Assembly (NCBI GenBank): GCA_040752125.1
Contig: JBFMFK010000003.1
Location: 19,034 to 83,033 of the forward strand
Reading direction: 5' to 3'
DNA: 64,000 nucleotides
Origin: Patescibacteria group bacterium
GTDB taxonomy: Bacteria > Patescibacteriota > Minisyncoccia > UBA9983
Shown here: piece by piece, positions 1-64,000 of the stretch
How positions within the stretch are numbered: position 1 is the stretch's first letter
Layout of the letters: every line of letters begins with the position of its first letter
Program-made: the position numbers and the translations under genes
Notes under the pieces: generated by a model
Seen by the model: only the letters and a program-made list of their open reading frames with translations
Databases searched by the model: none
What the model was told of the DNA's origin: nothing

Positions 1-2
1 TT

Positions 3-1016
3 TTGAAAAATAGGGGGTATGAAACATCCGGCATATTTTTAAATTTAGGGCAGATCAACTATAAAAATGCCCTTAATGCTGCAAAAAAAGTGGCAAAAAA
101 AATCGGCATACCTCAAAAAACTATTGATTTAAGAAAGAAATTTAAAAAAGAAGTCATTGATTATTTTTTAAAAGGATATAGTTGCGGCATTACACCGAAT
201 CCCTGCATCATTTGCAATAAAAAAATCAAATTTAGAGTGGTTTTTGATTTAATGAAAAAATGGAAATATGATTATTTATCTACCGGGCATTATGTAAAAA
301 AAATAAAAGGTATTTCAGGTTTCGAGCTTCGAGTTGCGCGCGACAAAAATAAAGACCAGTCTTATTTTTTGTATAATTTAACCCAAAAACAATTGGCTAA
401 ATTATTATTTCCGCTGGGGAATTACACAAAAGATGAAGTAAAAAAAATGGCGAAAAAATGGAGGCTGAAAACTTTAAAGAGAGAAAGCCACGACATTTGT
501 TTTTTGGCAGGTGAGCATGGAAAATTTTTGCGCCGGCATTTAAAAAAAATAAAAAGAGGTGAAGTTATGGATATAAACGGAAATCTGATAGGGTTTCATG
601 ATGGTTTGCCATTTTATACAATCGGCCAGAGAATCGGCTTGGGCGGAGGGAAGATAGTGCCTTATTATGTTGTAGAAAAAGACGCAAAAAGGAATATTTT
701 AATCATTGCAAGCAAGGCAGAGGAAAAAAAGTTTTATAAAAAAGAAGTAGTTATTAAAAATATTAATTGGATAAGCGGTAAATCTCCGGATTTGAAAAAA
801 GTTTATAAAGCACGAATAAGATATAGGCAGCCGTTGCAAACTTGCAGAATTATATTGCTAAAAACCAAAAACAAAAAAGTTGCCACTTGGAAGCGATCGC
901 ATTTATCTGGTAACATTTTAGCGAAATTTGCAAAACCTCAAAGAGCAGTGACTCCCGGCCAATCCTTGGTTTTATATGATGGACAGAAACTTCTTGGGGG
1001 TGGTATCATAAAATAA
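3..1016 (+). CDS. mnmA: tRNA-specific 2-thiouridylase MnmA, C-terminal part (5' end lies outside the window)
   Basis: The ORF runs from the window edge and the PP-loop N-terminus is missing. The conserved MnmA motifs GITPNPCIICNKKIKF and DQSYFL are present, and it lies next to alaS. Confidence 0.8.
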   Translation: MKNRGYETSGIFLNLGQINYKNALNAAKKVAKKIGIPQKTIDLRKKFKKEVIDYFLKGYSCGITPNPCIICNKKIKFRVVFDLMKKWKYDYLSTGHYVKKIKGISGFELRVARDKNKDQSYFLYNLTQKQLAKLLFPLGNYTKDEVKKMAKKWRLKTLKRESHDICFLAGEHGKFLRRHLKKIKRGEVMDINGNLIGFHDGLPFYTIGQRIGLGGGKIVPYYVVEKDAKRNILIIASKAEEKKFYKKEVVIKNINWISGKSPDLKKVYKARIRYRQPLQTCRIILLKTKNKKVATWKRSHLSGNILAKFAKPQRAVTPGQSLVLYDGQKLLGGGIIK

Positions 1017-1018
1017 TA

Positions 1019-2719
1019 ATGACATCCAGAGAAATCAGAAAAAAATTTTTGGAATTTTTTAAAGAGAAAGGACATACGATTATTCCATCAGCTTCATTGA
1101 TTCCGAATGAAACAGATCCTACTGTTCTTTTTACTACTGCTGGCATGCATCCTTTAGTGCCTTATCTTTTAGGAGCAGACCATCCCGGTGGAAAGCGAGT
1201 GGCAAATATCCAGAAATGCATCCGGACTGTTGATATAGATAAAGTGGGAGACAACAGTCATTTGACTTTTTTTGAAATGCTGGGCAACTGGTCTTTTGGT
1301 GATTATTTTAAGCGCGAGGCGATTGAATGGAGTTTGGAATTTTTAACTGATAAAAAATGGCTAGGAATTAATAAAAATAGAATTAGTGTGACAGTTTTTG
1401 CCGGTGATAAAGATGCGCCGCGAGACGAGGAATCAGCCAAAATCTGGCAATCACTCGGTATTCCTCAAAAAAGAATTTTTTACAAAGGCAAAGAGGATAA
1501 TTGGTGGGAACCAGCAGGAGCTACTGGGCCGTGTGGGCCAGATACAGAAATGTTTATTAACCTGCCTGACGGCAAGGCGGGTGGCACGGAAATCTGGAAT
1601 GATGTTTTTATGGAATACAACAAGAGAGCGGACGGGAAATATGAGATATTAAAACAAAAAAATGTTGATACTGGAATGGGATTGGAAAGAATTGCCATGA
1701 TAATGCAAGGGAAAGATAATGTTTATGAAACAGATTTGTTTGCGCCCGTAATAGAAAAAATTAAAGCAATATCTCTTACAAGTTACAAGTTACAAGTTAC
1801 AAGTTACAGAATTATCGCTGACCATATCAAGGCCGCCACTTTTATTATTGCTGATGGAGTGGAGCCATCAAATTTAGGCAGAGGATATGTGTTAAGAAGA
1901 TTGATTCGCAGAGCAATAAGGCATGGCCGGTTGTTAGGTATAGAAAAAAATTTTACAAAAGAAATTGCAGAAGTTGTCATGGATATTTATAAAGAACAAT
2001 ATCCAGAATTATTAAACAATAAATTAAAAATTATGAATGAACTAAAAAATGAAGAACAAAGATTTAAAAAAACACTAGAAAAAGGATTGAAAGAGTTTGA
2101 AAAAGGAACTGAGCCATTTATTCTTTTTACTACTTACGGTTTCCCTATAGAGTTAACGCAGGAATTAGCAAAAGAAAAAGGAATTGAAATAGATATAAAA
2201 AAATTTAATGAGCAATTAAAAGCACATCAGGAACTTTCGCGGACTGCTTCTGCAGGAATGTTTAAGGGCGGATTAGCAGATGACAGCGAACAAACAACAA
2301 AATATCATACTGCCACACATTTACTTTTGGCCGCATTGAGAAAAATATTGGGTGAGCATGTGATACAAAAAGGAAGCAATATTACAGAAAAAAGACTTAG
2401 GTTTGATTTTAATCATCCTCAAAAACTTACACACGAGCAGATTCAGACAATAGAAGATTTAGTGAATAAGAAAATTGAAGAAAAAATTCCTGTGCAAATG
2501 ACTGAAATGCATAAAGACGAAGCTTTAAAAACAACAAAGATTTCTTTTGATCCGTCAAAATATGGCGAAATAGTGAAAGTTTATCAAATAGGAGATTTTA
2601 GTATTGAACTTTGCGGCGGTCCTCATGTAAAATCAACCAGCGAATTAGGCCATTTTAAAATCATTAAAGAAGATGCCAGTTCAGCTGGTGTCCGCCGGAT
2701 AAGGGCGGTTTTGGAATAA
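1019..2719 (+). CDS. alaS: alanyl-tRNA synthetase, compact form (catalytic + tRNA-recognition + editing HxxxH/CxxxH, no C-Ala domain)
   Basis: It carries the class II AlaRS signature FTTAGMHPLVPYLLG plus RIIADHIKA and GRGYVLRRLIRRA. The editing-site motifs HTATHLLLAAL and CGGPHV are present. Length is 566 aa. Confidence 0.85.
   Translation: MTSREIRKKFLEFFKEKGHTIIPSASLIPNETDPTVLFTTAGMHPLVPYLLGADHPGGKRVANIQKCIRTVDIDKVGDNSHLTFFEMLGNWSFGDYFKREAIEWSLEFLTDKKWLGINKNRISVTVFAGDKDAPRDEESAKIWQSLGIPQKRIFYKGKEDNWWEPAGATGPCGPDTEMFINLPDGKAGGTEIWNDVFMEYNKRADGKYEILKQKNVDTGMGLERIAMIMQGKDNVYETDLFAPVIEKIKAISLTSYKLQVTSYRIIADHIKAATFIIADGVEPSNLGRGYVLRRLIRRAIRHGRLLGIEKNFTKEIAEVVMDIYKEQYPELLNNKLKIMNELKNEEQRFKKTLEKGLKEFEKGTEPFILFTTYGFPIELTQELAKEKGIEIDIKKFNEQLKAHQELSRTASAGMFKGGLADDSEQTTKYHTATHLLLAALRKILGEHVIQKGSNITEKRLRFDFNHPQKLTHEQIQTIEDLVNKKIEEKIPVQMTEMHKDEALKTTKISFDPSKYGEIVKVYQIGDFSIELCGGPHVKSTSELGHFKIIKEDASSAGVRRIRAVLE
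1777..1809. repeat. heptanucleotide tandem repeat (ACAAGTT)x4 inside the alaS coding sequence
   Basis: Direct read: cttACAAGTTACAAGTTACAAGTTACAAGTTACAGaatt, which encodes TSYKLQVTSYR in frame. Confidence 0.9.
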
Positions 2720-2746
2720 AGAAATAAATTTATTATAATATAATTA

Positions 2747-3937
2747 ATGGGTCTTTTTAGGAAAAACAAAAGTAAAAAGGAGCTTATCGCAATTATTGAT
2801 ATCTCCAGTGCCTCGGTGGGGGGAATGTTGTTGGAGAAAAGCCAGGGATCAAGAGAGATTATCTCTTCGGCGAGATATCCGATAAATTTCCTATTTGATA
2901 TAGATTTTCAGGCACATTGGAGATCTACAACAACTTCTATTAATAGGGTTTTAAGTGAGTTAACAAAGAATTATCAAAAAAGACCCGATAAGATTCTCTG
3001 CGTCTTTTCTCTTTTATGGGGTGTGAGCCAGACGAGGATAATTAAAGTGAGGAAAGAGCAATCATTTAAAGTAAAGAAAAATTTCTTGGACAAATTGATA
3101 AATGATGAAGTTAAAATTTTCAAAAGCCAATGGCAAAATAAGACGCCATCTCTCAAGGAAAGTTCTGAACTTATAGAAAGCGAAGCGATGAAAGTTGCCT
3201 TGAACGGATATTTTTTGCAGGATCCCGATGATAAACACGCGAAGACAATAGATATGTACGTTTATATGAGCTTGATTTTAAAAGAAGTGAGAGACAAAAC
3301 AAGAGAATTATTATCAAGATACCTTGGCGAAACTACGGTTTATTTTCACACTCTTCCCTATGTCATTTTTATTTTTTTAAGGGATGAATTAAATATCTCT
3401 GACAGGTTTATGTTTTTGGAAATAGGCGGTGAGACATCAGAATTATCCACAATAAAAGATGGCATTCTGGAAGAAACCATTTCCTTTCCCAAAGGGAGAA
3501 ATTTCTTGATAAGGAAAATAGCTACTGAATTAAAAACTTTTATAGATGATGCAGAATCGAATTTAAAAAGTTTCAGAGAAAAACATATCTCCAATCATCT
3601 CAGTGCAGGGATTGAAAAAATAATTGATGATAATAAAAAAAATTGGTATGAATATTTTTACAGAATATTCAGTGATCTTTCTCAAGATTGCCCCTTGCCT
3701 CGAGACATATTTGTTCTTGGTGATAAAACGATTACTCCAGAGATAATAGATTTTTTGAAAGATGATTCTTTTTCAAAATTTACCACCCTGGGAAAGCCCC
3801 TAGAAGTCAAGGAGATATCAGCGGAGGACTTAAGTCATTATTTCAAATTTAGAGGAAGTTTCGATAAAGATAAAGATTTGTTTTTGATGATTGAAAGTTT
3901 TTTTGCAGACAGATTTTTAAATTACAATATAAAATAA
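2747..3937 (+). CDS. hypothetical protein, possibly actin-like (ASKHA) ATPase fold (FtsA/PilM-like)
   Basis: The N-terminal IAIIDISSASVGG and the later FLEIGGETSELSTI resemble the phosphate-1 and phosphate-2 motifs of the actin/FtsA/PilM family. The match is weak. Confidence 0.35.
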   Translation: MGLFRKNKSKKELIAIIDISSASVGGMLLEKSQGSREIISSARYPINFLFDIDFQAHWRSTTTSINRVLSELTKNYQKRPDKILCVFSLLWGVSQTRIIKVRKEQSFKVKKNFLDKLINDEVKIFKSQWQNKTPSLKESSELIESEAMKVALNGYFLQDPDDKHAKTIDMYVYMSLILKEVRDKTRELLSRYLGETTVYFHTLPYVIFIFLRDELNISDRFMFLEIGGETSELSTIKDGILEETISFPKGRNFLIRKIATELKTFIDDAESNLKSFREKHISNHLSAGIEKIIDDNKKNWYEYFYRIFSDLSQDCPLPRDIFVLGDKTITPEIIDFLKDDSFSKFTTLGKPLEVKEISAEDLSHYFKFRGSFDKDKDLFLMIESFFADRFLNYNIK

Positions 3938-3947
3938 ATTTTTTATT

Positions 3948-5186
3948 ATGTCCCCTAAAATCCTAGAAGACGTTATAAGAAAAAAGAAGATTGAGATTAT
4001 TCCGCAGGCGCCAGCGATTACAAAGACGTGCCGTGGAAAAACTAAAAGAAAATTCTCTTTGAAGATTCTTTTTTGGGTTTTTATTTCTCTTGCCGTTATT
4101 TTCTTTTTGATTATCCTAATAAGTTTTTTTGTTTCAGCCACAGTTAAATATACCCCCAAACAAGAGCTGTTTTCAGCAGATTTAAATATGAAGGCATTTA
4201 GGGGGAATGTTAAAAATAATTCTCTGTTATTTGAAATTATCCAAATGAGCTATGAAGCTTCTCAGTCTTTAGCCGCAACCGAAGTCAAAAATGTTGAGTC
4301 AAGGGCAAATGGCATTATTATCATTTATAATAATTTCAGTTCCAATTCCCAAGTTTTAATTAAAAACACTCGTTTTGAGACGCCTGACGGGAAGATTTAT
4401 AGAATAAATGAAACTATCACTGTTCCCGGGATACAAAAGAGAGATAGCGGTAATATCCCCGGATCACTGGAAGTGAAAGTCTACGCAGATAAGCCAGGCG
4501 ATAAATATAATATCGGCTTGACTGATTTTACAATACCCGGCTTTAAGGGCGACCCGCGTTATGAAAAAATTTACGGCCGATCCAAAACAAATATGTCAGG
4601 AGGATTCATTGGTAAGGCAGCTGTTTTAAGCCAGACAGATATTGATAAAATCAATTTGGTCCTCAGCGATAAAATCAAAAAACATCTGGAAGAAGAAATA
4701 ACAAGCAAAAAACCAAATGGCTTTATTCTTTTCAATAAAGCTCTGATGATTAATCTTGAAGATGCGGTTGAAAATCCTAAGGTCGGAGATGTCGGAGATA
4801 AATTTATTTTTAAAAAGAAGGGGGTGGCAACAGGATTTCTCTTGCCTGAAGAATCTTTTACAAGTCAGATATTGAAAAATTATTTGAGCGAAAATGAAGT
4901 GGCAGAGGTTCGCCTTTTAGATGCTGAGAAACTTGATTTTACTCTTATCAGCAGCAATCAGGATAATACAGAGATTGTCTTTAAAGTAAAAGGAAATGTG
5001 CGCGCTGTTTGGAAAGTTGATGAAGATTCTTTAAGTAATGATCTTTTGAATATCAAAGACAAGAACTATGCTGCTGTGTTTAAAAATTATCCTGCGGTTG
5101 AAAGGGCGGAAATATCTTTCAAGCCATCATGGTGGCAGAATATGCCCAGAAAAAAGTCAAAGATTAAATTTGAAGAGGTCTTGTAA
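3948..5186 (+). CDS. hypothetical membrane-anchored protein (single N-terminal TM helix, large extracytoplasmic domain)
   Basis: The ORF is 412 aa with a hydrophobic segment FWVFISLAVIFFLIILISFFV near the N-terminus. No recognisable catalytic motif. Confidence 0.4.
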   Translation: MSPKILEDVIRKKKIEIIPQAPAITKTCRGKTKRKFSLKILFWVFISLAVIFFLIILISFFVSATVKYTPKQELFSADLNMKAFRGNVKNNSLLFEIIQMSYEASQSLAATEVKNVESRANGIIIIYNNFSSNSQVLIKNTRFETPDGKIYRINETITVPGIQKRDSGNIPGSLEVKVYADKPGDKYNIGLTDFTIPGFKGDPRYEKIYGRSKTNMSGGFIGKAAVLSQTDIDKINLVLSDKIKKHLEEEITSKKPNGFILFNKALMINLEDAVENPKVGDVGDKFIFKKKGVATGFLLPEESFTSQILKNYLSENEVAEVRLLDAEKLDFTLISSNQDNTEIVFKVKGNVRAVWKVDEDSLSNDLLNIKDKNYAAVFKNYPAVERAEISFKPSWWQNMPRKKSKIKFEEVL

Positions 5187-5248
5187 AAATATTTTCAATC
5201 CGGTATCATTTAATCAAAGATAAAATTCCTTATATTAAAGGAGGTTGA

Positions 5249-5686
5249 ATGAAAAAAATCTTAATTTTGGTTTTTGTCTTTGCATTTTTTTTCACCAGCA
5301 ACTGTCTGTTTCTTGAAAAGATGCAAGGTAAAATCTGGGATTTTTTCTTTAAGAAGAAAAATGAATACTATGAAGCGATTGCTTCTTGGTATGGTCCGGG
5401 GTTCTGGGGCAAGTGCCGCGCTGACGGAAAAATCTATCATTTAGATGACAACAAAATTTTTGTTGCTCATAAAGATTATCCTCTTGGAACAAGATTAAAA
5501 ATAACAAACCTGAATAATGGAAAAACCATCGTGGCGAAAGTTCTTGATAGAGGCCCTTATATTTATGGTCGGGAGATAGATCTCTCGTATGGAGCGGCAA
5601 AAATTTTAGGCGCCATAGAACCCGGTTTAATACCGGTAAGAATTGAAAAAATTGAACATTTTTCTTCAAATAGGCGATACCGCTAA
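5249..5686 (+). CDS. rlpA: RlpA-like double-psi beta-barrel lipoprotein (septal ring lytic transglycosylase RlpA family)
   Basis: It has a signal peptide and the core ASWYGPGFWGK...GKTIVAKVLDRGPY characteristic of the RlpA DPBB domain. A strong RBS aaaGGAGGttgaATG precedes it. Confidence 0.75.
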   Translation: MKKILILVFVFAFFFTSNCLFLEKMQGKIWDFFFKKKNEYYEAIASWYGPGFWGKCRADGKIYHLDDNKIFVAHKDYPLGTRLKITNLNNGKTIVAKVLDRGPYIYGREIDLSYGAAKILGAIEPGLIPVRIEKIEHFSSNRRYR

Positions 5687-5708
5687 AGAGGCGGTATCGC
5701 CATTTTTC
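5673..5708 (+). terminator. rho-independent terminator (GGCGATACCGC-taaagag-GCGGTATCGCC + T-run)
   Basis: A perfect 11-bp stem is followed by attttt immediately after the rlpA-like stop. Confidence 0.8.
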
Positions 5709-5754
5709 CACACTTAACAAAAAATAGAAATATGAGATAATAATATAACTCATA

Positions 5755-6009
5755 ATGTCTTTAGGAAAAAGATTAGATTCAAAATTTGGTTTTATAGTGT
5801 TTTTCGGTTTTATCTTGATAGATAGTGTTTTTTTGATTTCAATTTTCAATCGGATGACAGAAGAAGAGGTTAAAAATTTTGATGAATGTGTGCAGAAGGG
5901 CTATCCGGTTTTAAATTCTTCACCAAATAGGGAATGTTCAACTTTAGAAGGACAAGTTTTTATAGAAGAGAGAAGATCTGAGATGAATGTGAACAAAAAC
6001 AAAAAATAA
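5755..6009 (+). CDS. hypothetical small membrane protein
   Basis: ORF only; it has a hydrophobic N-terminal segment and no known motif. Confidence 0.25.
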   Translation: MSLGKRLDSKFGFIVFFGFILIDSVFLISIFNRMTEEEVKNFDECVQKGYPVLNSSPNRECSTLEGQVFIEERRSEMNVNKNKK

Positions 6010-6049
6010 TCTCTCTATCAAAAAATCCTTTATTTTTCATTTTTTCAAT

Positions 6050-6075
6050 TGTATAATATTATATACCATATAATA
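6050..6075 (+). promoter_or_regulatory. extended -10 (TGTATAAT) followed by 8-3-8 AT-rich palindrome TATTATAT-acc-ATATAATA upstream of znuC-like gene; candidate Zur/Fur-family operator
   Basis: Direct sequence read. The operator-overlapping-promoter geometry resembles Zur boxes. Confidence 0.3.
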
Positions 6076-6079
6076 CGCC

Positions 6080-6781
6080 GTGAACAGCAGTATGAATAAT
6101 ATTTTAGAAGTAAACAATCTTTCTGTTAAATTCAGGAATGAAAAGATAATTGACAATCTTTCTTTTAATTTAAAGGAAAAAGATAATCTTGTGATCCTTG
6201 GTCCCAATGGTGCGGGTAAAAGTGTCCTCTTAAAAACTCTTCTGGGGCTTTTGCCGTTTGAGGGAGAGATTAAATGGAAAAAGGAGGTAAGAATCAGCTA
6301 TGTGCCCCAGAAATTTTTCCCTTCCGGCGAGATTCCTCTCAGCGTTGAGGAATTTTTTAAATTAAAGAAAATAGAAAAAAACGAAATTGAAAAATCTTTA
6401 AGATCAGTGGGATTGACTGATTTGGAGATTATGAAGAAAAAGATCGGCGTTATCTCAACAGGAGAGTTTCAAAGAGCGATGATCGCCTGGAGTCTGGCAG
6501 ACAATCCTGATGTTCTGCTTTTTGATGAGCCGACTGCGGGTATTGATATTGGCGGCGAGGAAACTATTTATAATCTTTTGATGCAAATAGAAAAAGAATT
6601 GAATCTGACCATGGTTATTGTTACTCATGAGCTTAATATCATTTATAAATTTGCCAATAGTGTTCTCTGCCTGAATAAAAAAGCAGTTTGCTATGGCACC
6701 CCTGAAGAAGCTCTTACGCCAGAAAGCATTGGTCAATTATACGGAGGGAAGATAAAATTTTATCAGCATCAACATGATTGA
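6080..6781 (+). CDS. znuC: metal (Zn/Mn) ABC transporter ATP-binding protein
   Basis: Walker A GPNGAGKS is present together with the ABC signature, a Walker B LLFDEP, and an H-loop. The gene overlaps the downstream ABC-3 permease. The start may be the ATG at 6092. Confidence 0.8.
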   Translation: MNSSMNNILEVNNLSVKFRNEKIIDNLSFNLKEKDNLVILGPNGAGKSVLLKTLLGLLPFEGEIKWKKEVRISYVPQKFFPSGEIPLSVEEFFKLKKIEKNEIEKSLRSVGLTDLEIMKKKIGVISTGEFQRAMIAWSLADNPDVLLFDEPTAGIDIGGEETIYNLLMQIEKELNLTMVIVTHELNIIYKFANSVLCLNKKAVCYGTPEEALTPESIGQLYGGKIKFYQHQHD

Positions 6782-7544
6782 AGAACAAATTTTTTACAGC
6801 CTGATCGCCGCAATCTTTGTGGGAGGTTCAACAGGGTATCTTGGTTCTTTGATGGTAACAAGGCGGATGGCTTTAGTGGGAGATGCCTTGGGTCATGTGG
6901 CCTTGCCAGGTATAGCTATGGCTCTTTTATATAATTTTAATGTTATCTTGGGTGCGCTCGCCTCTCTTTTTTTTGGAATTTTACTTATCTGGTTTTTACA
7001 TTTCAAAACAGAATTGCATACCGAGGTATTGACAGGAATAATTTTCGCTGTCAGTCTTGCTTTTGCATTTCTCATCCTTCCATCGGAGGATTTAGAGACG
7101 GCATTGATTGGAGATATTGCCAAAATCAATACTCTTGAATTTATCATCACTGTTTTTCTTTCTTCAATCATTTTTCTCATTGTCAGATATATTTATTCCA
7201 AAATTGTTTTAATGACTTTATCAGAAGATTTAGCCAAATCCAAAAAGATAAATGTTAATCTGAACAATCTCATTTATTTGTTGAGCGTTGGAATTATCAT
7301 TGCCCTAGGAATAAAAATAGTCGGCTCGCTTTTAATAGGAGGGCTTGTTATCATTCCTGCGGCAGCCTCAAGAAATTTAAGCAAAAACCTGTCCCAATAT
7401 GTCTTTGGAGCAGTATTTATTGGAATCTTCAGTGCTCTTTCAGGAGTTTTATTATATAGGGCAACCGGCTTTTCTGCCGGTCCAATTATCATTCTTATTG
7501 CCGCCATGGTCTTTTTAATATCATTTTTATTCAAGCAAAAATAA
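6774..7544 (+). CDS. znuB: ABC-3 family metal permease (ZnuB/MntB-like)
   Basis: It is a polytopic membrane protein. The N-terminus GGSTGYLGSLMVTRRMALVGDALGHVALPG is typical of ZnuB-type permeases. Confidence 0.8.
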   Translation: MIEEQIFYSLIAAIFVGGSTGYLGSLMVTRRMALVGDALGHVALPGIAMALLYNFNVILGALASLFFGILLIWFLHFKTELHTEVLTGIIFAVSLAFAFLILPSEDLETALIGDIAKINTLEFIITVFLSSIIFLIVRYIYSKIVLMTLSEDLAKSKKINVNLNNLIYLLSVGIIIALGIKIVGSLLIGGLVIIPAAASRNLSKNLSQYVFGAVFIGIFSALSGVLLYRATGFSAGPIIILIAAMVFLISFLFKQK

Positions 7545-7561
7545 AAAATACGATACAAATA

Positions 7562-8239
7562 ATGCCTAAACATATTGCCATAATAATGGACGGTAATCGA
7601 AGATGGGCGGAAAAAAGAGGATTGCCATCAATTGTCGGCCATAAAAAAGGATATTTGAATTTTAAAAAAATCGCAGAGGCTTGCGATAAACTGGGGATAA
7701 AAATCCTGACAGTTTATGCTTTTTCCACAGAGAATTGGCAGAGAAGCAAAACCGAAGTTTCTTATTTGATGAAGTTATTTGAAGAGAACATAAAAAAAGA
7801 AAGGAAATTTTTTAACAAAAACAATATCCGTTTTAATGTCATTGGTCAGATAGAGAAGTTGCCGGAAAAACTCAGAAAAATAGTTTGTGAGGTGATGGAA
7901 AAGACAAAGGAAAACAAAAAAAGAATTATTAATGTGGCGATCAGTTATGGGGGAAGGGCAGAGATAATCAACGTCATAAAAAAGATTTTAGAGAGAAAGG
8001 TTCCTTCTGATAAAATTGATGAAAAGATTTTTGAGGAATATCTCTACACTGCTGGCCAAAAGAATCCTGATTTGATAATAAGAACAGGTGGCGAAAAGAG
8101 ACTTTCCGGATTTTTAACATGGCAATCTGTATATTCAGAGCTTTATTTTTCTGACAAGCTCTGGCCGGATTTTAATGAAAGAGACTTGAAAGAGGCAATT
8201 CAAGAATTTCAAAAGCGTCAAAGGAGATTTGGCAGATAG
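7562..8239 (+). CDS. uppS: undecaprenyl pyrophosphate synthase (isoprenyl transferase)
   Basis: It carries HIAIIMDGNRRWA and YAFSTENWQRS motifs. The C-terminus RTGGEKRLSGFL is also characteristic. Confidence 0.9.
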   Translation: MPKHIAIIMDGNRRWAEKRGLPSIVGHKKGYLNFKKIAEACDKLGIKILTVYAFSTENWQRSKTEVSYLMKLFEENIKKERKFFNKNNIRFNVIGQIEKLPEKLRKIVCEVMEKTKENKKRIINVAISYGGRAEIINVIKKILERKVPSDKIDEKIFEEYLYTAGQKNPDLIIRTGGEKRLSGFLTWQSVYSELYFSDKLWPDFNERDLKEAIQEFQKRQRRFGR

Positions 8240-8317
8240 TGAAAATACTTGACTCTGTTTTTTCTTTAGTGTAAATTTTAATGTAGAAAAGAAATCTTTT
8301 AAACAGAGGAGGTATGA

Positions 8318-8614
8318 ATGGATTTTAGAATCATCAGTATTAATGGAGTGAAAAAATTTAAGCTTGATCCATGGCAACCGGACAAATTATATCCAGTCCC
8401 GGAAGGCACCCATTACGTTCATGTCAGAGCAGGTAAGTTATGTTTTGGTCAAACTAATAACAATCCCAATCTTAAGTCCAAAACCAGAATCAAGACCAAT
8501 CGGGGAACATTCTTTCTAAATCCCTTAGGTAATAGGTGCAGATTCATTAGTTTTTACTCTTATTTTTACAATTCTAGTGGCCATCATTATGGCGAACCTC
8601 AATGGCACGAGTAA
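8318..8614 (+). CDS. hypothetical protein
   Basis: A strong RBS (gaGGAGGtatgaATG) precedes it and a clear terminator follows. No recognisable motif. Confidence 0.4.
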   Translation: MDFRIISINGVKKFKLDPWQPDKLYPVPEGTHYVHVRAGKLCFGQTNNNPNLKSKTRIKTNRGTFFLNPLGNRCRFISFYSYFYNSSGHHYGEPQWHE

Positions 8615-8628
8615 TGAATTCTAAACAA

Positions 8629-8660
8629 GGGGGAGGTTTTAATCCCCCTTTTTATTTATT
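8629..8660 (+). terminator. rho-independent terminator (GGGGGA-ggttttaa-TCCCCC + TTTTTATTTATTTT)
   Basis: Direct read after the stop of the 8318 ORF. Confidence 0.8.
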
Positions 8661-8676
8661 TTATTTTACTACAAAA

Positions 8677-8701
8677 TGTTCAACTTCCGATATCGAACAT
8701 T
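8677..8701. promoter_or_regulatory. 25-nt palindromic motif TGTTCAACTTCCGATATCGAACATT upstream of ddl; near-identical copy upstream of proS (22893..22917)
   Basis: 22 of 25 nt are identical between the two copies. The second copy is a perfect 11-1-11 palindrome. Confidence 0.5.
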
Positions 8702-8744
8702 TTGAACATTTTGAAAATAAAGACTATGTGGTATTATATCAATA

Positions 8745-9731
8745 ATGGCAATCAAGGTAGGCATTCTTAGGGGCGGTCCATCTAATGAACATGAAGTTTC
8801 CCTAAAAACAGGGGAAAACGTAATTAAATATCTGCCCCAAAAATATTCTGTCTACGATATTATTCTAGGAAAAAGCGGAAATTGGTTTTTCAATAAAAAA
8901 ATTTCTCTTCCTGATAAAATTCTCCGGTCTATAGATGTTGTTTTCAATGCTTTACACGGAGAATTCGGCGAAGATGGAAAGGTTCAGCAAATTCTGGAAA
9001 CCTTTGGCGTTCCCTATACAGGTTCTGGCATCCTCTCCTCGGCATTGGGAATGAATAAAATTTTTTCCAGCGCTATCTTCGCAAAGGTCGGGCTGAAGAT
9101 ACCTGAAGGTATTATCATTGATAAAGAAAAATCACTCCTGGAAACAGCAAAAGATATTTTCAAACTGAAATCTCCTCCTTGGGTGGTAAAGCCAATTTCC
9201 TGCGGCTCGTCAGTCGGGGTTTGCGTGGCAGATACTTTTGACGATCTTGTAAGGGGTATAAAAGATGCCTTTTTATACAGCAATAGAATAATTATTGAGG
9301 AATATATCAAAGGAAGGGAAATGACCTGCGGGGTTATTGACAGTTTCAGAGGAGAAAGATATTACGCTCTGCCGGTGACAGAAATTATCCTTCCGCCATT
9401 TTGTAAATTTTTTGATTATAATGCAAAATATAAATATGAGACGCAGGAAATCTGTCCTGCTAATATTGATTTGAATATCAAAAAATCAATAGAAGAGATG
9501 GCAAAGACAGCGCATAGATCATTGGGCTGTAGAGATTACTCAAGATCTGATTTTATGGTTGCGTATAAAAAGAGGAAACCGGAAATATATATTCTTGAGA
9601 TTAATACTTTGCCCGGCTTGACACCAGCCTCTCTTTTGCCAAAGGCATTGAGTGCTGTTGGTTCAACCTATACAGAATTTTTAGATCACATCATTGGATT
9701 GGCATTAAACAGAAAAAATAATAAAAAATAA
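8745..9731 (+). CDS. ddl: D-alanine--D-alanine ligase
   Basis: The N-terminus reads IKVGILRGGPSNEHEVSLKTG. An ATP-grasp body is present, and the C-terminus ILEINTLPGLTPASLLPKA matches Ddl. Confidence 0.85.
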   Translation: MAIKVGILRGGPSNEHEVSLKTGENVIKYLPQKYSVYDIILGKSGNWFFNKKISLPDKILRSIDVVFNALHGEFGEDGKVQQILETFGVPYTGSGILSSALGMNKIFSSAIFAKVGLKIPEGIIIDKEKSLLETAKDIFKLKSPPWVVKPISCGSSVGVCVADTFDDLVRGIKDAFLYSNRIIIEEYIKGREMTCGVIDSFRGERYYALPVTEIILPPFCKFFDYNAKYKYETQEICPANIDLNIKKSIEEMAKTAHRSLGCRDYSRSDFMVAYKKRKPEIYILEINTLPGLTPASLLPKALSAVGSTYTEFLDHIIGLALNRKNNKK

Positions 9732-9733
9732 TT

Positions 9734-11053
9734 ATGGAAGAAAGAAATGTCGTAATAAAACTAGAGAATGTAGATTTTTACTACGATAAAGGCAAACCCA
9801 CTGAGGTGAGGGCGCTTAAAGAAATTGATCTTGACATTAAGACTGGTGATTATGTTAGTTTTTTCGGTCCGTCCGGTTGCGGCAAATCTACCATACTTTA
9901 CGTTATTGCTGGCGTGGAAAAGCCGGAATCAGGAAGGGTATTGGTCAATAATCAGGATCTGATGACTTTTTCTCCCAGAGAATTGGCAATTTACAGGCAG
10001 GTTGCCATTGGAATAATTTTTCAGAATTTTAATCTTATACCATCTGTCAGAAATATAGATAATGTTACCTTACCGATGGCCTTTTTGGGAATTTCTCCTG
10101 AAAGAAGAAGGCGCAGAGCAATGGAGATTCTTGGCCGTCTGGACATAGATGATTTAGCAGATCGTTTTCCGCATGAATTGTCCGGAGGCCAGCAGCAGAG
10201 AGTGGCCATTGCTCGAGCAATGGCCAATGACCCACCGATTATTTTAGCTGACGAACCTCTTGGCAATCTTGACACTGCCAATGCCACCAATGTTCTTGAC
10301 CTTTTAAGAAAATTCAAGGAAAGAGACGGTAAAACTATTGTTATGGTTACTCACGAGGCCTGGAGCTTGCGCGATGTGGATCGAGTCTTTTATATGCGCG
10401 ACGGAGCCATTATTAGAATAGAAGAGAGGAAAAAGAAAGAATCTGAATTGAAAAAAGTCGGCACATCATTTTATTACAAAAAGCTCTTTCCCGAATTGGC
10501 AGATGTTGAGAGCAGGGCCAAGGCAGTGGCATCTTTGATGCTTAGAGGCCATTCAAAAGAAGAAGTGAAAAGATTGGAATTTTTTCTCGTGCAGCTGATG
10601 AGGAAAAATATTGAAAAAGATTTATTCAAAAGGTGTCTGGATAGGCCATTTAAAAATGGCGGGGTCGGTCTTTGGAGACAGAAGGCTAATAAGATCGCTG
10701 ATTATGTTGAAGAGATCATCCAAGCACAGTCAGATCTTTCTGTGCTTTATAAAAAATTGGAGAAATTCCCTGATGCTCCATTATATGAAGAAATCAGCAA
10801 TTTGAGAAAGTGGCTGATTGAAGGATATGATTTGCGGTTAACACCGCTTCAAATGGGCCGCCTCAATGAAATTATTGGCGAGAGAATCAGAAATATAATC
10901 TCTGCTGAAGATTTTAAGAAAATTCTTGACCTTTCCAAAGATAAAGGAGGGGTGGGGCTGAAAATCCAGACCAGTTTAAAAATGGCTGAAAAATTGGAAA
11001 CCTTTTTGGGCAAACAAAAGACAGAAGAAATAAATAAAGAAGTAATCGTGTAG
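9734..11053 (+). CDS. ABC transporter ATP-binding protein (MacB/LolD/FtsE-type) with ~220-aa C-terminal extension containing an internal duplication
   Basis: Walker A GPSGCGKST, signature LSGGQQQRVAIARA and Walker B ILADEP are present. The C-terminal tail carries two KxGGVGL repeats (FKNGGVGLWRQK... and SKDKGGVGLKIQ...). Confidence 0.8.
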   Translation: MEERNVVIKLENVDFYYDKGKPTEVRALKEIDLDIKTGDYVSFFGPSGCGKSTILYVIAGVEKPESGRVLVNNQDLMTFSPRELAIYRQVAIGIIFQNFNLIPSVRNIDNVTLPMAFLGISPERRRRRAMEILGRLDIDDLADRFPHELSGGQQQRVAIARAMANDPPIILADEPLGNLDTANATNVLDLLRKFKERDGKTIVMVTHEAWSLRDVDRVFYMRDGAIIRIEERKKKESELKKVGTSFYYKKLFPELADVESRAKAVASLMLRGHSKEEVKRLEFFLVQLMRKNIEKDLFKRCLDRPFKNGGVGLWRQKANKIADYVEEIIQAQSDLSVLYKKLEKFPDAPLYEEISNLRKWLIEGYDLRLTPLQMGRLNEIIGERIRNIISAEDFKKILDLSKDKGGVGLKIQTSLKMAEKLETFLGKQKTEEINKEVIV

Positions 11054-11064
11054 CGAATATTTTT

Positions 11065-12336
11065 ATGGATACTCAAAAATTTCAAGAAAAAGAATTTAAG
11101 ATACAAAGAGAACAGAACATGGTGTTAAAAGCTGATTCCCACCATCTTCGGTTTGGAGATCTTTTTAAATTGTCTTTGCGAGTTTTCAGGGTGAGACCGG
11201 CAAGAACTCTGCTGACGATTTTGGGAATTTCCATAGGCATTGGCACGGTTTTGTTTTTGGTTTCTTTGGGCTATGGCCTGCAGTATATTTTAATAGGAAA
11301 ACTGGCAGCCACAGAGGATTCTTTGGTAACATTGGATGCTTATTATCCTACGGAAAGCAATCTTAACATTATGCAAAAAGACATTGATGAGATTCTTGTT
11401 ATGGAGGGAGCCCAGGAAATAAGTCCGGTGGCAGAATTCACCGGAGAAACAAAGCTAGACACTCTTTCAGGATTTGTAATGGTGAAGATAGTGCGTCCGA
11501 ATTATTTCCGCTTGTCTGGAACGGCCGCAGACAAGGGTTCTGTATTTACTGAAGGCGAGAAATCAGCAATAATTTCCAATAATGCCCTGCAGCTTTTTGA
11601 TTTGGATCCTGATAATGCTCTTGGCAAAAAGGTTTCTGTAAAGGTTTTTTTCCTGCTCAATCAAGAATCAGAAGTTAAGACTGTGGATATTACTTCGGAA
11701 TTCAACATCAAAGGCATTATCAATGACGACACCCAACAGCCTTTTATTATGATTCCTTTTGATTCAGTTCCAGAGGCACCCCCTTCTTATCAGAGGATTT
11801 TGGTCAAAGCAAAGAGCATAGATGAAGTAGAGCCATTAAGAGATAAATTGATTGCCCAAGGATTTTTAATTTCCGCGAGAATTGATTTGGTAAATCAGGC
11901 AAAAAAAATCATGACCATCATCACTATTATCTTAGGTGTATTCGGCGTAACCGCCCTAGTTGTTTCTGCTATCGGAATGTTCAATACTATGATTATCGGA
12001 TTTATGGAAAGAATTTTTGAAGTCGGAATTATGAAATCAATCGGCGCTTCAATACAGGATATCAGAAATCTTTTTCTGATGGAATCTTTCATAATGGGAA
12101 TCTTAGGCGGCATTGGCGGAATTTTGATAGGGATCTTGAGCGGAGAAATATTCAATCTTGTTTTGAATCTCATTGCCAAGAACTTGGGCGGAAAGTCTGT
12201 TCAGTTGTTTATTTATCCTTGGCAATTTTTGATTTTTATTTTTATAATCTCAGCATTAGTTGGCATCAGCTCTGGATTCTGGCCTGCGCGCAAGGCATCA
12301 AAACTGTCGCCAAAACAAGCCTTCATACAGAAGTAA
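11065..12336 (+). CDS. ABC transporter permease, FtsX/MacB-like (N-terminal TM, large extracytoplasmic domain, three C-terminal TM helices)
   Basis: The N-terminus LRVFRVRPARTLLTILGISIGIGTVLFLVSLG and the C-terminal TM bundle are typical of the MacB_PCD/FtsX family. Confidence 0.75.
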   Translation: MDTQKFQEKEFKIQREQNMVLKADSHHLRFGDLFKLSLRVFRVRPARTLLTILGISIGIGTVLFLVSLGYGLQYILIGKLAATEDSLVTLDAYYPTESNLNIMQKDIDEILVMEGAQEISPVAEFTGETKLDTLSGFVMVKIVRPNYFRLSGTAADKGSVFTEGEKSAIISNNALQLFDLDPDNALGKKVSVKVFFLLNQESEVKTVDITSEFNIKGIINDDTQQPFIMIPFDSVPEAPPSYQRILVKAKSIDEVEPLRDKLIAQGFLISARIDLVNQAKKIMTIITIILGVFGVTALVVSAIGMFNTMIIGFMERIFEVGIMKSIGASIQDIRNLFLMESFIMGILGGIGGILIGILSGEIFNLVLNLIAKNLGGKSVQLFIYPWQFLIFIFIISALVGISSGFWPARKASKLSPKQAFIQK

Positions 12337-12406
12337 TCGCGGATTAACGAATTTGTGCGAATATGACTAATACAAAAGAAAATAAATACTTATTTAAAAC
12401 CAAAAT

Positions 12407-12820
12407 ATGAATGGTCCAATAAAAATTCTGGCGATTGAGGATGATGAATTTATAAGAATCTTGTTAATGGATATTTTCTGGATTCATGGTGTCAAAGACA
12501 ATCTTCAGCTTCTTCTGGCTAGCAACATCAGCGAGGCAAGAGATATTTTAAATAGAGAGAAACCAGCATTGATTATTTTGGATATGATGCTGCCTGAAAA
12601 AGAAGAAGAGCCGTTGAATAAGCTTGCTGGTTGCAAATTTTTGGAAGAATTAAAGAAAAACTCGCGAACACGAGATATTAAAATACTTGTATTTTCTGGT
12701 TTTGACGATAAAGAGCTAAAGGAAAAAGCAATGAAATTAGGAGCAGATAAATTTTTAGTCAAAGGAGAGCATATGCCAAAAGAGCTTTTAGATTCAATAA
12801 AAGAGCTAATCAACATATAA
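12407..12820 (+). CDS. stand-alone response-regulator receiver domain (CheY-like)
   Basis: IKILAIEDDEFIRILL, ALIILDMMLP and a conserved K (KILVFSG) are present. There is no output domain, and no histidine kinase is visible in the window. Confidence 0.75.
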   Translation: MNGPIKILAIEDDEFIRILLMDIFWIHGVKDNLQLLLASNISEARDILNREKPALIILDMMLPEKEEEPLNKLAGCKFLEELKKNSRTRDIKILVFSGFDDKELKEKAMKLGADKFLVKGEHMPKELLDSIKELINI

Positions 12821-12859
12821 TTTTGCTTTGTTTCTCGCGAAAGCAAGAAGAATTTCTCT

Positions 12860-12890
12860 ATCTCGCATCCACGAGATTTTTATTTTTTCA
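12860..12890 (+). terminator. rho-independent terminator (ATCTCG-catcca-CGAGAT + TTTTATTTTTT)
   Basis: Direct read downstream of the receiver gene. Confidence 0.65.
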
Positions 12891-12978
12891 GAAATTGAAA
12901 AAATTTTTTATCATCAGGAGATAAACGAATTTTTATTTATCCACAAGAAAAACAATAAAAAACATATCAAAAAAAACA

Positions 12979-13020
12979 ATAATGCAATATAATTAATGCA
13001 ATATAATTAACATTAATAAT
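12979..13020. repeat. tandem ~14-nt direct repeat (TAATGCAATATAAT x2 + degenerate third copy) upstream of the MNT gene
   Basis: Direct read. Confidence 0.7.
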
Positions 13021-13030
13021 GTATTAGCAA

Positions 13031-13363
13031 TGTATTAAGGGAAGGCATATCGAAAAACCAATCAAAAAATTTTCAATAAATAAAAAAGAAGCAGAGCAGA
13101 TTAAAAATATAATCAAAAGACATATTAATCTGAGAGATTATAAAATTTTTATTTTCGGATCGCGAGCAAAGGGCAGAGCTCGAAAATTTTCTGATTATGA
13201 TGTAGGAATTATAGGTAAGAAAGAAGTGCCTAGCGAGAAAATGATTTTGATTGAAGAAGAATTTGAAAATTCAGATTTGCCATATAGTGTTGAAGTAATA
13301 GATTTTGCTATGGTGAGTGATGATTTTAAAAAAATTGCTTTAAAGAAAATTAAAAAACTATGA
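13031..13363 (+). pseudogene. minimal nucleotidyltransferase (MNT, HI0073-like) with an in-frame TAA at codon 3 after the only ATG (otherwise intact 107-codon reading frame; may use a non-AUG start)
   Basis: The frame carries GSRAKGRARKFSDYDVGI (GSx9-11SDxD NTase motif), followed by EVIDFAM. It reads ATG TAT TAA GGG AAG..., and there is no ATG, GTG or TTG between the TAA and the NTase motif. The ORF is absent from the supplied ORF track for that reason. Confidence 0.55.
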
Positions 13364-13374
13364 GCTAAAACCAA

Positions 13375-13755
13375 ATGAAGAAAGAGAGAAAAGACACACT
13401 AATTGAAAAGTTTGAAGAAGCCTTTCAGAGATTGGAAGAAGCAATTAAAGAACGGCCGACTCAAATGAACAAAGATGCAACTATCCAACGTTTTGAATTT
13501 ACTTTTGAATTAAGTTGGAAAGCGGCGCAAGCATTTTTGAAAGATCAAGGCATTGTTTGTAAAAGTCCGCGAGATTGTTTCAGAAAGTCTGCTGATTATG
13601 GTCTGATTAAAAGTCCAACACCCTGGTTTGATTTTTTAAAAGCAAGAAATAATATTGCGCATACCTATAACCAAAAGATGGCAGATAGGATTTATAAAAA
13701 AGCAATTAAATTTCCAAATTTCGCTGAAAAACTTTTAAAAAATTTAAAAGAATAA
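13375..13755 (+). CDS. HEPN-domain nucleotidyltransferase substrate-binding protein (HI0074 family), partner of the upstream MNT
   Basis: IQRFEFTFELSWKA and the R-x4-H motif ARNNIAHTY are present. It follows the MNT gene after 11 nt. Confidence 0.7.
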   Translation: MKKERKDTLIEKFEEAFQRLEEAIKERPTQMNKDATIQRFEFTFELSWKAAQAFLKDQGIVCKSPRDCFRKSADYGLIKSPTPWFDFLKARNNIAHTYNQKMADRIYKKAIKFPNFAEKLLKNLKE

Positions 13756-13765
13756 CTTAACAAAC

Positions 13766-13860
13766 ATAAAAAAGTTTTTCAAAAATATTATAATAAATAA
13801 AAAATCCGAAATCCGAAATCCTAAACAAATTTCAATGAATCAAATCCCAAATTCAAATTA
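13766..13860. repeat. ~95-nt leader repeat R1 (AAAAAGTTTTTCAAAAATATTATAATAAA...AAATCCGAAATCCGAAATCCTAAACAAATTTCAATGAATCAAATCC), duplicated at 14521..14611
   Basis: The two copies are about 90% identical, each placed directly upstream of an operon start. Each contains a TATAAT and a triple AAATCCN direct repeat. Confidence 0.85.
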
Positions 13861-13867
13861 AAAACAT

Positions 13868-14098
13868 ATGATAACAAAAATCCCATTGAAATCTTATAAA
13901 AAACAAATCTCTTTGAAACGTTTCTCGGGGAAATGGGTAGCTTTTATTAATGATAAAGTTATTGCCTGGGCAGATAACCTTCAAGATTTAGAGAGAAAGA
14001 TAAAAAAGATAAGACCCAAAAAGGAACCAGTTTATTTTTTGGTACCAAGAAAAGATGAAGGGCCCTATATTTTGTTTCCCATACATTTTCCACAATAA
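13868..14098 (+). CDS. small hypothetical protein, DUF5678-like (GKWVAF..DKVIAWADNLQDLERKIKK)
   Basis: The ORF is 76 aa. Its pattern resembles the DUF5678 family that I recall from archaea and thermophiles. The assignment is from memory, not from a search. Confidence 0.4.
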   Translation: MITKIPLKSYKKQISLKRFSGKWVAFINDKVIAWADNLQDLERKIKKIRPKKEPVYFLVPRKDEGPYILFPIHFPQ

Positions 14099-14114
14099 TT
14101 CAATATGAAAAAAC

Positions 14115-14504
14115 ATGGAAAAAGAATTTAATTATTCACAAAAAGATAATAAATGGTATCCAACTATTGATGTAATTCTTCAAGGTCATGTGCGAGGGCG
14201 AGCCTTTAGGGCTTTAGTTGATTCTGGGGCTTCTATTTCAATATTTCGAGGAGAAGTTGCTGATTATTTAGGAATTCTTTTAGAAAAAGGAAAGCCGACG
14301 TATTTAACCGGAGTTGGTGGAAGAATTTTAGGTTACTTACATAAAATTCCTGTAGAAATTGAAAATAAAAAATTTAATTGTAAAATCATTTTTTCACGAG
14401 AATATACAGTTTCTTTTAATATTTTAGGTCGTGATAACTTTTTCTTGCCGTTTTTAATCACTTTTAACGAGAAGATGAGAAAATTAAAAATTATTGATTA
14501 TTAA
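14115..14504 (+). CDS. retropepsin-like aspartic protease (clan AA, single-domain, presumably homodimeric)
   Basis: The canonical active-site motif is present as ALVDSGASISIF (hydrophobic-hydrophobic-D-S/T-G-A), followed by a GVGG flap-like segment. Length is 129 aa. Confidence 0.6.
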   Translation: MEKEFNYSQKDNKWYPTIDVILQGHVRGRAFRALVDSGASISIFRGEVADYLGILLEKGKPTYLTGVGGRILGYLHKIPVEIENKKFNCKIIFSREYTVSFNILGRDNFFLPFLITFNEKMRKLKIIDY

Positions 14505-14520
14505 TTATGAGATGAGAAAA

Positions 14521-14611
14521 TATAAAAAAGTTTTTCAAAAATATTATAATAAAAAATCCTAAATCCTAAATCCTAAACAAATTTCAATGAATCAAATCCT
14601 AAAATCCAAAC
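14521..14611. repeat. leader repeat R2 (copy of R1)
   Basis: See R1. Confidence 0.85.
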
Positions 14612-14614
14612 AAT

Positions 14615-14740
14615 ATGAGAATTAAAATTTGCAAAAAATATTTGGCAATAATTACAATCGTTGTTCTTCTTTTGGGAATGATGCCGGCAAAAGAAGTTGA
14701 GGCGGCCACTTTTAGCAGGATGTTAATTAAAAATTTTTAA
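14615..14740 (+). CDS. 41-aa signal-peptide-like mini-ORF duplicating the N-terminus of the giant surface protein (…KEVEAATFS…), translationally coupled (TAATG) to the MNT gene
   Basis: MRIKICKKYLAIITIVVLLLGMMPAKEVEAATFSRMLIKNF can be compared with MRKFEKFLKKTLSIILLVILVSSALFANPQTVEAATFNW of the 15443 gene. At nucleotide level, gttgaggcggcCacttttaG aligns with gttgaggcggcGacttttaA. Confidence 0.3.
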   Translation: MRIKICKKYLAIITIVVLLLGMMPAKEVEAATFSRMLIKNF

Positions 14741-15087
14741 TGAATTATTCCATGGGTACCAAAATTGAAATTAAAAATTTACCAAAAGAGTTGAGGAAGA
14801 AAAGAATAGAAGAAAAATTAGCAGAAATTTGTGAACGCGAGGCCATAATCCTTATGTCTGTCTTTGGTTCTTTTGTTAAGGGACAGCAAAGAAAAAAAAG
14901 CGACATTGATATGGCAATTGAGTTTGCTAAAAATAGTGGAAAAAGCCTTTTGGATTTAGTTCGGATAGAAAATGAATTGACAAAAATATTTAAAAGAAAA
15001 GTAGACCTCGGGATTTTCAGCAGCCTAAATCCTTACATAATTCAAGATGTAAAAAAAGAAATGCAAACAATTTATGAAAAAAGATAA
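14740..15087 (+). CDS. minimal nucleotidyltransferase MntA-like (antitoxin of HepT/MntA type VII TA pair)
   Basis: The NTase motif FGSFVKGQQRKKSDIDMAI is present. The gene overlaps the downstream HepT by 14 nt. Confidence 0.75.
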   Translation: MNYSMGTKIEIKNLPKELRKKRIEEKLAEICEREAIILMSVFGSFVKGQQRKKSDIDMAIEFAKNSGKSLLDLVRIENELTKIFKRKVDLGIFSSLNPYIIQDVKKEMQTIYEKR

Positions 15088-15412
15088 GGCCTATTTAAAG
15101 CATATTTTAGATGCAATAGCCGATATAAAGAAATTTACAGAAGATATCTCAGAAGAAAAGTTTTATGAAGATAAAGAAAAACAGTATGCTGCCTTGAGGG
15201 GGCTTGAGATAATTGGCGAGGCAACAAAGAATCTTAGTAGGGAGTTAAGAGCAAAGAATCCTGAGATTCCCTGGAAAGATATTGCAGGTATGAGAGATAA
15301 GTTAATTCATGAATATTTTGGTGTCAATCTGGAATTAGTTTGGGAAACTATTAAAGATAGACTTCCTAAACTTAAAAAACAAATTTCTGAAATATTAAGT
15401 AACCTTAAATAA
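15074..15412 (+). CDS. HepT-like HEPN toxin (DUF86)
   Basis: It carries the R-x4-HxY motif MRDKLIHEYFGV and has the typical size of 112 aa. Confidence 0.75.
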   Translation: MKKDKAYLKHILDAIADIKKFTEDISEEKFYEDKEKQYAALRGLEIIGEATKNLSRELRAKNPEIPWKDIAGMRDKLIHEYFGVNLELVWETIKDRLPKLKKQISEILSNLK

Positions 15413-15442
15413 AATTTAGTAAAAAAGTAAAAAGAAAAAAAT

Positions 15443-18400
15443 ATGAGAAAATTTGAAAAATTTTTAAAGAAAACTTTATCAATAATCCTTTTGGTTATTT
15501 TGGTTAGTAGTGCTCTTTTTGCAAATCCCCAAACTGTTGAGGCGGCGACTTTTAATTGGACGCAGAGTAATTGGTCTGGCGGGGCTTCTGCCAACACTGC
15601 TTCTCATCCTACCAATCAAACCGGCTGGAGTTATTATGCTTCAAAAGATGCTAATTTATCCGCTGGAGCGAGCAGCTTAACTCTCTCCACTATTGCTTCT
15701 TCCACCACCCAAACCACGAATGCTGATTTTAATTCGGGAGCAACTTCAACAACGCAGGTGAGTAATAATAGTGTGGTGTTGGCAGTAGAAACGCCGGGAG
15801 CTTCTTGTGAAAGTAGCATTACTGTTAACCACACTGCCGGCGCAATATCGCCAATTACCACAAGTATTACTTATGGAACGGTAATTACTAATCTTACAGG
15901 ATCTAATAAATGCTGGATAACCCAAAACCTTGGTGCTTCCCAACAGGCAAGTTCAGCTACTGATAATACCGATGCCTCTGCTGGCTGGTATTGGCAATTT
16001 AACCGCAAGCAGGGGTATGCAGTTGGGCCAACACCTGCCTGGACAATTACATCCATTGATGAATCTAGCGACTGGACTTCAGCTAATGACCCCTGCACCA
16101 TAGAGCTGGGCACCGGTTGGCGCTTGCCTACTTATACTGAATGGGCTAATGCTGATGGAGGATGGGCTAACTATAACGATACATACGCTTCTGTGTTAAA
16201 ACTCCATGCTGCTGGCGGCCTCTTCGCCAGCAGTGGCGGCCTGTACGGCAGAGGCGCGACCGGCCTCTACTGGAGCAGTACTCAGTACATTAGCACCCTC
16301 GGCTACTACCTGATCTTCGACAGCAGCAGCAGCAACATGGGCAGCGACAACAATAAGGCGTCTGGGTTTTCGGTGCGCTGCCTTACAGATAATATTTTAG
16401 GCTACTACTCCTCTGGCACTTTTACTTCTAATGTGATTAATCTTGGAACAAATGTAAATTGGGGCAATCTTTCCTGGACTGAAACAGGAACAGGCACGAT
16501 AACTATGAAAGCTCGGTCTTGTGATGACAGCGCTTGTTCTGGTGAAGCAGCTTTCACAAGTTGTTCTAATATCACTAATGGCGCGGCTTTATCAACTGGT
16601 AATTGTGTAACTAATGGTCATCAATATATTCAATATCAAACTGCGCTCTCAACTTCAGATATCTCATTTACACCTTCTTTAGATGACGTGACTATTGGAT
16701 ATAATTATTATCCTTCTTCTCAAAATCTAACTTCATCTAAATACGATTCCTCATCTGACGGCAATGTTATTGGCGGCCTGGCTTGGGATGAGGATGCGAC
16801 TCTTACTTCTGGAACGAGTGTAACCCTGTCACTTCGCACTGCTTCAAGCACAGTTAATCTTGATTCTGCCTCTTGGAGCGATTTTACCAATGCCACAGCA
16901 AATTGTTCTAAAGCAGGGACAAGAGTAACTTGCACCTCTTCAGCCATTCCTTCTTCTATGAAAGACGGCTCTGGCGACCAGTGGCAGCAATATAAAGTTA
17001 CTCTGACTTCTACTGGTGCTAACAAACCCACTGTAACATCTGTCATTCTCACTTATGTGGTTAATGCTCGGCCGGAGTTTGATGTGCCTAATACCACTGC
17101 TTCCCAAATCTCTGATTCCGGCAGTGCTAACTGGGGCAAGGTGCAGATAACTTATCCTATTAAAGACATTGATACTACTTCTGGTTCTATTACTCCCGGA
17201 TATGTCACTCCTTCTTTTGAATATAATACTGGCTCTGGCTGGACAACCATTACCTCTGGTTATTTGAATTCCGGAGCTTTAGACAATAAAGCGGTGCAGG
17301 AAGGAAGCTATACATCGCACACTGCTTATTGGGACGCCAAAACGCAGATCCCTAGCACTTATACAACGACCGGCCAGATACGTATCACTATAAATGATAA
17401 TGAGGGCGCCAATAATTCCACCAGCACTACCATTTCCAATATTACCATTGACACTACGAATCCAACTTTATCAGCTTTTACCCTTGACTCGTCCGCGGAT
17501 ACTTTAACGATTTCTGCTTCTGATAATTCTAATCTCCAATATCTAATTTCTAATAACCAAGACGGCTCGGCTGATGGCTCTAATGCTATTTCCAGCTCTT
17601 GGCAAACAGTAGGAGGAACTTCTACCAGTACTACCCGCGCCTGGGCATATTCTCCGGACTCCACTGGTTATGAATCAGTTACTATTGCCTACAGAGATAT
17701 TTACGGAAACACTGCCACTACCACAGATATAGCGCCTTATCAGCCCAAGAACTTTTACTATAAAGATATCTGCAATACTGCTATCAATGACTGGAGAGAA
17801 TTTCTTTCTTGGGGAGTGTATACTGCCACCACCACTTCTTCTTGGGCTAATTACAAAGTTTATCGGTCCACAGATGGAACGACTTATTCTTTGCTTGGCA
17901 CTTTAAGCAGTGACGTTAATACCAATTACTATATTGATTCTTCTGTAGCTTCAACTACTACTTATTATTATAAAGTTTTAATCACTGATTCTGACGGAGA
18001 TATTTCATCTTTCACAGACCCGGTGTCCGATCTGCCCAATGGCCAGGGCGGTTCTGACTCTACCGCTCCCTTAATCACTTCCGGCCCTACTGTGACAGAA
18101 ACCAAATCAACCTGGGCAAGCATTGTCTGGACAACAGACGAGATTTCCAATTCAGTGGTGGAATACGGCTTGACAACTAGCTACGGCTTAACCAGCACGG
18201 TAAACACTATGGTTACTTCTCATTCTGTAACTTTAACCGGGCTCACTCCCAACACCACTTATTATTTTCGGGTTAAATCAACAGATATTGCCTCTAACAC
18301 GGTCACATCAAGCGGCTCGTCATTTGTCACCACTCAAGGACCGATTATCTCTTCTGTCACAGCAGAGAGCGTGACTGACAATACCGCTTCTATTGTCTGG

Positions 18401-20335
18401 AACACTACCACTGATTCTTCTTCTTGGGTCTATTATTCCACCAGCGCCTCGTTTACCAGTTCTTCTACAGAAGGCACTAATACTTTGGTTGGCACCTCAA
18501 CTGCCGGCTATTACCAGCACCGCGTAACCCTGACTGGACTGACAAAGAACACAACCTACTATTATTATGTTAAGTCAACTGACGCTAATTCTGACACTGC
18601 CACAGACACCAATGGCGGCAATTATTATACTTTTACCACTACTTATGACAATCAGCCGCCAGTGATTTCAGACATTACAGTTCCGGTCCGGGCATATAAC
18701 GCTTTGGTTGTTACCTGGAACACTGATGAAAACGCCAATACACGGCTGTATTATGATACTGTAAGTCATGTTGATTGTTCTGGATATTCTAATAGTTCAA
18801 CTTTAGACACCAACCTGACTATTTCCCATGCTGCGGCAATAACTTCCCTTATTGGAGAAACCGCTTATTATTACAGGGTTATTTCAGCTGACGCTAATGG
18901 CAACACCACTTGCTCTAGCGAGCAGGAGACCTCCACTGTGGCTGAGAATGAAATTATTACTGTTTATGTCGGCGGTGGAGGGCCTTCTACGCCTGTTGTT
19001 GTTGATACCACAGCCCCGGCTATTTCCAATATTAATGTCAGCGATATCTCGGCTTTTGGAGCAACAGTGAATTTTAGCATCAGCGAGCCAGCAGCAGGAT
19101 TTGTTCATTACGGCAAGGACACTAATTACGGATTTATTGCCGGTTCTGACACCTTGGCCTCCAGCCACAGCGTAAAATTAGCCGGCTTGCGCCTGGGCAC
19201 AGAATATCATTATAAAGTAACGGCTATGGACAAAGCCGGTAATGTGGGCCAGTCTTCAGACCAGACCTTTTCCACTCTTTTTGCTGCAGAGGCTCTGGAA
19301 GAATTAACGACTTTGGAAAATGCAGAGCAGTTCCAGGAGCAACTAGAAGGAATAATTGAGTCAGTTATGCCTTCCTTGGTTCCTCCTTTTGTGAGCAATG
19401 TCATAGTTGACAATATCACAGAAACTTCTGCTACGGTCAAATGGAAAACCAATATTCCTGCTTTCGGTTCTGTTTCCTATGCAAGTGATTCTGAATATAA
19501 TCAAGACAAGGAAAAACCATATGTGGTGGAAATTGTTGAGAGTACAAAAGAAAAAATTAAAGAACATACTCTAGAGCTGCGCGACCTCTCTCCCGCAACC
19601 AAATATCATCTTCAGGCAAAGTCTTATGTTTTTCCGGATGTGATAGGCAAATCCAAAGATTCTGAATTTTATACATTATCATCAAAGATAAAGCCGGAGA
19701 TCACAAGAGTGGGCAATACTGATGCTGAAGTGAGATGGGTGACTGCTAAAGAAACATCTTCTTTTGCCGAATACCGAAATCTTGCGACAAATAAATTAGG
19801 AAGGATGGGAGATGATAGAAGAGTTCAAAGTCACTTCTTAAAGATAGAAAATCTTGCTCCGGGAACAAATTATGAAATCAAGGTCTTTGGCTATGACCAA
19901 GACAATAATATTATTGAAGCTGATTCCATTACCATCAGGACCAAACAAGATATATCTCCGCCTGTTATTTCTTCCATCAGGATTGATAATGCCATGGTTC
20001 CCGGCAAAAGGGATAAACTTCAGACAGTGATCTCCTGGAAAACAGACGAATCATCCAATTCCCGAGTTTATTTTGAAGAAGGAATTGGAATTTCAGATAA
20101 GCTTACCAATAAGACTGGTCAAGAGAATGAATATACCACAGACCACATTGTCATCATTACCTCAATGAAGCCAGCCACAGTTTATAGAATCAAAGTTTCT
20201 TCCAGGGATGAGGCCGGCAATACAGCTGATTCTCCAATGAGGACCTTTTTGACTCCGCGCTCTGCAGAATCTGTTTTAGATGTCATTGTCCGCAATTTTG
20301 AGGAAAGCTTTGGATTCCTCAAGCGCCTGCGCTAA
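15443..20335 (+). CDS. 1630-aa secreted/surface protein: signal peptide, FISUMP/DUF1566-like domain (…CWITQNLGA…GWRLPTYTEW…GFSVRCL), Ser/Thr-rich linker regions and ~7 fibronectin-III/PAP-N-like repeats
   Basis: The N-terminus has a hydrophobic core followed by VEAATF. The FISUMP hallmarks KCW..QNL, GWRLPT..EW and G.SVRC are present. The repeated FN3-type units each end in ...Y.Y.V.S.D..GN. There is no C-terminal anchor. Confidence 0.85.
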   Translation: MRKFEKFLKKTLSIILLVILVSSALFANPQTVEAATFNWTQSNWSGGASANTASHPTNQTGWSYYASKDANLSAGASSLTLSTIASSTTQTTNADFNSGATSTTQVSNNSVVLAVETPGASCESSITVNHTAGAISPITTSITYGTVITNLTGSNKCWITQNLGASQQASSATDNTDASAGWYWQFNRKQGYAVGPTPAWTITSIDESSDWTSANDPCTIELGTGWRLPTYTEWANADGGWANYNDTYASVLKLHAAGGLFASSGGLYGRGATGLYWSSTQYISTLGYYLIFDSSSSNMGSDNNKASGFSVRCLTDNILGYYSSGTFTSNVINLGTNVNWGNLSWTETGTGTITMKARSCDDSACSGEAAFTSCSNITNGAALSTGNCVTNGHQYIQYQTALSTSDISFTPSLDDVTIGYNYYPSSQNLTSSKYDSSSDGNVIGGLAWDEDATLTSGTSVTLSLRTASSTVNLDSASWSDFTNATANCSKAGTRVTCTSSAIPSSMKDGSGDQWQQYKVTLTSTGANKPTVTSVILTYVVNARPEFDVPNTTASQISDSGSANWGKVQITYPIKDIDTTSGSITPGYVTPSFEYNTGSGWTTITSGYLNSGALDNKAVQEGSYTSHTAYWDAKTQIPSTYTTTGQIRITINDNEGANNSTSTTISNITIDTTNPTLSAFTLDSSADTLTISASDNSNLQYLISNNQDGSADGSNAISSSWQTVGGTSTSTTRAWAYSPDSTGYESVTIAYRDIYGNTATTTDIAPYQPKNFYYKDICNTAINDWREFLSWGVYTATTTSSWANYKVYRSTDGTTYSLLGTLSSDVNTNYYIDSSVASTTTYYYKVLITDSDGDISSFTDPVSDLPNGQGGSDSTAPLITSGPTVTETKSTWASIVWTTDEISNSVVEYGLTTSYGLTSTVNTMVTSHSVTLTGLTPNTTYYFRVKSTDIASNTVTSSGSSFVTTQGPIISSVTAESVTDNTASIVWNTTTDSSSWVYYSTSASFTSSSTEGTNTLVGTSTAGYYQHRVTLTGLTKNTTYYYYVKSTDANSDTATDTNGGNYYTFTTTYDNQPPVISDITVPVRAYNALVVTWNTDENANTRLYYDTVSHVDCSGYSNSSTLDTNLTISHAAAITSLIGETAYYYRVISADANGNTTCSSEQETSTVAENEIITVYVGGGGPSTPVVVDTTAPAISNINVSDISAFGATVNFSISEPAAGFVHYGKDTNYGFIAGSDTLASSHSVKLAGLRLGTEYHYKVTAMDKAGNVGQSSDQTFSTLFAAEALEELTTLENAEQFQEQLEGIIESVMPSLVPPFVSNVIVDNITETSATVKWKTNIPAFGSVSYASDSEYNQDKEKPYVVEIVESTKEKIKEHTLELRDLSPATKYHLQAKSYVFPDVIGKSKDSEFYTLSSKIKPEITRVGNTDAEVRWVTAKETSSFAEYRNLATNKLGRMGDDRRVQSHFLKIENLAPGTNYEIKVFGYDQDNNIIEADSITIRTKQDISPPVISSIRIDNAMVPGKRDKLQTVISWKTDESSNSRVYFEEGIGISDKLTNKTGQENEYTTDHIVIITSMKPATVYRIKVSSRDEAGNTADSPMRTFLTPRSAESVLDVIVRNFEESFGFLKRLR

Positions 20336-20411
20336 CGTTAAAATCAGAAATTAAAAATCAAAACTCTTTGTAATTTGTTAAAAATATGTTATATTATATT
20401 TTTGACATTAT

Positions 20412-20482
20412 GGGCCTATAGTTTAGTGGCAGAACACCGCTTTTGCACAGCGGAAATGGCAGTTCGATTCTGCCTAGGTCCA
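20412..20482 (+). tRNA. tRNA-Ala (anticodon UGC)
   Basis: The cloverleaf can be drawn by hand. The acceptor stem GGGCCTA/TAGGTCC includes the G3:U70 wobble that is the Ala identity element. The anticodon stem is CCGCT/AGCGG with loop TTTGCAC, the T-loop is TTCGATT, and there is no encoded CCA. Confidence 0.85.
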
Positions 20483-20483
20483 A

Positions 20484-21185
20484 ATGCATCCTCTTTTTGA
20501 AGCGCACCTAGAGAGAAAGACATTTGATCATGGATACTTAATGTTGGGTGATTTTTCAGTTTCTCTTTCATATGTTATGGAAGCTGCAAAAGTTATTCTT
20601 GATCCTCCGGCTGGCAGATTAGACATTCATCCTGATTTTTTTCATTTTAGATTTGGCTCTTTCGGCATTGACAACAGCAGGGAAATAATTTATAAAGCCT
20701 CGCAGAAACCGCTTTTGGGAAGGGCAAAAGTTTTTATCATTGAAACAAACTCTTTCACAATAGAATCAGCCAATGCGCTTTTAAAAATAATGGAAGAACC
20801 AACCAAAAATACCTTTTTTTTCATCATTGCTTCAGCCAGAGAAAATATTATTCCTACGCTTTGTTCACGATTGACAATCATAAATAATTTTATATCTGAC
20901 ATAAAAATTGGTGGAGAAGAGAGGAAAATTTATGAAAAATTTTTTTCTGATCTGCCGACAAAAAGGATAAATTTAATAAAATCTTTTGAAAAAGACAGAC
21001 AAAGAGCCATAAAATTTCTTAACGGCCTAGAGATTTTTTTATCAGAAGAGTTAATTAGAAAGAAGAATATCTCTATCTCCGAAGCCTTAAAAGAGATAGC
21101 GAGGACACGCGGATTGATTTTGAGCAGAGCCGCCTCTGTCAAGATGATAATGGAACATCTTGCCTTAAGTTTACCGCAAATGTAA
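20484..21185 (+). CDS. holB: DNA polymerase III delta-prime (HolB)-like clamp-loader subunit, degenerate P-loop
   Basis: SANALLKIMEEP and PTLCSRL are present (delta-prime sensor-1/SRC region). The start directly abuts the tRNA, so the true start may be downstream. Confidence 0.5.
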   Translation: MHPLFEAHLERKTFDHGYLMLGDFSVSLSYVMEAAKVILDPPAGRLDIHPDFFHFRFGSFGIDNSREIIYKASQKPLLGRAKVFIIETNSFTIESANALLKIMEEPTKNTFFFIIASARENIIPTLCSRLTIINNFISDIKIGGEERKIYEKFFSDLPTKRINLIKSFEKDRQRAIKFLNGLEIFLSEELIRKKNISISEALKEIARTRGLILSRAASVKMIMEHLALSLPQM

Positions 21186-21210
21186 AATAGGAATAATCAT
21201 CAAAAAGTTT

Positions 21211-21759
21211 ATGTATGATTTGTCAGCAATCAATAAAAAGGGTGCGGAAATGAAAGACTGGTTCAAAAAGGAAATAGGCTCATTGCGCACCGGCCGGGCC
21301 ACCCCAGCCTTAATGGAAAATATTTTTGTTGATGTCTATGGCAGTAAAAGCCTCGTCAAACAAGTCGCTTCAATTACTGTTGAAGATGCAAAGACTCTGC
21401 GCATTACGCCATGGGATGTTTCCTTGCTAAAAAATATTGAGAATGCACTGATGAACGCGAATTTCGGGAGCAATCCGATCGTTGATAAACAATCTGTCAG
21501 CATATCATTGCCTCAACTGACTGAAGAAAGGAGGAAGGCATTAGTAAAAATTGTCAATGAAAAGCTGGAGCAGGCAAAAATCTCTTTGAAGGTGGAGCGC
21601 GATGAATTATGGAGAGACATCCAAGAAAAAGAAAGGAAAGGCATCATTACCGAAGATGAAAAATTCAGATTAAAGGATAAATTACAGAAGGAACTTGCAA
21701 AAATTAATGATGAGCTCACAGAAATTGCTGTACGCAAAGAAGAAGAAATAATGAGTTAA
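21211..21759 (+). CDS. frr: ribosome recycling factor
   Basis: LRTGRATPALMENIFVDVYGS is present, with the coiled-coil C-terminal half typical of RRF. Confidence 0.85.
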   Translation: MYDLSAINKKGAEMKDWFKKEIGSLRTGRATPALMENIFVDVYGSKSLVKQVASITVEDAKTLRITPWDVSLLKNIENALMNANFGSNPIVDKQSVSISLPQLTEERRKALVKIVNEKLEQAKISLKVERDELWRDIQEKERKGIITEDEKFRLKDKLQKELAKINDELTEIAVRKEEEIMS

Positions 21760-21765
21760 AAATTT

Positions 21766-22818
21766 ATGTCTATTATCTTATTTGTTTTTATTTTGGCTCT
21801 TTTAATTTTGTCCCACGAATTTGGACATTTTATTATTGCCAAGAAAAGCGGAGTGCGGGTAGATGAATTCGGTTTTGGATTTCCGCCCAGACTTTTAAAA
21901 TTCAAAAAGGGTGAGACAATTTACAGCATCAATCTTATTCCCTTTGGCGGATTTGTAAAGATATATGGAGAAGAAGGAGCGGAGAAGCAAGACCCAAGGA
22001 GTTTTGCTTCCAAACCAATTAGCATCAGGGCTTTGGTGATAGCAGCAGGCGTTATTTTCAATATTTTTCTTGGCTGGATTTTGATTTCCAGCGGATATAT
22101 GGTGGGCCTGCCCACCAGCGTCAGTTCTGCGCCAGCAGGTGCGGAAATAAGCGAGAGAAGCATTATTATTTTGGAAGTCAGGAACGGAACGCCAGCTGAA
22201 ATCGCTGATTTAAAAGCAGGCGACAAAATTCTTGGTTTTAATTCCATTGAAGAATTCCAAAGTTTTGTTGCAGAAAATAAGGGCAGGGAAGTGAAATTAA
22301 ATTACCAAAGAGGCGAAGAGAATTTTTCGGCAAAAATTACACCAAGAGCAGATCCTCCTCAAGGTCAAGGGTCTTTGGGGATTAGTTTGGATGAAATTGG
22401 GATTGTGAAAATTCCTTGGTATCGGGCGGTGTGGGAAGGGGCAAAGGTAACTTACAATTTGCTTATTACAATCGCTGTTTCCATTTATATGTTTGTTGCC
22501 AATGCCATCAAAGGTCTGGCGGGATTTGAGCAGGTCTTGGGGCCGGTGGGAATTGTTACCGTAACCGGCACTGTGGCAAAAATGGGGTTTGCTTATATTT
22601 TGAATTTTGTCGCTTTGCTTTCTATCAATTTAGCTATCATTAATATCCTGCCTTTTCCGTCATTGGACGGCGGCCGGCTGTTGTTTCTGGCAATAGAGAA
22701 AATAAAGGGATCGCCAGTTAATCCGAAAATCAGCGGCATTATCCATAGCATCGGCCTGGCATTGCTTTTAATTCTTATGCTCGCCATAACCTACCATGAT
22801 ATCATGAGGTTGATATAG
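21766..22818 (+). CDS. rseP: RIP metalloprotease RseP (site-2 protease, M50) with PDZ domain
   Basis: HExxH is present as LSHEFGHFIIAK. A PDZ-like segment lies between the TM helices, and the C-terminal motif LPFPSLDGGRLL is present. Confidence 0.85.
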   Translation: MSIILFVFILALLILSHEFGHFIIAKKSGVRVDEFGFGFPPRLLKFKKGETIYSINLIPFGGFVKIYGEEGAEKQDPRSFASKPISIRALVIAAGVIFNIFLGWILISSGYMVGLPTSVSSAPAGAEISERSIIILEVRNGTPAEIADLKAGDKILGFNSIEEFQSFVAENKGREVKLNYQRGEENFSAKITPRADPPQGQGSLGISLDEIGIVKIPWYRAVWEGAKVTYNLLITIAVSIYMFVANAIKGLAGFEQVLGPVGIVTVTGTVAKMGFAYILNFVALLSINLAIINILPFPSLDGGRLLFLAIEKIKGSPVNPKISGIIHSIGLALLLILMLAITYHDIMRLI

Positions 22819-22944
22819 TCAACGACTCGTCGATGACTCGACAACGGTTGTCGAGTTTGTAATAAAGGGTGCAACTACGATGCGATCGCATTTGTTCGAC
22901 TTCCGAAGTCGAACATTAGTCGATAATCTTAATGGTTTTGACTA
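22819..22944. promoter_or_regulatory. GC-richer structured intergenic region with 7 GTCGA/TCGAC occurrences, a 7-bp/3-nt hairpin (TCGACAA-cgg-TTGTCGA, 22838..22854) and the perfect palindrome GTTCGACTTC-c-GAAGTCGAAC (22894..22914)
   Basis: Direct read. The composition contrasts with the flanking AT-rich DNA. Confidence 0.5.
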
Positions 22945-24231
22945 TTGGATTTTTTTAATGTAAAATTTAAAACAATGAGACAATCAAAGCTATTCCCAAA
23001 AACATTGAGAGAAGATCCAAAGGATGAAGTTTCCATCAATGCCAAGCTCCTGATAAGGGGCGGCTTTATAGATAAATTAATGGGAGGAGTTTACAGTTTT
23101 CTTCCCTTAGGATTTTGTGTCCTTAAAAAAATAGAGAATATTATAAGAGAAGAAATGGAAGCCGCAGGAGGACAGGAGATACTGATGCCGGTTATTCAAC
23201 CAAAAGAGAATTGGCTAATAACTAAAAGATGGGACACTTATGATACCTTATTTAAGTTTGCGAGTTTTTATTCAAAAACAGAATTTGCTCTCGGTCCCAC
23301 CCATGAAGAAATTATTTCTCCTTTGGTAGGCAAATTCTCTTTATCTTATAAAAATCTTCCACTTTATCTTTTTCAAATTCAAACTAAATTAAGAGATGAG
23401 AAAAGAGTTAAGGCCGGCATTCTGCGCGGCAGAGAATTTATAATGAAAGATCTCTATTCTTTTCATACTGATGAGAAAGACCTTGATAGATATTATGAAA
23501 AAATGAAAAAACATTATATGAATATATTCAAGAAATGCGGGGTAGGTGACAAAACTTTTATCACATTTGCTTCAGGAGGAACTTTTTCAAAATATTCCCA
23601 TGAATTTCAGACTGTCACAGAGGCAGGAGAAGATAAAATTTTTATTTGCGATAGCCATGCGGGGAAGCAAAATTCCAACAAAGGTTGCCAGACTGCAATC
23701 AATAAAGAAATATTTGACGAACAAAACTTTTGTCCGGTTTGCAAGGGTAAGAAATTCAAAGAAAAAAAAGCCATAGAAATAGGCAATATTTTCAAGTTAA
23801 AAACCAAATACTCTTCCCCTTTTGGTTTAAAATTCACAGATAAAGATGGAAATAATAAAGATGTTATCATGGGATGCTATGGCATAGGTTTAGGTCGGCT
23901 TTTGGGAGCAATCGTAGAAGTGCATCATGATTCAAAAGGTATCATCTGGCCGGAATCGGTTTCTCCCTTTAAGATTCATCTTTTGGAGCTTGATAGGAGT
24001 GTTAGAGACCTTTATGCGTATTTAAACAAAAACGGCATAGAGGTATTATATGATGACAGAAAAGATGTTACTGCAGGAGAAAAATTCAATGACGCGGATT
24101 TGCTGGGAATACCATATAGAGTAATAGTCAGTAAAAAAACTTTAAAGGCCGGGAAAATAGAAGTAAAAAAAAGAGGATCAGAAAAACCAAAATTGATTTT
24201 AAAAAAAGATTTGTTGAGATATGTTAAATAA
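22945..24231 (+). CDS. proS: prolyl-tRNA synthetase, short bacterial-type without editing insertion; carries a Cys/His-rich insert (CDSHAG…C…CPVC)
   Basis: Class II motifs are present. The N-terminus MRQSKLFPKTLRE and the anticodon-binding C-terminus match ProRS. The probable true start is MRQSK at 22975. Confidence 0.85.
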   Translation: MDFFNVKFKTMRQSKLFPKTLREDPKDEVSINAKLLIRGGFIDKLMGGVYSFLPLGFCVLKKIENIIREEMEAAGGQEILMPVIQPKENWLITKRWDTYDTLFKFASFYSKTEFALGPTHEEIISPLVGKFSLSYKNLPLYLFQIQTKLRDEKRVKAGILRGREFIMKDLYSFHTDEKDLDRYYEKMKKHYMNIFKKCGVGDKTFITFASGGTFSKYSHEFQTVTEAGEDKIFICDSHAGKQNSNKGCQTAINKEIFDEQNFCPVCKGKKFKEKKAIEIGNIFKLKTKYSSPFGLKFTDKDGNNKDVIMGCYGIGLGRLLGAIVEVHHDSKGIIWPESVSPFKIHLLELDRSVRDLYAYLNKNGIEVLYDDRKDVTAGEKFNDADLLGIPYRVIVSKKTLKAGKIEVKKRGSEKPKLILKKDLLRYVK

Positions 24232-25273
24232 ATTTTATGAACTTTTTTCAAGCGACATTGGTATTGATTTAGGTACGGCTAATACCTTGGTTTATGTCAA
24301 GGGGCGGGGAATTATAATCAATGAACCTTCCATTGTTGCCATCAATAAAAAAACAGATCAGGTGGTGGCCATAGGCAATGATGCCAAAAAAATGTTGGGA
24401 AGAACACCAGCACATATTGAAGTGATTAGGCCGTTGGTAGAAGGAGTTATCTCTGATTTTGAAATTACCGAAGAAATGCTGAGATATTTTATTAAAAAAA
24501 TCCATCAAGGCAGTTCTAAGATTTTTGCCCGGCCGCAGATAGTTATCGGTGTTCCTTCAGGAATCACTAATGTAGAAATCAGGGCGGTGCGCGATGCTGC
24601 TACAAATGCCGGAGCCCGCACTGTTCATATTGTGGAAGAACCAATAGCAGCTGCCATCGGAGTGAGATTGCCAATTTATGATCCTATCGGCAATATAGTG
24701 ATAGATATCGGAGGCGGAACAACAGACATCGCTATTATCTCATTGGGGGGCATTGTCATTTCAAAAAATATGAGGATTGCCGGAGATAGATTTAATGAAG
24801 ATATAATCAATTATATGAGAGATGAATTTAAGATGTTGATTGGTGAAAGAACTGCTGAAGATATCAAGATAGCCACCGGTTCTGTTGCCAAATCCAGCGA
24901 GGGGATAGAGACAATAGTTAGAGGAAGAGACCTTGTGAGCGGCTTGCCAAGAGAGGTTATCATTACAGATTCAGATATCAGAGAGGCCATCATAAAATCT
25001 GTAAAACTTCTAATAAAGGCAACCAAAGAAGTAATAGAAGAAACACCGCCTGAACTTATTTCAGATATAATGCACAGAGGAATTGTTATGGTCGGAGGAG
25101 GGTCGTTTTTGCGGGGCCTGGCTAAAACCTTTGAATCAGAAATTAAAATCCCTGTATTTATCCCTGAAGATCCTCTAACAGCAGTGGTTAGGGGCACAGG
25201 GATTATCCTTGAAGATTTAAATAGATTTAAAGATATCCTTATTCAGCATGAAGACGATTTACCACCGCACTAA
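24221..25273 (+). CDS. mreB: rod shape-determining protein MreB
   Basis: DIGIDLGTANTLVYV and DIGGGTTDIAIISLGG actin-fold motifs are present. Confidence 0.9.
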   Translation: MLNKFYELFSSDIGIDLGTANTLVYVKGRGIIINEPSIVAINKKTDQVVAIGNDAKKMLGRTPAHIEVIRPLVEGVISDFEITEEMLRYFIKKIHQGSSKIFARPQIVIGVPSGITNVEIRAVRDAATNAGARTVHIVEEPIAAAIGVRLPIYDPIGNIVIDIGGGTTDIAIISLGGIVISKNMRIAGDRFNEDIINYMRDEFKMLIGERTAEDIKIATGSVAKSSEGIETIVRGRDLVSGLPREVIITDSDIREAIIKSVKLLIKATKEVIEETPPELISDIMHRGIVMVGGGSFLRGLAKTFESEIKIPVFIPEDPLTAVVRGTGIILEDLNRFKDILIQHEDDLPPH

Positions 25274-26054
25274 GATTAAGGGCATCAAGAAGCTTATTGT
25301 CATAGCCTTAATCTTAATTTTTATTTTTTTCATTTCCCAATCAGATTATCTCAAATCAAAATTTTCAAATTTTTTTCTGACAGCAGCAAAGCCGTTCTGG
25401 AAAATCAGCCTTGTCTCTAAAGATTGGCTTAACAAAAATTTGTCTGGATTTAAAGAAAAAGCATTGCTTGCAGAGCAGAATGAAAGATTAAAAAGCAAGA
25501 TTCAGGAATTGGAAGCAAAATTTATCAATTACAGTATTTTAGAAAAAGAGAATCAAGATCTTAAAGAGGCTCTTTCGCGCTTTCAAGAGAAAAATCAAAA
25601 ATATATTTTGGCCAATATACTGGCGAGACCGCCGCAGACCGGCTTTGATGTTTTGATTATAGATGTTGGTTCATTGAACGGAATCCAACAGGGTATGAGA
25701 GTGATAGCCTACGATGATATTTTGTTTGGATATATTAATGAAGTCTTTTCAAAAACCAGCAAAGTAACATTGATTTCTTCTCCTTCAAAAGAGAATGATG
25801 TATTTATACAAACAGACCGCCAGGATCAAATTTTTACTATTGCCAAGGGGAGAGGAGGTGGAAATCTTGAAATCAAACTGCCTGTTTCCATTGACATCAA
25901 GGAAGGAAATCCAATTTTGTCTGTAGGTACTTTTCCTTTGGTAATTGGCGTTGTCTCTAAAATAGAAAAAAACCAAGCTGATCCTTTTCAGAAAATTTTT
26001 TTCCGCCTCCCAATTAACATTCAACAGTTGCGCTATGTCTTTATAGAGAAATAA
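25248..26054 (+). CDS. mreC: rod shape-determining protein MreC
   Basis: It has an N-terminal TM, a coiled coil (LLAEQNERLKSKIQELEAK) and a beta-rich C-terminal domain. It sits directly after mreB. Confidence 0.7.
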   Translation: MKTIYHRTKIKGIKKLIVIALILIFIFFISQSDYLKSKFSNFFLTAAKPFWKISLVSKDWLNKNLSGFKEKALLAEQNERLKSKIQELEAKFINYSILEKENQDLKEALSRFQEKNQKYILANILARPPQTGFDVLIIDVGSLNGIQQGMRVIAYDDILFGYINEVFSKTSKVTLISSPSKENDVFIQTDRQDQIFTIAKGRGGGNLEIKLPVSIDIKEGNPILSVGTFPLVIGVVSKIEKNQADPFQKIFFRLPINIQQLRYVFIEK

Positions 26055-26055
26055 C

Positions 26056-26298
26056 ATGATTAAAAGGATAATCAGTGATATCATTCTATTCTTTAGCATT
26101 TTTTGGCTAGCCTGGTATTGGACGGTTTTGATTATTCTTATCTTTATGATTTTTTTTGAAGACTACTGGGAAGGTGTGGCCGCAACATTTTTTATGGATA
26201 TTCTTTTTTCCAAAAGCTTTGGCATTTTCACCGTTCTCTCTCTTATTTTCTTCTTTTTTATTGGTAAAATGAGAACAAACATCAGATATGGTCTTTAA
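26056..26298 (+). CDS. mreD: MreD-like small polytopic membrane protein
   Basis: The call rests on position between mreC and pbp2. The protein is 80 aa and very hydrophobic. Confidence 0.4.
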   Translation: MIKRIISDIILFFSIFWLAWYWTVLIILIFMIFFEDYWEGVAATFFMDILFSKSFGIFTVLSLIFFFFIGKMRTNIRYGL

Positions 26299-27970
26299 TT
26301 TTAGAAAAAAGAAACAAAAACCCATAGAAATTTATCCTGACGAGATCTTTCTTGATTCAAAAAATATTCCGCAATTTGACGTTTACCAGTTTGAAGGGAG
26401 GATTGAAAAACCCATTGGCAAAAGAACTTTTATCACTATGACCGTATTTTTTATTATGGTTGGTATTTTTTTTGTCGGCGAGCTTTTTTCTATACAAATT
26501 CTAGAAGGAAAAACTCTTAGGGAAAGAAGTGAGAAAAATAGTCTTAGAATAGATTATATTTTGGCAAATAGAGGCATTATTTTTGACAGAAACGGAGAAA
26601 CTTTGGCGTGGAACGAACCTGATGCCAGATTATATATAGATTGGAACGGCCTCAGTCATGTGTTGGGATATGTCGGCCTGCCCTCGGAAGAAGATTTGCA
26701 AAAGATTGATAATCTTCCACTGAAGCAGATTTTAGGCAAAGATGGAATAGAAAAAAGATACAATGATATTCTAGGAGGAAAACCGGGAATGAAAATAGTT
26801 GAGACAGATGTAGAAAATAATATTATATCAGAAAGCATACAGAATCATCCGGAAGAAGGAAAAAATATAAAATTAACCATTGATGCCAAATTGCAATCGC
26901 AATTTTTTAATATCATGGAATCTGTTATGAAAGACAGAGGATTCCATGGCGGGAGCGGAATCATTATCAATGTTAATAACGGCGAGATCTTATCGCTTGT
27001 GAGCTGTCCGGAATATGACTCTGAAATTCTTTCAAAAGGTGAACCCGAAGAAAAGATAATGGAATTTTTAAATGATGCCAATAAGCCTTTTCTTAATCGC
27101 GTCATAGCTGGTCTTTACGCTCCAGGATCAATCATTAAGCCATTGATTGCCATTGCCGCTCTTAATGAAAATATAATTTCTTCACAAAAACAAATTTTTA
27201 GCGCGGGATATATCTCTATTCCTAATCCTTTTTTCCCTGACAAGCAAAGTATATTCAAAGATTGGAAGACGCACGGCTGGATTGATATGAGAAAGGCGAT
27301 CGCTGTCTCTTCAGATGTATATTTTTACGAAATTGGAGGAGGATTTGAAGAGCAAAGAGGTCTTGGTATTAAAAAAATTGAAGATTACACAAAATTATTT
27401 GGGCTTGATTCGTTAACAGGAGTAGATCTCTATGGCGAAGAAATCGGTATCGTGCCCAATCCTGATCTAAAAGAAAAATTTGAACCTAATGACCCTATTT
27501 GGAGAATAGGAGATACTTATAATGCCAGCATCGGCCAAGGATATTTCCAGGTAACACCTGTAGAGATGGCAATTTATGCATCAGCTATTGCCAACAAAGG
27601 AAAGATTATCAAACCTCATCTTATTCTTGAAGATAACATTCAAGACTACACACTGCGAAGTTTAAATATATCAGAAGATTATTTTAATATTATCCATGAG
27701 GGTATGCGATTGTCAGTCAAAGAGGGGACCGCCAGTGCATTGAATGTTTTTGGTGCAGAGATTGCTGCTAAAACCGGTACAGCTGAGATAGGAGCTGGTA
27801 AAAAATATGTTAATTCTTGGGTGATAGGATTTTTCCCTTATGATCATCCACAGTATGCTTTTGCAGTTGTTATGGAAAAAGGACCTTCTGCCAATCTTGT
27901 AGGCTCGCCCTATGTAATCCGTCAGTTAATTGATTGGATGACTATCTATACCCCTCAATATTTGAAGTAG
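26288..27970 (+). CDS. mrdA: penicillin-binding protein 2 (elongasome transpeptidase)
   Basis: SxxK (GSIIKP), SxN (SSD) and KTG (KTGTAE) motifs are present, with an N-terminal TM and dimerisation domain. It follows mreBCD. Confidence 0.8.
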   Translation: MVFNFRKKKQKPIEIYPDEIFLDSKNIPQFDVYQFEGRIEKPIGKRTFITMTVFFIMVGIFFVGELFSIQILEGKTLRERSEKNSLRIDYILANRGIIFDRNGETLAWNEPDARLYIDWNGLSHVLGYVGLPSEEDLQKIDNLPLKQILGKDGIEKRYNDILGGKPGMKIVETDVENNIISESIQNHPEEGKNIKLTIDAKLQSQFFNIMESVMKDRGFHGGSGIIINVNNGEILSLVSCPEYDSEILSKGEPEEKIMEFLNDANKPFLNRVIAGLYAPGSIIKPLIAIAALNENIISSQKQIFSAGYISIPNPFFPDKQSIFKDWKTHGWIDMRKAIAVSSDVYFYEIGGGFEEQRGLGIKKIEDYTKLFGLDSLTGVDLYGEEIGIVPNPDLKEKFEPNDPIWRIGDTYNASIGQGYFQVTPVEMAIYASAIANKGKIIKPHLILEDNIQDYTLRSLNISEDYFNIIHEGMRLSVKEGTASALNVFGAEIAAKTGTAEIGAGKKYVNSWVIGFFPYDHPQYAFAVVMEKGPSANLVGSPYVIRQLIDWMTIYTPQYLK

Positions 27971-27998
27971 TTATTTGAATAAATTATAATCTATAAAT

Positions 27999-29465
27999 AT
28001 GAGTTCGTTTGAGGAATTACGGAAAGGGAGATTGGAAAAATTAAATCTTCTCAGAGAAAAAGGCGTGGACCCTTTTCCTATATCCATTCGGAGAGATTTT
28101 TCTATTATTGAGGCATTAAAAGATTTTCCCAAATTATCCAAAAAGAAAAAACAATCTTTTGTCTGCGGAAGGGTAATGGCGATACGCGAGCACGGGGGCT
28201 CTATTTTTTTTGACATTAGTGACGGTGACGCAATAATGCAGGCCTATATCAAAAAAGATGAAATAGGAAAGGAACAATTTTCTCTTTTTCAAGAAACCAT
28301 TGATATCGGTGATTTTGTAGAGCTTAAAGGATTATTTTTTAAGACAAAGAAAAAGGAAAAAACAATAAAAGTTTCTCAATGGAGGATTATCGCAAAATCC
28401 TTAAGACCTTTGCCGGACAAATGGCACGGCTTGCAGGATGTTGAAGAAAGATTCAGAAAAAGATATCTGGATTTATTGATGAACAAAGAAATAAAAGGAA
28501 GATTTTTGCTGCGTTCTAAAATTATCTCAGAGATGAGAAACTATCTTGATAAAGAAGGTTTTCTGGAAGTGGAAACGCCGGTTTTGCAGCATTTGGCAGG
28601 CGGAGCATTGGCCGAGCCTTTTAAAACCCATCATAATGCTTTGGATATAGATTTATATCTCCGCATTGCGCCTGAACTTTATTTAAAAAAATTATTGATT
28701 GGAGAATTTACAAAAATTTATGAAATAGGAAGAAATTTCAGAAATGAGGGGATTGATGTTACTCATAATCCTGAATTTACCATGCTTGAATTGTACGAAG
28801 CATATAGAGACGCGGAATATTTAAGAAAATTTTCAGAAAAAATGATAAAAACTATAGTCAAGAAGATTTTGGGTAAAAAAGAATTTGAATTTAGAGCAGA
28901 GAAGATATCTTTTAGAAAAAAATTCAATATTGTTTCCTATTTAGATATTCTTAAGTATTATACTTTAATAATTGAACCAGAAAAAATGTCGCGCGAAGAT
29001 TTTGTGCTGAAATCTAAGCAATTTGGAATCAAGACAGAAGATTTTGAGACTAAAGAAAAAATAATGGACAATATTTTTAAAAAAATATGCCGGCCAAAAA
29101 TAATCCAGCCGACATTTGTTATTGACTACCCAACAGGATCATCGCCTTTAGCCAAAAGAAAGGAAAAAGATAAAAACTTAATTGACAGATTTCAATTGAT
29201 AATAGGCGGCTTGGAAATTATTAATGGCTTTTCTGAACTTAATGACCCTCTTGAACAAAAAGAAAGATTTAAAGAACAGGATAAAGCCAAAGAAAAAGGA
29301 GAAAAAGAAGTTTCTCCCAGTGATGAGGATTATCTTGAAGCAATAGAATACGGACTGCCGCCAGCTGCCGGTCTTGGTGTCGGCATAGACCGTCTGGTTA
29401 TGCTTCTTGCCAATACTCACAACATTCGCGAAGTCATTCTTTTCCCGACCTTAAGACCAAAATAA
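27999..29465 (+). CDS. lysS: lysyl-tRNA synthetase, class II
   Basis: An OB-fold N-terminus is followed by FLEVETPVLQ, and the C-terminus ends in GLGVGIDRLVMLL. Confidence 0.9.
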   Translation: MSSFEELRKGRLEKLNLLREKGVDPFPISIRRDFSIIEALKDFPKLSKKKKQSFVCGRVMAIREHGGSIFFDISDGDAIMQAYIKKDEIGKEQFSLFQETIDIGDFVELKGLFFKTKKKEKTIKVSQWRIIAKSLRPLPDKWHGLQDVEERFRKRYLDLLMNKEIKGRFLLRSKIISEMRNYLDKEGFLEVETPVLQHLAGGALAEPFKTHHNALDIDLYLRIAPELYLKKLLIGEFTKIYEIGRNFRNEGIDVTHNPEFTMLELYEAYRDAEYLRKFSEKMIKTIVKKILGKKEFEFRAEKISFRKKFNIVSYLDILKYYTLIIEPEKMSREDFVLKSKQFGIKTEDFETKEKIMDNIFKKICRPKIIQPTFVIDYPTGSSPLAKRKEKDKNLIDRFQLIIGGLEIINGFSELNDPLEQKERFKEQDKAKEKGEKEVSPSDEDYLEAIEYGLPPAAGLGVGIDRLVMLLANTHNIREVILFPTLRPK

Positions 29466-29596
29466 TCTATTTAGCATCCGCATCCGATTTTCGATTTTCG
29501 ATGTTTAATCGAACTTATATTTGCTATAGCAGATATAAGTACATTTAAATATAAATACATTACAAATGTTACCTTTTTTTATTCACTAAATTCCTT

Positions 29597-29699
29597 TGTG
29601 GAAGTTATCCACAATCTTTTATTTGGAAAATAAAGAAAAGTGGAGTATAGTGTTAATAAAGTGGTAGATTGTGGATAATTGTGTGGATAATGTGGATAA
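29597..29699. promoter_or_regulatory. DnaA-box cluster: TTATCCACA (29605..29613) and three TGTGGATAA (29670..29678, 29682..29690, 29691..29699) plus a 2-mismatch box at 29597; adjacent AT-rich tract 29536..29590
   Basis: Four perfect 9-mers matching the E. coli/B. subtilis DnaA-box consensus fall within 95 bp, immediately upstream of mraZ. Confidence 0.6.
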
Positions 29700-29723
29700 C
29701 TCTCATTTATACGGAAAAATATT

Positions 29724-30158
29724 ATGCTTATTGGTGAATACAAACATAGTCTTGACCCTAAGAAAAGGGTAGCCATCCCTGCAAAATTTAGAAAGGAAAT
29801 AGGAAAAAAAGCAGTAATCACTCGAGGATTAGATCAGTGTCTTTTCATATATCCAATGAATGAATGGGGAAAGGTGGCCGAAAAACTTAGCGAGCTACCG
29901 ACCGGCTCATCTGATACAAGAAATTTCGTCCGCCTTTTCCTGTCAGGTGCAAGTGATGTAGAAATTGATGCTTTAGGAAGAGTCTTGATTCCGGATTATC
30001 TTAAAAAATTTGCCGGCCTGAAGGAAAAAGCAGTTATTGTAGGTATGCATAAGCGATTAGAAATATGGAGCGAGGAGAACTGGGAGAATTATAAACAGCG
30101 CATAGAAAAACAGACAGACATTCTGGCAGAAAAATTAGGAGAATTAGGAGTATATTAA
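29724..30158 (+). CDS. mraZ: transcriptional regulator MraZ
   Basis: The N-terminus reads GEYKHSLDPKKRVAIPAKFR and the duplicated MraZ fold is present. It is the first gene of the dcw cluster. Confidence 0.9.
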   Translation: MLIGEYKHSLDPKKRVAIPAKFRKEIGKKAVITRGLDQCLFIYPMNEWGKVAEKLSELPTGSSDTRNFVRLFLSGASDVEIDALGRVLIPDYLKKFAGLKEKAVIVGMHKRLEIWSEENWENYKQRIEKQTDILAEKLGELGVY

Positions 30159-30161
30159 TTT

Positions 30162-31067
30162 ATGCTTCATAAGCCTGTTCTTTTAAAAGAAGTAGTAGGA
30201 TATCTGAATCTTAAGCTAGGCGATACTGTTTTGGATGCAACAATAAATGGAGGTGGACATGCAGAAAAAATTGTAGAAAGAATCGGCAATGATGGAACAT
30301 TAATTGGTATAGATCAAGATGCGGTGATATTAGAAAAACTTAAATTAAAAATTAAAAATTTAAAATTTAAAGATAATGTAGTTTTAATAAATGGAAATTT
30401 TAGAGATTTAGATAAACTTTTAGAACTTTTAAAGATAAAAAAAATAAACGGAGCGTTATTTGATCTAGGAATGAGCTCAATCCAATTGGAAGACTCAGGC
30501 CGAGGATTCACATTTATGAAAGATGAACCTCTATTAATGACTTACAAATCAGAGATCGCCAGCAGTGATTTAACAGCAAGAGATATATTAAATCAATGGA
30601 GCGAAGAGGATCTAACACAAATCCTATTCAAATATGGCGAAGAAAGATATGCCAGAAAAATAGCGAGAGCGATTATTAAAAAGAGAAAGAAAAAGAAAAT
30701 AGAAACTACTACAGAATTAAAAGAGATAATAGAAAAAAATGTTCCGCCATCTTATCGCCATAAAAAAGGTATAAGCCCTGTCACAAAAACATTTCAGGCA
30801 TTAAGGATCACAGTCAATGATGAACTAAATGCACTAAAAGAGGGAGTCGGAAAAGTTTGGAAGATTATGAAACCCGGTTCAAGATTGGTAGTAATATCAT
30901 TTCATTCACTTGAAGATAGAATAATTAAGAATTTTTTTAAAGATAAAAAAAATAATGGAGGGGGAATCATTCTAACAAAAAAACCAATAGTGCCGTCAAG
31001 CGAAGAAATAAAGATAAATCCAAAATCACGTAGTGCAAAATTAAGAGCTATAGAAAAAATAAAATGA
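30162..31067 (+). CDS. rsmH: 16S rRNA (cytosine1402-N4)-methyltransferase RsmH
   Basis: The N-terminus reads HKPVLLKEVV. DATINGGGHA and FHSLEDR motifs are present. Confidence 0.9.
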   Translation: MLHKPVLLKEVVGYLNLKLGDTVLDATINGGGHAEKIVERIGNDGTLIGIDQDAVILEKLKLKIKNLKFKDNVVLINGNFRDLDKLLELLKIKKINGALFDLGMSSIQLEDSGRGFTFMKDEPLLMTYKSEIASSDLTARDILNQWSEEDLTQILFKYGEERYARKIARAIIKKRKKKKIETTTELKEIIEKNVPPSYRHKKGISPVTKTFQALRITVNDELNALKEGVGKVWKIMKPGSRLVVISFHSLEDRIIKNFFKDKKNNGGGIILTKKPIVPSSEEIKINPKSRSAKLRAIEKIK

Positions 31068-31387
31068 CAACCTTAATCAAAACAATTCCATATCAGATCT
31101 TAGATGAAGATAAAAGAAAAATCTTGTCTCGTTTATTTTTGGTAATTATTGCATTCTCGTCCATATTTTATGTCTATTTCGCAGGATTGACCATTAAGCA
31201 AATGCTGGAAAAAAACAAAAATGAAGAACATTTTAAACTGATCAATAGAGAATATCAACAAAATGAGGAGAAATATTTCAGAATTCTTGCTCAATTAGAC
31301 CTAGAACAAGCCCGTTTATTAGGATTCATTGACCCAAAGAAGGGAGAATTTATAGTCTATCAATCTGCCGCTGTTGCTCGCAGATAA
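31064..31387 (+). CDS. ftsL: FtsL-like small bitopic division protein
   Basis: It sits between rsmH and ftsI and has one TM plus a coiled coil. Confidence 0.5.
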   Translation: MTTLIKTIPYQILDEDKRKILSRLFLVIIAFSSIFYVYFAGLTIKQMLEKNKNEEHFKLINREYQQNEEKYFRILAQLDLEQARLLGFIDPKKGEFIVYQSAAVARR

Positions 31388-33104
31388 CATGAGGCGAGAC
31401 AGTATTGTTCGTCGTATTAGAATAACGTATTTTTTTCTTTTTATTATCGGCGCCTTTTTTATCGCGCGTCTTTTTTTTATTCAGGTGATCCACGGACAAT
31501 CCTATAGGGAGATGGCCAATCAACAATATATTTCACCGTCTAGTCATTATTTTGATAGGGGTATTATCCATTTTAAAAAAAAAGATGGGCAATTAATTTC
31601 TGCTGCAACAATCAAAACAGGCTACCTTTTGGCTATTAATCCGAAGCTGATAGAAAATGCCGAAGATATCTATGAAAAGATTTCAATAATCACCGCGATA
31701 GATAAAGAATTATTTTTAAAATCAGTATCAAAAAAGGATGATCCTTACGAAGAAATTAAACATCGTCTTAATGAAGATGAGGCAAAGAGAATCCAAAAAC
31801 TGGGAATAAATGGAGTCGGCATCCATTCTGAAACATGGAGGTATTATCCTGCACAAAATCTCGCCTCAAGTGTTCTGGGTTTCGTCGGATATAATGGAGA
31901 CAAATTGGAAGGAAGATATGGTCTTGAAAAATACTATGAATCAATTTTAAAAAGAGGGGGGGGCGGAAATCTTAAAATAAATTCATTTGCTGAGACAATA
32001 ATTGATATCAAAAATTTGGTAGGGAATAATTCTCAAGAAGGCGATATTATCCTGACTATTGATCCTGAAGTCCAGACCTTTTTGGAAAATAATCTTAACG
32101 AACTCCTGAAAAAATATGATGCTCAACTAGCCGGGGGTATTATTATTGAACCAAAAACAGGGAAAATACTGGCAATGGCTGCAAAGCCTGATTTTGACCC
32201 AAATAATTATGCTGAAATTAAAAATCTCTCTTTCTTTCTCAATCCTAATGTACAGAACACCTTTGAAATGGGATCAATAATGAAAGCGCTGACGCTTGCT
32301 GCCGGTTTAGATTTAAATAAGATTACTCCCCAGAGTACTTATAGAGATGAAGGCTTTGTGATCTTGAATAATAAGCGCATAGAAAATTATGACAGCAAGG
32401 GGCGCGGCCTAGTTGATATGCAAACAGTGTTAAATAAATCTTTAAATACGGGAGCGGTATTCGTGATGCAACAGATAGGGAAAGAAAATTTTTATAATTA
32501 CATCCTTAATTATGGTCTAGGAGAAAAAACCGGCATTGATCTGCCAGACGAAGTATCTGGTTTGATTTCTAATCTTAAAAGTGACAGAGAGGTGGAATAT
32601 GCCACTGCCTCTTTTGGTCAGGGTATTGCTGTCACGCCAATTGAAATGGCCTGCGCCCTGTCTGCCTTGGCCAATGGCGGATTGCTAATGAAACCGTATA
32701 TTATTGATGAAATCAGAAGCGAGGATGGAGTCTCTAGAAAAAAAATAGAGCCAATAGAAAAAAGAAGAGTTTTAAAACAGGAAACTTCTGAAGAAATAAG
32801 CAGGATGCTGGTTAAAGTAACAGATGAGGCGCTTGTTAATGGCGCCTACAAAATGGATCATTATACCATTGCTGCGAAAACAGGCACGGCCCAGATGCAC
32901 AAAGAAGATCAAAAAGGTTATTACGAAAATGAATATATACATTCATTCTTTGGATATGCGCCAGCCTTTGATGCAAGATTTTTAATCCTGCTCTATCTGG
33001 TAAAACCTCAAGGCGTTGCCTATGCCTCTCATTCATTGACAGAGCCTTTTATCAATATTTTGAAATTTTTACTGAATTATTATCAGGTTCCGCCAGACAG
33101 ATGA
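31374..33104 (+). CDS. ftsI: penicillin-binding protein FtsI (PBP3, divisome transpeptidase)
   Basis: SxxK (GSIMKAL), SxN (SLNTG) and KTG (KTGTAQ) motifs are present. It occupies the dcw position. Confidence 0.8.
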   Translation: MLADNMRRDSIVRRIRITYFFLFIIGAFFIARLFFIQVIHGQSYREMANQQYISPSSHYFDRGIIHFKKKDGQLISAATIKTGYLLAINPKLIENAEDIYEKISIITAIDKELFLKSVSKKDDPYEEIKHRLNEDEAKRIQKLGINGVGIHSETWRYYPAQNLASSVLGFVGYNGDKLEGRYGLEKYYESILKRGGGGNLKINSFAETIIDIKNLVGNNSQEGDIILTIDPEVQTFLENNLNELLKKYDAQLAGGIIIEPKTGKILAMAAKPDFDPNNYAEIKNLSFFLNPNVQNTFEMGSIMKALTLAAGLDLNKITPQSTYRDEGFVILNNKRIENYDSKGRGLVDMQTVLNKSLNTGAVFVMQQIGKENFYNYILNYGLGEKTGIDLPDEVSGLISNLKSDREVEYATASFGQGIAVTPIEMACALSALANGGLLMKPYIIDEIRSEDGVSRKKIEPIEKRRVLKQETSEEISRMLVKVTDEALVNGAYKMDHYTIAAKTGTAQMHKEDQKGYYENEYIHSFFGYAPAFDARFLILLYLVKPQGVAYASHSLTEPFINILKFLLNYYQVPPDR

Positions 33105-34195
33105 TAAAAAAAGAATACGATAAATTTTTATTGATCATTGTAGGTATTTTTATAATATCCGGAGTTTTTATCTTGACGTCTGCTTCAACTGGACTTTTAA
33201 GCAGAAATGGAAACGTCAGTTTATCAAACATTTTATTTCGACAGTTTGTCCTCGGACTTGGTGAAGGGATAATTCTTTTTTTAATCACGAGTCGCATCCA
33301 TTATAAAAAATGGAAAAAATTTGCATTAATAATCTTTCTCATCTCTTTTTTACTGACTGTCCTGGTCTTTGAGTCACATATCGGTTTTGGCCATGGAGGG
33401 GCAAGGAGGTGGCTTAATATAGGACAGTTTTTCTTTCAACCATCTGAATTGCTCAAGCTTGCCTTCATTATATATCTGGCTTCCTGGCTGAGCACCAGAC
33501 AAGAACATGTACAATCTTTTAAATTTGGTCTTGTTCCCTTTTTGATCATCGTCGGATTGGTGGGTCTTGTTTTAATCAAGCAGCCTGATATAGGCACATT
33601 GGGTGTCGTTGCTATAACCAGTCTGACTATGTTTTTTATTGGCGGAGGCCGGCTGAGCCAGATTGCCTTTACAATTTTCTTGGGAGTAATTTTAGTTTAT
33701 ATTCTCACTCTCACTTATCCTCACGTTGCTAACAGATTGGTCGTTTTTTTAAATCCTTCAGCAGATCCTCAAGGAATAGGATATCAGATGAAACAGTCGC
33801 TTATTGCCATTGGTTCAGGCGGTCTTCTGGGAAGAGGTTTTGGCATGAGTGTGCAAAAATTTTATTATCTTCCCGAGCCAATAGGAGATTCTATCTTTGC
33901 TGTTTTTGCAGAGGAATTTGGTTTTATGGGAAGTTTGTTTTTAATAGGCCTTTTTATGTTCTTTCTTTACAGAGGTTTTTCTATTGTTTTGAAAGTACCT
34001 GATCAATTTGCTAGACTCTTAGGCTCAGGAATTGTTATACTAATAGTAGCCCAGAGCTTGATTAATATTGGATCAATGACGGGCATTATACCATTAACTG
34101 GTCTGCCCTTGGTTTTTATTAGCCAAGGGGGTTCATCCTTGGCAATGGCAATGGCAGAAGTCGGAATTTTATTCAATATTTCCCGATATGTATAA
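33101..34195 (+). CDS. ftsW: SEDS glycosyltransferase FtsW
   Basis: It is a polytopic protein with the conserved SEDS C-terminal region. It sits directly upstream of murG. Confidence 0.85.
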   Translation: MIKKEYDKFLLIIVGIFIISGVFILTSASTGLLSRNGNVSLSNILFRQFVLGLGEGIILFLITSRIHYKKWKKFALIIFLISFLLTVLVFESHIGFGHGGARRWLNIGQFFFQPSELLKLAFIIYLASWLSTRQEHVQSFKFGLVPFLIIVGLVGLVLIKQPDIGTLGVVAITSLTMFFIGGGRLSQIAFTIFLGVILVYILTLTYPHVANRLVVFLNPSADPQGIGYQMKQSLIAIGSGGLLGRGFGMSVQKFYYLPEPIGDSIFAVFAEEFGFMGSLFLIGLFMFFLYRGFSIVLKVPDQFARLLGSGIVILIVAQSLINIGSMTGIIPLTGLPLVFISQGGSSLAMAMAEVGILFNISRYV

Positions 34196-34201
34196 GCTAC
34201 T

Positions 34202-35329
34202 ATGAAAATAATCCTTACGGGCGGAGGCACAGGAGGACATTTTTATCCTATTCTCGCTGTTATAGATGCAATAAATATGCTTGCGGAGCAAAAGAAAATG
34301 TTGCCTCCGGAGATAGTTTTTATGTCTGATTCTCCTTATGATTCTGCTGAATTGGTAAAACGCGGGGTACGTTTCAAGAGAATCTATGCCGGAAAGATCA
34401 GACGTTATTTTTCTTTAAGAAATTTCCCTGACATTCTTAAAACTTTAGCAGGAATCATAAAGGCGGTTGTGATTGTTTACCTAGATTTTCCTGATATCAT
34501 CTTCAGCAAGGGCGGCTATGTCAGCTTCCCAGTTATCTTTGCAGCAAAAATTTTTGGTATGCCTCTGGTTATCCATGAATCAGATGCAGTACCTGGGAAA
34601 GTAAACCAATGGGCAGGAAAATTCGCCAGAGGAATAGCTATTTCTTTCCCGCAGACAATCAAATATTTCCCCAAAGAAAAAACCGCCTATACAGGCAATC
34701 CAATTAGAAAAGGATTTTCTGTTCCCCTAAAAACGGGTTCAAGGGAAATATTAAAACTGGAGGAAAATCTCCCGGTTATTCTCGTCCTCGGCGGATCACA
34801 AGGGGCAAGGGCGATCAATGATCTCATTCTTGATGTACTGCCTGAATTGATTCAAAAATACCAGATTATCCATCAATGCGGAGAAAATAATTTTGAGGAT
34901 GTCAAAAAAAGAATATCTATTATTTTAGATAAATCTTCATTAAGCCATAGATATCATCTTTTTAAATATCTCAAAGAAGATTTATTGAGGATGGCTTATG
35001 GCAGTGCCAATTTAGTCATTTCTAGGGCGGGTTCGGGTTCAATTTTTGAGATTGCTACTTCTGGTTTGCCCAGCATTCTTATTCCACTTCCTCATGCAGC
35101 CCAGGATCATCAAAGAGAAAATGCACAGGCATATGCAGAGACCGGAGCCACAGAGATTATTGAACAGAATAATCTTACGCCTCATATTCTGCTTTCTGAA
35201 ATAGAAAAAATAATATCTAATAAAAAATTAATGGAAGATATGTCTAAGACAGCAAAAAATTTCTCCAAGCCAGATGCTGCAGAAAAAATAGCCAAAGAAA
35301 TTTTAGTTATTACTTTGGAACATTCTTAA
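34202..35329 (+). CDS. murG: MurG (UDP-GlcNAc:lipid I GlcNAc transferase)
   Basis: GGGTGGHFYP N-terminal glycine-rich loop; GT28 fold. Confidence 0.9.
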   Translation: MKIILTGGGTGGHFYPILAVIDAINMLAEQKKMLPPEIVFMSDSPYDSAELVKRGVRFKRIYAGKIRRYFSLRNFPDILKTLAGIIKAVVIVYLDFPDIIFSKGGYVSFPVIFAAKIFGMPLVIHESDAVPGKVNQWAGKFARGIAISFPQTIKYFPKEKTAYTGNPIRKGFSVPLKTGSREILKLEENLPVILVLGGSQGARAINDLILDVLPELIQKYQIIHQCGENNFEDVKKRISIILDKSSLSHRYHLFKYLKEDLLRMAYGSANLVISRAGSGSIFEIATSGLPSILIPLPHAAQDHQRENAQAYAETGATEIIEQNNLTPHILLSEIEKIISNKKLMEDMSKTAKNFSKPDAAEKIAKEILVITLEHS

Positions 35330-35331
35330 AA

Positions 35332-36729
35332 ATGGAAAGATCTTCAATCAAAGATTTAAAAAATAAAATAGGAAAGAGTGTGAAAATTTCCGGCTGGGTA
35401 GATGCACGAAGAGACCATGGTAAATTGATTTTTCTTGACCTGCGCGATGCGGGTGAAAAAGTGCAAACAGTAATCCTGCCTGAGAAAAAAGAAGTCCATC
35501 ATTTAGGAGAAAAAATTAGGCCCGAATGGATTTTAGAAATGATAGGGGAAGTCAAAAAACGCCCTGAGAAAATGGTCAATCCAGAGCTGTTGCTCGGAGA
35601 TATAGAAATTGAAATTGATAAGATAATAATTCTAAATCAATCAAAAACGCCCCCATTTGATTTAAGCACTAGTGGCTATGAAGTTGATGAGGAAATCCGT
35701 CTTCTATACCGTTATCTGGATCTGCGGCGGCAGAGACTCCAGAAAAATTTAAAAATTCGCCATGAAATAATAAAATTTATCCGCGATGAACTTTCAGAAA
35801 GGGGCTTTATAGAAATAGAAACTCCGCTTTTAACTAAATCTACACCAGAAGGAGCGCGCGATTATGTAGTGCCTTCACGCCTTCACCCAGGAAAATTTTA
35901 TGCTCTTCCGCAATCGCCCCAGCAATACAAACAGCTTTTAATGGTCGCCGGGATAGAAAAATATTTTCAAATCGCCAAGTGTCTGCGCGATGAAGATACC
36001 AGAGGAGACAGACAGCCGGAATTTACACAGTTGGATCTGGAGATGAGTTTTATTGATGAAAATGAAGTAATGAATTTAATTGAAGAAATGATGATCAAAA
36101 TTATTGAGAAATTTTTTCCAAACAATAGAATTTTAAAAAGGCCCTTCCCAAGAGAAAAATACGGCGATGTCATTAAGAATCATCAAACTGACGCTCCAGA
36201 TATTAGAAACAATAAAAGCAATAATGCTGAATTGGCATTTTTGTGGGTGACAGATTTTCCTCTTTTTGAATATTCTGACAAAGAAAAAAGATTAGTTTCA
36301 GTTCATCATCCTTTTACCAGTCCGCATTTGGATGAAATTGAAATGTTGGATAAATTTCCCAAACAAATAAGAGCAAGAGCATATGATTTGGTTTTGAATG
36401 GTTTTGAGATAGGCGGCGGATCAATCAGAATATACCAAAGAGATTTGCAGGAAAAGATTTTTAAAATTTTGGGCATTAAGCCAAAGGTTTATAATACACA
36501 ATTCGGGCATTTACTTGAGGCATTTGAATTCGGCGTTCCACCACACGGCGGAATCGCTTTGGGTTTAGACAGATTGATCGCTATTCTTCAAGATGAACCC
36601 AATATCCGCGAAGTTATTGCTTTTCCAAAAACCGGCGACGGAAGAGACCTAATGATGAATGCGCCAACAGAAATTGACAAAGAACAACTCAAAGAACTGG
36701 ACATTGAAATCAAAAAAAAGAAATATTAA
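35332..36729 (+). CDS. aspS: aspartyl-tRNA synthetase, short archaeal/type-2 form
   Basis: An OB-fold N-terminus is followed by QSPQQYKQLL and FRDEDTR-like CLRDEDTRGDRQPEFTQLD. The C-terminus ends in GLDRLIAIL. Confidence 0.9.
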   Translation: MERSSIKDLKNKIGKSVKISGWVDARRDHGKLIFLDLRDAGEKVQTVILPEKKEVHHLGEKIRPEWILEMIGEVKKRPEKMVNPELLLGDIEIEIDKIIILNQSKTPPFDLSTSGYEVDEEIRLLYRYLDLRRQRLQKNLKIRHEIIKFIRDELSERGFIEIETPLLTKSTPEGARDYVVPSRLHPGKFYALPQSPQQYKQLLMVAGIEKYFQIAKCLRDEDTRGDRQPEFTQLDLEMSFIDENEVMNLIEEMMIKIIEKFFPNNRILKRPFPREKYGDVIKNHQTDAPDIRNNKSNNAELAFLWVTDFPLFEYSDKEKRLVSVHHPFTSPHLDEIEMLDKFPKQIRARAYDLVLNGFEIGGGSIRIYQRDLQEKIFKILGIKPKVYNTQFGHLLEAFEFGVPPHGGIALGLDRLIAILQDEPNIREVIAFPKTGDGRDLMMNAPTEIDKEQLKELDIEIKKKKY

Positions 36730-37078
36730 TGACCTAATGACCTAAACCTTGTTTAGGTCAAGACAAAAATTGAGATTGAAGTTTGGGGATATCTTGCATC
36801 CAACACCACCCCTAATTGCACGTTGGTTATTTGGTATGAATGCGCAAGTTTGTTGCCAAGACCACTTTTACGTCCAGGCTCTGATATTAGCGATGCCAAA
36901 TGGGTGACAAAAAGAGAAGTAAAAAAATTTTGCGATTCTGACGTCATTTCTCTATGGCCAAAAGAAATTAAAAAATATTTCGGAGTTAAAATAAGGTAGC
37001 CTAAAGCTACCTTTTTTATTTATTATTTAGAAAACTCAGCCCATGCCCCAAACTTAGTTTAGGTCAAATTTAGGTCAA
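36729..37078. mobile_element. ~350-bp element bounded by inverted TGACCTAA repeats (left TGACCTAATGACCTAAAC-cttg-TTTAGGTCA; right GTTTAGGTCAAATTTAGGTCAA) enclosing an 88-codon start-less gene remnant and its terminator; MITE-like or decayed cassette
   Basis: Direct read of the repeats. The internal frame (…VWGYLASNTTPNCTLVIWYEC…AKWVTKREVKKFCDSDVISLWPKEIKKYFGVKIR*) has no ATG, GTG or TTG. Confidence 0.3.
36994..37020 (+). terminator. rho-independent terminator (AGGTAGC-ctaaa-GCTACCT + TTTTTATTTATT)
   Basis: Direct read at the end of the enclosed gene remnant. Confidence 0.7.
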
Positions 37079-37114
37079 TTGAAAAAAACAGAAAAAATGT
37101 TAAAATAATTAGGT

Positions 37115-37825
37115 ATGTATGCAGTAAAAGTAGGGCAGTTTGAGGGACCGTTGGATCTGCTTTTAGAACTTATAGAAAGACACAAATTGTCAATCAATGA
37201 TATCTCCCTGGCGCAAATCACTGACCAATATTTAGAGCATCTTAAGCAATTAGATGGTTTTCCCATAGAAGAAGTGGCGCTTTTTATCACCATCGCCTCA
37301 ACATTAATACTGATTAAATCACACTCTTTAATACCTTCAATGGAATTAACCCCTGAAGAAGAAGAGAATATTGAAGAACTTGAGGAACGATTGAGGATAT
37401 ACAGACAGATTAAGACACTTTCCATCCATATAAAACAGATATTTTACAAAAACCCAGTTTTTGCAAGAGAGGGTTTTAAAAATATAACAATAGGCTTTAT
37501 AGAGCCGAAGGGCATATCTGTGGATAACTTATATGTCATATTTAAGAATGTAATAGATAGATTGCCTAAAGAAAACTGCCTTCCTGAAGTGAAAGTAAAA
37601 AAGATTATCAGTTTAGAGGAAAAAATAAAAGAATTGGCCGGCAGGATACAAGGTCAATTGGAACTCTCTTTCAGAGAGTTCGCAACTTCGAGAGCTGATA
37701 TGAAAGATAAAAAAATTGAAATGATAATAAGTTTTCTGGCGATGCTGGAAATGATCAAAAGAGAAATAATCATTGTGAATCAAATAGAATTATTCGGCGA
37801 AATCAATATTTGCAGATATGAATGA
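37115..37825 (+). CDS. scpA: segregation and condensation protein A
   Basis: The N-terminus GPLDLLLELIERHKLSINDISLAQITDQYL matches ScpA. Confidence 0.85.
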   Translation: MYAVKVGQFEGPLDLLLELIERHKLSINDISLAQITDQYLEHLKQLDGFPIEEVALFITIASTLILIKSHSLIPSMELTPEEEENIEELEERLRIYRQIKTLSIHIKQIFYKNPVFAREGFKNITIGFIEPKGISVDNLYVIFKNVIDRLPKENCLPEVKVKKIISLEEKIKELAGRIQGQLELSFREFATSRADMKDKKIEMIISFLAMLEMIKREIIIVNQIELFGEINICRYE

Positions 37826-38384
37826 TCTTGATAAACACATTGAAGCCCTGTTATTTTTAAAAGGTGAGTCAATGACCGTGAGAGAATTGGCGAAATTATT
37901 GAATGTAAAAGAGAAAGAGATAAAAGATACACTTGATATACTTGAGGAAAAATTTTCAGAAAGGGGAGTAAGACTGGTGAAAAAGGACGAATCAGTCATG
38001 ATGGTTACAGCATCCGAATCTTCGAAATTTACAAAGAAACTTGTGGATGAAGAATTTAATTCAGAATTGACAAGAGCCAGCCTAGAAGTATTAACCATCG
38101 TCCTATATCGCAACTCTGTCACCAGAGCAGAGATAGATTACATCAGAGGAGTAAATTCTTCATTTATAATACGCAATCTTCTAATCAGAGGATTAGTAGA
38201 AAGAATCCTCAACCCAAGAGATAGCAGAAGCTATCTTTATAAGCCAACCTTTCAGCTTCTCAATTATCTTGGCGTCAAAGATATCGATGAATTGCCTGAC
38301 AGAGATATCTTAAATAAATCTGTAGATAAAATAAAAAAAGAGAATGAATATAAGAACGAGAACAGCAATAATACTAATTTTTAG
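37818..38384 (+). CDS. scpB: segregation and condensation protein B
   Basis: Tandem wHTH domains are present, with HIEALLFLKGESMTVRELAK. It overlaps scpA. Confidence 0.85.
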   Translation: MNDLDKHIEALLFLKGESMTVRELAKLLNVKEKEIKDTLDILEEKFSERGVRLVKKDESVMMVTASESSKFTKKLVDEEFNSELTRASLEVLTIVLYRNSVTRAEIDYIRGVNSSFIIRNLLIRGLVERILNPRDSRSYLYKPTFQLLNYLGVKDIDELPDRDILNKSVDKIKKENEYKNENSNNTNF

Positions 38385-39213
38385 CTTGGTTTTTTTATTT
38401 TCCTACCAGATTCAGATTAATCAAAGACAAGAAGATGAATTTATTAAAACAACAGAGAGAAAAAAGATTTTTTTCTCTGATTTGAATTTGAAAGCCAAAG
38501 CCGTTTATGTTTTTGATATTAATAAAGACGAAGAGATTTTTGAGTATAATGCTGACAGTCAGCTTCCTCTAGCCAGTCTGACAAAAATTATGACTGCATT
38601 AATAGCTTTGGAAAATATACCCGCGGATCAGTATATAGAAATTTTACAGAAGGCGATTCTAGAAGAAGGCGATAATGGTTTTTCAGTTGGTGAAAAATTT
38701 AAAGCCTTAGATTTAATTGATGCTATGCTCATTTCTTCCTCCAATGACGCTGCGGCAGCCATTGCTCTTTCTTTTAAAGACAATAAATTTCTCTCCCTGA
38801 TGAACGAAAAATCAAAGAAAATCGGGCTAAATCAGACCATTTTTTTGAATCCAACTGGTTTAGATATGTCTAAGGATATTGCCGGCGCTTATGGATCGGC
38901 AAAAGATGTCGCCCAGCTTTTAAAATATACTCTGGAAAATCATCCCAAACTTCTCAAGAGAACCTCAGACCCTGAGCTAATAATCAATTCTCATACTTTT
39001 AGGAATACTGATAGACTTGTTGAGAATATTCCCGGCATTATAGCAAGCAAGACTGGTTTTAGTGATTTGGCTGGCGGTAATCTCGTTGTTGTCGCTGATA
39101 TTAGTCTTGGACATACTCTCATTTTTGTTGTTTTAGGGTCTACAGAAGAGGGCAGATTCGAGGATATGGAGAAACTTTATAAACAGACTTTATCTTATTT
39201 TAATGCAGAATAA
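38344..39213 (+). CDS. dacA: D-alanyl-D-alanine carboxypeptidase (S11, PBP5/6-like)
   Basis: It has a signal peptide, SxxK (ASLTK), SxN (SSSND) and KTG (KTGFSD). Confidence 0.75.
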   Translation: MNIRTRTAIILIFSLVFLFSYQIQINQRQEDEFIKTTERKKIFFSDLNLKAKAVYVFDINKDEEIFEYNADSQLPLASLTKIMTALIALENIPADQYIEILQKAILEEGDNGFSVGEKFKALDLIDAMLISSSNDAAAAIALSFKDNKFLSLMNEKSKKIGLNQTIFLNPTGLDMSKDIAGAYGSAKDVAQLLKYTLENHPKLLKRTSDPELIINSHTFRNTDRLVENIPGIIASKTGFSDLAGGNLVVVADISLGHTLIFVVLGSTEEGRFEDMEKLYKQTLSYFNAE

Positions 39214-39231
39214 TATGTTATCATAACAATT

Positions 39232-40284
39232 ATGGTAGTTGTATTAAAAGTTTTTGGATTATCTATCTTCGCATTCTTTCTGGCTGTTTTGTTGACTCCG
39301 GCTCTCACTAATTATCTCTACAGAAATAAAATGTGGAAGAAAAAAGTACGGACCGAAGCACTGACAGGCGGCGAAGCGAAGATTTTTTCTCAACTTCACA
39401 AAGATAAAGAAGTAGGCACGCCCAGAATGGGTGGCATTCTCATCTGGTTGACCACTTTTATCATTATTATTTTGTTCTGGCTGTTGGCATATTTTTTACC
39501 TTCATCTTTAATCCAACGGATTAATTTTTTGAGCAGAAACCAAACCTGGCTGCCTTTTTTTACGCTAATGATGGCTTCTCTGATCGGCCTAACAGATGAT
39601 ATCTTGCAGATTCGCGGTCAAGGCAAATATATGGCCGGCGGAATAAGCCTGACAAAGAGAATTGTCTTGGTTTCAATACTGGGTCTTATCGGTGGTTATT
39701 GGTTTTACTTTAAATTAGGAATGAGTTCAATCCTCATTCCTTTTGTAGGTGATGTAAATCTTGGTATCTTTTTAATACCTTTATTTATTATAGTTATGCT
39801 GGCAATGTTTTCGGGCGGAGTGATAGATGGGATTGACGGTTTGGCTGGAGGAATTTTTGCAGCAATCTTTTCGGCCTATGGAGGCATTGCCTTTTTCCAA
39901 AACCAGATTGATCTTGCAGCATTCTGCGGAGTGATTGTCGGCGGTATATTGGCTTTTTTATGGTTCAATATTCCTCCAGCAAGATTTTATATGGGAGAGA
40001 CAGGCATTTTGGGTTTAACGACAACTCTCACTGTTGTAGCATTTTTAACAAAGTCAGTGGTAGTACTTTTGATCATTGCCTTCCCTCTACTGGCGGCTTC
40101 AGGTTCAGTAATATTACAATTGCTTTCAAAAAAAATTTTCCATAAAAAATTATTTAAAGTGGCACCGATTCATCACCATTTTGAAGCATTGAGCTGGCCT
40201 TCCTACAAAGTAACGATGCGTTTCTGGGTAATCAGCGTTGTTTTAGCTGTCATAGGTATGGTCTTTGCATTAATAGGAAAATAA
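39232..40284 (+). CDS. mraY: phospho-N-acetylmuramoyl-pentapeptide transferase MraY
   Basis: LIGLTDDILQI, VIDGIDGLAGG and HHHFE motifs are present in a polytopic protein. Confidence 0.9.
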   Translation: MVVVLKVFGLSIFAFFLAVLLTPALTNYLYRNKMWKKKVRTEALTGGEAKIFSQLHKDKEVGTPRMGGILIWLTTFIIIILFWLLAYFLPSSLIQRINFLSRNQTWLPFFTLMMASLIGLTDDILQIRGQGKYMAGGISLTKRIVLVSILGLIGGYWFYFKLGMSSILIPFVGDVNLGIFLIPLFIIVMLAMFSGGVIDGIDGLAGGIFAAIFSAYGGIAFFQNQIDLAAFCGVIVGGILAFLWFNIPPARFYMGETGILGLTTTLTVVAFLTKSVVVLLIIAFPLLAASGSVILQLLSKKIFHKKLFKVAPIHHHFEALSWPSYKVTMRFWVISVVLAVIGMVFALIGK

Positions 40285-40297
40285 AAATAAAAAAATA

Positions 40298-41845
40298 TTG
40301 TATAATATAAAATCAATGGCAAAATATAATATAATAATTAAAAATGGAACTGTCTTTGACGGCAAGAGCAATAGTCCTCAGAAAATTGACATCGGAATTA
40401 CAAAAGATGAAATTAAAAAAATAGGGAACTTAGAGAAAGAAACCGCGGAGAAAATTATTGATGCGCAAGGCAGATATGTTTCTCCAGGCTTTATTGACCT
40501 TACTAACCATTCAGACATTCGATGGACAATTTTTACTAATCCTGTACTGGAAAGTCTGCTCAGACAGGGCATAACCACAATTTTGGGGGGAAATTGCGGA
40601 CTTTCCATTGCACCCCTGGTAAGGGGAATAGGAATCTCTGGAGTCAATGTTAATTGGCAGAGCGTAAGCGAGATGCTTGCTGAACTAGATAACCGCCAAC
40701 TCTCTCTTAATTTTGGAACACTGGTTGGCTTTAAAACTCTAGAAGAAAATTCAACAGATTTTAATCAGATGAAGATGCTACTGGAAAGTTCCCTTAAAGA
40801 GGGTGCTTTTGGTTTATCCACTAGTCTGGGCCTTGGACCTACACGTCTTTCAGAAGATGAAATTGAAGAATTATTAAAATCATTAAAAAAATTTGGAGGA
40901 TTTACAAAACATCATCTTGAAGATGAAGGCAAGGAGATCCTGCCAGCACTCTCTAATATCATAGGATTTGCCAGAAAAACAGAAACGCAAACTCATATTT
41001 CTCATTTTAAAATTTTAGGCAAAGGTGCTTGGCCATTATTTGATAGCACCTTAGAAATGATGCGAAACGCCCGTGCAGAGGGTATAAGACTCACTTTTGA
41101 TTTTTTCCCATATCAAAGAACTGGCTCAAATCTTTTTATGCTTCTACCGTCATGGCTAAGGAAGATGGGCAGGGATCAAATAATAGACGTTTTAAAATCA
41201 AAAGAAAGCAAATTAAGGGAAGAAACAATAAAATCTCTGGAAAATCTGACACTCCATTATGATAAAATCACTGTGACCTCATCATTAAAAGAAATTGCCA
41301 ATACAGGTAAAACGATTCTTGAAATAAGCAGAATAACCGATCTTTCACCAGAAGAAACAATTTTAGATCTTTTGGCGTCAAATAATCTTTTTGTTTCTAT
41401 TTTTAGTGAAGTGATTAATAAATTCCATATATTAAAATTAAGCCAAGAAGATTACGGCGCCATCGCTACTGACGGCATAGGATATGACGCATCTATTTTT
41501 ACAACAGCAACGGATTTGCCACATCCAAGATCTTTTGGCACCTTTCCCAAGGCATTCAGGATTTTTGTCAAAGAGGAGAATCTTCTTGATTGGCAGAAAA
41601 CCATTTATAAATCAACAGGTCTTCCTGCAGCCATCTTAGGATTAAAAGATCGTGGTACTATTGAAAAAGGAAAAAAATCTGATATTATCGTATTTAATCC
41701 TAATGAACTGAGTGAGCATTCAACATACGAAAATCCTTTTCAGTTTTCCGGAGGCATTGAATATGTCATCGTTAACGGCATTATAGAATTAGATAAAAAT
41801 CAATTGACCGGCAAATCAGCCGGCAGAGTATTGAAGAAAACATGA
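40298..41845 (+). CDS. N-acyl-D-amino-acid deacylase (D-aminoacylase) family amidohydrolase
   Basis: GRYVSPGFIDLTNHSD…GITTILGGNCGLSIAP is the typical D-aminoacylase N-terminal signature. Confidence 0.7.
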   Translation: MYNIKSMAKYNIIIKNGTVFDGKSNSPQKIDIGITKDEIKKIGNLEKETAEKIIDAQGRYVSPGFIDLTNHSDIRWTIFTNPVLESLLRQGITTILGGNCGLSIAPLVRGIGISGVNVNWQSVSEMLAELDNRQLSLNFGTLVGFKTLEENSTDFNQMKMLLESSLKEGAFGLSTSLGLGPTRLSEDEIEELLKSLKKFGGFTKHHLEDEGKEILPALSNIIGFARKTETQTHISHFKILGKGAWPLFDSTLEMMRNARAEGIRLTFDFFPYQRTGSNLFMLLPSWLRKMGRDQIIDVLKSKESKLREETIKSLENLTLHYDKITVTSSLKEIANTGKTILEISRITDLSPEETILDLLASNNLFVSIFSEVINKFHILKLSQEDYGAIATDGIGYDASIFTTATDLPHPRSFGTFPKAFRIFVKEENLLDWQKTIYKSTGLPAAILGLKDRGTIEKGKKSDIIVFNPNELSEHSTYENPFQFSGGIEYVIVNGIIELDKNQLTGKSAGRVLKKT

Positions 41846-42210
41846 GTCATATAGCCAGTCCTATTGGCAATGAAATTACCTGCGTAATGTATGACATCGA
41901 TGATGCTGTCTTAAATGATGTAGAAAAATTGGAACAAGCCTTACTAGAGGCGGCGAGTAAGGAAAATTTAACAGTCCTAAAACAGATGTCTCATAAGTTT
42001 GAGCCGTACGGCTTTACGGCAATGCTGATGATACAAGAATCGCACATAGCTATCCACACCTATCCAGAATATCATTGTTTAGTTTTTAATCTTTACAGTT
42101 GCCGTGGTCCTAATGATGGGAAGATCACAATGGAATCTTTTAAAAATGCAGTAAAACCAAAAGAAATTGATCTGAAGGAAAGAAAGATAAAAATAGATTC
42201 AAAAGAATAA
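41842..42210 (+). CDS. speH: S-adenosylmethionine decarboxylase proenzyme (small SpeH/SpeD class, pyruvoyl enzyme)
   Basis: The self-cleavage motif ESHIAIHTYPE is present (E-S↓H). Size is 122 aa. Confidence 0.75.
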   Translation: MSHIASPIGNEITCVMYDIDDAVLNDVEKLEQALLEAASKENLTVLKQMSHKFEPYGFTAMLMIQESHIAIHTYPEYHCLVFNLYSCRGPNDGKITMESFKNAVKPKEIDLKERKIKIDSKE

Positions 42211-42215
42211 ACTAA

Positions 42216-43520
42216 ATGATAAAGAAAATAATCAAAAAGATAATCATCTTCCTGCTTCAGTTTGAAGCTAGGCTCATTCTCAAAAAATACAAACCAAAAA
42301 TAATTGCCATCAGTGGAACGGTAGGCAAAACCTCTGCCAAAGACGCAATCTATCGCGTTCTTTCTTCTAAATTAAAAGTGAGGAAGAGTGAAAAAAGCTA
42401 TAATAACGAAATAGGCGTACCGCTTACTATCATAGGATCAAAAAGCGGATGGAATAATGTTTTTGCCTGGATTTTTAATTTAATTAAAGGCTTGAAAGTT
42501 ATTTTTTCAAAAAATCATTATCCCTCTTGGTTGATCTTGGAGACCGGTGTTGACAGACCCGGGGATATGGGGAAGATGCTGAAATTAATCAGGCCGGACA
42601 TTGGAGTTATCACTGCCCTTGGTGAAATTCCAGTTCATATAGAATATTTTAAAGAAATAGAAGATCTTATCAGAGAAAAAGCTAAAATCTTACAGGCACT
42701 CAAGAAAGATAATTTTGCGATACTGAATTGTGATGATAAAGGTATTTTAGAATTAAAATCAAAAATTGACGCCAGTATAATTACTTATGGGTTCTCGGAA
42801 GAGGCGGATTTCAAGGCGTCAAATTATCGGATAATTTTCAGAAAAGAAGGTGATAGAGAAATCCCGGAAGGCATTTCCTTTAAAGTTGATTATCAGGGCA
42901 ATATCATCCCGGTTCGCCTCTATGGTTCTTTTGGTAGACAAATCGTCTATGCTGCCTTAGCTTCTATGGCAGTTGGAAGTATTTTAAATTTTAATCTGGT
43001 GGAAATGGCAGAGCTGTTATCAAATTATGAATCTCCTCCAGGGAGACTAAGGCTCCTTGAGGGCATAAAACATAGTTCTATTTTGGACGACACCTATAAC
43101 TCTTCACCCATAGCAGTAAGAACTGCCTTAGAATTATTAAAGGAAATCCCTGCAAAAAGGAAGATTTCTGTCTTGGGAGATATGTTGGAGCTTGGGAAAT
43201 ATACCATTGAGGAGCACAGAAGAATGGGAAGGATGGCAAAAGAATCGGCAGATATTCTTTTCTTCATCGGACCACGTTCAAAGTTTGCAGCTGAAGAGGC
43301 TGAGATAGAAGGAGTTAAAAAAGAAAATATTTTTGAATTTTCCACTTCTGAAGAAGTAAAGATGACCGTTCAAGAGAAGATAAAAGAAGGTGACCTGATT
43401 CTTATCAAGGGATCGCAAAGCATGAGGATGGAAAAAATTACAGAAGAAATAATGCTCCATCCAGAGAAAAAAGAAGAACTTCTTGTCAGACAGGAGAAAG
43501 AATGGTTGAATAGATCATAA
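42216..43520 (+). CDS. murF: UDP-MurNAc-tripeptide--D-Ala-D-Ala ligase MurF (compact, lacks N-terminal domain)
   Basis: A Mur ligase P-loop ISGTVGKTS is present. The MurF-type DDTYNSSP motif is seen (compare DDSYNANP). Position is next to mraY. Confidence 0.75.
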   Translation: MIKKIIKKIIIFLLQFEARLILKKYKPKIIAISGTVGKTSAKDAIYRVLSSKLKVRKSEKSYNNEIGVPLTIIGSKSGWNNVFAWIFNLIKGLKVIFSKNHYPSWLILETGVDRPGDMGKMLKLIRPDIGVITALGEIPVHIEYFKEIEDLIREKAKILQALKKDNFAILNCDDKGILELKSKIDASIITYGFSEEADFKASNYRIIFRKEGDREIPEGISFKVDYQGNIIPVRLYGSFGRQIVYAALASMAVGSILNFNLVEMAELLSNYESPPGRLRLLEGIKHSSILDDTYNSSPIAVRTALELLKEIPAKRKISVLGDMLELGKYTIEEHRRMGRMAKESADILFFIGPRSKFAAEEAEIEGVKKENIFEFSTSEEVKMTVQEKIKEGDLILIKGSQSMRMEKITEEIMLHPEKKEELLVRQEKEWLNRS

Positions 43521-43550
43521 GGCTTGCCCTGCGAAGCTTCAGCGAAGTGG

Positions 43551-43622
43551 GACCTCTTCGTCTAGTGGTTAGGACACATGGTTCTCAGCCATGCAACACG
43601 GGTTCGACTCCCGTAGAGGTCA
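43551..43622 (+). tRNA. tRNA-Glu (anticodon CUC)
   Basis: Cloverleaf drawn by hand. The acceptor stem is GACCTCT/AGAGGTC. The anticodon stem is CATGG/CCATG with loop TTCTCAG, and the T-arm is ACGGG-TTCGACT-CCCGT. Confidence 0.85.
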
Positions 43623-43639
43623 ATGCTATAATAAGACCA

Positions 43640-46306
43640 ATGTTAAGACAGGCAATTGCTTGGCATAGTTTGGATTTAAAAGAAATAAAAAAACAATTGG
43701 CGACTGATTTTAGCAATGGTTTAAGTGAAAAAGAAGCGCAAAAGCGGCAGAAACATTACGGCAAAAATCTTTTTGAGAAAAAAAAGAAATTTTATTATCT
43801 TAAACTTTTATGGAAGCAAATAAAAAGCCCCCTTATTTTTATCTTAATCATCGCCGGCCTTATCACTCTCATTTTAAAAGAATATGCTAACACTACTGTT
43901 ATTTTCATCGCTGTTTTTATAAATACTTTAATGGGCATCTTTCAGGAAGGTCGGAGTTCGCGGGCTTTTGAAAAATTGCAAGCATCACAGAAAAAATACG
44001 CCACCCTTGTCAGGGAGGGTAGAAAAAAAATAATAGAATCTTCCGAACTTGTTCCCGGCGATATTATTGAAATCCAAATGGGGAATCAGGTGCCAGCGGA
44101 TGCCCGCATCATAGAATCAAAGAGGTTGGAAGCCAATGAAGCAGTTTTAACAGGGGAATGGCTGCCAGTCAAAAAAGACAATCAAAAATCTCTGCCTGAG
44201 AAAACACATATCACTGACAGGAGCAATATGTTGTGGATGGGGAGTTTGGTGACAGAGGGGTGGGGAAGAGGCGTTGTTGCAGATACGGGTTTCAACAGCC
44301 AAGTCGGCCGCATCGCTGAATTTATAAGCGGAGAAGATACGGTTGTTACGCCGCTTCAAAAAAATACAAAAAAATTGGCTAAGTTTCTGAGTTTTATCGT
44401 TGTTTTGTCGCTGTTGGTTTTGATCATCCTGGGTTTGTGGCGGGGCCAGAACTTTTTTGGCATATTTTTAACTGCTGTAGCTCTGGCAGTGTCAGCTATT
44501 CCCGAGGGCCTGCCAGTGGCAGTGACAGTGGTTTTAGCAATAGGAATGCAGAAAATTTTTTCCAAAAACGGCCTGCTGAAAAATTTAGATTCAGCAGAAA
44601 CCCTTGGTTCCACTTCTCTCATTCTCACTGACAAAACCGGCACCCTTACAAAGGCAGAGATGAATGTGGAAAAAATCATTACTTTGCTTTCCGAAGAAAA
44701 CAAATTAAAGCCAAAAGAACACAAAGACAGATTGGCTGTTTTAGAGATGGCTTTGCTAGCCACTGAAGCATTTATAGAAAATCCTCAAGATAATCTCGGA
44801 GAATGGATTATTAGAGGAAATCCAATGGGGAGGGCAATTTTTCTGGCTTCCTTGGAATCAGATATCCAGCCTTTGGTCTTGCAAAAAGAGCATAAGCGCA
44901 TTGATTTTATACCTTTTGACGCGGGCAGAAGATATGCCGCTTCCTTATATAAAAAAAATAATCAGGAATCTTATATTTTTGTCATTGGCGCGCCAGAAGT
45001 TATTCTTCAGTTTTGCAACAAAATTTACAAAAAAGAAAAGGAAATTGCTCTTAGCGAACCAATACTCAAATTATTAAACAAGGCCTCTTTGGAAGAAACC
45101 TCAAAAGGCGCGAGAATTTTAGCTGTGGCTTACAGAAAGGCAGATTGGGATTCTTTTCCCAGAGAGCAAGAGAAGAAACATAAGGAAATTTTTTCAAAGA
45201 TGACCTTGGGAGGATTTATTGCCTTTCATGACCCCTTAAGAGAGAATGCCAAGCAGTATTTGCAAGAGTCAAAGGAAGCATCTATAAGAACTGTGCTGGT
45301 AACCGGCGACCATGTGGAAACCGCTAAAAAAATCGGAGAGGAAGTCGGAATTTTACGCAAAAACGGACTTGTTTTAACAGGAGATGAGTTAGAAAAAATG
45401 AGCGACAAAGAACTCGAGGAGATAATCGGAAAAGTAGATATTTTTGCTCGAGTCCTGCCCCAGCAAAAAATGAGAATTTCAAATTTCTGGCAGCAAAGAG
45501 GGGAAATAGTGGCTATGACCGGCGACGGAGTTAATGACGCGCCTGCCTTAAAGCACGCTGATATCGGAATTGCTCTTGGTTCAGGCACCGAGGTGGCAAA
45601 AGAAGCGTCAGATTTAATTCTTTTAAATGATAGTTTTAATACTATTGTGGAGGCAGTTAAGGAAGGAAGAAGAATCATGGATAATTTAAGAAAAATTATT
45701 ACCTATCTTTTGTCAACGTCTTTCAGTGAAATCGTCTTAGTGGCGAGCTCCATTCTGGTTGGCGCGCCATTGCCAATTCTGCCTGCGCAAATTCTCTGGG
45801 TCAATATCATAGAGGAAGGTTTTATGAATTTTGCCTTTGCTTTTGAGCAGGCTGAAGAGAATATTTTAAAAAGAGACCCCAAAAAAGAATGCAGCAGGGC
45901 AATTTTGACAACACGAATAAAAAAAATGATTTTGATAATAGTGGCAATAACCAGTCTTTTGCTTATCTCTGTATTTTTTTTCTTAGATTATAAAAATTAT
46001 CCCCTGGAAAAAGTAAGAACGGTTATGTTTGGGGCTATGGCCATAGATGCAATATTTTTCAGTTTTTCCCTCAAGAATCTGCGAAAGCCGGTTTGGAAAA
46101 TCAATATCTTTTCCAACATTTATCTTCTTTTCTCGCTATCAGTCAGTATTTTTCTTTTGCTGAGTGTTTTATTTATTCCTTTTCTGCAAAAATTGCTTTC
46201 TGTTGTTTCGCTTAGTTTTTTAGAATTAATGATTATTTTTATTATCGGCTTTTTGAATCTTTTGACCATAGAAACAGTAAAATATTTCGTCTTTAGAAAA
46301 CAATAA
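43640..46306 (+). CDS. P-type Ca2+-transporting ATPase (P2-type)
   Basis: DKTGTLT, TGDGVNDAPALK and the PEGLP TM4 motif are present. The supplied ORF (from 43547) reads through tRNA-Glu, so the start is taken at ATG 43640 (MLRQAIAWHSLDLKEIKK…). Confidence 0.85.
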   Translation: MLRQAIAWHSLDLKEIKKQLATDFSNGLSEKEAQKRQKHYGKNLFEKKKKFYYLKLLWKQIKSPLIFILIIAGLITLILKEYANTTVIFIAVFINTLMGIFQEGRSSRAFEKLQASQKKYATLVREGRKKIIESSELVPGDIIEIQMGNQVPADARIIESKRLEANEAVLTGEWLPVKKDNQKSLPEKTHITDRSNMLWMGSLVTEGWGRGVVADTGFNSQVGRIAEFISGEDTVVTPLQKNTKKLAKFLSFIVVLSLLVLIILGLWRGQNFFGIFLTAVALAVSAIPEGLPVAVTVVLAIGMQKIFSKNGLLKNLDSAETLGSTSLILTDKTGTLTKAEMNVEKIITLLSEENKLKPKEHKDRLAVLEMALLATEAFIENPQDNLGEWIIRGNPMGRAIFLASLESDIQPLVLQKEHKRIDFIPFDAGRRYAASLYKKNNQESYIFVIGAPEVILQFCNKIYKKEKEIALSEPILKLLNKASLEETSKGARILAVAYRKADWDSFPREQEKKHKEIFSKMTLGGFIAFHDPLRENAKQYLQESKEASIRTVLVTGDHVETAKKIGEEVGILRKNGLVLTGDELEKMSDKELEEIIGKVDIFARVLPQQKMRISNFWQQRGEIVAMTGDGVNDAPALKHADIGIALGSGTEVAKEASDLILLNDSFNTIVEAVKEGRRIMDNLRKIITYLLSTSFSEIVLVASSILVGAPLPILPAQILWVNIIEEGFMNFAFAFEQAEENILKRDPKKECSRAILTTRIKKMILIIVAITSLLLISVFFFLDYKNYPLEKVRTVMFGAMAIDAIFFSFSLKNLRKPVWKINIFSNIYLLFSLSVSIFLLLSVLFIPFLQKLLSVVSLSFLELMIIFIIGFLNLLTIETVKYFVFRKQ

Positions 46307-46318
46307 TTTTGAAGCATT

Positions 46319-47275
46319 ATGTTTTTATACATCCTGATATTTGTCATAAGTTTTATTTTTCTAATAAAGGCCGGTGCCACACTTGTCAGGTCGCTTACCA
46401 AATTAGCCCGATTTTTTCAGGTTTCCGAATATGTTATTGCGTTTTTTTTGATGAGTTTTGCCACGTCCATACCAGAACTTTTTGTCGGCTTGTCCTCGGC
46501 ACTGGAAGACATTCCTCGGCTTTCGTTAGGGAATATTATAGGTGCCAATTTTATCAACGTCACTCTTATTATGGGTGTAATCGTGTTATTAAACAGAGGT
46601 ATAAAAATTGAAAGTAAAATCTCTCAGGAAAATTTTTGGCTGATTTTTTTCTTGGTTCTTTTTCCTATATTTTTGTCATTAGATGGAATGATTTCCCGAA
46701 GCGATGGTGTTATTTTACTTCTAGCTTTTATTCTTTACTTAGCCAGTTTAATCAAAGAGAAGGAATATTTCACTAAAACTATTAAATCGATTGAGTTTAA
46801 TCACGAAATCAGCGTCGGAGTCTTTAAATGGCTAGGAAGATTTTTATTAGGTATTATAATTCTTCTTTTAAGTTCCTTTGCACTTGTTTGGGCCGGCAAA
46901 CAGCTAATATTTGGGTTGGGTATAAGCGCTTTATTTTTTGGAATAATTTTTGTGGCTTTGGCTACCACCGTGCCAGAACTTGTTTTTGGAATCAGGGCAT
47001 CACTGCTTAAACATACGCAAATGAGCATCGGCAATACAATGGGAAGTGTGGCATTTAATTCGGCTTTCATTATTGCCTTGGTAAGCATCGTAAATCCTAT
47101 CCAGATTGATAATAATATAAACTTTTTCTTTGCAATAATTTTCTTGATTGCTGCCATGCTTTTATTAAATATTTTTGTTTACACCCGCTCCAACATTTCC
47201 TCTCGTGAAGGCATAATTTTAATAGGGCTTTATATCTTTTTCCTCGTCATCCAATATCTTTTTTATACAATTTAG
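46319..47275 (+). CDS. Na+/Ca2+ exchanger family (CaCA/YrbG-like) membrane protein
   Basis: Two alpha-repeat motifs are present: GNIIGANFINVTL and GNTMGSVAFNSAFII. Confidence 0.8.
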   Translation: MFLYILIFVISFIFLIKAGATLVRSLTKLARFFQVSEYVIAFFLMSFATSIPELFVGLSSALEDIPRLSLGNIIGANFINVTLIMGVIVLLNRGIKIESKISQENFWLIFFLVLFPIFLSLDGMISRSDGVILLLAFILYLASLIKEKEYFTKTIKSIEFNHEISVGVFKWLGRFLLGIIILLLSSFALVWAGKQLIFGLGISALFFGIIFVALATTVPELVFGIRASLLKHTQMSIGNTMGSVAFNSAFIIALVSIVNPIQIDNNINFFFAIIFLIAAMLLLNIFVYTRSNISSREGIILIGLYIFFLVIQYLFYTI

Positions 47276-47319
47276 AATTTTATAAGATTATTCATTATAT
47301 TTATAAAATTAAGATTATT

Positions 47320-47347
47320 AAGTATTTCTACGATCGTAACTATACTT
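47320..47347. promoter_or_regulatory. 28-bp palindrome AAGTAT-ttc-TACGATCGTA-act-ATACTT overlapping the -35 region of the PaaX-like gene promoter (extended -10 TGTATAAT at 47362..47369, start codon 6 nt later)
   Basis: Direct read. A related copy, AAGTATTCTTACGATCGTAGCGATATTT, lies downstream of the gene at 47955..47982. Confidence 0.5.
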
Positions 47348-47375
47348 AATAGTTGTATTTTTGTATAATTGAGCT

Positions 47376-47927
47376 ATGGCAAGATATAGTCCCTATAGAA
47401 AAAAGATTCTTTTAATGCTTTTGGCTGGTGTGGCTTTAGGATTGACTTATTCTCCGAGAGGTCAAAAAAAGATTCTGAAAGCATTTATAAAAGATTGGAA
47501 AAATATAGAACGCGACAGATTATATTATCTACTGAATGAGTTTAAATATGAACGGCTGATAGATTATCAAGAATCAAGTAATGGAACAATCAAGGTTATA
47601 TTAACTGAAAATGGTAAGAAAAAAGCGCTTCAGTATGACTTTGATGAAATAAAAATTAAAAAACCAAGTCAATGGGATGGTAAATGGAGATTGGTTATAT
47701 TTGACATTCCGGAGCGAATTAGAAAAGGGAGGGATGCTTTAAGAGATAAATTAAAAGACCTTGATTTTTATGAATTGCAAAAAAGTGTCTGGGTTCATCC
47801 GTATCCTTGCGAAGATGAGATTAATTTTATAACCGAAGTTTTTGACTTAAGATCTTATATTAGATTTGCTGAAATAATAAAAATTACAAATGAAGCAAAA
47901 TTAAAATTGCATTTTAAATTATATTAA
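47376..47927 (+). CDS. PaaX-like small transcriptional regulator (N-terminal winged helix + WDGKW…VIFDIPE C-terminal domain), paralog 1
   Basis: WDGKWRLVIFDIPE matches the PaaX middle-domain hallmark WDGKW. It is 45% identical to the minus-strand paralog at 63205..63759. Confidence 0.6.
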   Translation: MARYSPYRKKILLMLLAGVALGLTYSPRGQKKILKAFIKDWKNIERDRLYYLLNEFKYERLIDYQESSNGTIKVILTENGKKKALQYDFDEIKIKKPSQWDGKWRLVIFDIPERIRKGRDALRDKLKDLDFYELQKSVWVHPYPCEDEINFITEVFDLRSYIRFAEIIKITNEAKLKLHFKLY

Positions 47928-48042
47928 ATTGTGCATCGCGCATAAGTATTAAGTATTCTTACGATCGTAGCGATATTTCATAGTTTAGCTGGCTAGCTGG
48001 TTAGTTGATTAAATTAGATTTAAATGGAAAATGGAAAACAAA

Positions 48043-48075
48043 AAAGCCGAAAAGGATTAAATCCCGATCGGCTTT
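48043..48075. terminator. bidirectional hairpin (AAAGCCGAAAAGGATT-a-AATCCCGATCGGCTTT) between convergent genes
   Basis: Direct read. There is an A-run on the left and a T-containing flank on the right. Confidence 0.6.
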
Positions 48076-48094
48076 AAAGATTTAAGAGCAAGAT

Positions 48095-48394
48095 TTAATG
48101 AAACTGAAGAATCAATGATTCGTTATCTTGACATATAACTTCAATACGTAAGCCAAAAATGTCACTAATCATAAGAGCAATACTACGTGCAGTATGTGGA
48201 TCTCCATAGAAAAACCACTTATCATCTCCATCGTCACAGATTAAAGGTGTATAATCTCTTTTGAAACCTATTGTCATACATCTTTTTGTTAAAAAAGAAC
48301 ATACCATTATATCACCAGATTGAATTGTAGTTTCTGGACCTTGAGATCCTATTCTTAGTTTTCTTATTTTTTTAGAAACAATCCTTTCTTCCAT
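48095..48394 (-). CDS. hypothetical protein (99 aa)
   Basis: A strong RBS lies on the minus strand (AAGGAGGattggCATG). No recognisable motif. Confidence 0.4.
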   Translation of the reverse strand: MEERIVSKKIRKLRIGSQGPETTIQSGDIMVCSFLTKRCMTIGFKRDYTPLICDDGDDKWFFYGDPHTARSIALMISDIFGLRIEVICQDNESLILQFH

Positions 48395-48439
48395 GCCAAT
48401 CCTCCTTCTTATTCAAAAAATATGCTAAAATAATACTTA

Positions 48440-49801
48440 ATGAGCAAGGCTCAATCTGAAAAGAAGAATAGCATAGATAAAGATATAAGTCAAGATGTGG
48501 TGACGAGGTTTGCGCCGAGTCCAACAGGAGTTTTGCATATAGGCGGTGCGAGAACTGCGCTTTTTAATTATTTATTTGCCAGACAAAATAATGGCAGGTT
48601 TATCTTGCGCCTTGAAGATACTGATAAAGAGCGATCTAAAAAAGAATGTGAAGAAGATATTATTCGTAGTTTAAAATGGCTGGGTTTAGATTGGGATAAA
48701 TCTTACAAGCAAAGTGAACGCAAGGAAATCTATAAAAAATATATTAATCATCTGATAAAAAAAAGGAGGGCTTATATTTCAAAAGAAGTGACGGGCAACA
48801 GGGCAACAGTGATAAGATTTAAAAATCCCTGCACAAAAATCAGCTTTCAGGATTTAATTAGAGGTCAAATAGAATTTGATACCACAGAATTGGGTGATTT
48901 TGTAATTGCCAAAGATGAAAATACGCCCCTTTTCCATCTAACCGGCGCCATAGATGATTACGAAATGAAAATTTCTCATATTATACGCGGAGAAGATCAT
49001 ATTTCCAACACTCCTCGGCAAATTCTTATTCAGCAGGCTCTTGATTTCTCTAGCCCAATTTATTCCCATATTCCATTAATCTTGGGTCCTGACCGTTCAA
49101 AACTTTCCAAGCGCCACGGTGCTGTTTCTTTAAAAGAATACAAAGATATCGGTTATTTGTCAGAAGCACTGATAAATTTTTTGGCTTTTTTGGGATGGAA
49201 TCCTGGGACGGAAAAAGAAATTTTCAGTTTGGAAGAATTGATAAAAGAATTTTCTTTAAAGCAAGTCCAGAAAAGCGGAGCAATTTTTAATATTGAAAAA
49301 TTAAACTGGATAAATAAGCAATATATTATGAAAAAGAATTTAGAAGAATTGGCCGTTGAATTGATATATTTTCTTCCAGAAAAATGGCGAGAAAAAGCAG
49401 AAAATGAAAAAAAATTCTGGAGAAAAATAGCGGGACTAGAAAGAGAAAGAATCAGTACCTTGTCAGAAATAGGGGAGAGTATAAATTATTTTTTTGAAGA
49501 GCCTAATTATGAAAAAGAAAAATTATTATGGAAAAATGAAAAAAGTTTAAATAATGTGGAGGTTTACCTTAAAAAAATTATAGAGATGCTAAGCAAATTA
49601 AGTGAAAAAGAATTTACGTCGCACAATATCAAAGAGTTGATTTGGGATTATGCTGAAAAACAAGGAAGAGGCAATGTTTTATGGCCTCTTAGGGTGTCCT
49701 TAACAGGCTTGGAAAAATCTCCGGAACCTTTTATAATTTCAGAAATACTAGGCCAAACAGAGACAATAAGAAGAATTCAAAATGCAATCAATAAATTATA
49801 A
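48440..49801 (+). CDS. gltX: glutamyl-tRNA synthetase
   Basis: The HIGH motif reads PSPTGVLHIGGART, and the KMSKS-type motif is KLSKR. Confidence 0.9.
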   Translation: MSKAQSEKKNSIDKDISQDVVTRFAPSPTGVLHIGGARTALFNYLFARQNNGRFILRLEDTDKERSKKECEEDIIRSLKWLGLDWDKSYKQSERKEIYKKYINHLIKKRRAYISKEVTGNRATVIRFKNPCTKISFQDLIRGQIEFDTTELGDFVIAKDENTPLFHLTGAIDDYEMKISHIIRGEDHISNTPRQILIQQALDFSSPIYSHIPLILGPDRSKLSKRHGAVSLKEYKDIGYLSEALINFLAFLGWNPGTEKEIFSLEELIKEFSLKQVQKSGAIFNIEKLNWINKQYIMKKNLEELAVELIYFLPEKWREKAENEKKFWRKIAGLERERISTLSEIGESINYFFEEPNYEKEKLLWKNEKSLNNVEVYLKKIIEMLSKLSEKEFTSHNIKELIWDYAEKQGRGNVLWPLRVSLTGLEKSPEPFIISEILGQTETIRRIQNAINKL

Positions 49802-51089
49802 GAAAAATTTATTGCAGATTTTTATTTTTGTATTATTTTCTGGCTATTTTTTAATAATCTCTTTTTTAAATGTTTCAGATGTTTCTGCAGAAACAGTAGA
49901 GCAATTAAGGAAAAAAATACAAGAAAGAAACCAGCAAATTGAACAGATTCAGAAAGAGATTGAAAAATATCAAAAACAACTTGATCAGACGCTGGAGGAA
50001 AAGACTACTCTTAAAAATGAAATCAGCCGTTTAGAGATTACTCAAAAAAAATTAATCTCTGATATTAATCTAACTCAAAAACAAATAGAAAGCACTGGCT
50101 TTAATATTGAACGTTTAGAGATAGAGATTGCCGATAAACAAAACAGCATAACAGGCAAAAAAGGTGAGTTATCTGAAATAATCAGAAGCCTGAATGAAGC
50201 AGAATCTCAATCACTGGTAGAAATTACCCTGGCTAATGATACATTGTCAGATTTTTTCACTGATATTGAACGGATGGAAAATTTTCAAAAAGAGCTTAAC
50301 ATCAATCTTAAAGAATTAAAGGAATTGAAAAGTTTTTTAGAAGAAGAAAAAGCTGAGCGGGAAATTGAAAAACAAAATTTTGAAGATTTGAAAGGCAAGC
50401 TTGTTGACCAGAAAATCATTGTTGATTCCACAAAAAAACAAAAGAATCAGATTCTCACCCTAACAAAAAACAAAGAAGAAAATTACAAAAAAATCTTGGC
50501 TGATAGAGTTACTAAACAGAAAGCATTAGAAGATGAAATAAGATCAATTGAAGAACAAATAAGAGTGGTCATTGATCCTAGTTCATTGCCCCGGGCCGGT
50601 TCAGGTGTTTTGAAATGGCCACTAGATTCTATAATGATCACTCAATATTTTGGTAATACGCCCTTCGCAACCCAAAATCCACAGGTTTATAATGGTCAAG
50701 GTCATAATGGGATAGATCTTCGGGCAAGCATTGGAACTCCAGTTAAGGCTGCTGGTGATGGAACAATAACTGCCATTGGAGATACTGATCAAAGTTGTTA
50801 TGGAGTTTCTTTTGGCAAATGGATATTAATCAGTCATCCTAATAATCTCTCAACATTATACGCCCATCTTTCTTTAATCCGGGTTTCTATTGGCCAATCT
50901 GTAAAAGCTGGCAATATAATCGGCTATGCTGGCACAACCGGATACACTACAGGACCACATCTTCATTTTAGTGTCTATGCCACGCCAGGGGTGAAAATTG
51001 ATCAGATAAGAAGCAAAATATGCGGCACAATGATGACTTTACCGGTTGCTTCTTTCAATAGTTATTTAAATCCCTTGTCATATCTCTAA
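49782..51089 (+). CDS. coiled-coil + M23 (LytM) peptidase domain protein, EnvC-like
   Basis: It has an N-terminal TM/signal, a ~250-aa coiled coil, and the M23 motifs HNGIDLRA and HLHFSV. Confidence 0.8.
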   Translation: MQSINYKKNLLQIFIFVLFSGYFLIISFLNVSDVSAETVEQLRKKIQERNQQIEQIQKEIEKYQKQLDQTLEEKTTLKNEISRLEITQKKLISDINLTQKQIESTGFNIERLEIEIADKQNSITGKKGELSEIIRSLNEAESQSLVEITLANDTLSDFFTDIERMENFQKELNINLKELKELKSFLEEEKAEREIEKQNFEDLKGKLVDQKIIVDSTKKQKNQILTLTKNKEENYKKILADRVTKQKALEDEIRSIEEQIRVVIDPSSLPRAGSGVLKWPLDSIMITQYFGNTPFATQNPQVYNGQGHNGIDLRASIGTPVKAAGDGTITAIGDTDQSCYGVSFGKWILISHPNNLSTLYAHLSLIRVSIGQSVKAGNIIGYAGTTGYTTGPHLHFSVYATPGVKIDQIRSKICGTMMTLPVASFNSYLNPLSYL

Positions 51090-51112
51090 AATTCGTGTTA
51101 TTATATTGAATA

Positions 51113-51358
51113 ATGAAAAATCAAGGTTTTATAAAGCTTTTAATCACTATACTAATTATTATCACTATTTTCAGTCTTCTTGATATAAGTATAAGATCTT
51201 TGGCAGAAAAAATTTGGAACAATATAAAATACTGGTGGGGCAGATACTTAAAAGAGTCTGCAACACGTCTCTTCAGAGAGGTATTAATAAAAGGGCTTCT
51301 TAAACCGTCTATTGAATATATAGAAAGCCATTGGCTGAAAAATGATCTTGCAAAATAA
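51113..51358 (+). CDS. hypothetical small membrane protein
   Basis: ORF with one TM helix, followed by a hairpin at 51389..51422. Confidence 0.3.
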   Translation: MKNQGFIKLLITILIIITIFSLLDISIRSLAEKIWNNIKYWWGRYLKESATRLFREVLIKGLLKPSIEYIESHWLKNDLAK

Positions 51359-51443
51359 CTTGCAAAATAAATGGTATAGAGATAGAGTAAAGTGTCGCAA
51401 AAGGTATATTGTCCGACACTTTATATTTTAATCCCCTAAAATT

Positions 51444-52625
51444 ATGCGAATATCATATACTGCATTAGATACATATAAATCCTGTCCATTGAAATTTAAA
51501 TTTCAGGAAATTGACAAAATAAAAGTTCCTAAAAATATAGAATTGATTTTTGGCTCTGTTGTGCATTCTTCTTTGAAATATATGTTTGAAAGAAGTCCTC
51601 TCTACCCTACCATTGATCAAGTTATTGACTTCTTTCGTAATTTATGGGACGAAAAACTGCAGGCCTTTAATACTCCTGATTTTGAACAAAAGAAAAAAGT
51701 CTATTATGAAGAAGGTATTGATATGCTCAAAAGATTTTATAAACATAATCAGCCGTGGAATTTTAATGTTGTTGATTTGGAGTCACGTTTTGAAGCTGAT
51801 ATAACCGACAAAAAATCTGGAGAAAAACATACTTTAGTGGGAACAATAGACAGAATTGATAAAAATCATGACGAAAATTTCTATGAAATCATAGATTATA
51901 AAACTCAAAAGAGGATGCCCTCAAAAGATTCTATTGATCAAGATCTGCAGATATCAATTTATCAGTTGGGTTTGATTAAAAAGTGGCCGCATTTATCTCA
52001 CAATAATATCAAGTTAAGTTTTTATTTTTTAAAGCATGGAGAAAAAATTTCTACCAGTCGCACTGAAGAACAAATAGAAAAAACAAAACACACGATTATA
52101 AAAAACATCAACGAGGTCAAGACGCGCATAAATAACAATTTTGATTTTCCTGCCTATCCTTCTGTGCTTTGTGAATGGTGCGGATACAGATCTATGTGTC
52201 CGATGTGGAAGCATTTGTATGATCAGAAATACGCCAAACTGGATGACGGCCAGGCAAAAGAGATTGTGAAAGAATACTTTGATTTAAAATCGCAAAATGA
52301 ACAAAATAATGAACGCCTAGACGAATTGAAGGCCATTATTTTTGGCTTTATGGATGACCAGAAAATAGACAGGGTTTTCGGCAGCGAGGGTTATTTAACA
52401 AGAAAAACTCAGGAGAGATTTTCTTATGACCTGGAAAAAATAAAGGAGATTTTGACGCCGCTTGGCAAATGGGAGGAAATTTTGTCAGCAGATGAAAAGA
52501 AACTAGAAAAAATCCTCTCTTCCCTATCAGAGGAAGTTCAGGAAAAAATTCTCGCCTTGCGCACTAAAAAGCAAATCACAACTCTCACTGCCTCTAAAAA
52601 GAAAATCGAATCAGAGGAAAAATAA
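51444..52625 (+). CDS. PD-(D/E)XK nuclease, Cas4/AddB-like with 4-Cys cluster and ~130-aa coiled-coil C-terminal extension
   Basis: The N-terminus ISYTALDTYKSCPLKF matches the SxS..Y..CP motif. GTIDRID (D) and EIIDYKT (E.K) are present, followed by QLGLIKK and CEWCGYRSMCP (C-x2-C-x5-C). Confidence 0.7.
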   Translation: MRISYTALDTYKSCPLKFKFQEIDKIKVPKNIELIFGSVVHSSLKYMFERSPLYPTIDQVIDFFRNLWDEKLQAFNTPDFEQKKKVYYEEGIDMLKRFYKHNQPWNFNVVDLESRFEADITDKKSGEKHTLVGTIDRIDKNHDENFYEIIDYKTQKRMPSKDSIDQDLQISIYQLGLIKKWPHLSHNNIKLSFYFLKHGEKISTSRTEEQIEKTKHTIIKNINEVKTRINNNFDFPAYPSVLCEWCGYRSMCPMWKHLYDQKYAKLDDGQAKEIVKEYFDLKSQNEQNNERLDELKAIIFGFMDDQKIDRVFGSEGYLTRKTQERFSYDLEKIKEILTPLGKWEEILSADEKKLEKILSSLSEEVQEKILALRTKKQITTLTASKKKIESEEK

Positions 52626-52626
52626 A

Positions 52627-52660
52627 AAGGCGATCTCTATTTCAATCGCCTTTTAGTTTT
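52627..52660. terminator. bidirectional terminator (AAGGCGAT-ctctatttca-ATCGCCTT + T-run) between convergent genes
   Basis: Direct read. Confidence 0.7.
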
Positions 52661-52686
52661 TTGGTTATAGTTTAATTTTTAATAGT

Positions 52687-53184
52687 TTAATTTTTACCTG
52701 TCAGTTCTTTCCAGTGAGTCTTTGGTCGTAGACGTTTAGATCCCTGTTTGCATAAAGCACATTCTTCTGGTGGCACTGCCCAGATTTCTTTTTCTATCAA
52801 AGCAACAATGAGTCTTTTACCATAATAATCAATTGGCAGTTTTGGCGGCCGATGGACAAGAATACCAACATAAGGAAGAAAATTAACTGGATTTGGGTTC
52901 CCTTCTCTTATTGCTCTCTCTACCTCATTAAGGGTATGAGCAGTAGTTGTAAGTTCCTCAATTTGTAAGACTGAATCTCCTTCTGGGATTGCCATTCTTT
53001 TCCATATCATTTTTTTACCTTTTGGATCAGTTGGGTCTTTTTCTACGCACATATTGATAGGTGCACTAATGGCTCTAGCCACATCGTGGGCAAAAGTAAT
53101 TCCAGCCATAGGAGAACCTATTACCCAATCAACTCTGGTGTCAATTTTGCTGTAAGCAATAATCTTACGGATTTTTTCCCCCAA
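52687..53184 (-). CDS. type I phosphoribosyltransferase-fold protein (PRPP-binding-like motif VLQIEELTTTAHTL), TTG start
   Basis: The supplied ORF starts at a TTG. There is no ATG in the in-frame upstream stretch up to the stop at 53281. VIGSPMAGITFAHDVA and LQIEELTTTAHT resemble PRTase loops. Confidence 0.45.
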   Translation of the reverse strand: MGEKIRKIIAYSKIDTRVDWVIGSPMAGITFAHDVARAISAPINMCVEKDPTDPKGKKMIWKRMAIPEGDSVLQIEELTTTAHTLNEVERAIREGNPNPVNFLPYVGILVHRPPKLPIDYYGKRLIVALIEKEIWAVPPEECALCKQGSKRLRPKTHWKELTGKN

Positions 53185-53350
53185 CTGGTCTGCTAGGATA
53201 TCAGAAAGATTAATATATTTGAGAACTCGTAAGCAATCGAAGAACCCAATAATATTCCTAACATTTTGAAGTAAATTTTGTCAACTATCCCCTATTCCAT
53301 GCCATAGTAATGAATAGATGACAATATGTCGCAAAATAAAGTGAACATTT

Positions 53351-53371
53351 ATCTGCGATAGCAAGTATATG
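53351..53371. promoter_or_regulatory. 21-nt core ATCTGCGATAGCAAGTATATG (copy a), identical to 63154..63174 and related to 63809..63829
   Basis: Exact 21/21 match with the copy upstream of rplU. It lies about 170 nt upstream of the minus-strand PRTase gene. Confidence 0.6.
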
Positions 53372-53437
53372 TACATTATCTCAAAAAATCTCAAAAGAAA
53401 AATTAAAAATAAAAAAGCAGCATCTTTCAACCACCTT

Positions 53438-53821
53438 TTATTTCAACCCTTTGCAGTTGGAAGCAGGGACATAGCCGGCCTTGCGTGCCTCTTCTATGGA
53501 AGAAAACCAAATTTTATTTTCTTCTTTTATTTGCTGAGCACCGCCACACCAAGGATAGTGGTATTTAGTGCCGTTTTTAGAAGCCACAACACTTCCGTGC
53601 GAATCGAAACCGGGTTTCGATTCTATCATAAGGTTGGCACTCAAATTTTCTATGGTTATAGGTACTCTATTTTCCCTTATTTTTGATAATCTGCCCAAGC
53701 CAAAACTAATCAAGGCAACAAGAATAATAACCATTACTAAAAGAATATCTTTTTCATAAGATTGAATTTTGGATTTGCATTTTTTTACGGTTTCTGTTAA
53801 CATATAAGGAATATGGCTCAT
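53438..53821 (-). CDS. membrane-anchored hypothetical protein with C-terminal KYHYPWC…[12 protein letters not shown]…C domain
   Basis: It has one TM helix. The C-terminal motif resembles a small Cys-containing domain seen at the ends of many Firmicutes/CPR membrane proteins. It is preferred over the implausible overlapping plus-strand ORF 53369..53686. Confidence 0.4.
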
Positions 53822-54091
53822 CGTAAAGCTGGTGGTACAGCTAAAAACTTAAGAGATTCACAGCCGAAATTTTTAGGCGTAAAACTTTATGGCGGTCATT
53901 CTGCAAAGCCTGGGTCTATTTTGGTTCGCCAGCGCGGTACGCAGATACTTCCCGGAAATAATGTCAAAATGGGGAAAGATCATACTTTATATGCTGTTAA
54001 TGCTGGCATTGTGAAATTCACAGAAAAAAGAAAAACAAGATTTGACAGAAAAATTCGGAGATATAAAATTGTTAATGTTATCCCCTCTTAG
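53813..54091 (+). CDS. rpmA: 50S ribosomal protein L27
   Basis: The N-terminus reads [17 protein letters not shown]. Confidence 0.9.
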
Positions 54092-55712
54092 ATTTTGTTA
54101 TTATCTTCACAAACTCTTTAAACAAAGGGTGGGGATTTAAGGGGCGCGATTTAAATTCTGGATGGAATTGTACGCCAACAAAAAATGGGTGTTTCTTCCG
54201 TGATAATTCTGCTATTTCCATTAATTTTTTATCAGGGGATTGGCCGGAAAAAATTAATCCCTTCTTTTCTAAAATCTTAATGTAATCAGGATTCACTTCC
54301 CAACGATGCCGATGTCTTTCCGAGATCAAATGTTCTTTATAGGCGTTGAAGGCAATGGTATTTTTCTTTAAGATAGCTGGATAAGCGCCCAATCTCATCG
54401 TGGCTCCATAATTTTTATCTTCCAGATTTTTCTTTTGGTCAGGTAAAATATCAATCACAGGATATCTTGTCTTTCTGTCTACTTCTGTGGTATTTGCCTT
54501 TTTCAAGCCGCAAACATTTCTTGCAAATTCTACAACCATCAGCTGCATGCCATAACAAAGACCAAAAAAAGGAATTTTATTTTCACGACAGAATTGTATT
54601 GCCTTTATTTTTCCTTCGATTCCCCTACTCCCAAACCCCCCGGGCACAATGATGCCCTGATAATTTTTTAAATCTTTCAGGGCCTTAGGATCTTTTTCAA
54701 ATTTTTCAGCATCAATCCAGTTAATCGCTGGCCTTCTTTTATAAAAACAAAGAGCATGCTTAACAGATTCTATTACAGAAATATAAGAATCTGATAAGAG
54801 GAAATCACCGGTTCCGAAATATTTTCCAACTACGCCGATCTTCAACGGTATTTTTGAGGCCCTTAGATATCTTACCATCCGCTGCCACCTCTTCAGGTTT
54901 CTTTTTTTAGGCTTAAGCTTCAACTTTTTCAAGATAATATCGCTAAGTCTTTCTTTTTCAAAATTGATCGGCGCCTCATAAATACTTTCTATATCTGGAG
55001 CAGAAATTGTCTCCTCTTCCTGCATGCTGCAGTTTACTGCAATTTTTGCCTTGCGTTTTTTATCAAGGGGCATTCTTGATCGCGCAATGATGATGTCGGG
55101 CTGTATGCCCGCTGAATTTAATGTGCGTACAGCATACTGAGTTGGCTTTGTTTTCATCTCCCCGATTTTGCTTGGTATAGGAAGATAGCTTACCAGAATA
55201 AAAAGAACATCGTTTGGTTTCCTCAGTTTTAATATCCTTGCGGCTTCCAAAAATAGGATATTCTGGTATTCTCCAACTGTCCCGCCAATCTCTATAATGA
55301 TAAAATCTGCCCTTGCCTTTTGGCCGGCCTTTTTGATTCTTTCAATTACCTCTAGGGGAATATGGGGCACAACTTCAACACATTTGCCACCATAACCTAA
55401 GTTTCTTTCTCTATTTATCACGGAAAGATAAATACTTCCTGTTGTCATATAATTAATCGCCGGCAGGTTTATATCTAAAAACCTTTCGTAATTTCCCATA
55501 TCTTGGTCGGTTTCTGTTCCCTCTTCCAAAACAAAAACTTCTCCATGTTCAGTCGGATTCATTGTACCTGCATCTACATTTACATAGGGATCAATTTTAA
55601 TGGCAGTAACATTAAATCCTCTAGATTGCAGAATCTTACCAATGGCAGCAGAGGCAACACCTTTCCCTACCCCAGAAATTACACCGCCAACTACAAAAAT
55701 ATATTTGGTCAT
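54078..55712 (-). CDS. pyrG: CTP synthase
   Basis: The N-terminus reads [17 protein letters not shown] GATase C-terminal half with the GLCYGMQ motif is present. Confidence 0.9.
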
Positions 55713-56134
55713 GTTACGATAGTGATAAATTGTTTATCTCTCACCTTTATCCTATATTCTCCTATTGATTTTATCGGGTGCTCTAATTCTATAATCTCTG
55801 AAGGGATATCAATATGATGCTGTTCTTTCAAAATTTTGCTTATTTGTTCCGGCTGAATAGCGGCGAATAAATGTCCCTTTTCATTGGCCTTTGTTTTATA
55901 AGTTATTTTAATCCCGTCCAAACTCTCAATGTTTTTCGTCAAAATATCTTCCTGTATCGCCCGCTCTTCAGCTATCTGTTTCTTCTTTTTTTCTATTGCT
56001 TGAACATTAGCTGTTGTGGCAATTACAACGAGTTTTTTAGGAATCAAAAAGTTACGCGCATAACCATCGTTGACATTTTTTACTTCATATTTCCTGCCTA
56101 CCCTCGGCACATCTTGGAGAAGAATAACTTTCAT
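55709..56134 (-). CDS. rplI: 50S ribosomal protein L9
   Basis: The N-terminus reads MKVILLQDVPRVGRKYEVKNV. Confidence 0.85.
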   Translation of the reverse strand: MKVILLQDVPRVGRKYEVKNVNDGYARNFLIPKKLVVIATTANVQAIEKKKKQIAEERAIQEDILTKNIESLDGIKITYKTKANEKGHLFAAIQPEQISKILKEQHHIDIPSEIIELEHPIKSIGEYRIKVRDKQFITIVT

Positions 56135-56202
56135 TGTTAAAATTATAATAGCATATCTGAATTAACTTGCAAAAACTTTGAAAATCAACGATAATTAAAA
56201 AT

Positions 56203-56598
56203 ATGAACGAAAATAAGCTGAGCAATCTTAAGAAGATTTTTAAATTTTATCCACAGATAAAACTTGTTTATCTTTTTGGTTCAAGGGCAAAAGGTAAAAC
56301 AGGTCCTCTCAGTGATTATGACTTCGCTTTTTATATAGATGAAAAAGACAAGAAAAAAGTTTTTGAACTGAAATTTAAATTAATGGATGAAATAACCAAT
56401 GAATTAAAAACAGACAAGGTTGACATAATAATGTTAGACACAACAGAAGGACCTGAAATAAAATATAATATCATTAAGGAAGGTAAATTAATCTATGGAA
56501 AAGAGCCATATAAGATTTTAATTGAACCAAAAATTTTCAATGAATATTTTGATTTTATTTCTATTCTTAAAAGACATAATCTTACAAAAGTATCATGA
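56203..56598 (+). CDS. minimal nucleotidyltransferase (MntA-like antitoxin)
   Basis: LFGSRAKGKTGPLSDYDFAF (GSx9-11SDxD NTase motif) is present. Confidence 0.75.
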   Translation: MNENKLSNLKKIFKFYPQIKLVYLFGSRAKGKTGPLSDYDFAFYIDEKDKKKVFELKFKLMDEITNELKTDKVDIIMLDTTEGPEIKYNIIKEGKLIYGKEPYKILIEPKIFNEYFDFISILKRHNLTKVS

Positions 56599-57011
56599 CT
56601 AATTTAAGTATAATTGAAAATAAAATAAGTGCCATCCAAAAGTATTTAAAGATTCTTGAAGGATACCAAAAATATTCCAGGAAAGAAATAGAAGAAAATA
56701 TTGACATCAGAGGAGCTGTAGAAAGATATCTCTATCTTGTTAGTCAAGCAGCCATTGATTTAGCAGGGGCGGTTATTTCTTTTAAAAACTTGCGCAAACC
56801 CAGCACTCTTAGTGAAAGCTTCCATATTCTTAATGAAGAAAATATTATCCCGAAGGAATTAGTTGAAAAAATGACAAGAATGACTGGGTTTAGAAATATC
56901 ATCGCTCATGATTATGAAAAAGTAAATTATGATATTGTCTATGACATTTTGCACAATAAGCTTAAAGATATTGAAGAGTTTACAAAGATTATCAAAATGC
57001 TAAAATCTTAA
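56595..57011 (+). CDS. HepT-like HEPN toxin (DUF86)
   Basis: GFRNIIAHDY (R-x4-HxY) is present. It overlaps the MNT by 4 nt. Confidence 0.75.
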   Translation: MTNLSIIENKISAIQKYLKILEGYQKYSRKEIEENIDIRGAVERYLYLVSQAAIDLAGAVISFKNLRKPSTLSESFHILNEENIIPKELVEKMTRMTGFRNIIAHDYEKVNYDIVYDILHNKLKDIEEFTKIIKMLKS

Positions 57012-58220
57012 AGTTGACATTAATATCTCTATTGCCTTATCCATTTGGGGATCACGATTGGATTCTTTATCTTTTTCTGTCATTTCCACTTTTATATTAG
57101 GTTCTAAACCGCCTTTGGAGATTGATTTACCATCAGGAGTCAACCATTGAGCAATGGTCAATTTAAGTGATGTATCCTTTGTCACTGGAATCAATTCCTG
57201 TACTGATCCCTTACCGAACGTCTTAACGCCAACTAACCTCGCTGTTTTGTATTCTTGAAGGGCGCCAGCGAGAATTTCAGAAGCAGAGGCACTGCCATTA
57301 TTGATCAAAATAACTATAGGTAAATTATTAAAAATATCATAACCTTTACTCCTATAAACATTCTCATCGCCAGTAGCAAAAGTTTCTTTTGTGATGATCT
57401 TCCCAGCAGGCAAAAACCAGCTGGCAATATCAACCGCCGCTTCTAAATAACCGCCGGGGTTATTTCTCAAGTCAAGAATCAGCTTGTCATTACCTGACAA
57501 AATAAATTCTCTAAGCGCCGCTCTGAAGGCGGTTGTCGATGTCCCTCCAAAATTATACAGTTTAATTATAAAAATTCCTCCGGGTTTAGATTCTGTATTC
57601 AAAACAGGAATATTGATAACATCTCTTACAATCTCTACTTCAAAAGGAATGTCTTTACTTTCCCTCACAATAAGTAATTTAACTTTTGTTCCCCTTGGTC
57701 CTCTGATCAATTGAGCAGCATCATCAGATGTCATATTGACAGTCATCTCGTCATTGATCTTAAGTATTTTATCTCCTGGTTTAAGACCGGCTTTTTCCGC
57801 AGGCGAATTTTTAAGAGGAGAAACAATGGTCAATGCTCCATCTTTGACAGTAATCTCCATACCAACTCCTTCAAAGTTTCCGCTGATGTCTTCTTCAAAC
57901 ATCTTGGATTTTCCAGGGGGGAAAAAAGTTGAATAAGGATCACCTAAAGAATTAACCATTCCTTCAATGGCGCCCCAGACCTTCTTTTGGTTATCAAGCC
58001 CATCTGATGATGCGAATTTTTCATCAATAATATTCCACGTTTTCCAAAATGGTTCAAAATCAATATTTGCTGGCTTTTCCTTATCTTTATTAATAACTCC
58101 AACTGCCTTTTCTATTTCGGGCCGCTGGGAATAACCAAAAAAAACGCCTCCTGTAAAGATCCCCAAAAGAAGCGCAAAGATTATGAAAATATAGATACCT
58201 TTTTTTATTGGCCGATTCAT
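57000..58220 (-). CDS. ctpA: carboxy-terminal processing protease (S41, Ctp) with PDZ domain
   Basis: DLRNNPGGYL is present. A PDZ segment GLKPGDKILKIND and an N-terminal TM are also present. Confidence 0.85.
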   Translation of the reverse strand: MNRPIKKGIYIFIIFALLLGIFTGGVFFGYSQRPEIEKAVGVINKDKEKPANIDFEPFWKTWNIIDEKFASSDGLDNQKKVWGAIEGMVNSLGDPYSTFFPPGKSKMFEEDISGNFEGVGMEITVKDGALTIVSPLKNSPAEKAGLKPGDKILKINDEMTVNMTSDDAAQLIRGPRGTKVKLLIVRESKDIPFEVEIVRDVINIPVLNTESKPGGIFIIKLYNFGGTSTTAFRAALREFILSGNDKLILDLRNNPGGYLEAAVDIASWFLPAGKIITKETFATGDENVYRSKGYDIFNNLPIVILINNGSASASEILAGALQEYKTARLVGVKTFGKGSVQELIPVTKDTSLKLTIAQWLTPDGKSISKGGLEPNIKVEMTEKDKESNRDPQMDKAIEILMSTLRF

Positions 58221-58261
58221 TTAATTTATTATCACAGATTTATATTCTTTTTTCAATGTTT

Positions 58262-58295
58262 GGAGGTTGAACCTCTGTTTAGAGGTTCAACCTCC
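58262..58295. promoter_or_regulatory. perfect 15-bp inverted repeat GGAGGTTGAACCTCT-gttt-AGAGGTTCAACCTCC in divergent ctpA / corA-like intergenic region
   Basis: Direct read. Each arm is also internally palindromic around GGTTGAACC. Confidence 0.5.
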
Positions 58296-58367
58296 TGCGC
58301 GTTTCCATCGCTTTTTTATATTGTCCTTTTATTTCAAAATTAGACATTATATAATAAATCCAATAAT

Positions 58368-59261
58368 ATGATTTCCACCTGTAAATATAATCATCTTACT
58401 TGGGTAGATCTAGAATGTCCCACCTCTGAAGAAATCAAATCAGTAATGACTAAATTTCTTATCCATCCCTTTGTGGCCGAAGAGCTTCTCAAACCTACTT
58501 TTCGTCCCAGGGTTGATGCCTATAAAGATACTCTTTACCTTATTCTGCATTTCCCTATTTACAATAATGTAAACAGAGAATATCGTTCCTGCGAGATAGA
58601 TTTTATTCTTGGAAAGAATTTTTTAATTACAACTCATTATACCACCATCACTCCTCTCTATGAAATTGCCAAAATCTTTGAGGCAAAGGGTATGATTAGG
58701 GAAAAAAATATCTCTAAGAATAGCGGCATCCTTTTCTTTTATATCATTAGACAACTTTATGACTTTTCAGAAACCCAATTAAACTTAATTGAATCCAAAA
58801 TAGACTTTATCGGAGAAAGAATGTTTGAGAAAAAATCCACTCTCTACGACCTTGTTAGAAAAATCTCGCATATAAAAAAAGAGATTCTTGATTTTAAAAG
58901 AATCATCCATTTTCACAAAGAAATTTTTTATTCACTTGAAGCAGTGGCGCCTAAATTTTTCGGTGAAGATTTCATTTATTATCTGAATAATATAAATGGC
59001 GAATATCAAAAACTCTGGAATGTAATGGAAAATCATATAGAAACCATTATTGCTCTTCAGAACACTCTTGATTCCCTTCTCATGCACCGCTCAAATGATG
59101 TTATGAAAATATTGACTATGATGGCTCTCTTTACCTTCCCCTTAACGGTCATCATTGGCTTGTTCGGTATAGACACAAAAATTTTACCTCTAGTTATCAT
59201 TATAATGGTTGTTGTGGCAACCGGAATGCTTTCATATTTCAAGTATAAAAAATGGATCTAG
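58368..59261 (+). CDS. CorA-family divalent cation transporter with non-canonical GID in place of GMN
   Basis: It has a CorA-type N-terminal domain and two C-terminal TM helices. The loop motif reads LFGIDT (59166..59174) where CorA normally has YGMNF. Confidence 0.7.
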   Translation: MISTCKYNHLTWVDLECPTSEEIKSVMTKFLIHPFVAEELLKPTFRPRVDAYKDTLYLILHFPIYNNVNREYRSCEIDFILGKNFLITTHYTTITPLYEIAKIFEAKGMIREKNISKNSGILFFYIIRQLYDFSETQLNLIESKIDFIGERMFEKKSTLYDLVRKISHIKKEILDFKRIIHFHKEIFYSLEAVAPKFFGEDFIYYLNNINGEYQKLWNVMENHIETIIALQNTLDSLLMHRSNDVMKILTMMALFTFPLTVIIGLFGIDTKILPLVIIIMVVVATGMLSYFKYKKWI

Positions 59262-60661
59262 ATATCAATTTGTATAATACTCTCTCTCTAAAAAAAGAAA
59301 AATTCAAGCCGATCAAAAATAAAAAGATAGGGCTGTATACCTGCGGACCAACTGTTTATAATTTCGTCCACATAGGCAATATAAGAACATTTATCTTTGA
59401 AGATATACTTAGAAGGACTTTTGAATATAATGGATTTAAGATAAAGCATATTATGAATATCACTGATGTCGGGCACCTTTCGTCTGATGCTGATGAAGGC
59501 GAAGACAAAATGACTCTGGCCTTAAAACGGGAGAATAAGCCATTAACCCTAAAGGCAATGAAAGAAGTGGCGGATTTTTATGCAGAAAGATTTAAGGAGG
59601 ATATAAAAAATTTAAATATTAAAATGCCTTCTTTAATGCCGAAAGCCAGTGAGCATATCAAGGAAGATATAGGCATTATTAAAAGATTAGAGAGAAAAGG
59701 TTTTATTTACAAAACAAGCGATGGGATCTATTTTGATGTTTCAAAATTTAAAAATTATGGAAAATTGGGCAGGCAAAAAAAAATAGCGAGCCAAAAATAC
59801 AGCAGAATCAATATCAATCCTGAAAAGAAAAATCCAGCTGATTTTGCGTTATGGAAATTTAACGATAAACTTGGATGGAAAAGCCCCTGGGGGGAAGGTT
59901 TTCCTGGCTGGCATATTGAATGTTCAGCTATGTCTACAAAATATCTTGGTCAACCTTTTGACGTCCATACTGGAGGCATAGACCATATACAGGTTCATCA
60001 CCAGAATGAAATTGCTCAATCTGAGGCGGCGTATGAAAATCCGCTGGCGCATTATTGGCTGCATGGAGCATTTTTGATCGTAGATCAAAAAAAGATGGCC
60101 AAATCAGATGGCACCTTTATTACTTTGAAAGATATAAAAGAAAAAGGATTCAATCCCATTGCCTTCCGCTATCTTACATTGGGGACGCATTACCGTAAGC
60201 CATTAAATTTTTCTTGGAAGAGTCTTGAATCAGCCCAGAAAAGCTTGGAACATTTGTATAATCAGCTTTTAACTATTAGTAACCAGCCAATAGACAAAAA
60301 TAAAATTGATAAAAAATTTAAGGAAAACTTTTTGAAAGCTATAAATGATGATTTAAATATTCCTCAAGCATTAGCATTAATCCAAAAATTATTAAAATCA
60401 AAACTGAAAACTGATGAATATAAGCTGTCTACTATTTTGGACTTTGACCGAGTTCTAGGATTAAAAATAAAAGAAAATATTGCTCCAATAAAAATTCCGC
60501 GAGAAGTGGAAGAATTGGCTAAAAGAAGAGAATCATTAAGAAAAGAGAAAAAATGGGAGGAAGCCGACCATTTGCGCAAGAAGATACTGGAGCTGGGATA
60601 CAAGATAGAAGATATAAAGAAAGGATATATCTTGAAACGAAGTGAGCATATGGTAAGATAA
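59252..60661 (+). CDS. cysS: cysteinyl-tRNA synthetase
   Basis: The HIGH motif reads [16 protein letters not shown], and KMSKS reads KMAKSDG. Zinc ligands C…C…H are present. Confidence 0.9.
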
Positions 60662-60668
60662 AATTGCT

Positions 60669-62027
60669 ATGGCTAGAGAAATTTCAAAGAGCACCGTAAG
60701 AATACCGCCACACAATATTGAAGCAGAAGCATCTGTTTTGGGCTCCCTGATGCTTGATTCTAATGCTATCAATATCGTCGCTGATATTTTAAAACCAGAA
60801 GATTTCTACGATCAAAAACATAATATTATCTACCAGACAATGATTGATCTGTATCTCAATAAAGAGCCAATTGATTTCCTTTCTCTTTCTACGAAACTGA
60901 AAGAAAAAAAATTACTAAAAGAAGCCAGTGGGAATGCCTATCTTACTGATCTTGTCAATATTGTTCCAACGGCTTCTAATGCGAAGTATTATGCAGAGAT
61001 AGTAAGGAAGAAAAAGATTTTAAGGGACCTTATAGAGATATCAAATTACATCTCCAATTTGGGATTCAATGAGTCTGAAGATGTTGAATATATTCTTGAT
61101 GAAGCAGAGAAAAAAATTTTTAATATCGCCAGATATTCTATTCGCCAGAAATTTCAAAGTATTAAGACAGCGCTTGAGGAGGCATGGGAAAGGATTGACA
61201 GATTGAATAAATCGCAAGGAGAGCTGCGGGGAATCCCGACTGGTTTTATAGAAATTGATAATATGCTTGCCGGTTTACAGAAATCAGATTTAATAATTTT
61301 AGCTGCCAGGCCTAGTATGGGTAAGACTGCCTTAGCATTAAATATTGCTAAAAATATTGCCTGCAAATCCAATATTCCGGTTGGTATTTTCAGCCTAGAG
61401 ATGTCCGCTCAGCAACTTGTGGATAGATTGATAGCTTCAGAGGCACATGTCAATTCTTGGAAATTAAGGACAGGCAGGATTTCTTCAGAAGATGAATTTC
61501 AGAGAATCAGTGATGCATTAGACACTCTTTCAAGAGCACCCCTCTTCATAGATGACGAACCATCCAATAATATTCTTCAGATGCGGGCCATGGCCAGAAG
61601 ATTGCAGACAGAACATGGTCTTGGTCTTTTAATTGTAGATTATATTCAGTTAATGGTGCCCAGACAGACAGTTGAAAGTATGGTGCAACAAATGACAGAA
61701 ATTTCCCGTTCGTTGAAGGGATTGGCAAGAGAATTAGATGTTCCTGTTCTGGCAATTTCACAACTTTCCAGAGCTGTTGAATCAAGACATGATAAAAGAC
61801 CCAAACTACATGACCTCCGCGATTCTGGAAGTATTGAACAGGATGCAGACGTTGTTATGTTTATCTATAGAGATGAAAGATATAATCCTGAATCTCAATC
61901 GCAGAATATTGCTGAAATACTCATAGAAAAGCATAGAAATGGCCCGATAGGAAGTGTCCAGCTTTATTTTGATCCTCAGAAGGTTAGTTTTTATAATATT
62001 GAAAAGGGTGATTTTGGCTCAATATAA
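60669..62027 (+). CDS. dnaB: replicative DNA helicase DnaB
   Basis: The N-terminus reads PPHNIEAEASVLGSLMLD. Walker A GARPSMGKTA and the RecA-like C-terminal domain are present. Confidence 0.9.
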   Translation: MAREISKSTVRIPPHNIEAEASVLGSLMLDSNAINIVADILKPEDFYDQKHNIIYQTMIDLYLNKEPIDFLSLSTKLKEKKLLKEASGNAYLTDLVNIVPTASNAKYYAEIVRKKKILRDLIEISNYISNLGFNESEDVEYILDEAEKKIFNIARYSIRQKFQSIKTALEEAWERIDRLNKSQGELRGIPTGFIEIDNMLAGLQKSDLIILAARPSMGKTALALNIAKNIACKSNIPVGIFSLEMSAQQLVDRLIASEAHVNSWKLRTGRISSEDEFQRISDALDTLSRAPLFIDDEPSNNILQMRAMARRLQTEHGLGLLIVDYIQLMVPRQTVESMVQQMTEISRSLKGLARELDVPVLAISQLSRAVESRHDKRPKLHDLRDSGSIEQDADVVMFIYRDERYNPESQSQNIAEILIEKHRNGPIGSVQLYFDPQKVSFYNIEKGDFGSI

Positions 62028-62031
62028 TCTT

Positions 62032-62090
62032 GAGTAGTCAGTAATCAGTAGTCAGATTTGTCTGACTGCTAAGATATTGGCTACTGACTA
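62032..62090. repeat. nested inverted repeats (AGTAGTCAGta…AGTAGTCAG / CTGACTGCT…tACTGACTACT) between dnaB and recR
   Basis: Direct read. There is no T-run, so it is not a canonical terminator. Confidence 0.5.
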
Positions 62091-62095
62091 CTAAT

Positions 62096-62710
62096 ATGTT
62101 TGATAAACTTATCGAAGCATTTCTCAAATTTCCAGGTATTGGCCCACGGCAGGCAAAACGTTTTGTTTATTTTTTGGCAGGCCAAGATGAAAAATTTCTA
62201 AAAAATTTGGCCGGACTTTTTTTAGAAATAAAAAAAGATATAAAACAATGCGACTCGTGCTTCAGGTTTTTTTCGAAACCCGGTTTCGACGCAAAGAAAC
62301 CAGCTTTCAGATGTGAGATATGCAGTGATATTAACCGCGAAAAAAATCTGCTTATGGTAGTTGAAAAAGATGTGGATCTAGAAAATATAGAAAAGTCCAG
62401 AGCTTATAATGGAAAATATTTTGTTCTCGGGGGTATGCTTTCATTGAATGGAAAAAACCGATTATCTAGTCCACGGTTCAAAGAATTATTCAACAAAACA
62501 GGAAAAGAAAGACCAAAAGAAATCATTATAGCCACAAGTGCCACCATTGAGGGAGAAAACACCGCTCGTTATGCAGAGAAAATCTTGGAGCCTTTGGCAA
62601 AAAAATTCCAATTAAAAGTCTCTCGTTTAGGACGAGGACTTTCAACAGGAACAGAACTTGAGTTTATTGACAGCGAAACAATGACCAATGCTTTAAGGAA
62701 TAGACAATAA
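62096..62710 (+). CDS. recR: recombination protein RecR
   Basis: An HhH motif (FPGIGPRQAKR) is present, followed by a C4 zinc finger (CDSC…CEIC) and a Toprim domain. Confidence 0.9.
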   Translation: MFDKLIEAFLKFPGIGPRQAKRFVYFLAGQDEKFLKNLAGLFLEIKKDIKQCDSCFRFFSKPGFDAKKPAFRCEICSDINREKNLLMVVEKDVDLENIEKSRAYNGKYFVLGGMLSLNGKNRLSSPRFKELFNKTGKERPKEIIIATSATIEGENTARYAEKILEPLAKKFQLKVSRLGRGLSTGTELEFIDSETMTNALRNRQ

Positions 62711-62717
62711 TTAGAAA

Positions 62718-63038
62718 TTAGGATTTGATATCCAAAATCTTGATTTTAATATATCTCTGTCTATGACCCCTTTTTACTCGGTAACGGGTTTTTGGTTTAT
62801 ATTTTAATATTATTACCTTTTTTGCCCTTCCTTCCTCTTCCACTTTTGCTTCTACTTTTGCTCCCTCTACAAAAGGAGTACCGATTCTTATATTTTCTCC
62901 ATTGACAACTAAAAGCACTTTATCAAAAACAATATCGCCGTTTTTTACGGCCTTTATTTTCTCTATTTTTATTTTATCTCCCTGCTTAACCAAATATTGC
63001 TTCCCTCCAGTTTGTATAACCGCAATTTCATTGTTCAT
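62718..63038 (-). CDS. rplU: 50S ribosomal protein L21
   Basis: The N-terminus reads IAVIQTGGKQYLVKQGDKI and the C-terminus GHRQRYIKIKI. Confidence 0.9.
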   Translation of the reverse strand: MNNEIAVIQTGGKQYLVKQGDKIKIEKIKAVKNGDIVFDKVLLVVNGENIRIGTPFVEGAKVEAKVEEEGRAKKVIILKYKPKTRYRVKRGHRQRYIKIKILDIKS

Positions 63039-63147
63039 ATAAGTATGATATTACATTAAATTTAAAATAAATACAAGCTTTTACCTAATTTTTACCTAAA
63101 ATGTTTAAAATCTATAGAAAATCAATTCAATAGGAACAACAATGGAT

Positions 63148-63181
63148 TTACCATATATCTGCGATAGCAAGTATATGGTAA
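63148..63181. promoter_or_regulatory. TTACCATATA-TCTGCGATAGCAAG-TATATGGTAA: perfect 10-bp inverted arms around the 14-nt core; copy b, upstream of rplU and downstream of PaaX-like paralog 2
   Basis: Direct read. Confidence 0.6.
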
Positions 63182-63204
63182 TCTATGTACTGCTCTATTT
63201 AAAT

Positions 63205-63759
63205 TTATAATAAATCAAAATGTTTTTTTAAATGCAATTCATTATCTATTGAATCAGCAATAATGAATCTTACAAATTTTCTTATATCATAAAATTCTAT
63301 AAGGTAATCTATTTCATTTTTACAATCGTAGGGGTGAACAAAAACACTCTTTTGAAATTCATAAAATGCCAATTGTTTCAAATAAAATCGTAAAGCTTCT
63401 CTTATCTTTTTTCTCTTTTCAGGAATATCAAAAAGCACTACTCGCCATTTTTTATCCCATTTTTGTGGCTTTTTAATTTTCATTTTATCCAGATCATAAG
63501 TGAGAGCTTTTTGTTTTCCTTTATCAGTGAGAATTATTGTTAAAGTCCCATCTAGATTTTGTCTTTCCGCAACCAGTTTTGATTCATATAAACTTTTTAT
63601 TGCTCTTCTAAGTGCCCGCACTTCAATCTCTTTCCATTCTTTACTCATGCCCTTAAGAATCTGAAAATATCTTTTTGGCGAGCCAGAAAGTCCTAAAGCT
63701 AAACCACCTAAAAGCAAAAGCAATATTTTTTGTTGTATTTCTCCCGGTCCTCTTGGCAT
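63205..63759 (-). CDS. PaaX-like small transcriptional regulator, paralog 2
   Basis: WDKKWRVVLFDIPE is present. The architecture matches the 47376 gene. Confidence 0.6.
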   Translation of the reverse strand: MPRGPGEIQQKILLLLLGGLALGLSGSPKRYFQILKGMSKEWKEIEVRALRRAIKSLYESKLVAERQNLDGTLTIILTDKGKQKALTYDLDKMKIKKPQKWDKKWRVVLFDIPEKRKKIREALRFYLKQLAFYEFQKSVFVHPYDCKNEIDYLIEFYDIRKFVRFIIADSIDNELHLKKHFDLL

Positions 63760-63799
63760 AATTCAATTTTATAATTATTTTATAATAATTATAGAACAA

Positions 63800-63832
63800 T
63801 TACCATATACCAGCGATAGCAAATATATGGCA
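63800..63832. promoter_or_regulatory. TTACCATATA-CCAGCGATAGCAAA-TATATGGCA: copy c of the palindrome, immediately upstream of PaaX-like paralog 2 (overlapping its probable -35/-10 region)
   Basis: Direct read. 28 of 33 nt are identical to copy b. Confidence 0.6.
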
Positions 63833-63857
63833 GATTGGATAATAAATTGATTCTTTA

Positions 63858-63892
63858 CGAATAAAAAAGGAGGCGTAAAATTTTAGCCTCCT
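63858..63892 (-). terminator. minus-strand rho-independent terminator (AAGGAGGC-gtaaaatttta-GCCTCCTT, T-run on minus strand) for a gene beyond the right window edge
   Basis: Direct read. On the minus strand the stem is followed by TTTTTTATTCG. Confidence 0.55.
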
Positions 63893-64000
63893 TGTTCTCG
63901 AGGAATACTTATCATTATTATTAGAGCCACTACTATATCCACTCTTCAGACCTCCTTTCAAAAATTTCTATTGTTTTCAAACTCTAAAATCAGGTTATCA

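Follow-up and report, generated by a model that had tools for sequence, protein, structure and literature searches.

The palindromic element at the center of this analysis, copy A, is probably a solo copy of a ~34-bp, two-fold-symmetric operator for a small PaaX-like repressor that occurs widely among Patescibacteria, an identification that rests on sequence comparisons within a 64,000-nucleotide stretch of Patescibacteria DNA (hereafter the window) and among related loci. Copy A is a minor and probably non-regulatory member of its family, and the result of interest is the family-level pattern, in which genes for small PaaX-like proteins are bracketed by a pair of their own palindromes. The Patescibacteria (candidate phyla radiation, CPR) have reduced genomes with few regulators, and knowledge of how they control transcription is very limited. 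The features discussed below are listed in Table 1.

Table 1. Positions of the palindromes, the PaaX-like genes and the copy A locus (window coordinates), with the gene orders compared.
Feature	Position	Strand	Description
Copy A, solo palindrome	53342..53375	-	GTACATATA CTTGC TATC GCAGA TAAATGTTC on minus strand; least symmetric copy
Copy B	63148..63181	-	3' copy of paralog P2; 26 nt past P2 stop codon; 13/17 pairs
Copy C	63800..63833	-	5' copy of P2; center 57 nt ahead of ATG, in promoter region
Copy D, solo palindrome	29510..29543	+	Center GC-TATA-GC; perfect 11-bp stem
PaaX-like paralog P2	63205..63759	-	184 aa; winged-helix-like N-terminus and Cas2-like PaaX_M domain
PaaX-like paralog P1	47376..47927	+	183 aa; 50% identity to P2 (tblastn, ORF list)
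P1 5' palindrome	47317..47350	+	TTAAGTATT TCTAC GATC GTAAC TATACTTAA; type unlike that of P2
P1 3' palindrome	47948..47981	+	Left arm and ACGATCGT core retained; right arm degenerate
PRTase (pyrE-like) remnant, 5'-truncated	52687..53247	-	Homology from residue 57 of full-length orthologs
pyrF 5'-region block	53237..53285	-	Probably homologous to L188; TTGACA at 53283-53278; deletion junction
Ada-Zn-binding-like domain gene	53438..53821	-	Between copy A and rpmA; synteny with L192-L194
rpmA	53813-54091	+	
L188 (GCA_043824145.1) gene order			Ada-like, 24 nt, pyrF, PRTase, PDDEXK, small ORF, M23
Window gene order			Ada-like, PRTase', PDDEXK, small ORF, M23

The core of copy A, ATCTGCGATAGCAAGTATATG (53351-53371), is identical at 21/21 positions to a twin in copy B. 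This identity had been noted in the original prediction and is confirmed, except that the twin upstream of rplU is located at 63157-63177 rather than at 63154-63174. A search of the window with the 17-mer GCGATAGCAAGTATATG, allowing ≤3 mismatches, returned exact matches at 53355-53371 and 63161-63177, a match with 1 mismatch at 63813-63829, and a match with 3 mismatches on the other strand at 29514-29530. These 4 matches compare with 0.08 expected by shuffling, and none of 100 shuffles reached that number. The 26-nt sequence CATATANNNGCGATAGCAANTATATG occurs without mismatch in copies B and C and with 1 mismatch in copy A (53346-53371), versus a chance expectation of 0.00, and the same 26-nt search of the window located the further copies C (63804-63829) and D (29514-29539). 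The three copies listed originally (A, B, and C) are real beyond chance, while D had gone unlisted. All four copies are intergenic, and D is on the plus strand between the lysS stop codon (29465) and mraZ (29724). Together with the palindromes of P1, the census is four P2-type and two P1-type copies in 64 kb. The many scattered copies against which the original prediction had been framed were not seen: aside from the four in the window, 18 kb of the syntenic relative L195 contained no solo copy, and most of the other long loci had none either. Furthermore, no extended flank similarity or direct duplication was found around A, B, C, or D, and a bare ~34-bp palindrome with unlike flanks and no direct duplication falls outside the definition of a MITE, which has terminal inverted repeats enclosing 50-500 bp of internal sequence together with a target-site duplication.

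Taken in the sense direction of the downstream gene, the element has the form arm-YTTGC TATC GCWGR-arm', a ~34-bp quasi-palindrome exemplified by copy B (ACCATATA CTTGC TATC GCAGA TATATGGT). The arms fall into three types within the window, namely the TGTACA type in A, the CCATATA type in B and C, and another type in D, a set that is hard to assign to a single protein. The left half of A (ATGTACATATACTTGCTATCGC) resembles the site type of the L020/L115/L117 lineage, unlike B and C, and given its TGTACA-type arms, the cognate protein of A may be a paralog encoded outside the window. The P1 palindromes constitute a separate type, with the core ACGATCGT and arms TTAAGTAT. By inspection, none of the consensus sequences of CIRCE, the NrdR box, LexA, dif, parS, or sigma-54 fits the element.

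The protein encoded between copies B and C matches Pfam PF20803 (PaaX_M) with an E value of 1.2e-21 and 77 bits (cutoff 24), as do its homologs in L010 and L020. PaaX_M and weak Cas2 matches are the only Pfam domains on P2. Pfam PaaX_C is absent from P2, which ends after the Cas2-like domain, and no transposase, recombinase, or HUH domain of Pfam was found in it. The Pfam PaaX N-terminal domain gave no match at E≤0.01, and a weak HTH_27 match was present in the L020 homolog only. In an AF2 model of P2 (mean pLDDT 60, ~43 for the N-terminal domain), the predicted secondary structure consists of H7-24, H28-39, H48-57, E62-67, and E73-79 followed by beta-alpha-beta-beta-alpha-beta, and the N-terminal layout, at this low pLDDT, is compatible with a winged helix. 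Foldseek with the same model gave E. coli PaaX 8a39 as the top PDB match (E 0.02, 172 columns), followed by Cas2 dimers, while a PDB sequence search with P2 returned no relative. Homologs of P2 are plentiful, with 2528 matches, the best at 70-86% identity and the close ones 183-190 aa in length, and they carry an invariant Cas2-type Asp in the motif FDIPE. With >2500 proteins and best identities of 70-86%, these small regulators would form a highly conserved and very abundant family. The source annotations of these homologs are 'PaaX' or 'Cas2', and both labels are misleading for P2-type proteins. Genes found next to family members include rplU, recR, dnaB, gatB, secA, a Mur ligase gene, smc, and rpsP, with no paa genes among them. 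Viral contigs contained no P2 relative, and their 74 DNA matches to the element all lacked arms.

A scan for the core in one genome per species returned mostly chance or Veillonella matches among those listed. Among the matches listed, core copies with arms were confined to Patescibacteria, with at least 4 in a Taylorbacteria MAG, at least 1 in Campbellbacteria, at least 2 in a Giovannonibacteria MAG (L010), and at least 2 in an unclassified Patescibacteria MAG. These genomes have the core in common, and their arms vary from genome to genome with complementarity preserved, such that L010, for example, contains ACCGTAATAATACTTGC TATC GCAAGTATTATTACGGT, a perfect 17-bp palindrome. In both L010 and L020, two copies flank the gene of the P2 homolog. 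A metagenome scan added 73 loci encoding P2 relatives, and altogether ~40 loci (the window, L010, L020, and ~35 metagenome loci) have a cognate palindrome on either side of the PaaX_M gene. In nearly all close homologs, the 5' dyad is located ~45-50 nt ahead of the ATG and the 3' copy 8-120 nt past the stop codon. More distant homologs (33-60% identity) exhibit the same bracket made of unrelated sequences, such as CCCTGAG ATAGC GATC GCTAT CTCAGGG and AATAGAT TAGAC GGCC GTCTA ATCTATT. A best palindrome of ≥12/17 pairs was present in 26/37 of the upstream regions and 23/36 of the downstream ones, compared with 4-5% of shuffled or random windows, and the 5' and 3' copies of the same locus share 70% identity versus 45% between loci. 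Within the window, P1 and P2 each have a different palindrome type. The occurrence of the bracket in ~40 loci together with the paralog-specific palindrome types supports a cognate operator with autorepression. We found no description of the bracket arrangement in the literature on PaaX proteins with Cas2-like domains or on palindromic regulators of Patescibacteria, and at the family level this architecture appears to be undescribed.

Two aspects of the bracket sit less comfortably with an operator. An operator placed regularly right after a stop codon is unusual, which counts against the operator model, and a partial Mantel analysis found that site similarity tracks the N-terminal and C-terminal domains of the protein equally (partial r 0.16 vs 0.14, p ~0.05), so that no co-evolution signal specific to the DNA-binding domain was found in that analysis. 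The position of the 3' copy does bear on one earlier proposal, namely that copy B is a promoter element of rplU. Convergent genes surround the 3' copy in L010, which precludes reading it as a promoter element for a gene that follows. In both the window and L195, the promoter-like site of rplU is found ~60-90 nt downstream of the 3' copy, which does not cover it (for copy B, TTGTAT-17-TAATAT lies ~88 nt downstream). Copy B is instead the regular 3' copy of P2.

The 5' copies do overlap promoters. At 19/33 loci, the promoter-proximal arm contains the -35 box of the best sigma-70-like promoter, at +9 to +14 from the dyad, with hexamers such as TTGCTA, TTGATA, and ATGGCA, while at three loci the palindrome lies over the -10 box instead. 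The -10 box ends 6-9 nt ahead of the ATG (exactly 6 nt in 13 loci, and likewise 6 nt for the TATAAT box of P1), and its proximity to the ATG implies a leaderless mRNA. None of copies A, B, and D or the four Taylorbacteria copies has a credible promoter inside an arm. A, B, and D overlap no recognizable promoter and are located 75, 88, and 97 nt, respectively, upstream of the nearest promoter-like -35 box (for D, that of mraZ), with no constant spacing or helical phasing evident among these three distances. The idea that the core belongs to a functional promoter-associated element linked to the PaaX-like protein is supported by the ~40 loci with a promoter-overlapping cognate palindrome and by the different palindrome types of the two paralogs in the window. 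The E. coli PaaX site has the form TGATTC-N27-GAATCA, and PaaX represses its own Px promoter through steric hindrance (PMC9493321). By extension, we infer that a dimer of the small PaaX-like protein, with a winged helix and a Cas2-like dimerization domain, would bind the palindrome, and that when bound to the 5' copy it would cover the -35 box of its own promoter and block RNA polymerase, resulting in autorepression similar to that of E. coli PaaX at Px. The most plausible readings of the 3' copy are that it would act either as a second, auxiliary operator that takes part in looping over ~620 bp, or as a roadblock/insulator. A few solo copies would be present elsewhere in the genome.

The symmetry of the element can also be read in a different way. 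As an unlikely alternative, the element may act as an RNA or single-stranded DNA hairpin, i.e., as a terminator/insulator, an mRNA 3'-end stabilizer, or a processing site, having a 10-bp variable stem, a conserved internal loop, and a GC-closed tetraloop, bracketing PaaX-like and a few other genes, and the adjacent protein might bind this hairpin via its RRM-like Cas2 domain. Among 75 distinct elements, the arms are complementary at 69-91% for k=6-15 from the dyad, as opposed to 26-53% for partner-swapped arms, and each arm position occurs as 3-4 pair types, with the symmetry fading past k=15. Compensatory changes are likewise found between copies within one genome (B vs D, the two L133 copies, and the two L119 copies). 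Symmetry at nearly every arm position combined with compensatory changes is the pattern expected from base-pairing selection on a hairpin or cruciform, and a protein would hardly be expected to read every paired arm base, which counts against the operator model; palindrome-correcting mutation or template switching could be an alternative source of the arm complementarity. Inner positions k=3-5 of the 41 TATC-type copies show conservation but not symmetry (T.T at k=3 in 26 and T.G at k=4 in 22), and on the TATC strand G.T mismatches outnumber A.C mismatches by 55 to 28, which hints at strand-specific pairing. Copies B, C, and D of the window fold far better as RNA than shuffled sequences (z -4 to -5.6, with -4.9 for B and -5.6 for D), the TATC strand coincides with the direction of transcription for every window copy, the stop codon of an upstream gene in the same orientation precedes A, B, and D by 26-62 nt, and the convergent position of the L010 3' copy resembles that of a bidirectional terminator.

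Several observations nevertheless speak against a folded single strand. Relative to the gene, the TATC strand runs antisense in roughly half of the 5' copies and 4/17 of the 3' copies. The 5' copies have the asymmetric TATC center in both orientations relative to the gene (~6 '-' and 7 '+'), which speaks against an RNA that acts from one strand. Self-complementary centers (GATC, TCGA, TATA, GGCC, CATG, and TGCA) account for 30/75 elements (40%) versus 6% expected; a loop would not need such centers, which fit better with a dimer recognizing double-stranded DNA. The 5' copies are upstream of the inferred transcription start and therefore outside of the gene's own mRNA, and a generic hairpin requires neither matching 5' and 3' copies nor paralog-specific types. 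With just 2-4 G-C pairs, the stems are A+T-rich, and no T-run comes after them, unlike the G+C-rich stem and T-run that define an intrinsic (Rho-independent) terminator; neither the promoter scan nor the terminator scan of the window called the elements. With Rfam 15, only two tRNAs reached the gathering threshold in the window, and nothing relevant was returned over 63040-63900 even at E≤10. Lastly, copy A barely folds on the transcribed (gene) strand (-5.8 kcal/mol, z -1.3). It is the weakest hairpin of the four, in agreement with the original description of its arms as only partly symmetric.

The locus of copy A borders the scar of a deletion, with a truncated gene next to it. The neighboring PRTase ORF (52687-53184) is callable only from a TTG at 53184 and encodes 165 aa, compared to the 235-243 aa of most homologs (among 120 listed). 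Its homology to P0122 (88% identity, 84.7% in DNA) begins exactly at 53247, with nothing upstream, and the adjoining block from 53285 to 53237 aligns locally to the pyrF 5' region of L188 with a score reached by 4/500 shuffles. From the L188 gene order and this alignment, it can be concluded that the window lineage has lost pyrF together with 56 codons from the start of the PRTase gene. Copy A falls within ~125 nt that are missing from the orthologous spacer of L188, the closest relative, with 75 nt between its dyad and the relic TTGACA downstream. In the more distant relatives L192-L194, rpmA occurs with the Ada-like gene and PDDEXK, and both the PRTase gene and the palindrome are missing. 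No target-site duplication was seen around copy A. Judged by these comparisons, copy A is a lineage-specific, partly degraded copy; it is probably still bound by a P2-type protein or by a paralog encoded outside of the window, and its function at the present locus is doubtful.

Copy A had been assigned two roles at this locus, namely as an element of the PRTase-fold gene and, from a position 440 nt upstream of rpmA, as a cis element restoring the co-regulation of L21 and L27. The first is contradicted by the 5' truncation of the ORF and by the orthologous L188 spacer that lacks the element. As for the second, rpmA is on the plus strand and is separated from copy A by the entire minus-strand Ada-like gene, while the relatives retain rpmA beside that gene with no palindrome. 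Moreover, the promoter, synteny, and relative comparisons gave no sign that copy A regulates the truncated PRTase gene, rpmA, or any other gene. Given the truncation, the absence from L188, the lack of an arm promoter, and the intervening gene, both control of the PRTase gene and an rpmA-rplU coupling by copy A are unsupported. For annotation purposes, the PRTase beside copy A needs a label that marks it as the remnant of a truncated gene.

The presence of copy A beside a deletion junction raises another explanation, which we consider improbable: the palindromes could be the ends or footprints of a self-propagating module, similar to RAYT/REP, dif, or attC-cassette systems, with A and D as products of copying or mobilization. 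In its most specific form, which is slightly less probable, the system would be a new REP/RAYT analogue, in which the winged helix recognizes the palindrome or hairpin, the Cas2-like domain processes it via the Asp of FDIPE, and the solo copies are both products and rearrangement hotspots. The cognate palindromes do bracket the gene with a private type per paralog, as REP classes do with RAYTs, and the copy pair has an inverted center orientation in L010, L020/L115, L117, L128, L141, and L144. Copy A is 25/26 identical to B and yet missing from the orthologous L188 spacer, the upstream copy in L195 has hybrid arms together with a tandem partial duplication, the cassette orientation relative to gatB is opposite in L010 and L124, gene neighbors vary between clades, and the Cas2-type Asp is invariant. 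Against a module are the low number of copies described above (4 within 64 kb, no additional copy across 18 kb of L195, and usually none at other long loci), the stable synteny within clades (PaaX-rplU-recR-dnaB in the window, L119, L133/134, and L195, and a Mur ligase gene upstream in five loci), the lack of any transposase, recombinase, or HUH domain, the lack of a target-site duplication around A, and the absence of both the protein and the armed element from viral contigs. In addition, a promoter built into the arm at a fixed distance indicates a resident regulatory design. If the module reading were true, solo copies like A would be rearrangement hotspots in the streamlined genomes of Patescibacteria. 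The view of the core as a bare promoter element with no dedicated regulator (TTGCTA as -35 or TATACT as -10) is very improbable, for although TTGCTA and TATAYT hexamers occur in every copy in the minus-strand reading and every window copy points at a downstream gene, A, B, and D have no partner hexamer at 16-18 nt (best ≤8/12, with a poor -10), the promoter scan does not call the elements, other lineages swap the core for the unrelated GCTCGAGC, ACGATCGT, or GACGGCCGTC and keep the palindrome, and one 3' copy is located between convergent genes.

As an operator system, the private 34-bp palindrome in an apparently leaderless promoter, accompanied by its 3' copy, forms a testable protein-site pair. 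Such a pairing offers a way to read regulons, or alternatively the spread of the palindrome, from sequence alone.

Among known systems, REP/RAYT elements share with the present ones the arrangement of short, extragenic, imperfect palindromes that flank a small gene, often in inverted orientation, with one class per gene variant and solo copies in intergenic DNA elsewhere. The flanked protein here is not an HUH/Y1 (IS200/IS605-like) transposase, however, and REP/RAYT systems reach tens to hundreds of copies per genome, whereas only a few are present here (4 P2-type and 2 P1-type in 64 kb), one of them in the promoter of the gene at a fixed distance and with stable synteny within clades. The C proteins of restriction-modification systems are similarly small and dimeric, have a cognate palindrome over their own promoter and leaderless or short-leader transcripts, and their operator sequence diverges along with the protein. 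In contrast, C-boxes are located upstream only, whereas a second copy occurs at the 3' end here; the fold also differs (winged helix plus Cas2-like domain in the present family), and no restriction-modification genes are adjacent. Two operators hundreds of bp apart are familiar from lac O1/O2, gal OE/OI, and deo looping, and the spacing of ~620-650 bp in the present case invites looping as a conjecture by analogy to those auxiliary operators.

The closest resemblance is to PaaX of the phenylacetate regulon in E. coli and Pseudomonas. Both contain the Cas2-like domain PF20803, preceded by a winged-helix N-terminus in PaaX and by a putative one in the present family, and both have a long two-fold-symmetric site with arms far apart, spanning ~39 bp for PaaX versus ~34 bp here. 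The best fold match of P2 is the PaaX structure 8a39, and autorepression at Px through RNA polymerase occlusion (PMC9493321) matches the -35 overlap described above. PaaX is ~305-316 aa with a C-terminal effector domain that the 184-aa P2 lacks, such that no phenylacetyl-CoA-type ligand site is evident in P2, and there are no paa genes nearby. The site here is symmetric over its whole length rather than in two hexamers only, a second copy regularly occurs past the stop codon, and a genome has several paralogs with a private site each. On this comparison, the proposed system would work like PaaX-type autorepression, with a protein that is not a full PaaX.

Relative to its closest relative (L188, GCA_043824145.1), the window lineage has undergone a deletion that took pyrF together with the first 56 PRTase codons. 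PRTase codon 57 is directly adjoined by a relic pyrF promoter block, and the remaining PRTase gene is annotated by NCBI as a hypothetical protein of 165 aa. Taken at its longest, the ORF of the nearby Ada-like gene would run 9 nt into the start of the divergent rpmA, an overlap that disappears with the NCBI start at Met7 (121 aa). The coordinates of these and the other features are listed below.

Coordinates of the features discussed (window positions unless a related locus is named)
Feature	Position	Strand	Basis
5'-truncated PRTase (pyrE-like) remnant and junction	52687-53285		comparison with L188
Ada-like gene start region	53803-53821		
rpmA start	53813		
PaaX-like paralog P1	47376-47927	+	
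P1 with both flanking palindromes	47314-47985		
11-nt tandem duplication	63760-63797	-	
Palindrome between ctpB-like and corA-like genes	58259-58298		
mraZ upstream region	29596-29651		
Raised G+C, reversed GC skew	16000-20000		
tRNA-Ala	20411		
P-type ATPase, mechanical ORF	43547-46306		
tRNA-Glu	43551-43622		
5' palindrome, L195 (GCA_022013055.1)	9920-9975		
PaaX-like cassette beside gatB, L010	3476-4130		
PaaX-like cassette beside gatB, L124	5940-6620		

P1, the second PaaX-like paralog in the window, is bracketed on both sides by palindromes of a distinct type of its own, with ACGATCGT as the core; the right arm has been lost from the 3' copy. It should be noted that an 11-nt tandem duplication (ATTATAAAATA / ATTATAAAATT) lies between palindrome C, the 5' palindrome of the other paralog, P2, and the P2 ATG. 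Relatives have the dyad ~45-47 nt from the ATG; the duplication shifts it to 57 nt and also gives rise to a pair of candidate -10 boxes. The 5' palindrome of the syntenic relative L195 carries hybrid arms (CCACTTA left, TATATGG right) and a tandem duplication of TTACCACTTACTTGC, a pattern suggestive of slippage or recombination between different types of palindrome. gatB adjoins the PaaX-like cassette in both L010 (Giovannonibacteria) and L124, and the opposite cassette orientations at these two loci are consistent with an inversion between both flanking palindromes. secA is likewise a repeated neighbor of these palindromes (L021, L122, L124, and L128) and may be a conserved target. The 3' copy is followed by secA in L122 and L128, secA is followed by the 5' copy in L124, and in Taylorbacteria a solo palindrome, with no PaaX-like gene beside it, precedes secA by ~240 nt.

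Elsewhere in the window, G+C rises to 0.40-0.44 vs. ~0.35 and GC skew reverses just before tRNA-Ala. The GTG start of the P-type ATPase ORF falls inside tRNA-Glu; the real start must be farther downstream. The ctpB-like and corA-like genes, which are arranged convergently or divergently, are separated by a near-perfect, G+C-containing palindrome (GGAGGTTGAACCTCT GTTT AGAGGTTCAACCTCC). Unrelated to the PaaX-type elements, this palindrome looks like a terminator that works in both directions. Approximately 97 nt downstream of palindrome D, the copy between lysS and mraZ, the mraZ upstream region contains GTGGA/GTGGAG repeats and a promoter-like site (TTGGAA-17-TATAGT), which are typical of MraZ-box territory.

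Follow-up and report, generated by a model that had tools for sequence, protein, structure and literature searches.

A short PaaX-like gene between two palindromes

Within the window, that is, the whole stretch of 64,000 nucleotides that was analysed, a minus-strand gene (63205-63759) encodes a "mini-PaaX" protein of 184 aa, hereafter paralog 2, which matches the Cas2-like domain profile PF20803 (E = 1.2e-21). As previously described, this PaaX-like open reading frame is bracketed by two palindromes, neither of which is assigned to a strand. The putative downstream operator, copy b (63148-63181, dyad 63164/63165), begins 23 nt past the regulator stop codon and reads TTACCATATA-TCTGCGATAGCAAG-TATATGGTAA, with perfect 10-bp arms and 14 nt between them, in agreement with the preliminary description of this DNA. 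The putative upstream operator, copy c (63800-63833, dyad 63816/63817), is identical to copy b at 29 of 34 positions (29 in the first 33), a recount that replaces the earlier figure of 28 of 33 nt. Scanning the window with the arm-only pattern at ≤3 mismatches returned b and c exclusively, and nothing was returned in 100 shuffles. The 14-nt middle is itself a palindrome (TGC-GATA-GCA), and the element is consequently tripartite.

The downstream neighbour by synteny is rplU (ribosomal protein L21; 62718-63038, minus strand), whose ATG at 63038 was measured to lie 110 nt from copy b, as had been estimated. On the other side of the gene, two candidate -10 hexamers are found on the minus strand (63768-63793). 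TATAAT (63788-63793) stands 28 nt before the ATG and corresponds to the box formerly placed about 30 nt ahead of the start, while TATAAA (63768-63773) lies 8 nt ahead of the start codon, in the leaderless arrangement characteristic of the family. No Shine-Dalgarno sequence was seen ahead of paralog 2 on reading the sequence. The gene-proximal arm of copy c abuts or overlaps the -35 region of the regulator promoter. Located 33 nt before copy c, a G+C-rich hairpin with a minus-strand T-run (63867-63893, minus strand; AAGGAGGC-N11-GCCTCCTT) could be read from the sequence and probably serves the preceding gene as an intrinsic terminator; its 11-nt loop is beyond the limit of the hairpin pattern scan, which did not list it.

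Paralog 1 (183 aa; 47376-47927, plus strand) is 50% identical to paralog 2 and displays the same layout with a different palindrome, as stated earlier. Its putative upstream operator lies at 47317-47350 (ATTAAGTATTTC-TACGATCGTA-ACTATACTTAAT) and its putative downstream operator, the second member of the palindrome pair, at 47948-47981, again with no strand assigned.

Paralog 2 belongs to a family of short PaaX relatives

In the AF2 model, paralog 2 consists of an N-terminal domain of three helices and a wing, followed by a C-terminal Cas2-like beta-alpha-beta-beta-alpha-beta domain. The model was built from 30 close sequences and has a mean pLDDT of 60; the N-terminal part (three helices and a beta-hairpin) is below 50. 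PF20803, the central Cas2-like domain, is the sole Pfam match of paralog 2 above cut-off (24 bits), and is likewise matched above it by paralog 1 (E = 6.9e-24). The Pfam scan gave no helix-turn-helix match for the N-terminal domain of paralog 2, where matches to MarR-like profiles were weak (E 0.1-0.8). Foldseek searches with the model placed Cas2 chains (TM 0.5-0.65 on the target) and E. coli PaaX (8a39) at the top, with weak E values of 0.015-0.2. The Cas2 profiles were narrowly missed, at 23.9 vs 24.5 bits for TIGR01573 and 21 vs 23.8 bits for PF09827. The PaaX equivalog profile TIGR02277 gave only 29.6 bits against a cut-off of 264.55, covering residues 76-172 alone.

In E. coli and Pseudomonas, the paa genes are repressed by PaaX (PDB 3L09, 8A39), which responds to phenylacetyl-CoA. 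With PaaX, paralog 2 has in common the homologous Cas2-like middle domain (PF20803), a WD(G/K)KW motif, a predicted N-terminal DNA-binding domain of winged-helix type and, as proposed below, dimeric self-repression. Conversely, paralog 2 is 184 aa long vs ~300 and is devoid of the C-terminal helical effector domain: no PaaX_C match was obtained, and the chain stops at residue 184, immediately behind the Cas2-like domain. Sensing of phenylacetyl-CoA is therefore not expected, and no paa genes were found among the few annotated neighbours of family genes. The beta-alpha-beta-beta-alpha-beta fold of the C-terminal domain is common to Cas2 and VapD, and the Cas2-like motifs FDIP...R...Q-x-SVF, including the Asp that ends strand 1, are invariant in 75/75 sequences. 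The Cas2-like domain of mini-PaaX differs from Cas2 in being fused to a predicted DNA-binding domain, and neither cas1 nor a CRISPR array was found near family genes, as judged from a repeat scan of the window and from annotated neighbours.

Proteins of this kind (180-200 aa) form ~2,700 clusters at 50% identity (E ≤ 1e-10), with at least three paralogs within a single MAG (L006, L013). In NCBI they are named merely "hypothetical", "PaaX" or "Cas2". Literature searches on PaaX, Cas2-like and PF20803 proteins and on Patescibacteria found no publication on the mini-PaaX family, in line with the earlier statement that the system matches no characterised regulon. Paralog 2 belongs to a large family of short PaaX relatives that extends across the Patescibacteria and is uncharacterised. 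Patescibacteria have tiny genomes with very few recognisable regulators, and the mini-PaaX family may be among their main transcription-factor families. The label "Cas2" on these proteins is misleading and can inflate counts of CRISPR components in Patescibacteria.

Conservation of the repeat-gene-repeat layout and of the promoter geometry

The layout was surveyed in 96 relatives from ~100 Patescibacteria loci. Upstream and downstream flanks have a 19-24/24 match in common in 87/96 family genes vs 3/400 control ORFs, which bears out the proposal of a recurring architecture. A generic site scan over 811 kb found 149 sites vs 1-5 in shuffles, and 112 of the 149 adjoin family genes. Palindrome-to-palindrome spacing across the gene is 605-758 bp, in which no signal of helical phasing, as a test of looping, was detected (p 0.3-0.97).

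On the upstream side, the dyad-to-ATG distance has a family mode of 45-52 nt (57 nt for paralog 2). In 41/93 family genes a -10-like hexamer begins at -12/-13, 33-35 nt past the dyad, and an SD-like 4-mer is present in 2/93. In this geometry the proximal arm of the upstream inverted repeat covers the -35 region, and the gene's own core promoter is overlapped, in accordance with what had been claimed for copy c. At locus L055, three different family-type palindromes adjoin one another immediately ahead of a TTGACA-N17-TATATT promoter, which is the behaviour of a regulatory region.

On the downstream side, the copy lies 1-40 nt past the regulator stop codon whatever gene comes after, with a stop-to-dyad distance of 18-60 nt in most family loci. 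Gene neighbours of the units vary between clades, and 37 of 86 downstream neighbours are convergent. The suggestion that the downstream copy doubles as a control site for the next gene does not agree with this placement.

A tripartite site that covaries with the protein

The symmetry profile, computed on 131 distinct sites, divides the site into a centre (xC-NNNN-Gx, ±1-4), a spacer (±5-7) and self-complementary arms (±8-17). The centre is symmetric and conserved, with C at ±3 in 262/262 cases, and its four central nucleotides are usually palindromic up to the dyad (GATC, TATA, TCGA, CATG) or one step off. Such a centre is expected for two-fold recognition of duplex DNA, not for the loop of a hairpin. 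The spacer is unconserved and barely symmetric (0.43-0.48 vs 0.30 expected). The arms have a symmetry of 0.68-0.86 and carry low information family-wide, since they differ between genomes; in close relatives (>80% N-terminal identity) arm similarity is 0.77 and spacer similarity 0.42.

Every family gene brings two copies of its own site, giving about a hundred natural protein/operator pairs in which residues and bases can be compared. After APC correction, the top pairs joined residues 117 and 121 with base 4, and residues 114, 137 and 134 with bases 1-2; among the arm pairs, residues 49, 52 and 65 were joined with bases 13-15. Residues 48, 49 and 52 of the predicted recognition helix (the third helix) track arm bases. 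At centre position 4, K117 is accompanied by G in 37/40 cases and R117 by A in 25/30 (Fisher 6e-13), while at the dyad base K137 goes with A in 63/64 and E137 with C/G in 9/9. Within the window, paralog 1 carries R117/D121 and paralog 2 K117/E121. On the tree, 16 of 23 changes at residue 117 coincide with changes of base 4, vs ~3.6 expected, the best result among 184 residues, and specificity switches recur within close clades. Exceptions to the covariation are L099, L100, L014 and L020. When arm similarity was correlated with the identity of whole domains, the correlations were 0.36 (N-terminal) vs 0.27 (C-terminal); on this measure the domains are inseparable, unlike in the column-wise analysis.

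The many independent co-switches substantiate the earlier idea that each paralog has co-evolved its own site. The column-wise pattern suggests that the middle of the site is read by the Cas2-like half of the protein, though the covariation could be an indirect effect instead of direct contact. Should it reflect contact, a Cas2-fold domain would read DNA sequence, a role that to our knowledge is not known for this fold, and this would bear on the relationship of Cas2 and PaaX. The putative recognition code is simple (K117/G, R117/A, K137/A-T, E137/G-C) and would be useful for regulon prediction in uncultured organisms and for orthogonal repressor/operator pairs.

Are the palindromes read as hairpins?

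The self-complementarity of the sites could alternatively reflect intrastrand hairpins, in RNA or in single-stranded or cruciform DNA, rather than duplex operators, for instance a 3' stem-loop that terminates or stabilises the regulator mRNA, or a structure that the Cas2-like domain recognises. Each copy does keep its self-complementarity, and 20 compensated double changes were counted between the two copies of a locus (expected 3; permutation mean 3, maximum 9). At L093, both copies are 17/17 paired though they differ at four arm positions. However, uncompensated single differences number 132 against these 20, and template-switch mutation of quasi-palindromes could yield compensated changes without selection. 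Similarly, sense-strand mismatches favour G.T over A.C in the downstream copies (38:17), which would lie within the 3' end of the transcript, and more weakly in the upstream copies (36:24); nevertheless, 58% of arm mismatches are of transversion type and incapable of wobble-pairing. The upstream copy is at or before the promoter and hence outside the gene's own RNA. In addition, pairing is not kept at ±5-7, the supposed loop is palindromic right to the dyad, and an asymmetric centre flips its orientation between copies of one locus (L001, L003). The covariation of arm and centre sequences with specific protein residues likewise speaks for duplex recognition, and an Rfam scan of the whole window returned two tRNAs only, with the palindromes unmatched. 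In combination, we consider the hairpin reading unlikely.

The rmuC-rplU locus

Annotated housekeeping neighbours around the unit are rplU, recR, dnaB and rmuC. In eight loci of the paralog-2 clade rplU follows the unit, which raises the question of whether copy b is primarily an rplU operator through which the regulator controls ribosomal protein L21. At L024, 52 nt separate the downstream dyad from the start codon of rplU, the geometry of an upstream operator. Otherwise, however, the dyad-to-rplU distance is 95-150 nt and unconserved, and the frequent convergent downstream neighbours described above do not fit such a role. The syntenic rmuC-rplU junctions without the unit (L102, L105, L106) were found to carry no palindrome, not even a solo copy, and rplU of L103 has none either; that locus shares a MAG with L007, whose clade-13 regulator is located elsewhere. 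Consequently, the earlier notion that the palindrome heads rplU as a control site was abandoned; control of L21 by the regulator seems improbable and, judged from these comparisons of sequence, the link to rplU is incidental.

Of the syntenic loci compared, 8 have the unit between rmuC and rplU, whereas 3-4 lack it and have 9-25 nt between the two genes; loci with and without the unit are interleaved when ordered by DnaB identity. This distribution would also be compatible with a mobile or selfish cassette ended by repeats, of the REP/RAYT, IS200/IS605-like or lox-like excisable type. The direct repeats around most family genes, the solo palindromes elsewhere, the variable neighbours among clades and a 13-8-13 layout resembling lox/FRT sites all point the same way. 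Against it, no near-identical copies are seen: co-resident paralogs are ~50% identical, and orthologs at the rplU locus (61-84%) diverge roughly in step with DnaB (60-74%), which points to vertical descent with losses. No transposase, HUH/Y1 or recombinase domain was detected in paralog 2 by Pfam, and no relatives were present in phage, plasmid or IMG/VR collections. Unit-less junctions retain no solo palindrome; a decayed regulator copy was sought in the unit-less L106 locus and none was found. Furthermore, the segment gained or lost exceeds the palindrome-to-palindrome interval and includes ~100-150 nt with rplU's own promoter. Of the preliminary suggestion that the downstream copy bounds a movable unit, the variable presence of the unit thus holds, while no hallmark of transposition, near-identical copies or phage, plasmid or viral link was found; we regard a mobile cassette as very improbable.

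A proposed autoregulated dimer with two cognate operators

The reading that we consider likely is that the mini-PaaX protein acts as a dimer, regulates its own gene and has an auxiliary operator downstream. What the computations show directly is the architecture, how widely it is conserved, the profile along the site, the overlap with the promoter and the covariation of residues and bases; we infer binding itself, the geometry of the dimer, whether regulation is negative, and what the downstream copy does. The mini-PaaX proteins would be sequence-specific binders of double-stranded DNA, in which a homodimer, probably joined via the Cas2-like domain, recognises the 34-bp tripartite palindrome. 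Two HTH recognition helices (residues ~46-57) would read the outer arms at ±8-17, whereas helix alpha-1 (E114, K117, invariant R120, E121) and the Q136-K137-S138 turn of the Cas2-like dimer would read the central xC-NNNN-Gx at ±1-4, presumably leaving the 3-bp spacers (±5-7) unread. As the gene is leaderless and its core promoter overlaps with the upstream copy, autoregulation is the best reading: bound to copy c, on the -35/-10 region, the protein most likely represses its own synthesis. Copy b would be a second cognate operator belonging to the regulator gene, and may aid repression via cooperative binding or looping, or act as a roadblock of bound protein that insulates the gene.

E. coli PaaX similarly represses its own promoter by steric hindrance of RNA polymerase, and binds widely spaced inverted repeats, TGATTC-N27-GAATCA (PMC9493321). 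The mini-PaaX system differs from it in that a conserved element at the centre of the site covaries with the Cas2-like domain, that the gene has a site on either side, and that the family has expanded into several co-resident paralogs with private specificities. Mini-PaaX also appears to read specific sequence, which distinguishes it from Cas2. For Cas2 itself we know of no such reading.

Regulators or regulated genes between two cognate operators are familiar from lambda cI between OL and OR, from lac O2/O3 and from gal OE/OI. In auxiliary operators of this kind the distal site adds cooperativity by looping, and heteroimmune phages co-diversify operator and repressor. In contrast to these systems, mini-PaaX genes occur in a chromosomal housekeeping context with no phage genes, and the second site invariably comes right behind the stop codon; the spacing of the two sites shows no phasing signal. 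REP/RAYT and lox/FRT systems likewise feature a gene flanked by cognate imperfect palindromes and solo intergenic copies, and lox/FRT sites are further resembled in the ~34-bp length and the inverted arms around an 8-bp centre. However, paralog 2 has neither an HUH/Y1 nor a tyrosine-recombinase domain, its palindrome is present at a low copy number (4 in 64 kb) unlike REP elements, and the mini-PaaX centre is symmetric and conserved rather than an asymmetric crossover spacer as in lox/FRT.

A plain operator model leaves two observations unexplained, namely the excess of compensated changes and the likeness of the spacers within a locus, which are ~70% identical between its two copies vs a similarity of 0.42 between close orthologs. 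Some additional process must be at work on the two copies, be it pairing, template-switch correction or gene conversion. A further reading is that the Cas2-like dimer does not serve for dimerisation alone but sits on the dyad, reads sequence and may also nick or cut there, which would make this a family for site-specific DNA processing whose members lie between their own targets. Cutting at the dyad is conceivable since the Asp at the Cas2 catalytic position (D111) is invariant, together with R120, Q136, S138 and C146. We hold this to be a long shot. If true, the family would be an extant link between nucleases of the Cas2 type and repressors of the PaaX type, and its brackets might allow the unit to be excised or homogenised or to undergo gene conversion, which would account for the compensated changes and for the concerted evolution of both copies.

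Additional paralog-2-type sites in the window

The 20-nt core of the paralog-2 palindrome occurs four times in the 64-kb window, vs 0.02 expected, and two of these copies (53350-53369 and 29516-29535) had been missed earlier. The first belongs to an intergenic orphan site at 53342-53375 (TGAACATTTATCTGCGATAGCAAGTATATGTACA), ~170 nt upstream of a phosphoribosyltransferase-like gene (52687-53184, minus strand). The second belongs to an orphan site at 29510-29543 (CGAACTTATATTTGCTATAGCAGATATAAGTACA), between a putative tRNA-synthetase-like gene ending at 29465 and mraZ at 29724, the latter identified by inspection. Neither orphan site is assigned to a strand. Orphan sites lie 60-190 nt upstream of the next genes, off their promoters, a placement that weighs against the proposed model; the two in the window may form a small regulon of paralog 2. 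Neither mraZ nor the phosphoribosyltransferase gene occurs in the family loci that were compared. A cluster of TTATCCACA ahead of mraZ was considered as a replication origin and rejected, as no GC-skew switch occurs there. Mur ligase genes are located near other family genes and orphan sites.

Repeat-gene-repeat architecture

The paralog 2 ORF (184 aa, 63205-63759, minus strand) of the A+T-rich Patescibacteria (CPR) window lies between two palindromes; the identical protein is on record from a MAG of a Patescibacteria group bacterium. Copy b, downstream (63148-63181), consists of 14 nt enclosed by fully matched 10-bp arms, and copy c, upstream (63800-63833), carries the same arm pattern with two mismatches; the copies are identical at 29 of 34 positions and are the only matches to the pattern in the window, with none in 100 shuffles. 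The 14-nt "core" is itself palindromic (TGC-GATA-GCA, or TGCTATAGCA in the 29.5-kb copy), and the window holds four copies of a 20-nt core where 0.02 would be expected, the two additional ones being at 53350-53369 and 29516-29535. Paralog 1 (47376-47927) is 50% identical to paralog 2 and has a different palindrome on both sides. A minus-strand G+C-rich hairpin with a T-run behind it (63867-63893) lies 33 nt ahead of copy c and is probably the terminator of the preceding gene, which would insulate the regulator from upstream read-through in this genome.

The Pfam domain PF20803 ("PaaX central Cas2-like domain") was found in paralog 2 at 1e-21 and in paralog 1 at 7e-24. A protein search returned more than 2,500 relatives, labelled hypothetical, "PaaX" or "Cas2", and every source with a name belongs to Patescibacteria. 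When 1.8 billion cluster representatives were searched with a profile, 2,695 clusters reached E ≤ 1e-10, nearly all of 180-200 aa. At least three paralogs occur in one MAG (two in locus L006, one in L013).

To examine the layout, 21 genome loci and 80 metagenome loci containing 105 family genes were fetched, and the 130-nt flanks on either side of each gene were compared for their best common 24-mer (threshold ≥ 19/24). This threshold was reached by 87 of the 96 family genes with both flanks and by 3 of 400 control ORFs taken from these loci, and the layout persists down to 31-40% protein identity. Likewise, a generic detector (xC-NNNN-Gx centre and at least 8 of 10 paired arm positions) found 149 sites across 811 kb, 112 of them within 140 nt of a family gene; mononucleotide shuffles gave 1-5. 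The preliminary description of paralog 2 between copies of its own palindrome is thus confirmed and extended, and the recurring architecture that it proposed is a family trait.

Anatomy of the site

Alignment of 131 distinct sites on their dyads shows that each side consists of a centre, a spacer and an arm, 34 bp in total. The centre (±1-4, counted from the dyad) is symmetric and conserved, with an invariant C at ±3, and includes the sequences ACGATCGT, GCGATCGC, GCTATCGC, GCTATAGC, CCGATCGG, GCGACCGC, GCTGGAGC, GCTCGAGC, CCTCCAGG and GCCATGGC. The spacer (±5-7) is unconserved, its symmetry (0.43-0.48) lying little above the 0.30 given by chance, and the arms (±8-17) are symmetric (0.68-0.86 vs 0.3-0.5 expected) with almost no family-wide consensus. 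The central four bases are mostly palindromic right to the dyad, or else one step off, and the asymmetric centre TATC/GATA occurs in opposite orientation in the two copies of one locus (L001, L003). Together, these features argue for two-fold recognition of duplex DNA rather than an oriented RNA motif or a hairpin loop.

Covariation of protein and site

Covariation was measured as APC-corrected mutual information between 75 distinct proteins (MAFFT alignment, paralog 2 numbering) and one symmetrised half-site each. The strongest centre pairs fall in the Cas2-like domain and link base 4 with residues 117 and 121, and bases 1-2 with residues 114, 137 and 134; the strongest arm pairs link bases 13-15 with residues 49, 52 and 65, which belong to the third N-terminal helix or the stretch behind it. 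K117 occurs with G at position 4 (37/40), R117 with A (25/30) and N or H117 with C (3/3), while K137 accompanies A at the dyad (63/64) and E137 C/G (9/9); Fisher tests gave p = 6e-13 (residue 117) and p = 1e-10 (residue 137). Residues 114, 117 and 121 form one face of helix alpha-1 (AF2 helix 114-129, pLDDT 70-85) around the invariant R120, and residue 137 is flanked by the invariant Q136 and S138. By analogy with Cas2 dimers, the end of strand 1 would lie at the dimer interface; residue 114, nearer that end, tracks the near-dyad bases, and 117 and 121, further along the helix, track base 4. Also invariant across the 75 proteins are D111, W101, W105 and C146, the last in a HPY-x-C motif; in a protein without an effector domain, this cysteine might act as a redox or ligand switch.

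Specificity switches recur within close clades (L082/L065, L076/L091, L055/L096, window paralog 2/L028). In a UPGMA tree that leaves out the tested columns, residue 117 and base 4 each change 23 times, and 16 of these changes fall on the same branch against approximately 3.6 expected, the highest value of all 184 residues. The proposal that each paralog co-evolved its own site is therefore strongly supported. In close relatives (>80% N-terminal identity) arm similarity is 0.77 and spacer similarity 0.42, which indicates that the protein constrains the arms. Eight same-position orthologs carry four different centres (GCTATCGC, GCTCGAGC, ACGATCGT and CCTCCAGG), so that protein and both flanking sites appear to switch specificity jointly and in situ.

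Upstream copy and promoter geometry

The upstream dyad mostly lies 45-52 nt before the ATG, with a second class at approximately 26 nt. A -10-like hexamer begins 33-35 nt past the dyad, 12-13 nt ahead of the ATG, in 41 of 93 genes, and an SD-like 4-mer is present in only 2 of 93. Family genes thus look leaderless, with the gene-proximal arm on the -35 region; in the 26-nt class this arm would fall on the -10 box. In paralog 2 the dyad lies 57 nt from the ATG, and the candidate -10 boxes are at 63788-63793 and 63768-63773. Among control ORFs of at least 150 aa from all fetched loci, an SD-like 4-mer between -18 and -5 is seen in only 9%, and a -10-like hexamer starting at -15 to -11 in approximately 27%; leaderless transcription may thus be common in these Patescibacteria beyond the family.

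Downstream copy and the rplU locus

In most loci the downstream dyad lies 18-60 nt past the stop codon, and the next gene is co-directional in 49 loci and convergent in 37. In the window this gene is rplU (62718-63038, minus strand), which starts 110 nt past copy b; rplU follows the unit of gene and flanking palindromes in eight loci belonging to a single clade, where the order rmuC-[unit]-rplU-recR-dnaB is conserved and rplU lies 52 to 150 nt from the dyad. Loci with rplU were also fetched independently of the regulator, and three of these (L102, L105, L106/L107) have the rmuC-rplU-recR-dnaB synteny without the unit, their DnaB being 76, 74 and 61% identical to that of the window, compared with 60-74% where the unit is present. 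No family-type palindrome precedes rplU in these three loci, nor is there a palindrome before rplU in L103/L104, which share a MAG with L007; the L007 regulator, of this clade, is located elsewhere. Copy b thus belongs to the regulator gene and not to rplU, and the suggestion that it serves as an rplU control site is not supported; the variable distance and the convergent neighbours also speak against it.

The unit is accordingly a presence/absence polymorphism between rmuC and rplU, which is compatible with the suggested movable unit bounded by its palindromes. Such mobility is nevertheless unlikely: orthologs diverge roughly in step with DnaB, near-identical copies were not found, the unit encodes no transposase or recombinase domain, the unit-less locus L106 holds no gene remnant, and relatives are lacking in phage, plasmid and viral collections. 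Vertical descent with losses is the simpler reading. The rmuC stop and the rplU ATG are 9-25 nt apart in unit-less loci, which makes co-transcription of rplU probable there; loci with the unit give rplU an upstream region of its own, of 100-150 nt. The rpmA (L27) gene (53813-54091) is encoded on the strand opposite to rplU (L21), approximately 9 kb away, and the usual rplU-rpmA operon is thus split in this genome.

Proposed mechanism and known relatives

From the sequence statistics we infer that these proteins are most likely autoregulated DNA-binding dimers, in which arm recognition would fall to the helix-turn-helix domains and recognition of the centre to the Cas2-like domain, a second cognate operator being placed immediately beyond the regulator's own stop codon. 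Between the two copies of a locus, the arms show 20 compensated double changes (permutation mean 3, maximum 9) beside 132 single changes; the unread spacer is approximately 70% identical within a locus vs 0.42 similar between close orthologs; and G.T outnumber A.C mismatches 38:17 in downstream copies. These observations point to some additional process, the candidates being quasi-palindrome template-switch correction, gene conversion between copies and a minor hairpin role of the transcribed downstream copy. Reading the sites as duplex operators is not overturned by such processes, given the site symmetry, the protein-site covariation and the promoter position.

The closest characterised relative is PaaX, in which a Cas2-like dimerisation domain is combined with a wHTH and an effector domain. 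Its binding site is TGATTC-N27-GAATCA, and it acts on its own promoter as a repressor, through steric hindrance (PMC9493321). PaaX and the family have in common the middle domain and a site design based on inverted repeats set far apart, but the family lacks the effector domain, and both paralogs score far under the PaaX equivalog cut-off. Likewise, they resemble Cas2 in fold and motifs but fall just under the Cas2 cut-offs. A gene enclosed by two operators is reminiscent of lambda cI, placed between OL and OR, or of the auxiliary lac and gal operators. A literature search found no paper describing this PaaX/Cas2-like family.

Sites away from family genes and other features

Approximately 25 of the 37 non-adjacent detector matches look genuine, the remainder being G+C-rich terminator-like hairpins, and all but one of the genuine sites are intergenic. 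Their neighbours are diverse housekeeping genes that encode RNase HII, Mur ligases, GH57, a nucleoside deoxyribosyltransferase-like protein, MraZ and a phosphoribosyltransferase and, as identified by inspection, nucleoside diphosphate kinase and peptide deformylase. In L055 (11289-11402) three perfect family-type palindromes of three arm/centre types (ACGATCGT, GCTATCGC, GCGACCGC) adjoin one another directly upstream of a TTGACA-N17-TATATT promoter, in a divergent intergenic space beside a Mur ligase gene. One of the three matches the site of the local paralog, and the arrangement suggests that a single regulatory region is targeted by several paralogs. A solo family-type palindrome (CTTCTCATAATCAGCGATCGCTTGTTATGTGAAG) immediately follows a Mur ligase gene in L106/L107 (approximately 989-1022), and in L001, L022, L023, L036 and L037 this place after a Mur-ligase-like gene is taken by a family gene.

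Four of the nine exact copies of TTATCCACA, the DnaA-box consensus, in the window lie within 95 nt directly upstream of mraZ (29605-29699), three of them as direct repeats of GTGGATAA(T) spaced 9-12 nt apart. No GC-skew switch was seen at this cluster, which makes a replication origin there unlikely; the motifs may be MraZ or DnaA regulatory boxes. Two intergenic segments of approximately 95 nt (13762-13857 and 14518-14609) lie 756 nt apart and are 92-95% identical. Each stands ahead of a small ORF (approximately 126-129 aa), as if a gene and its upstream region had been duplicated locally in tandem. Finally, a tRNA (43551-43622, Rfam 61.8 bits) sits right at the beginning of a mechanically called 919-aa GTG ORF (43547-46306), placing the true gene start downstream of the tRNA.
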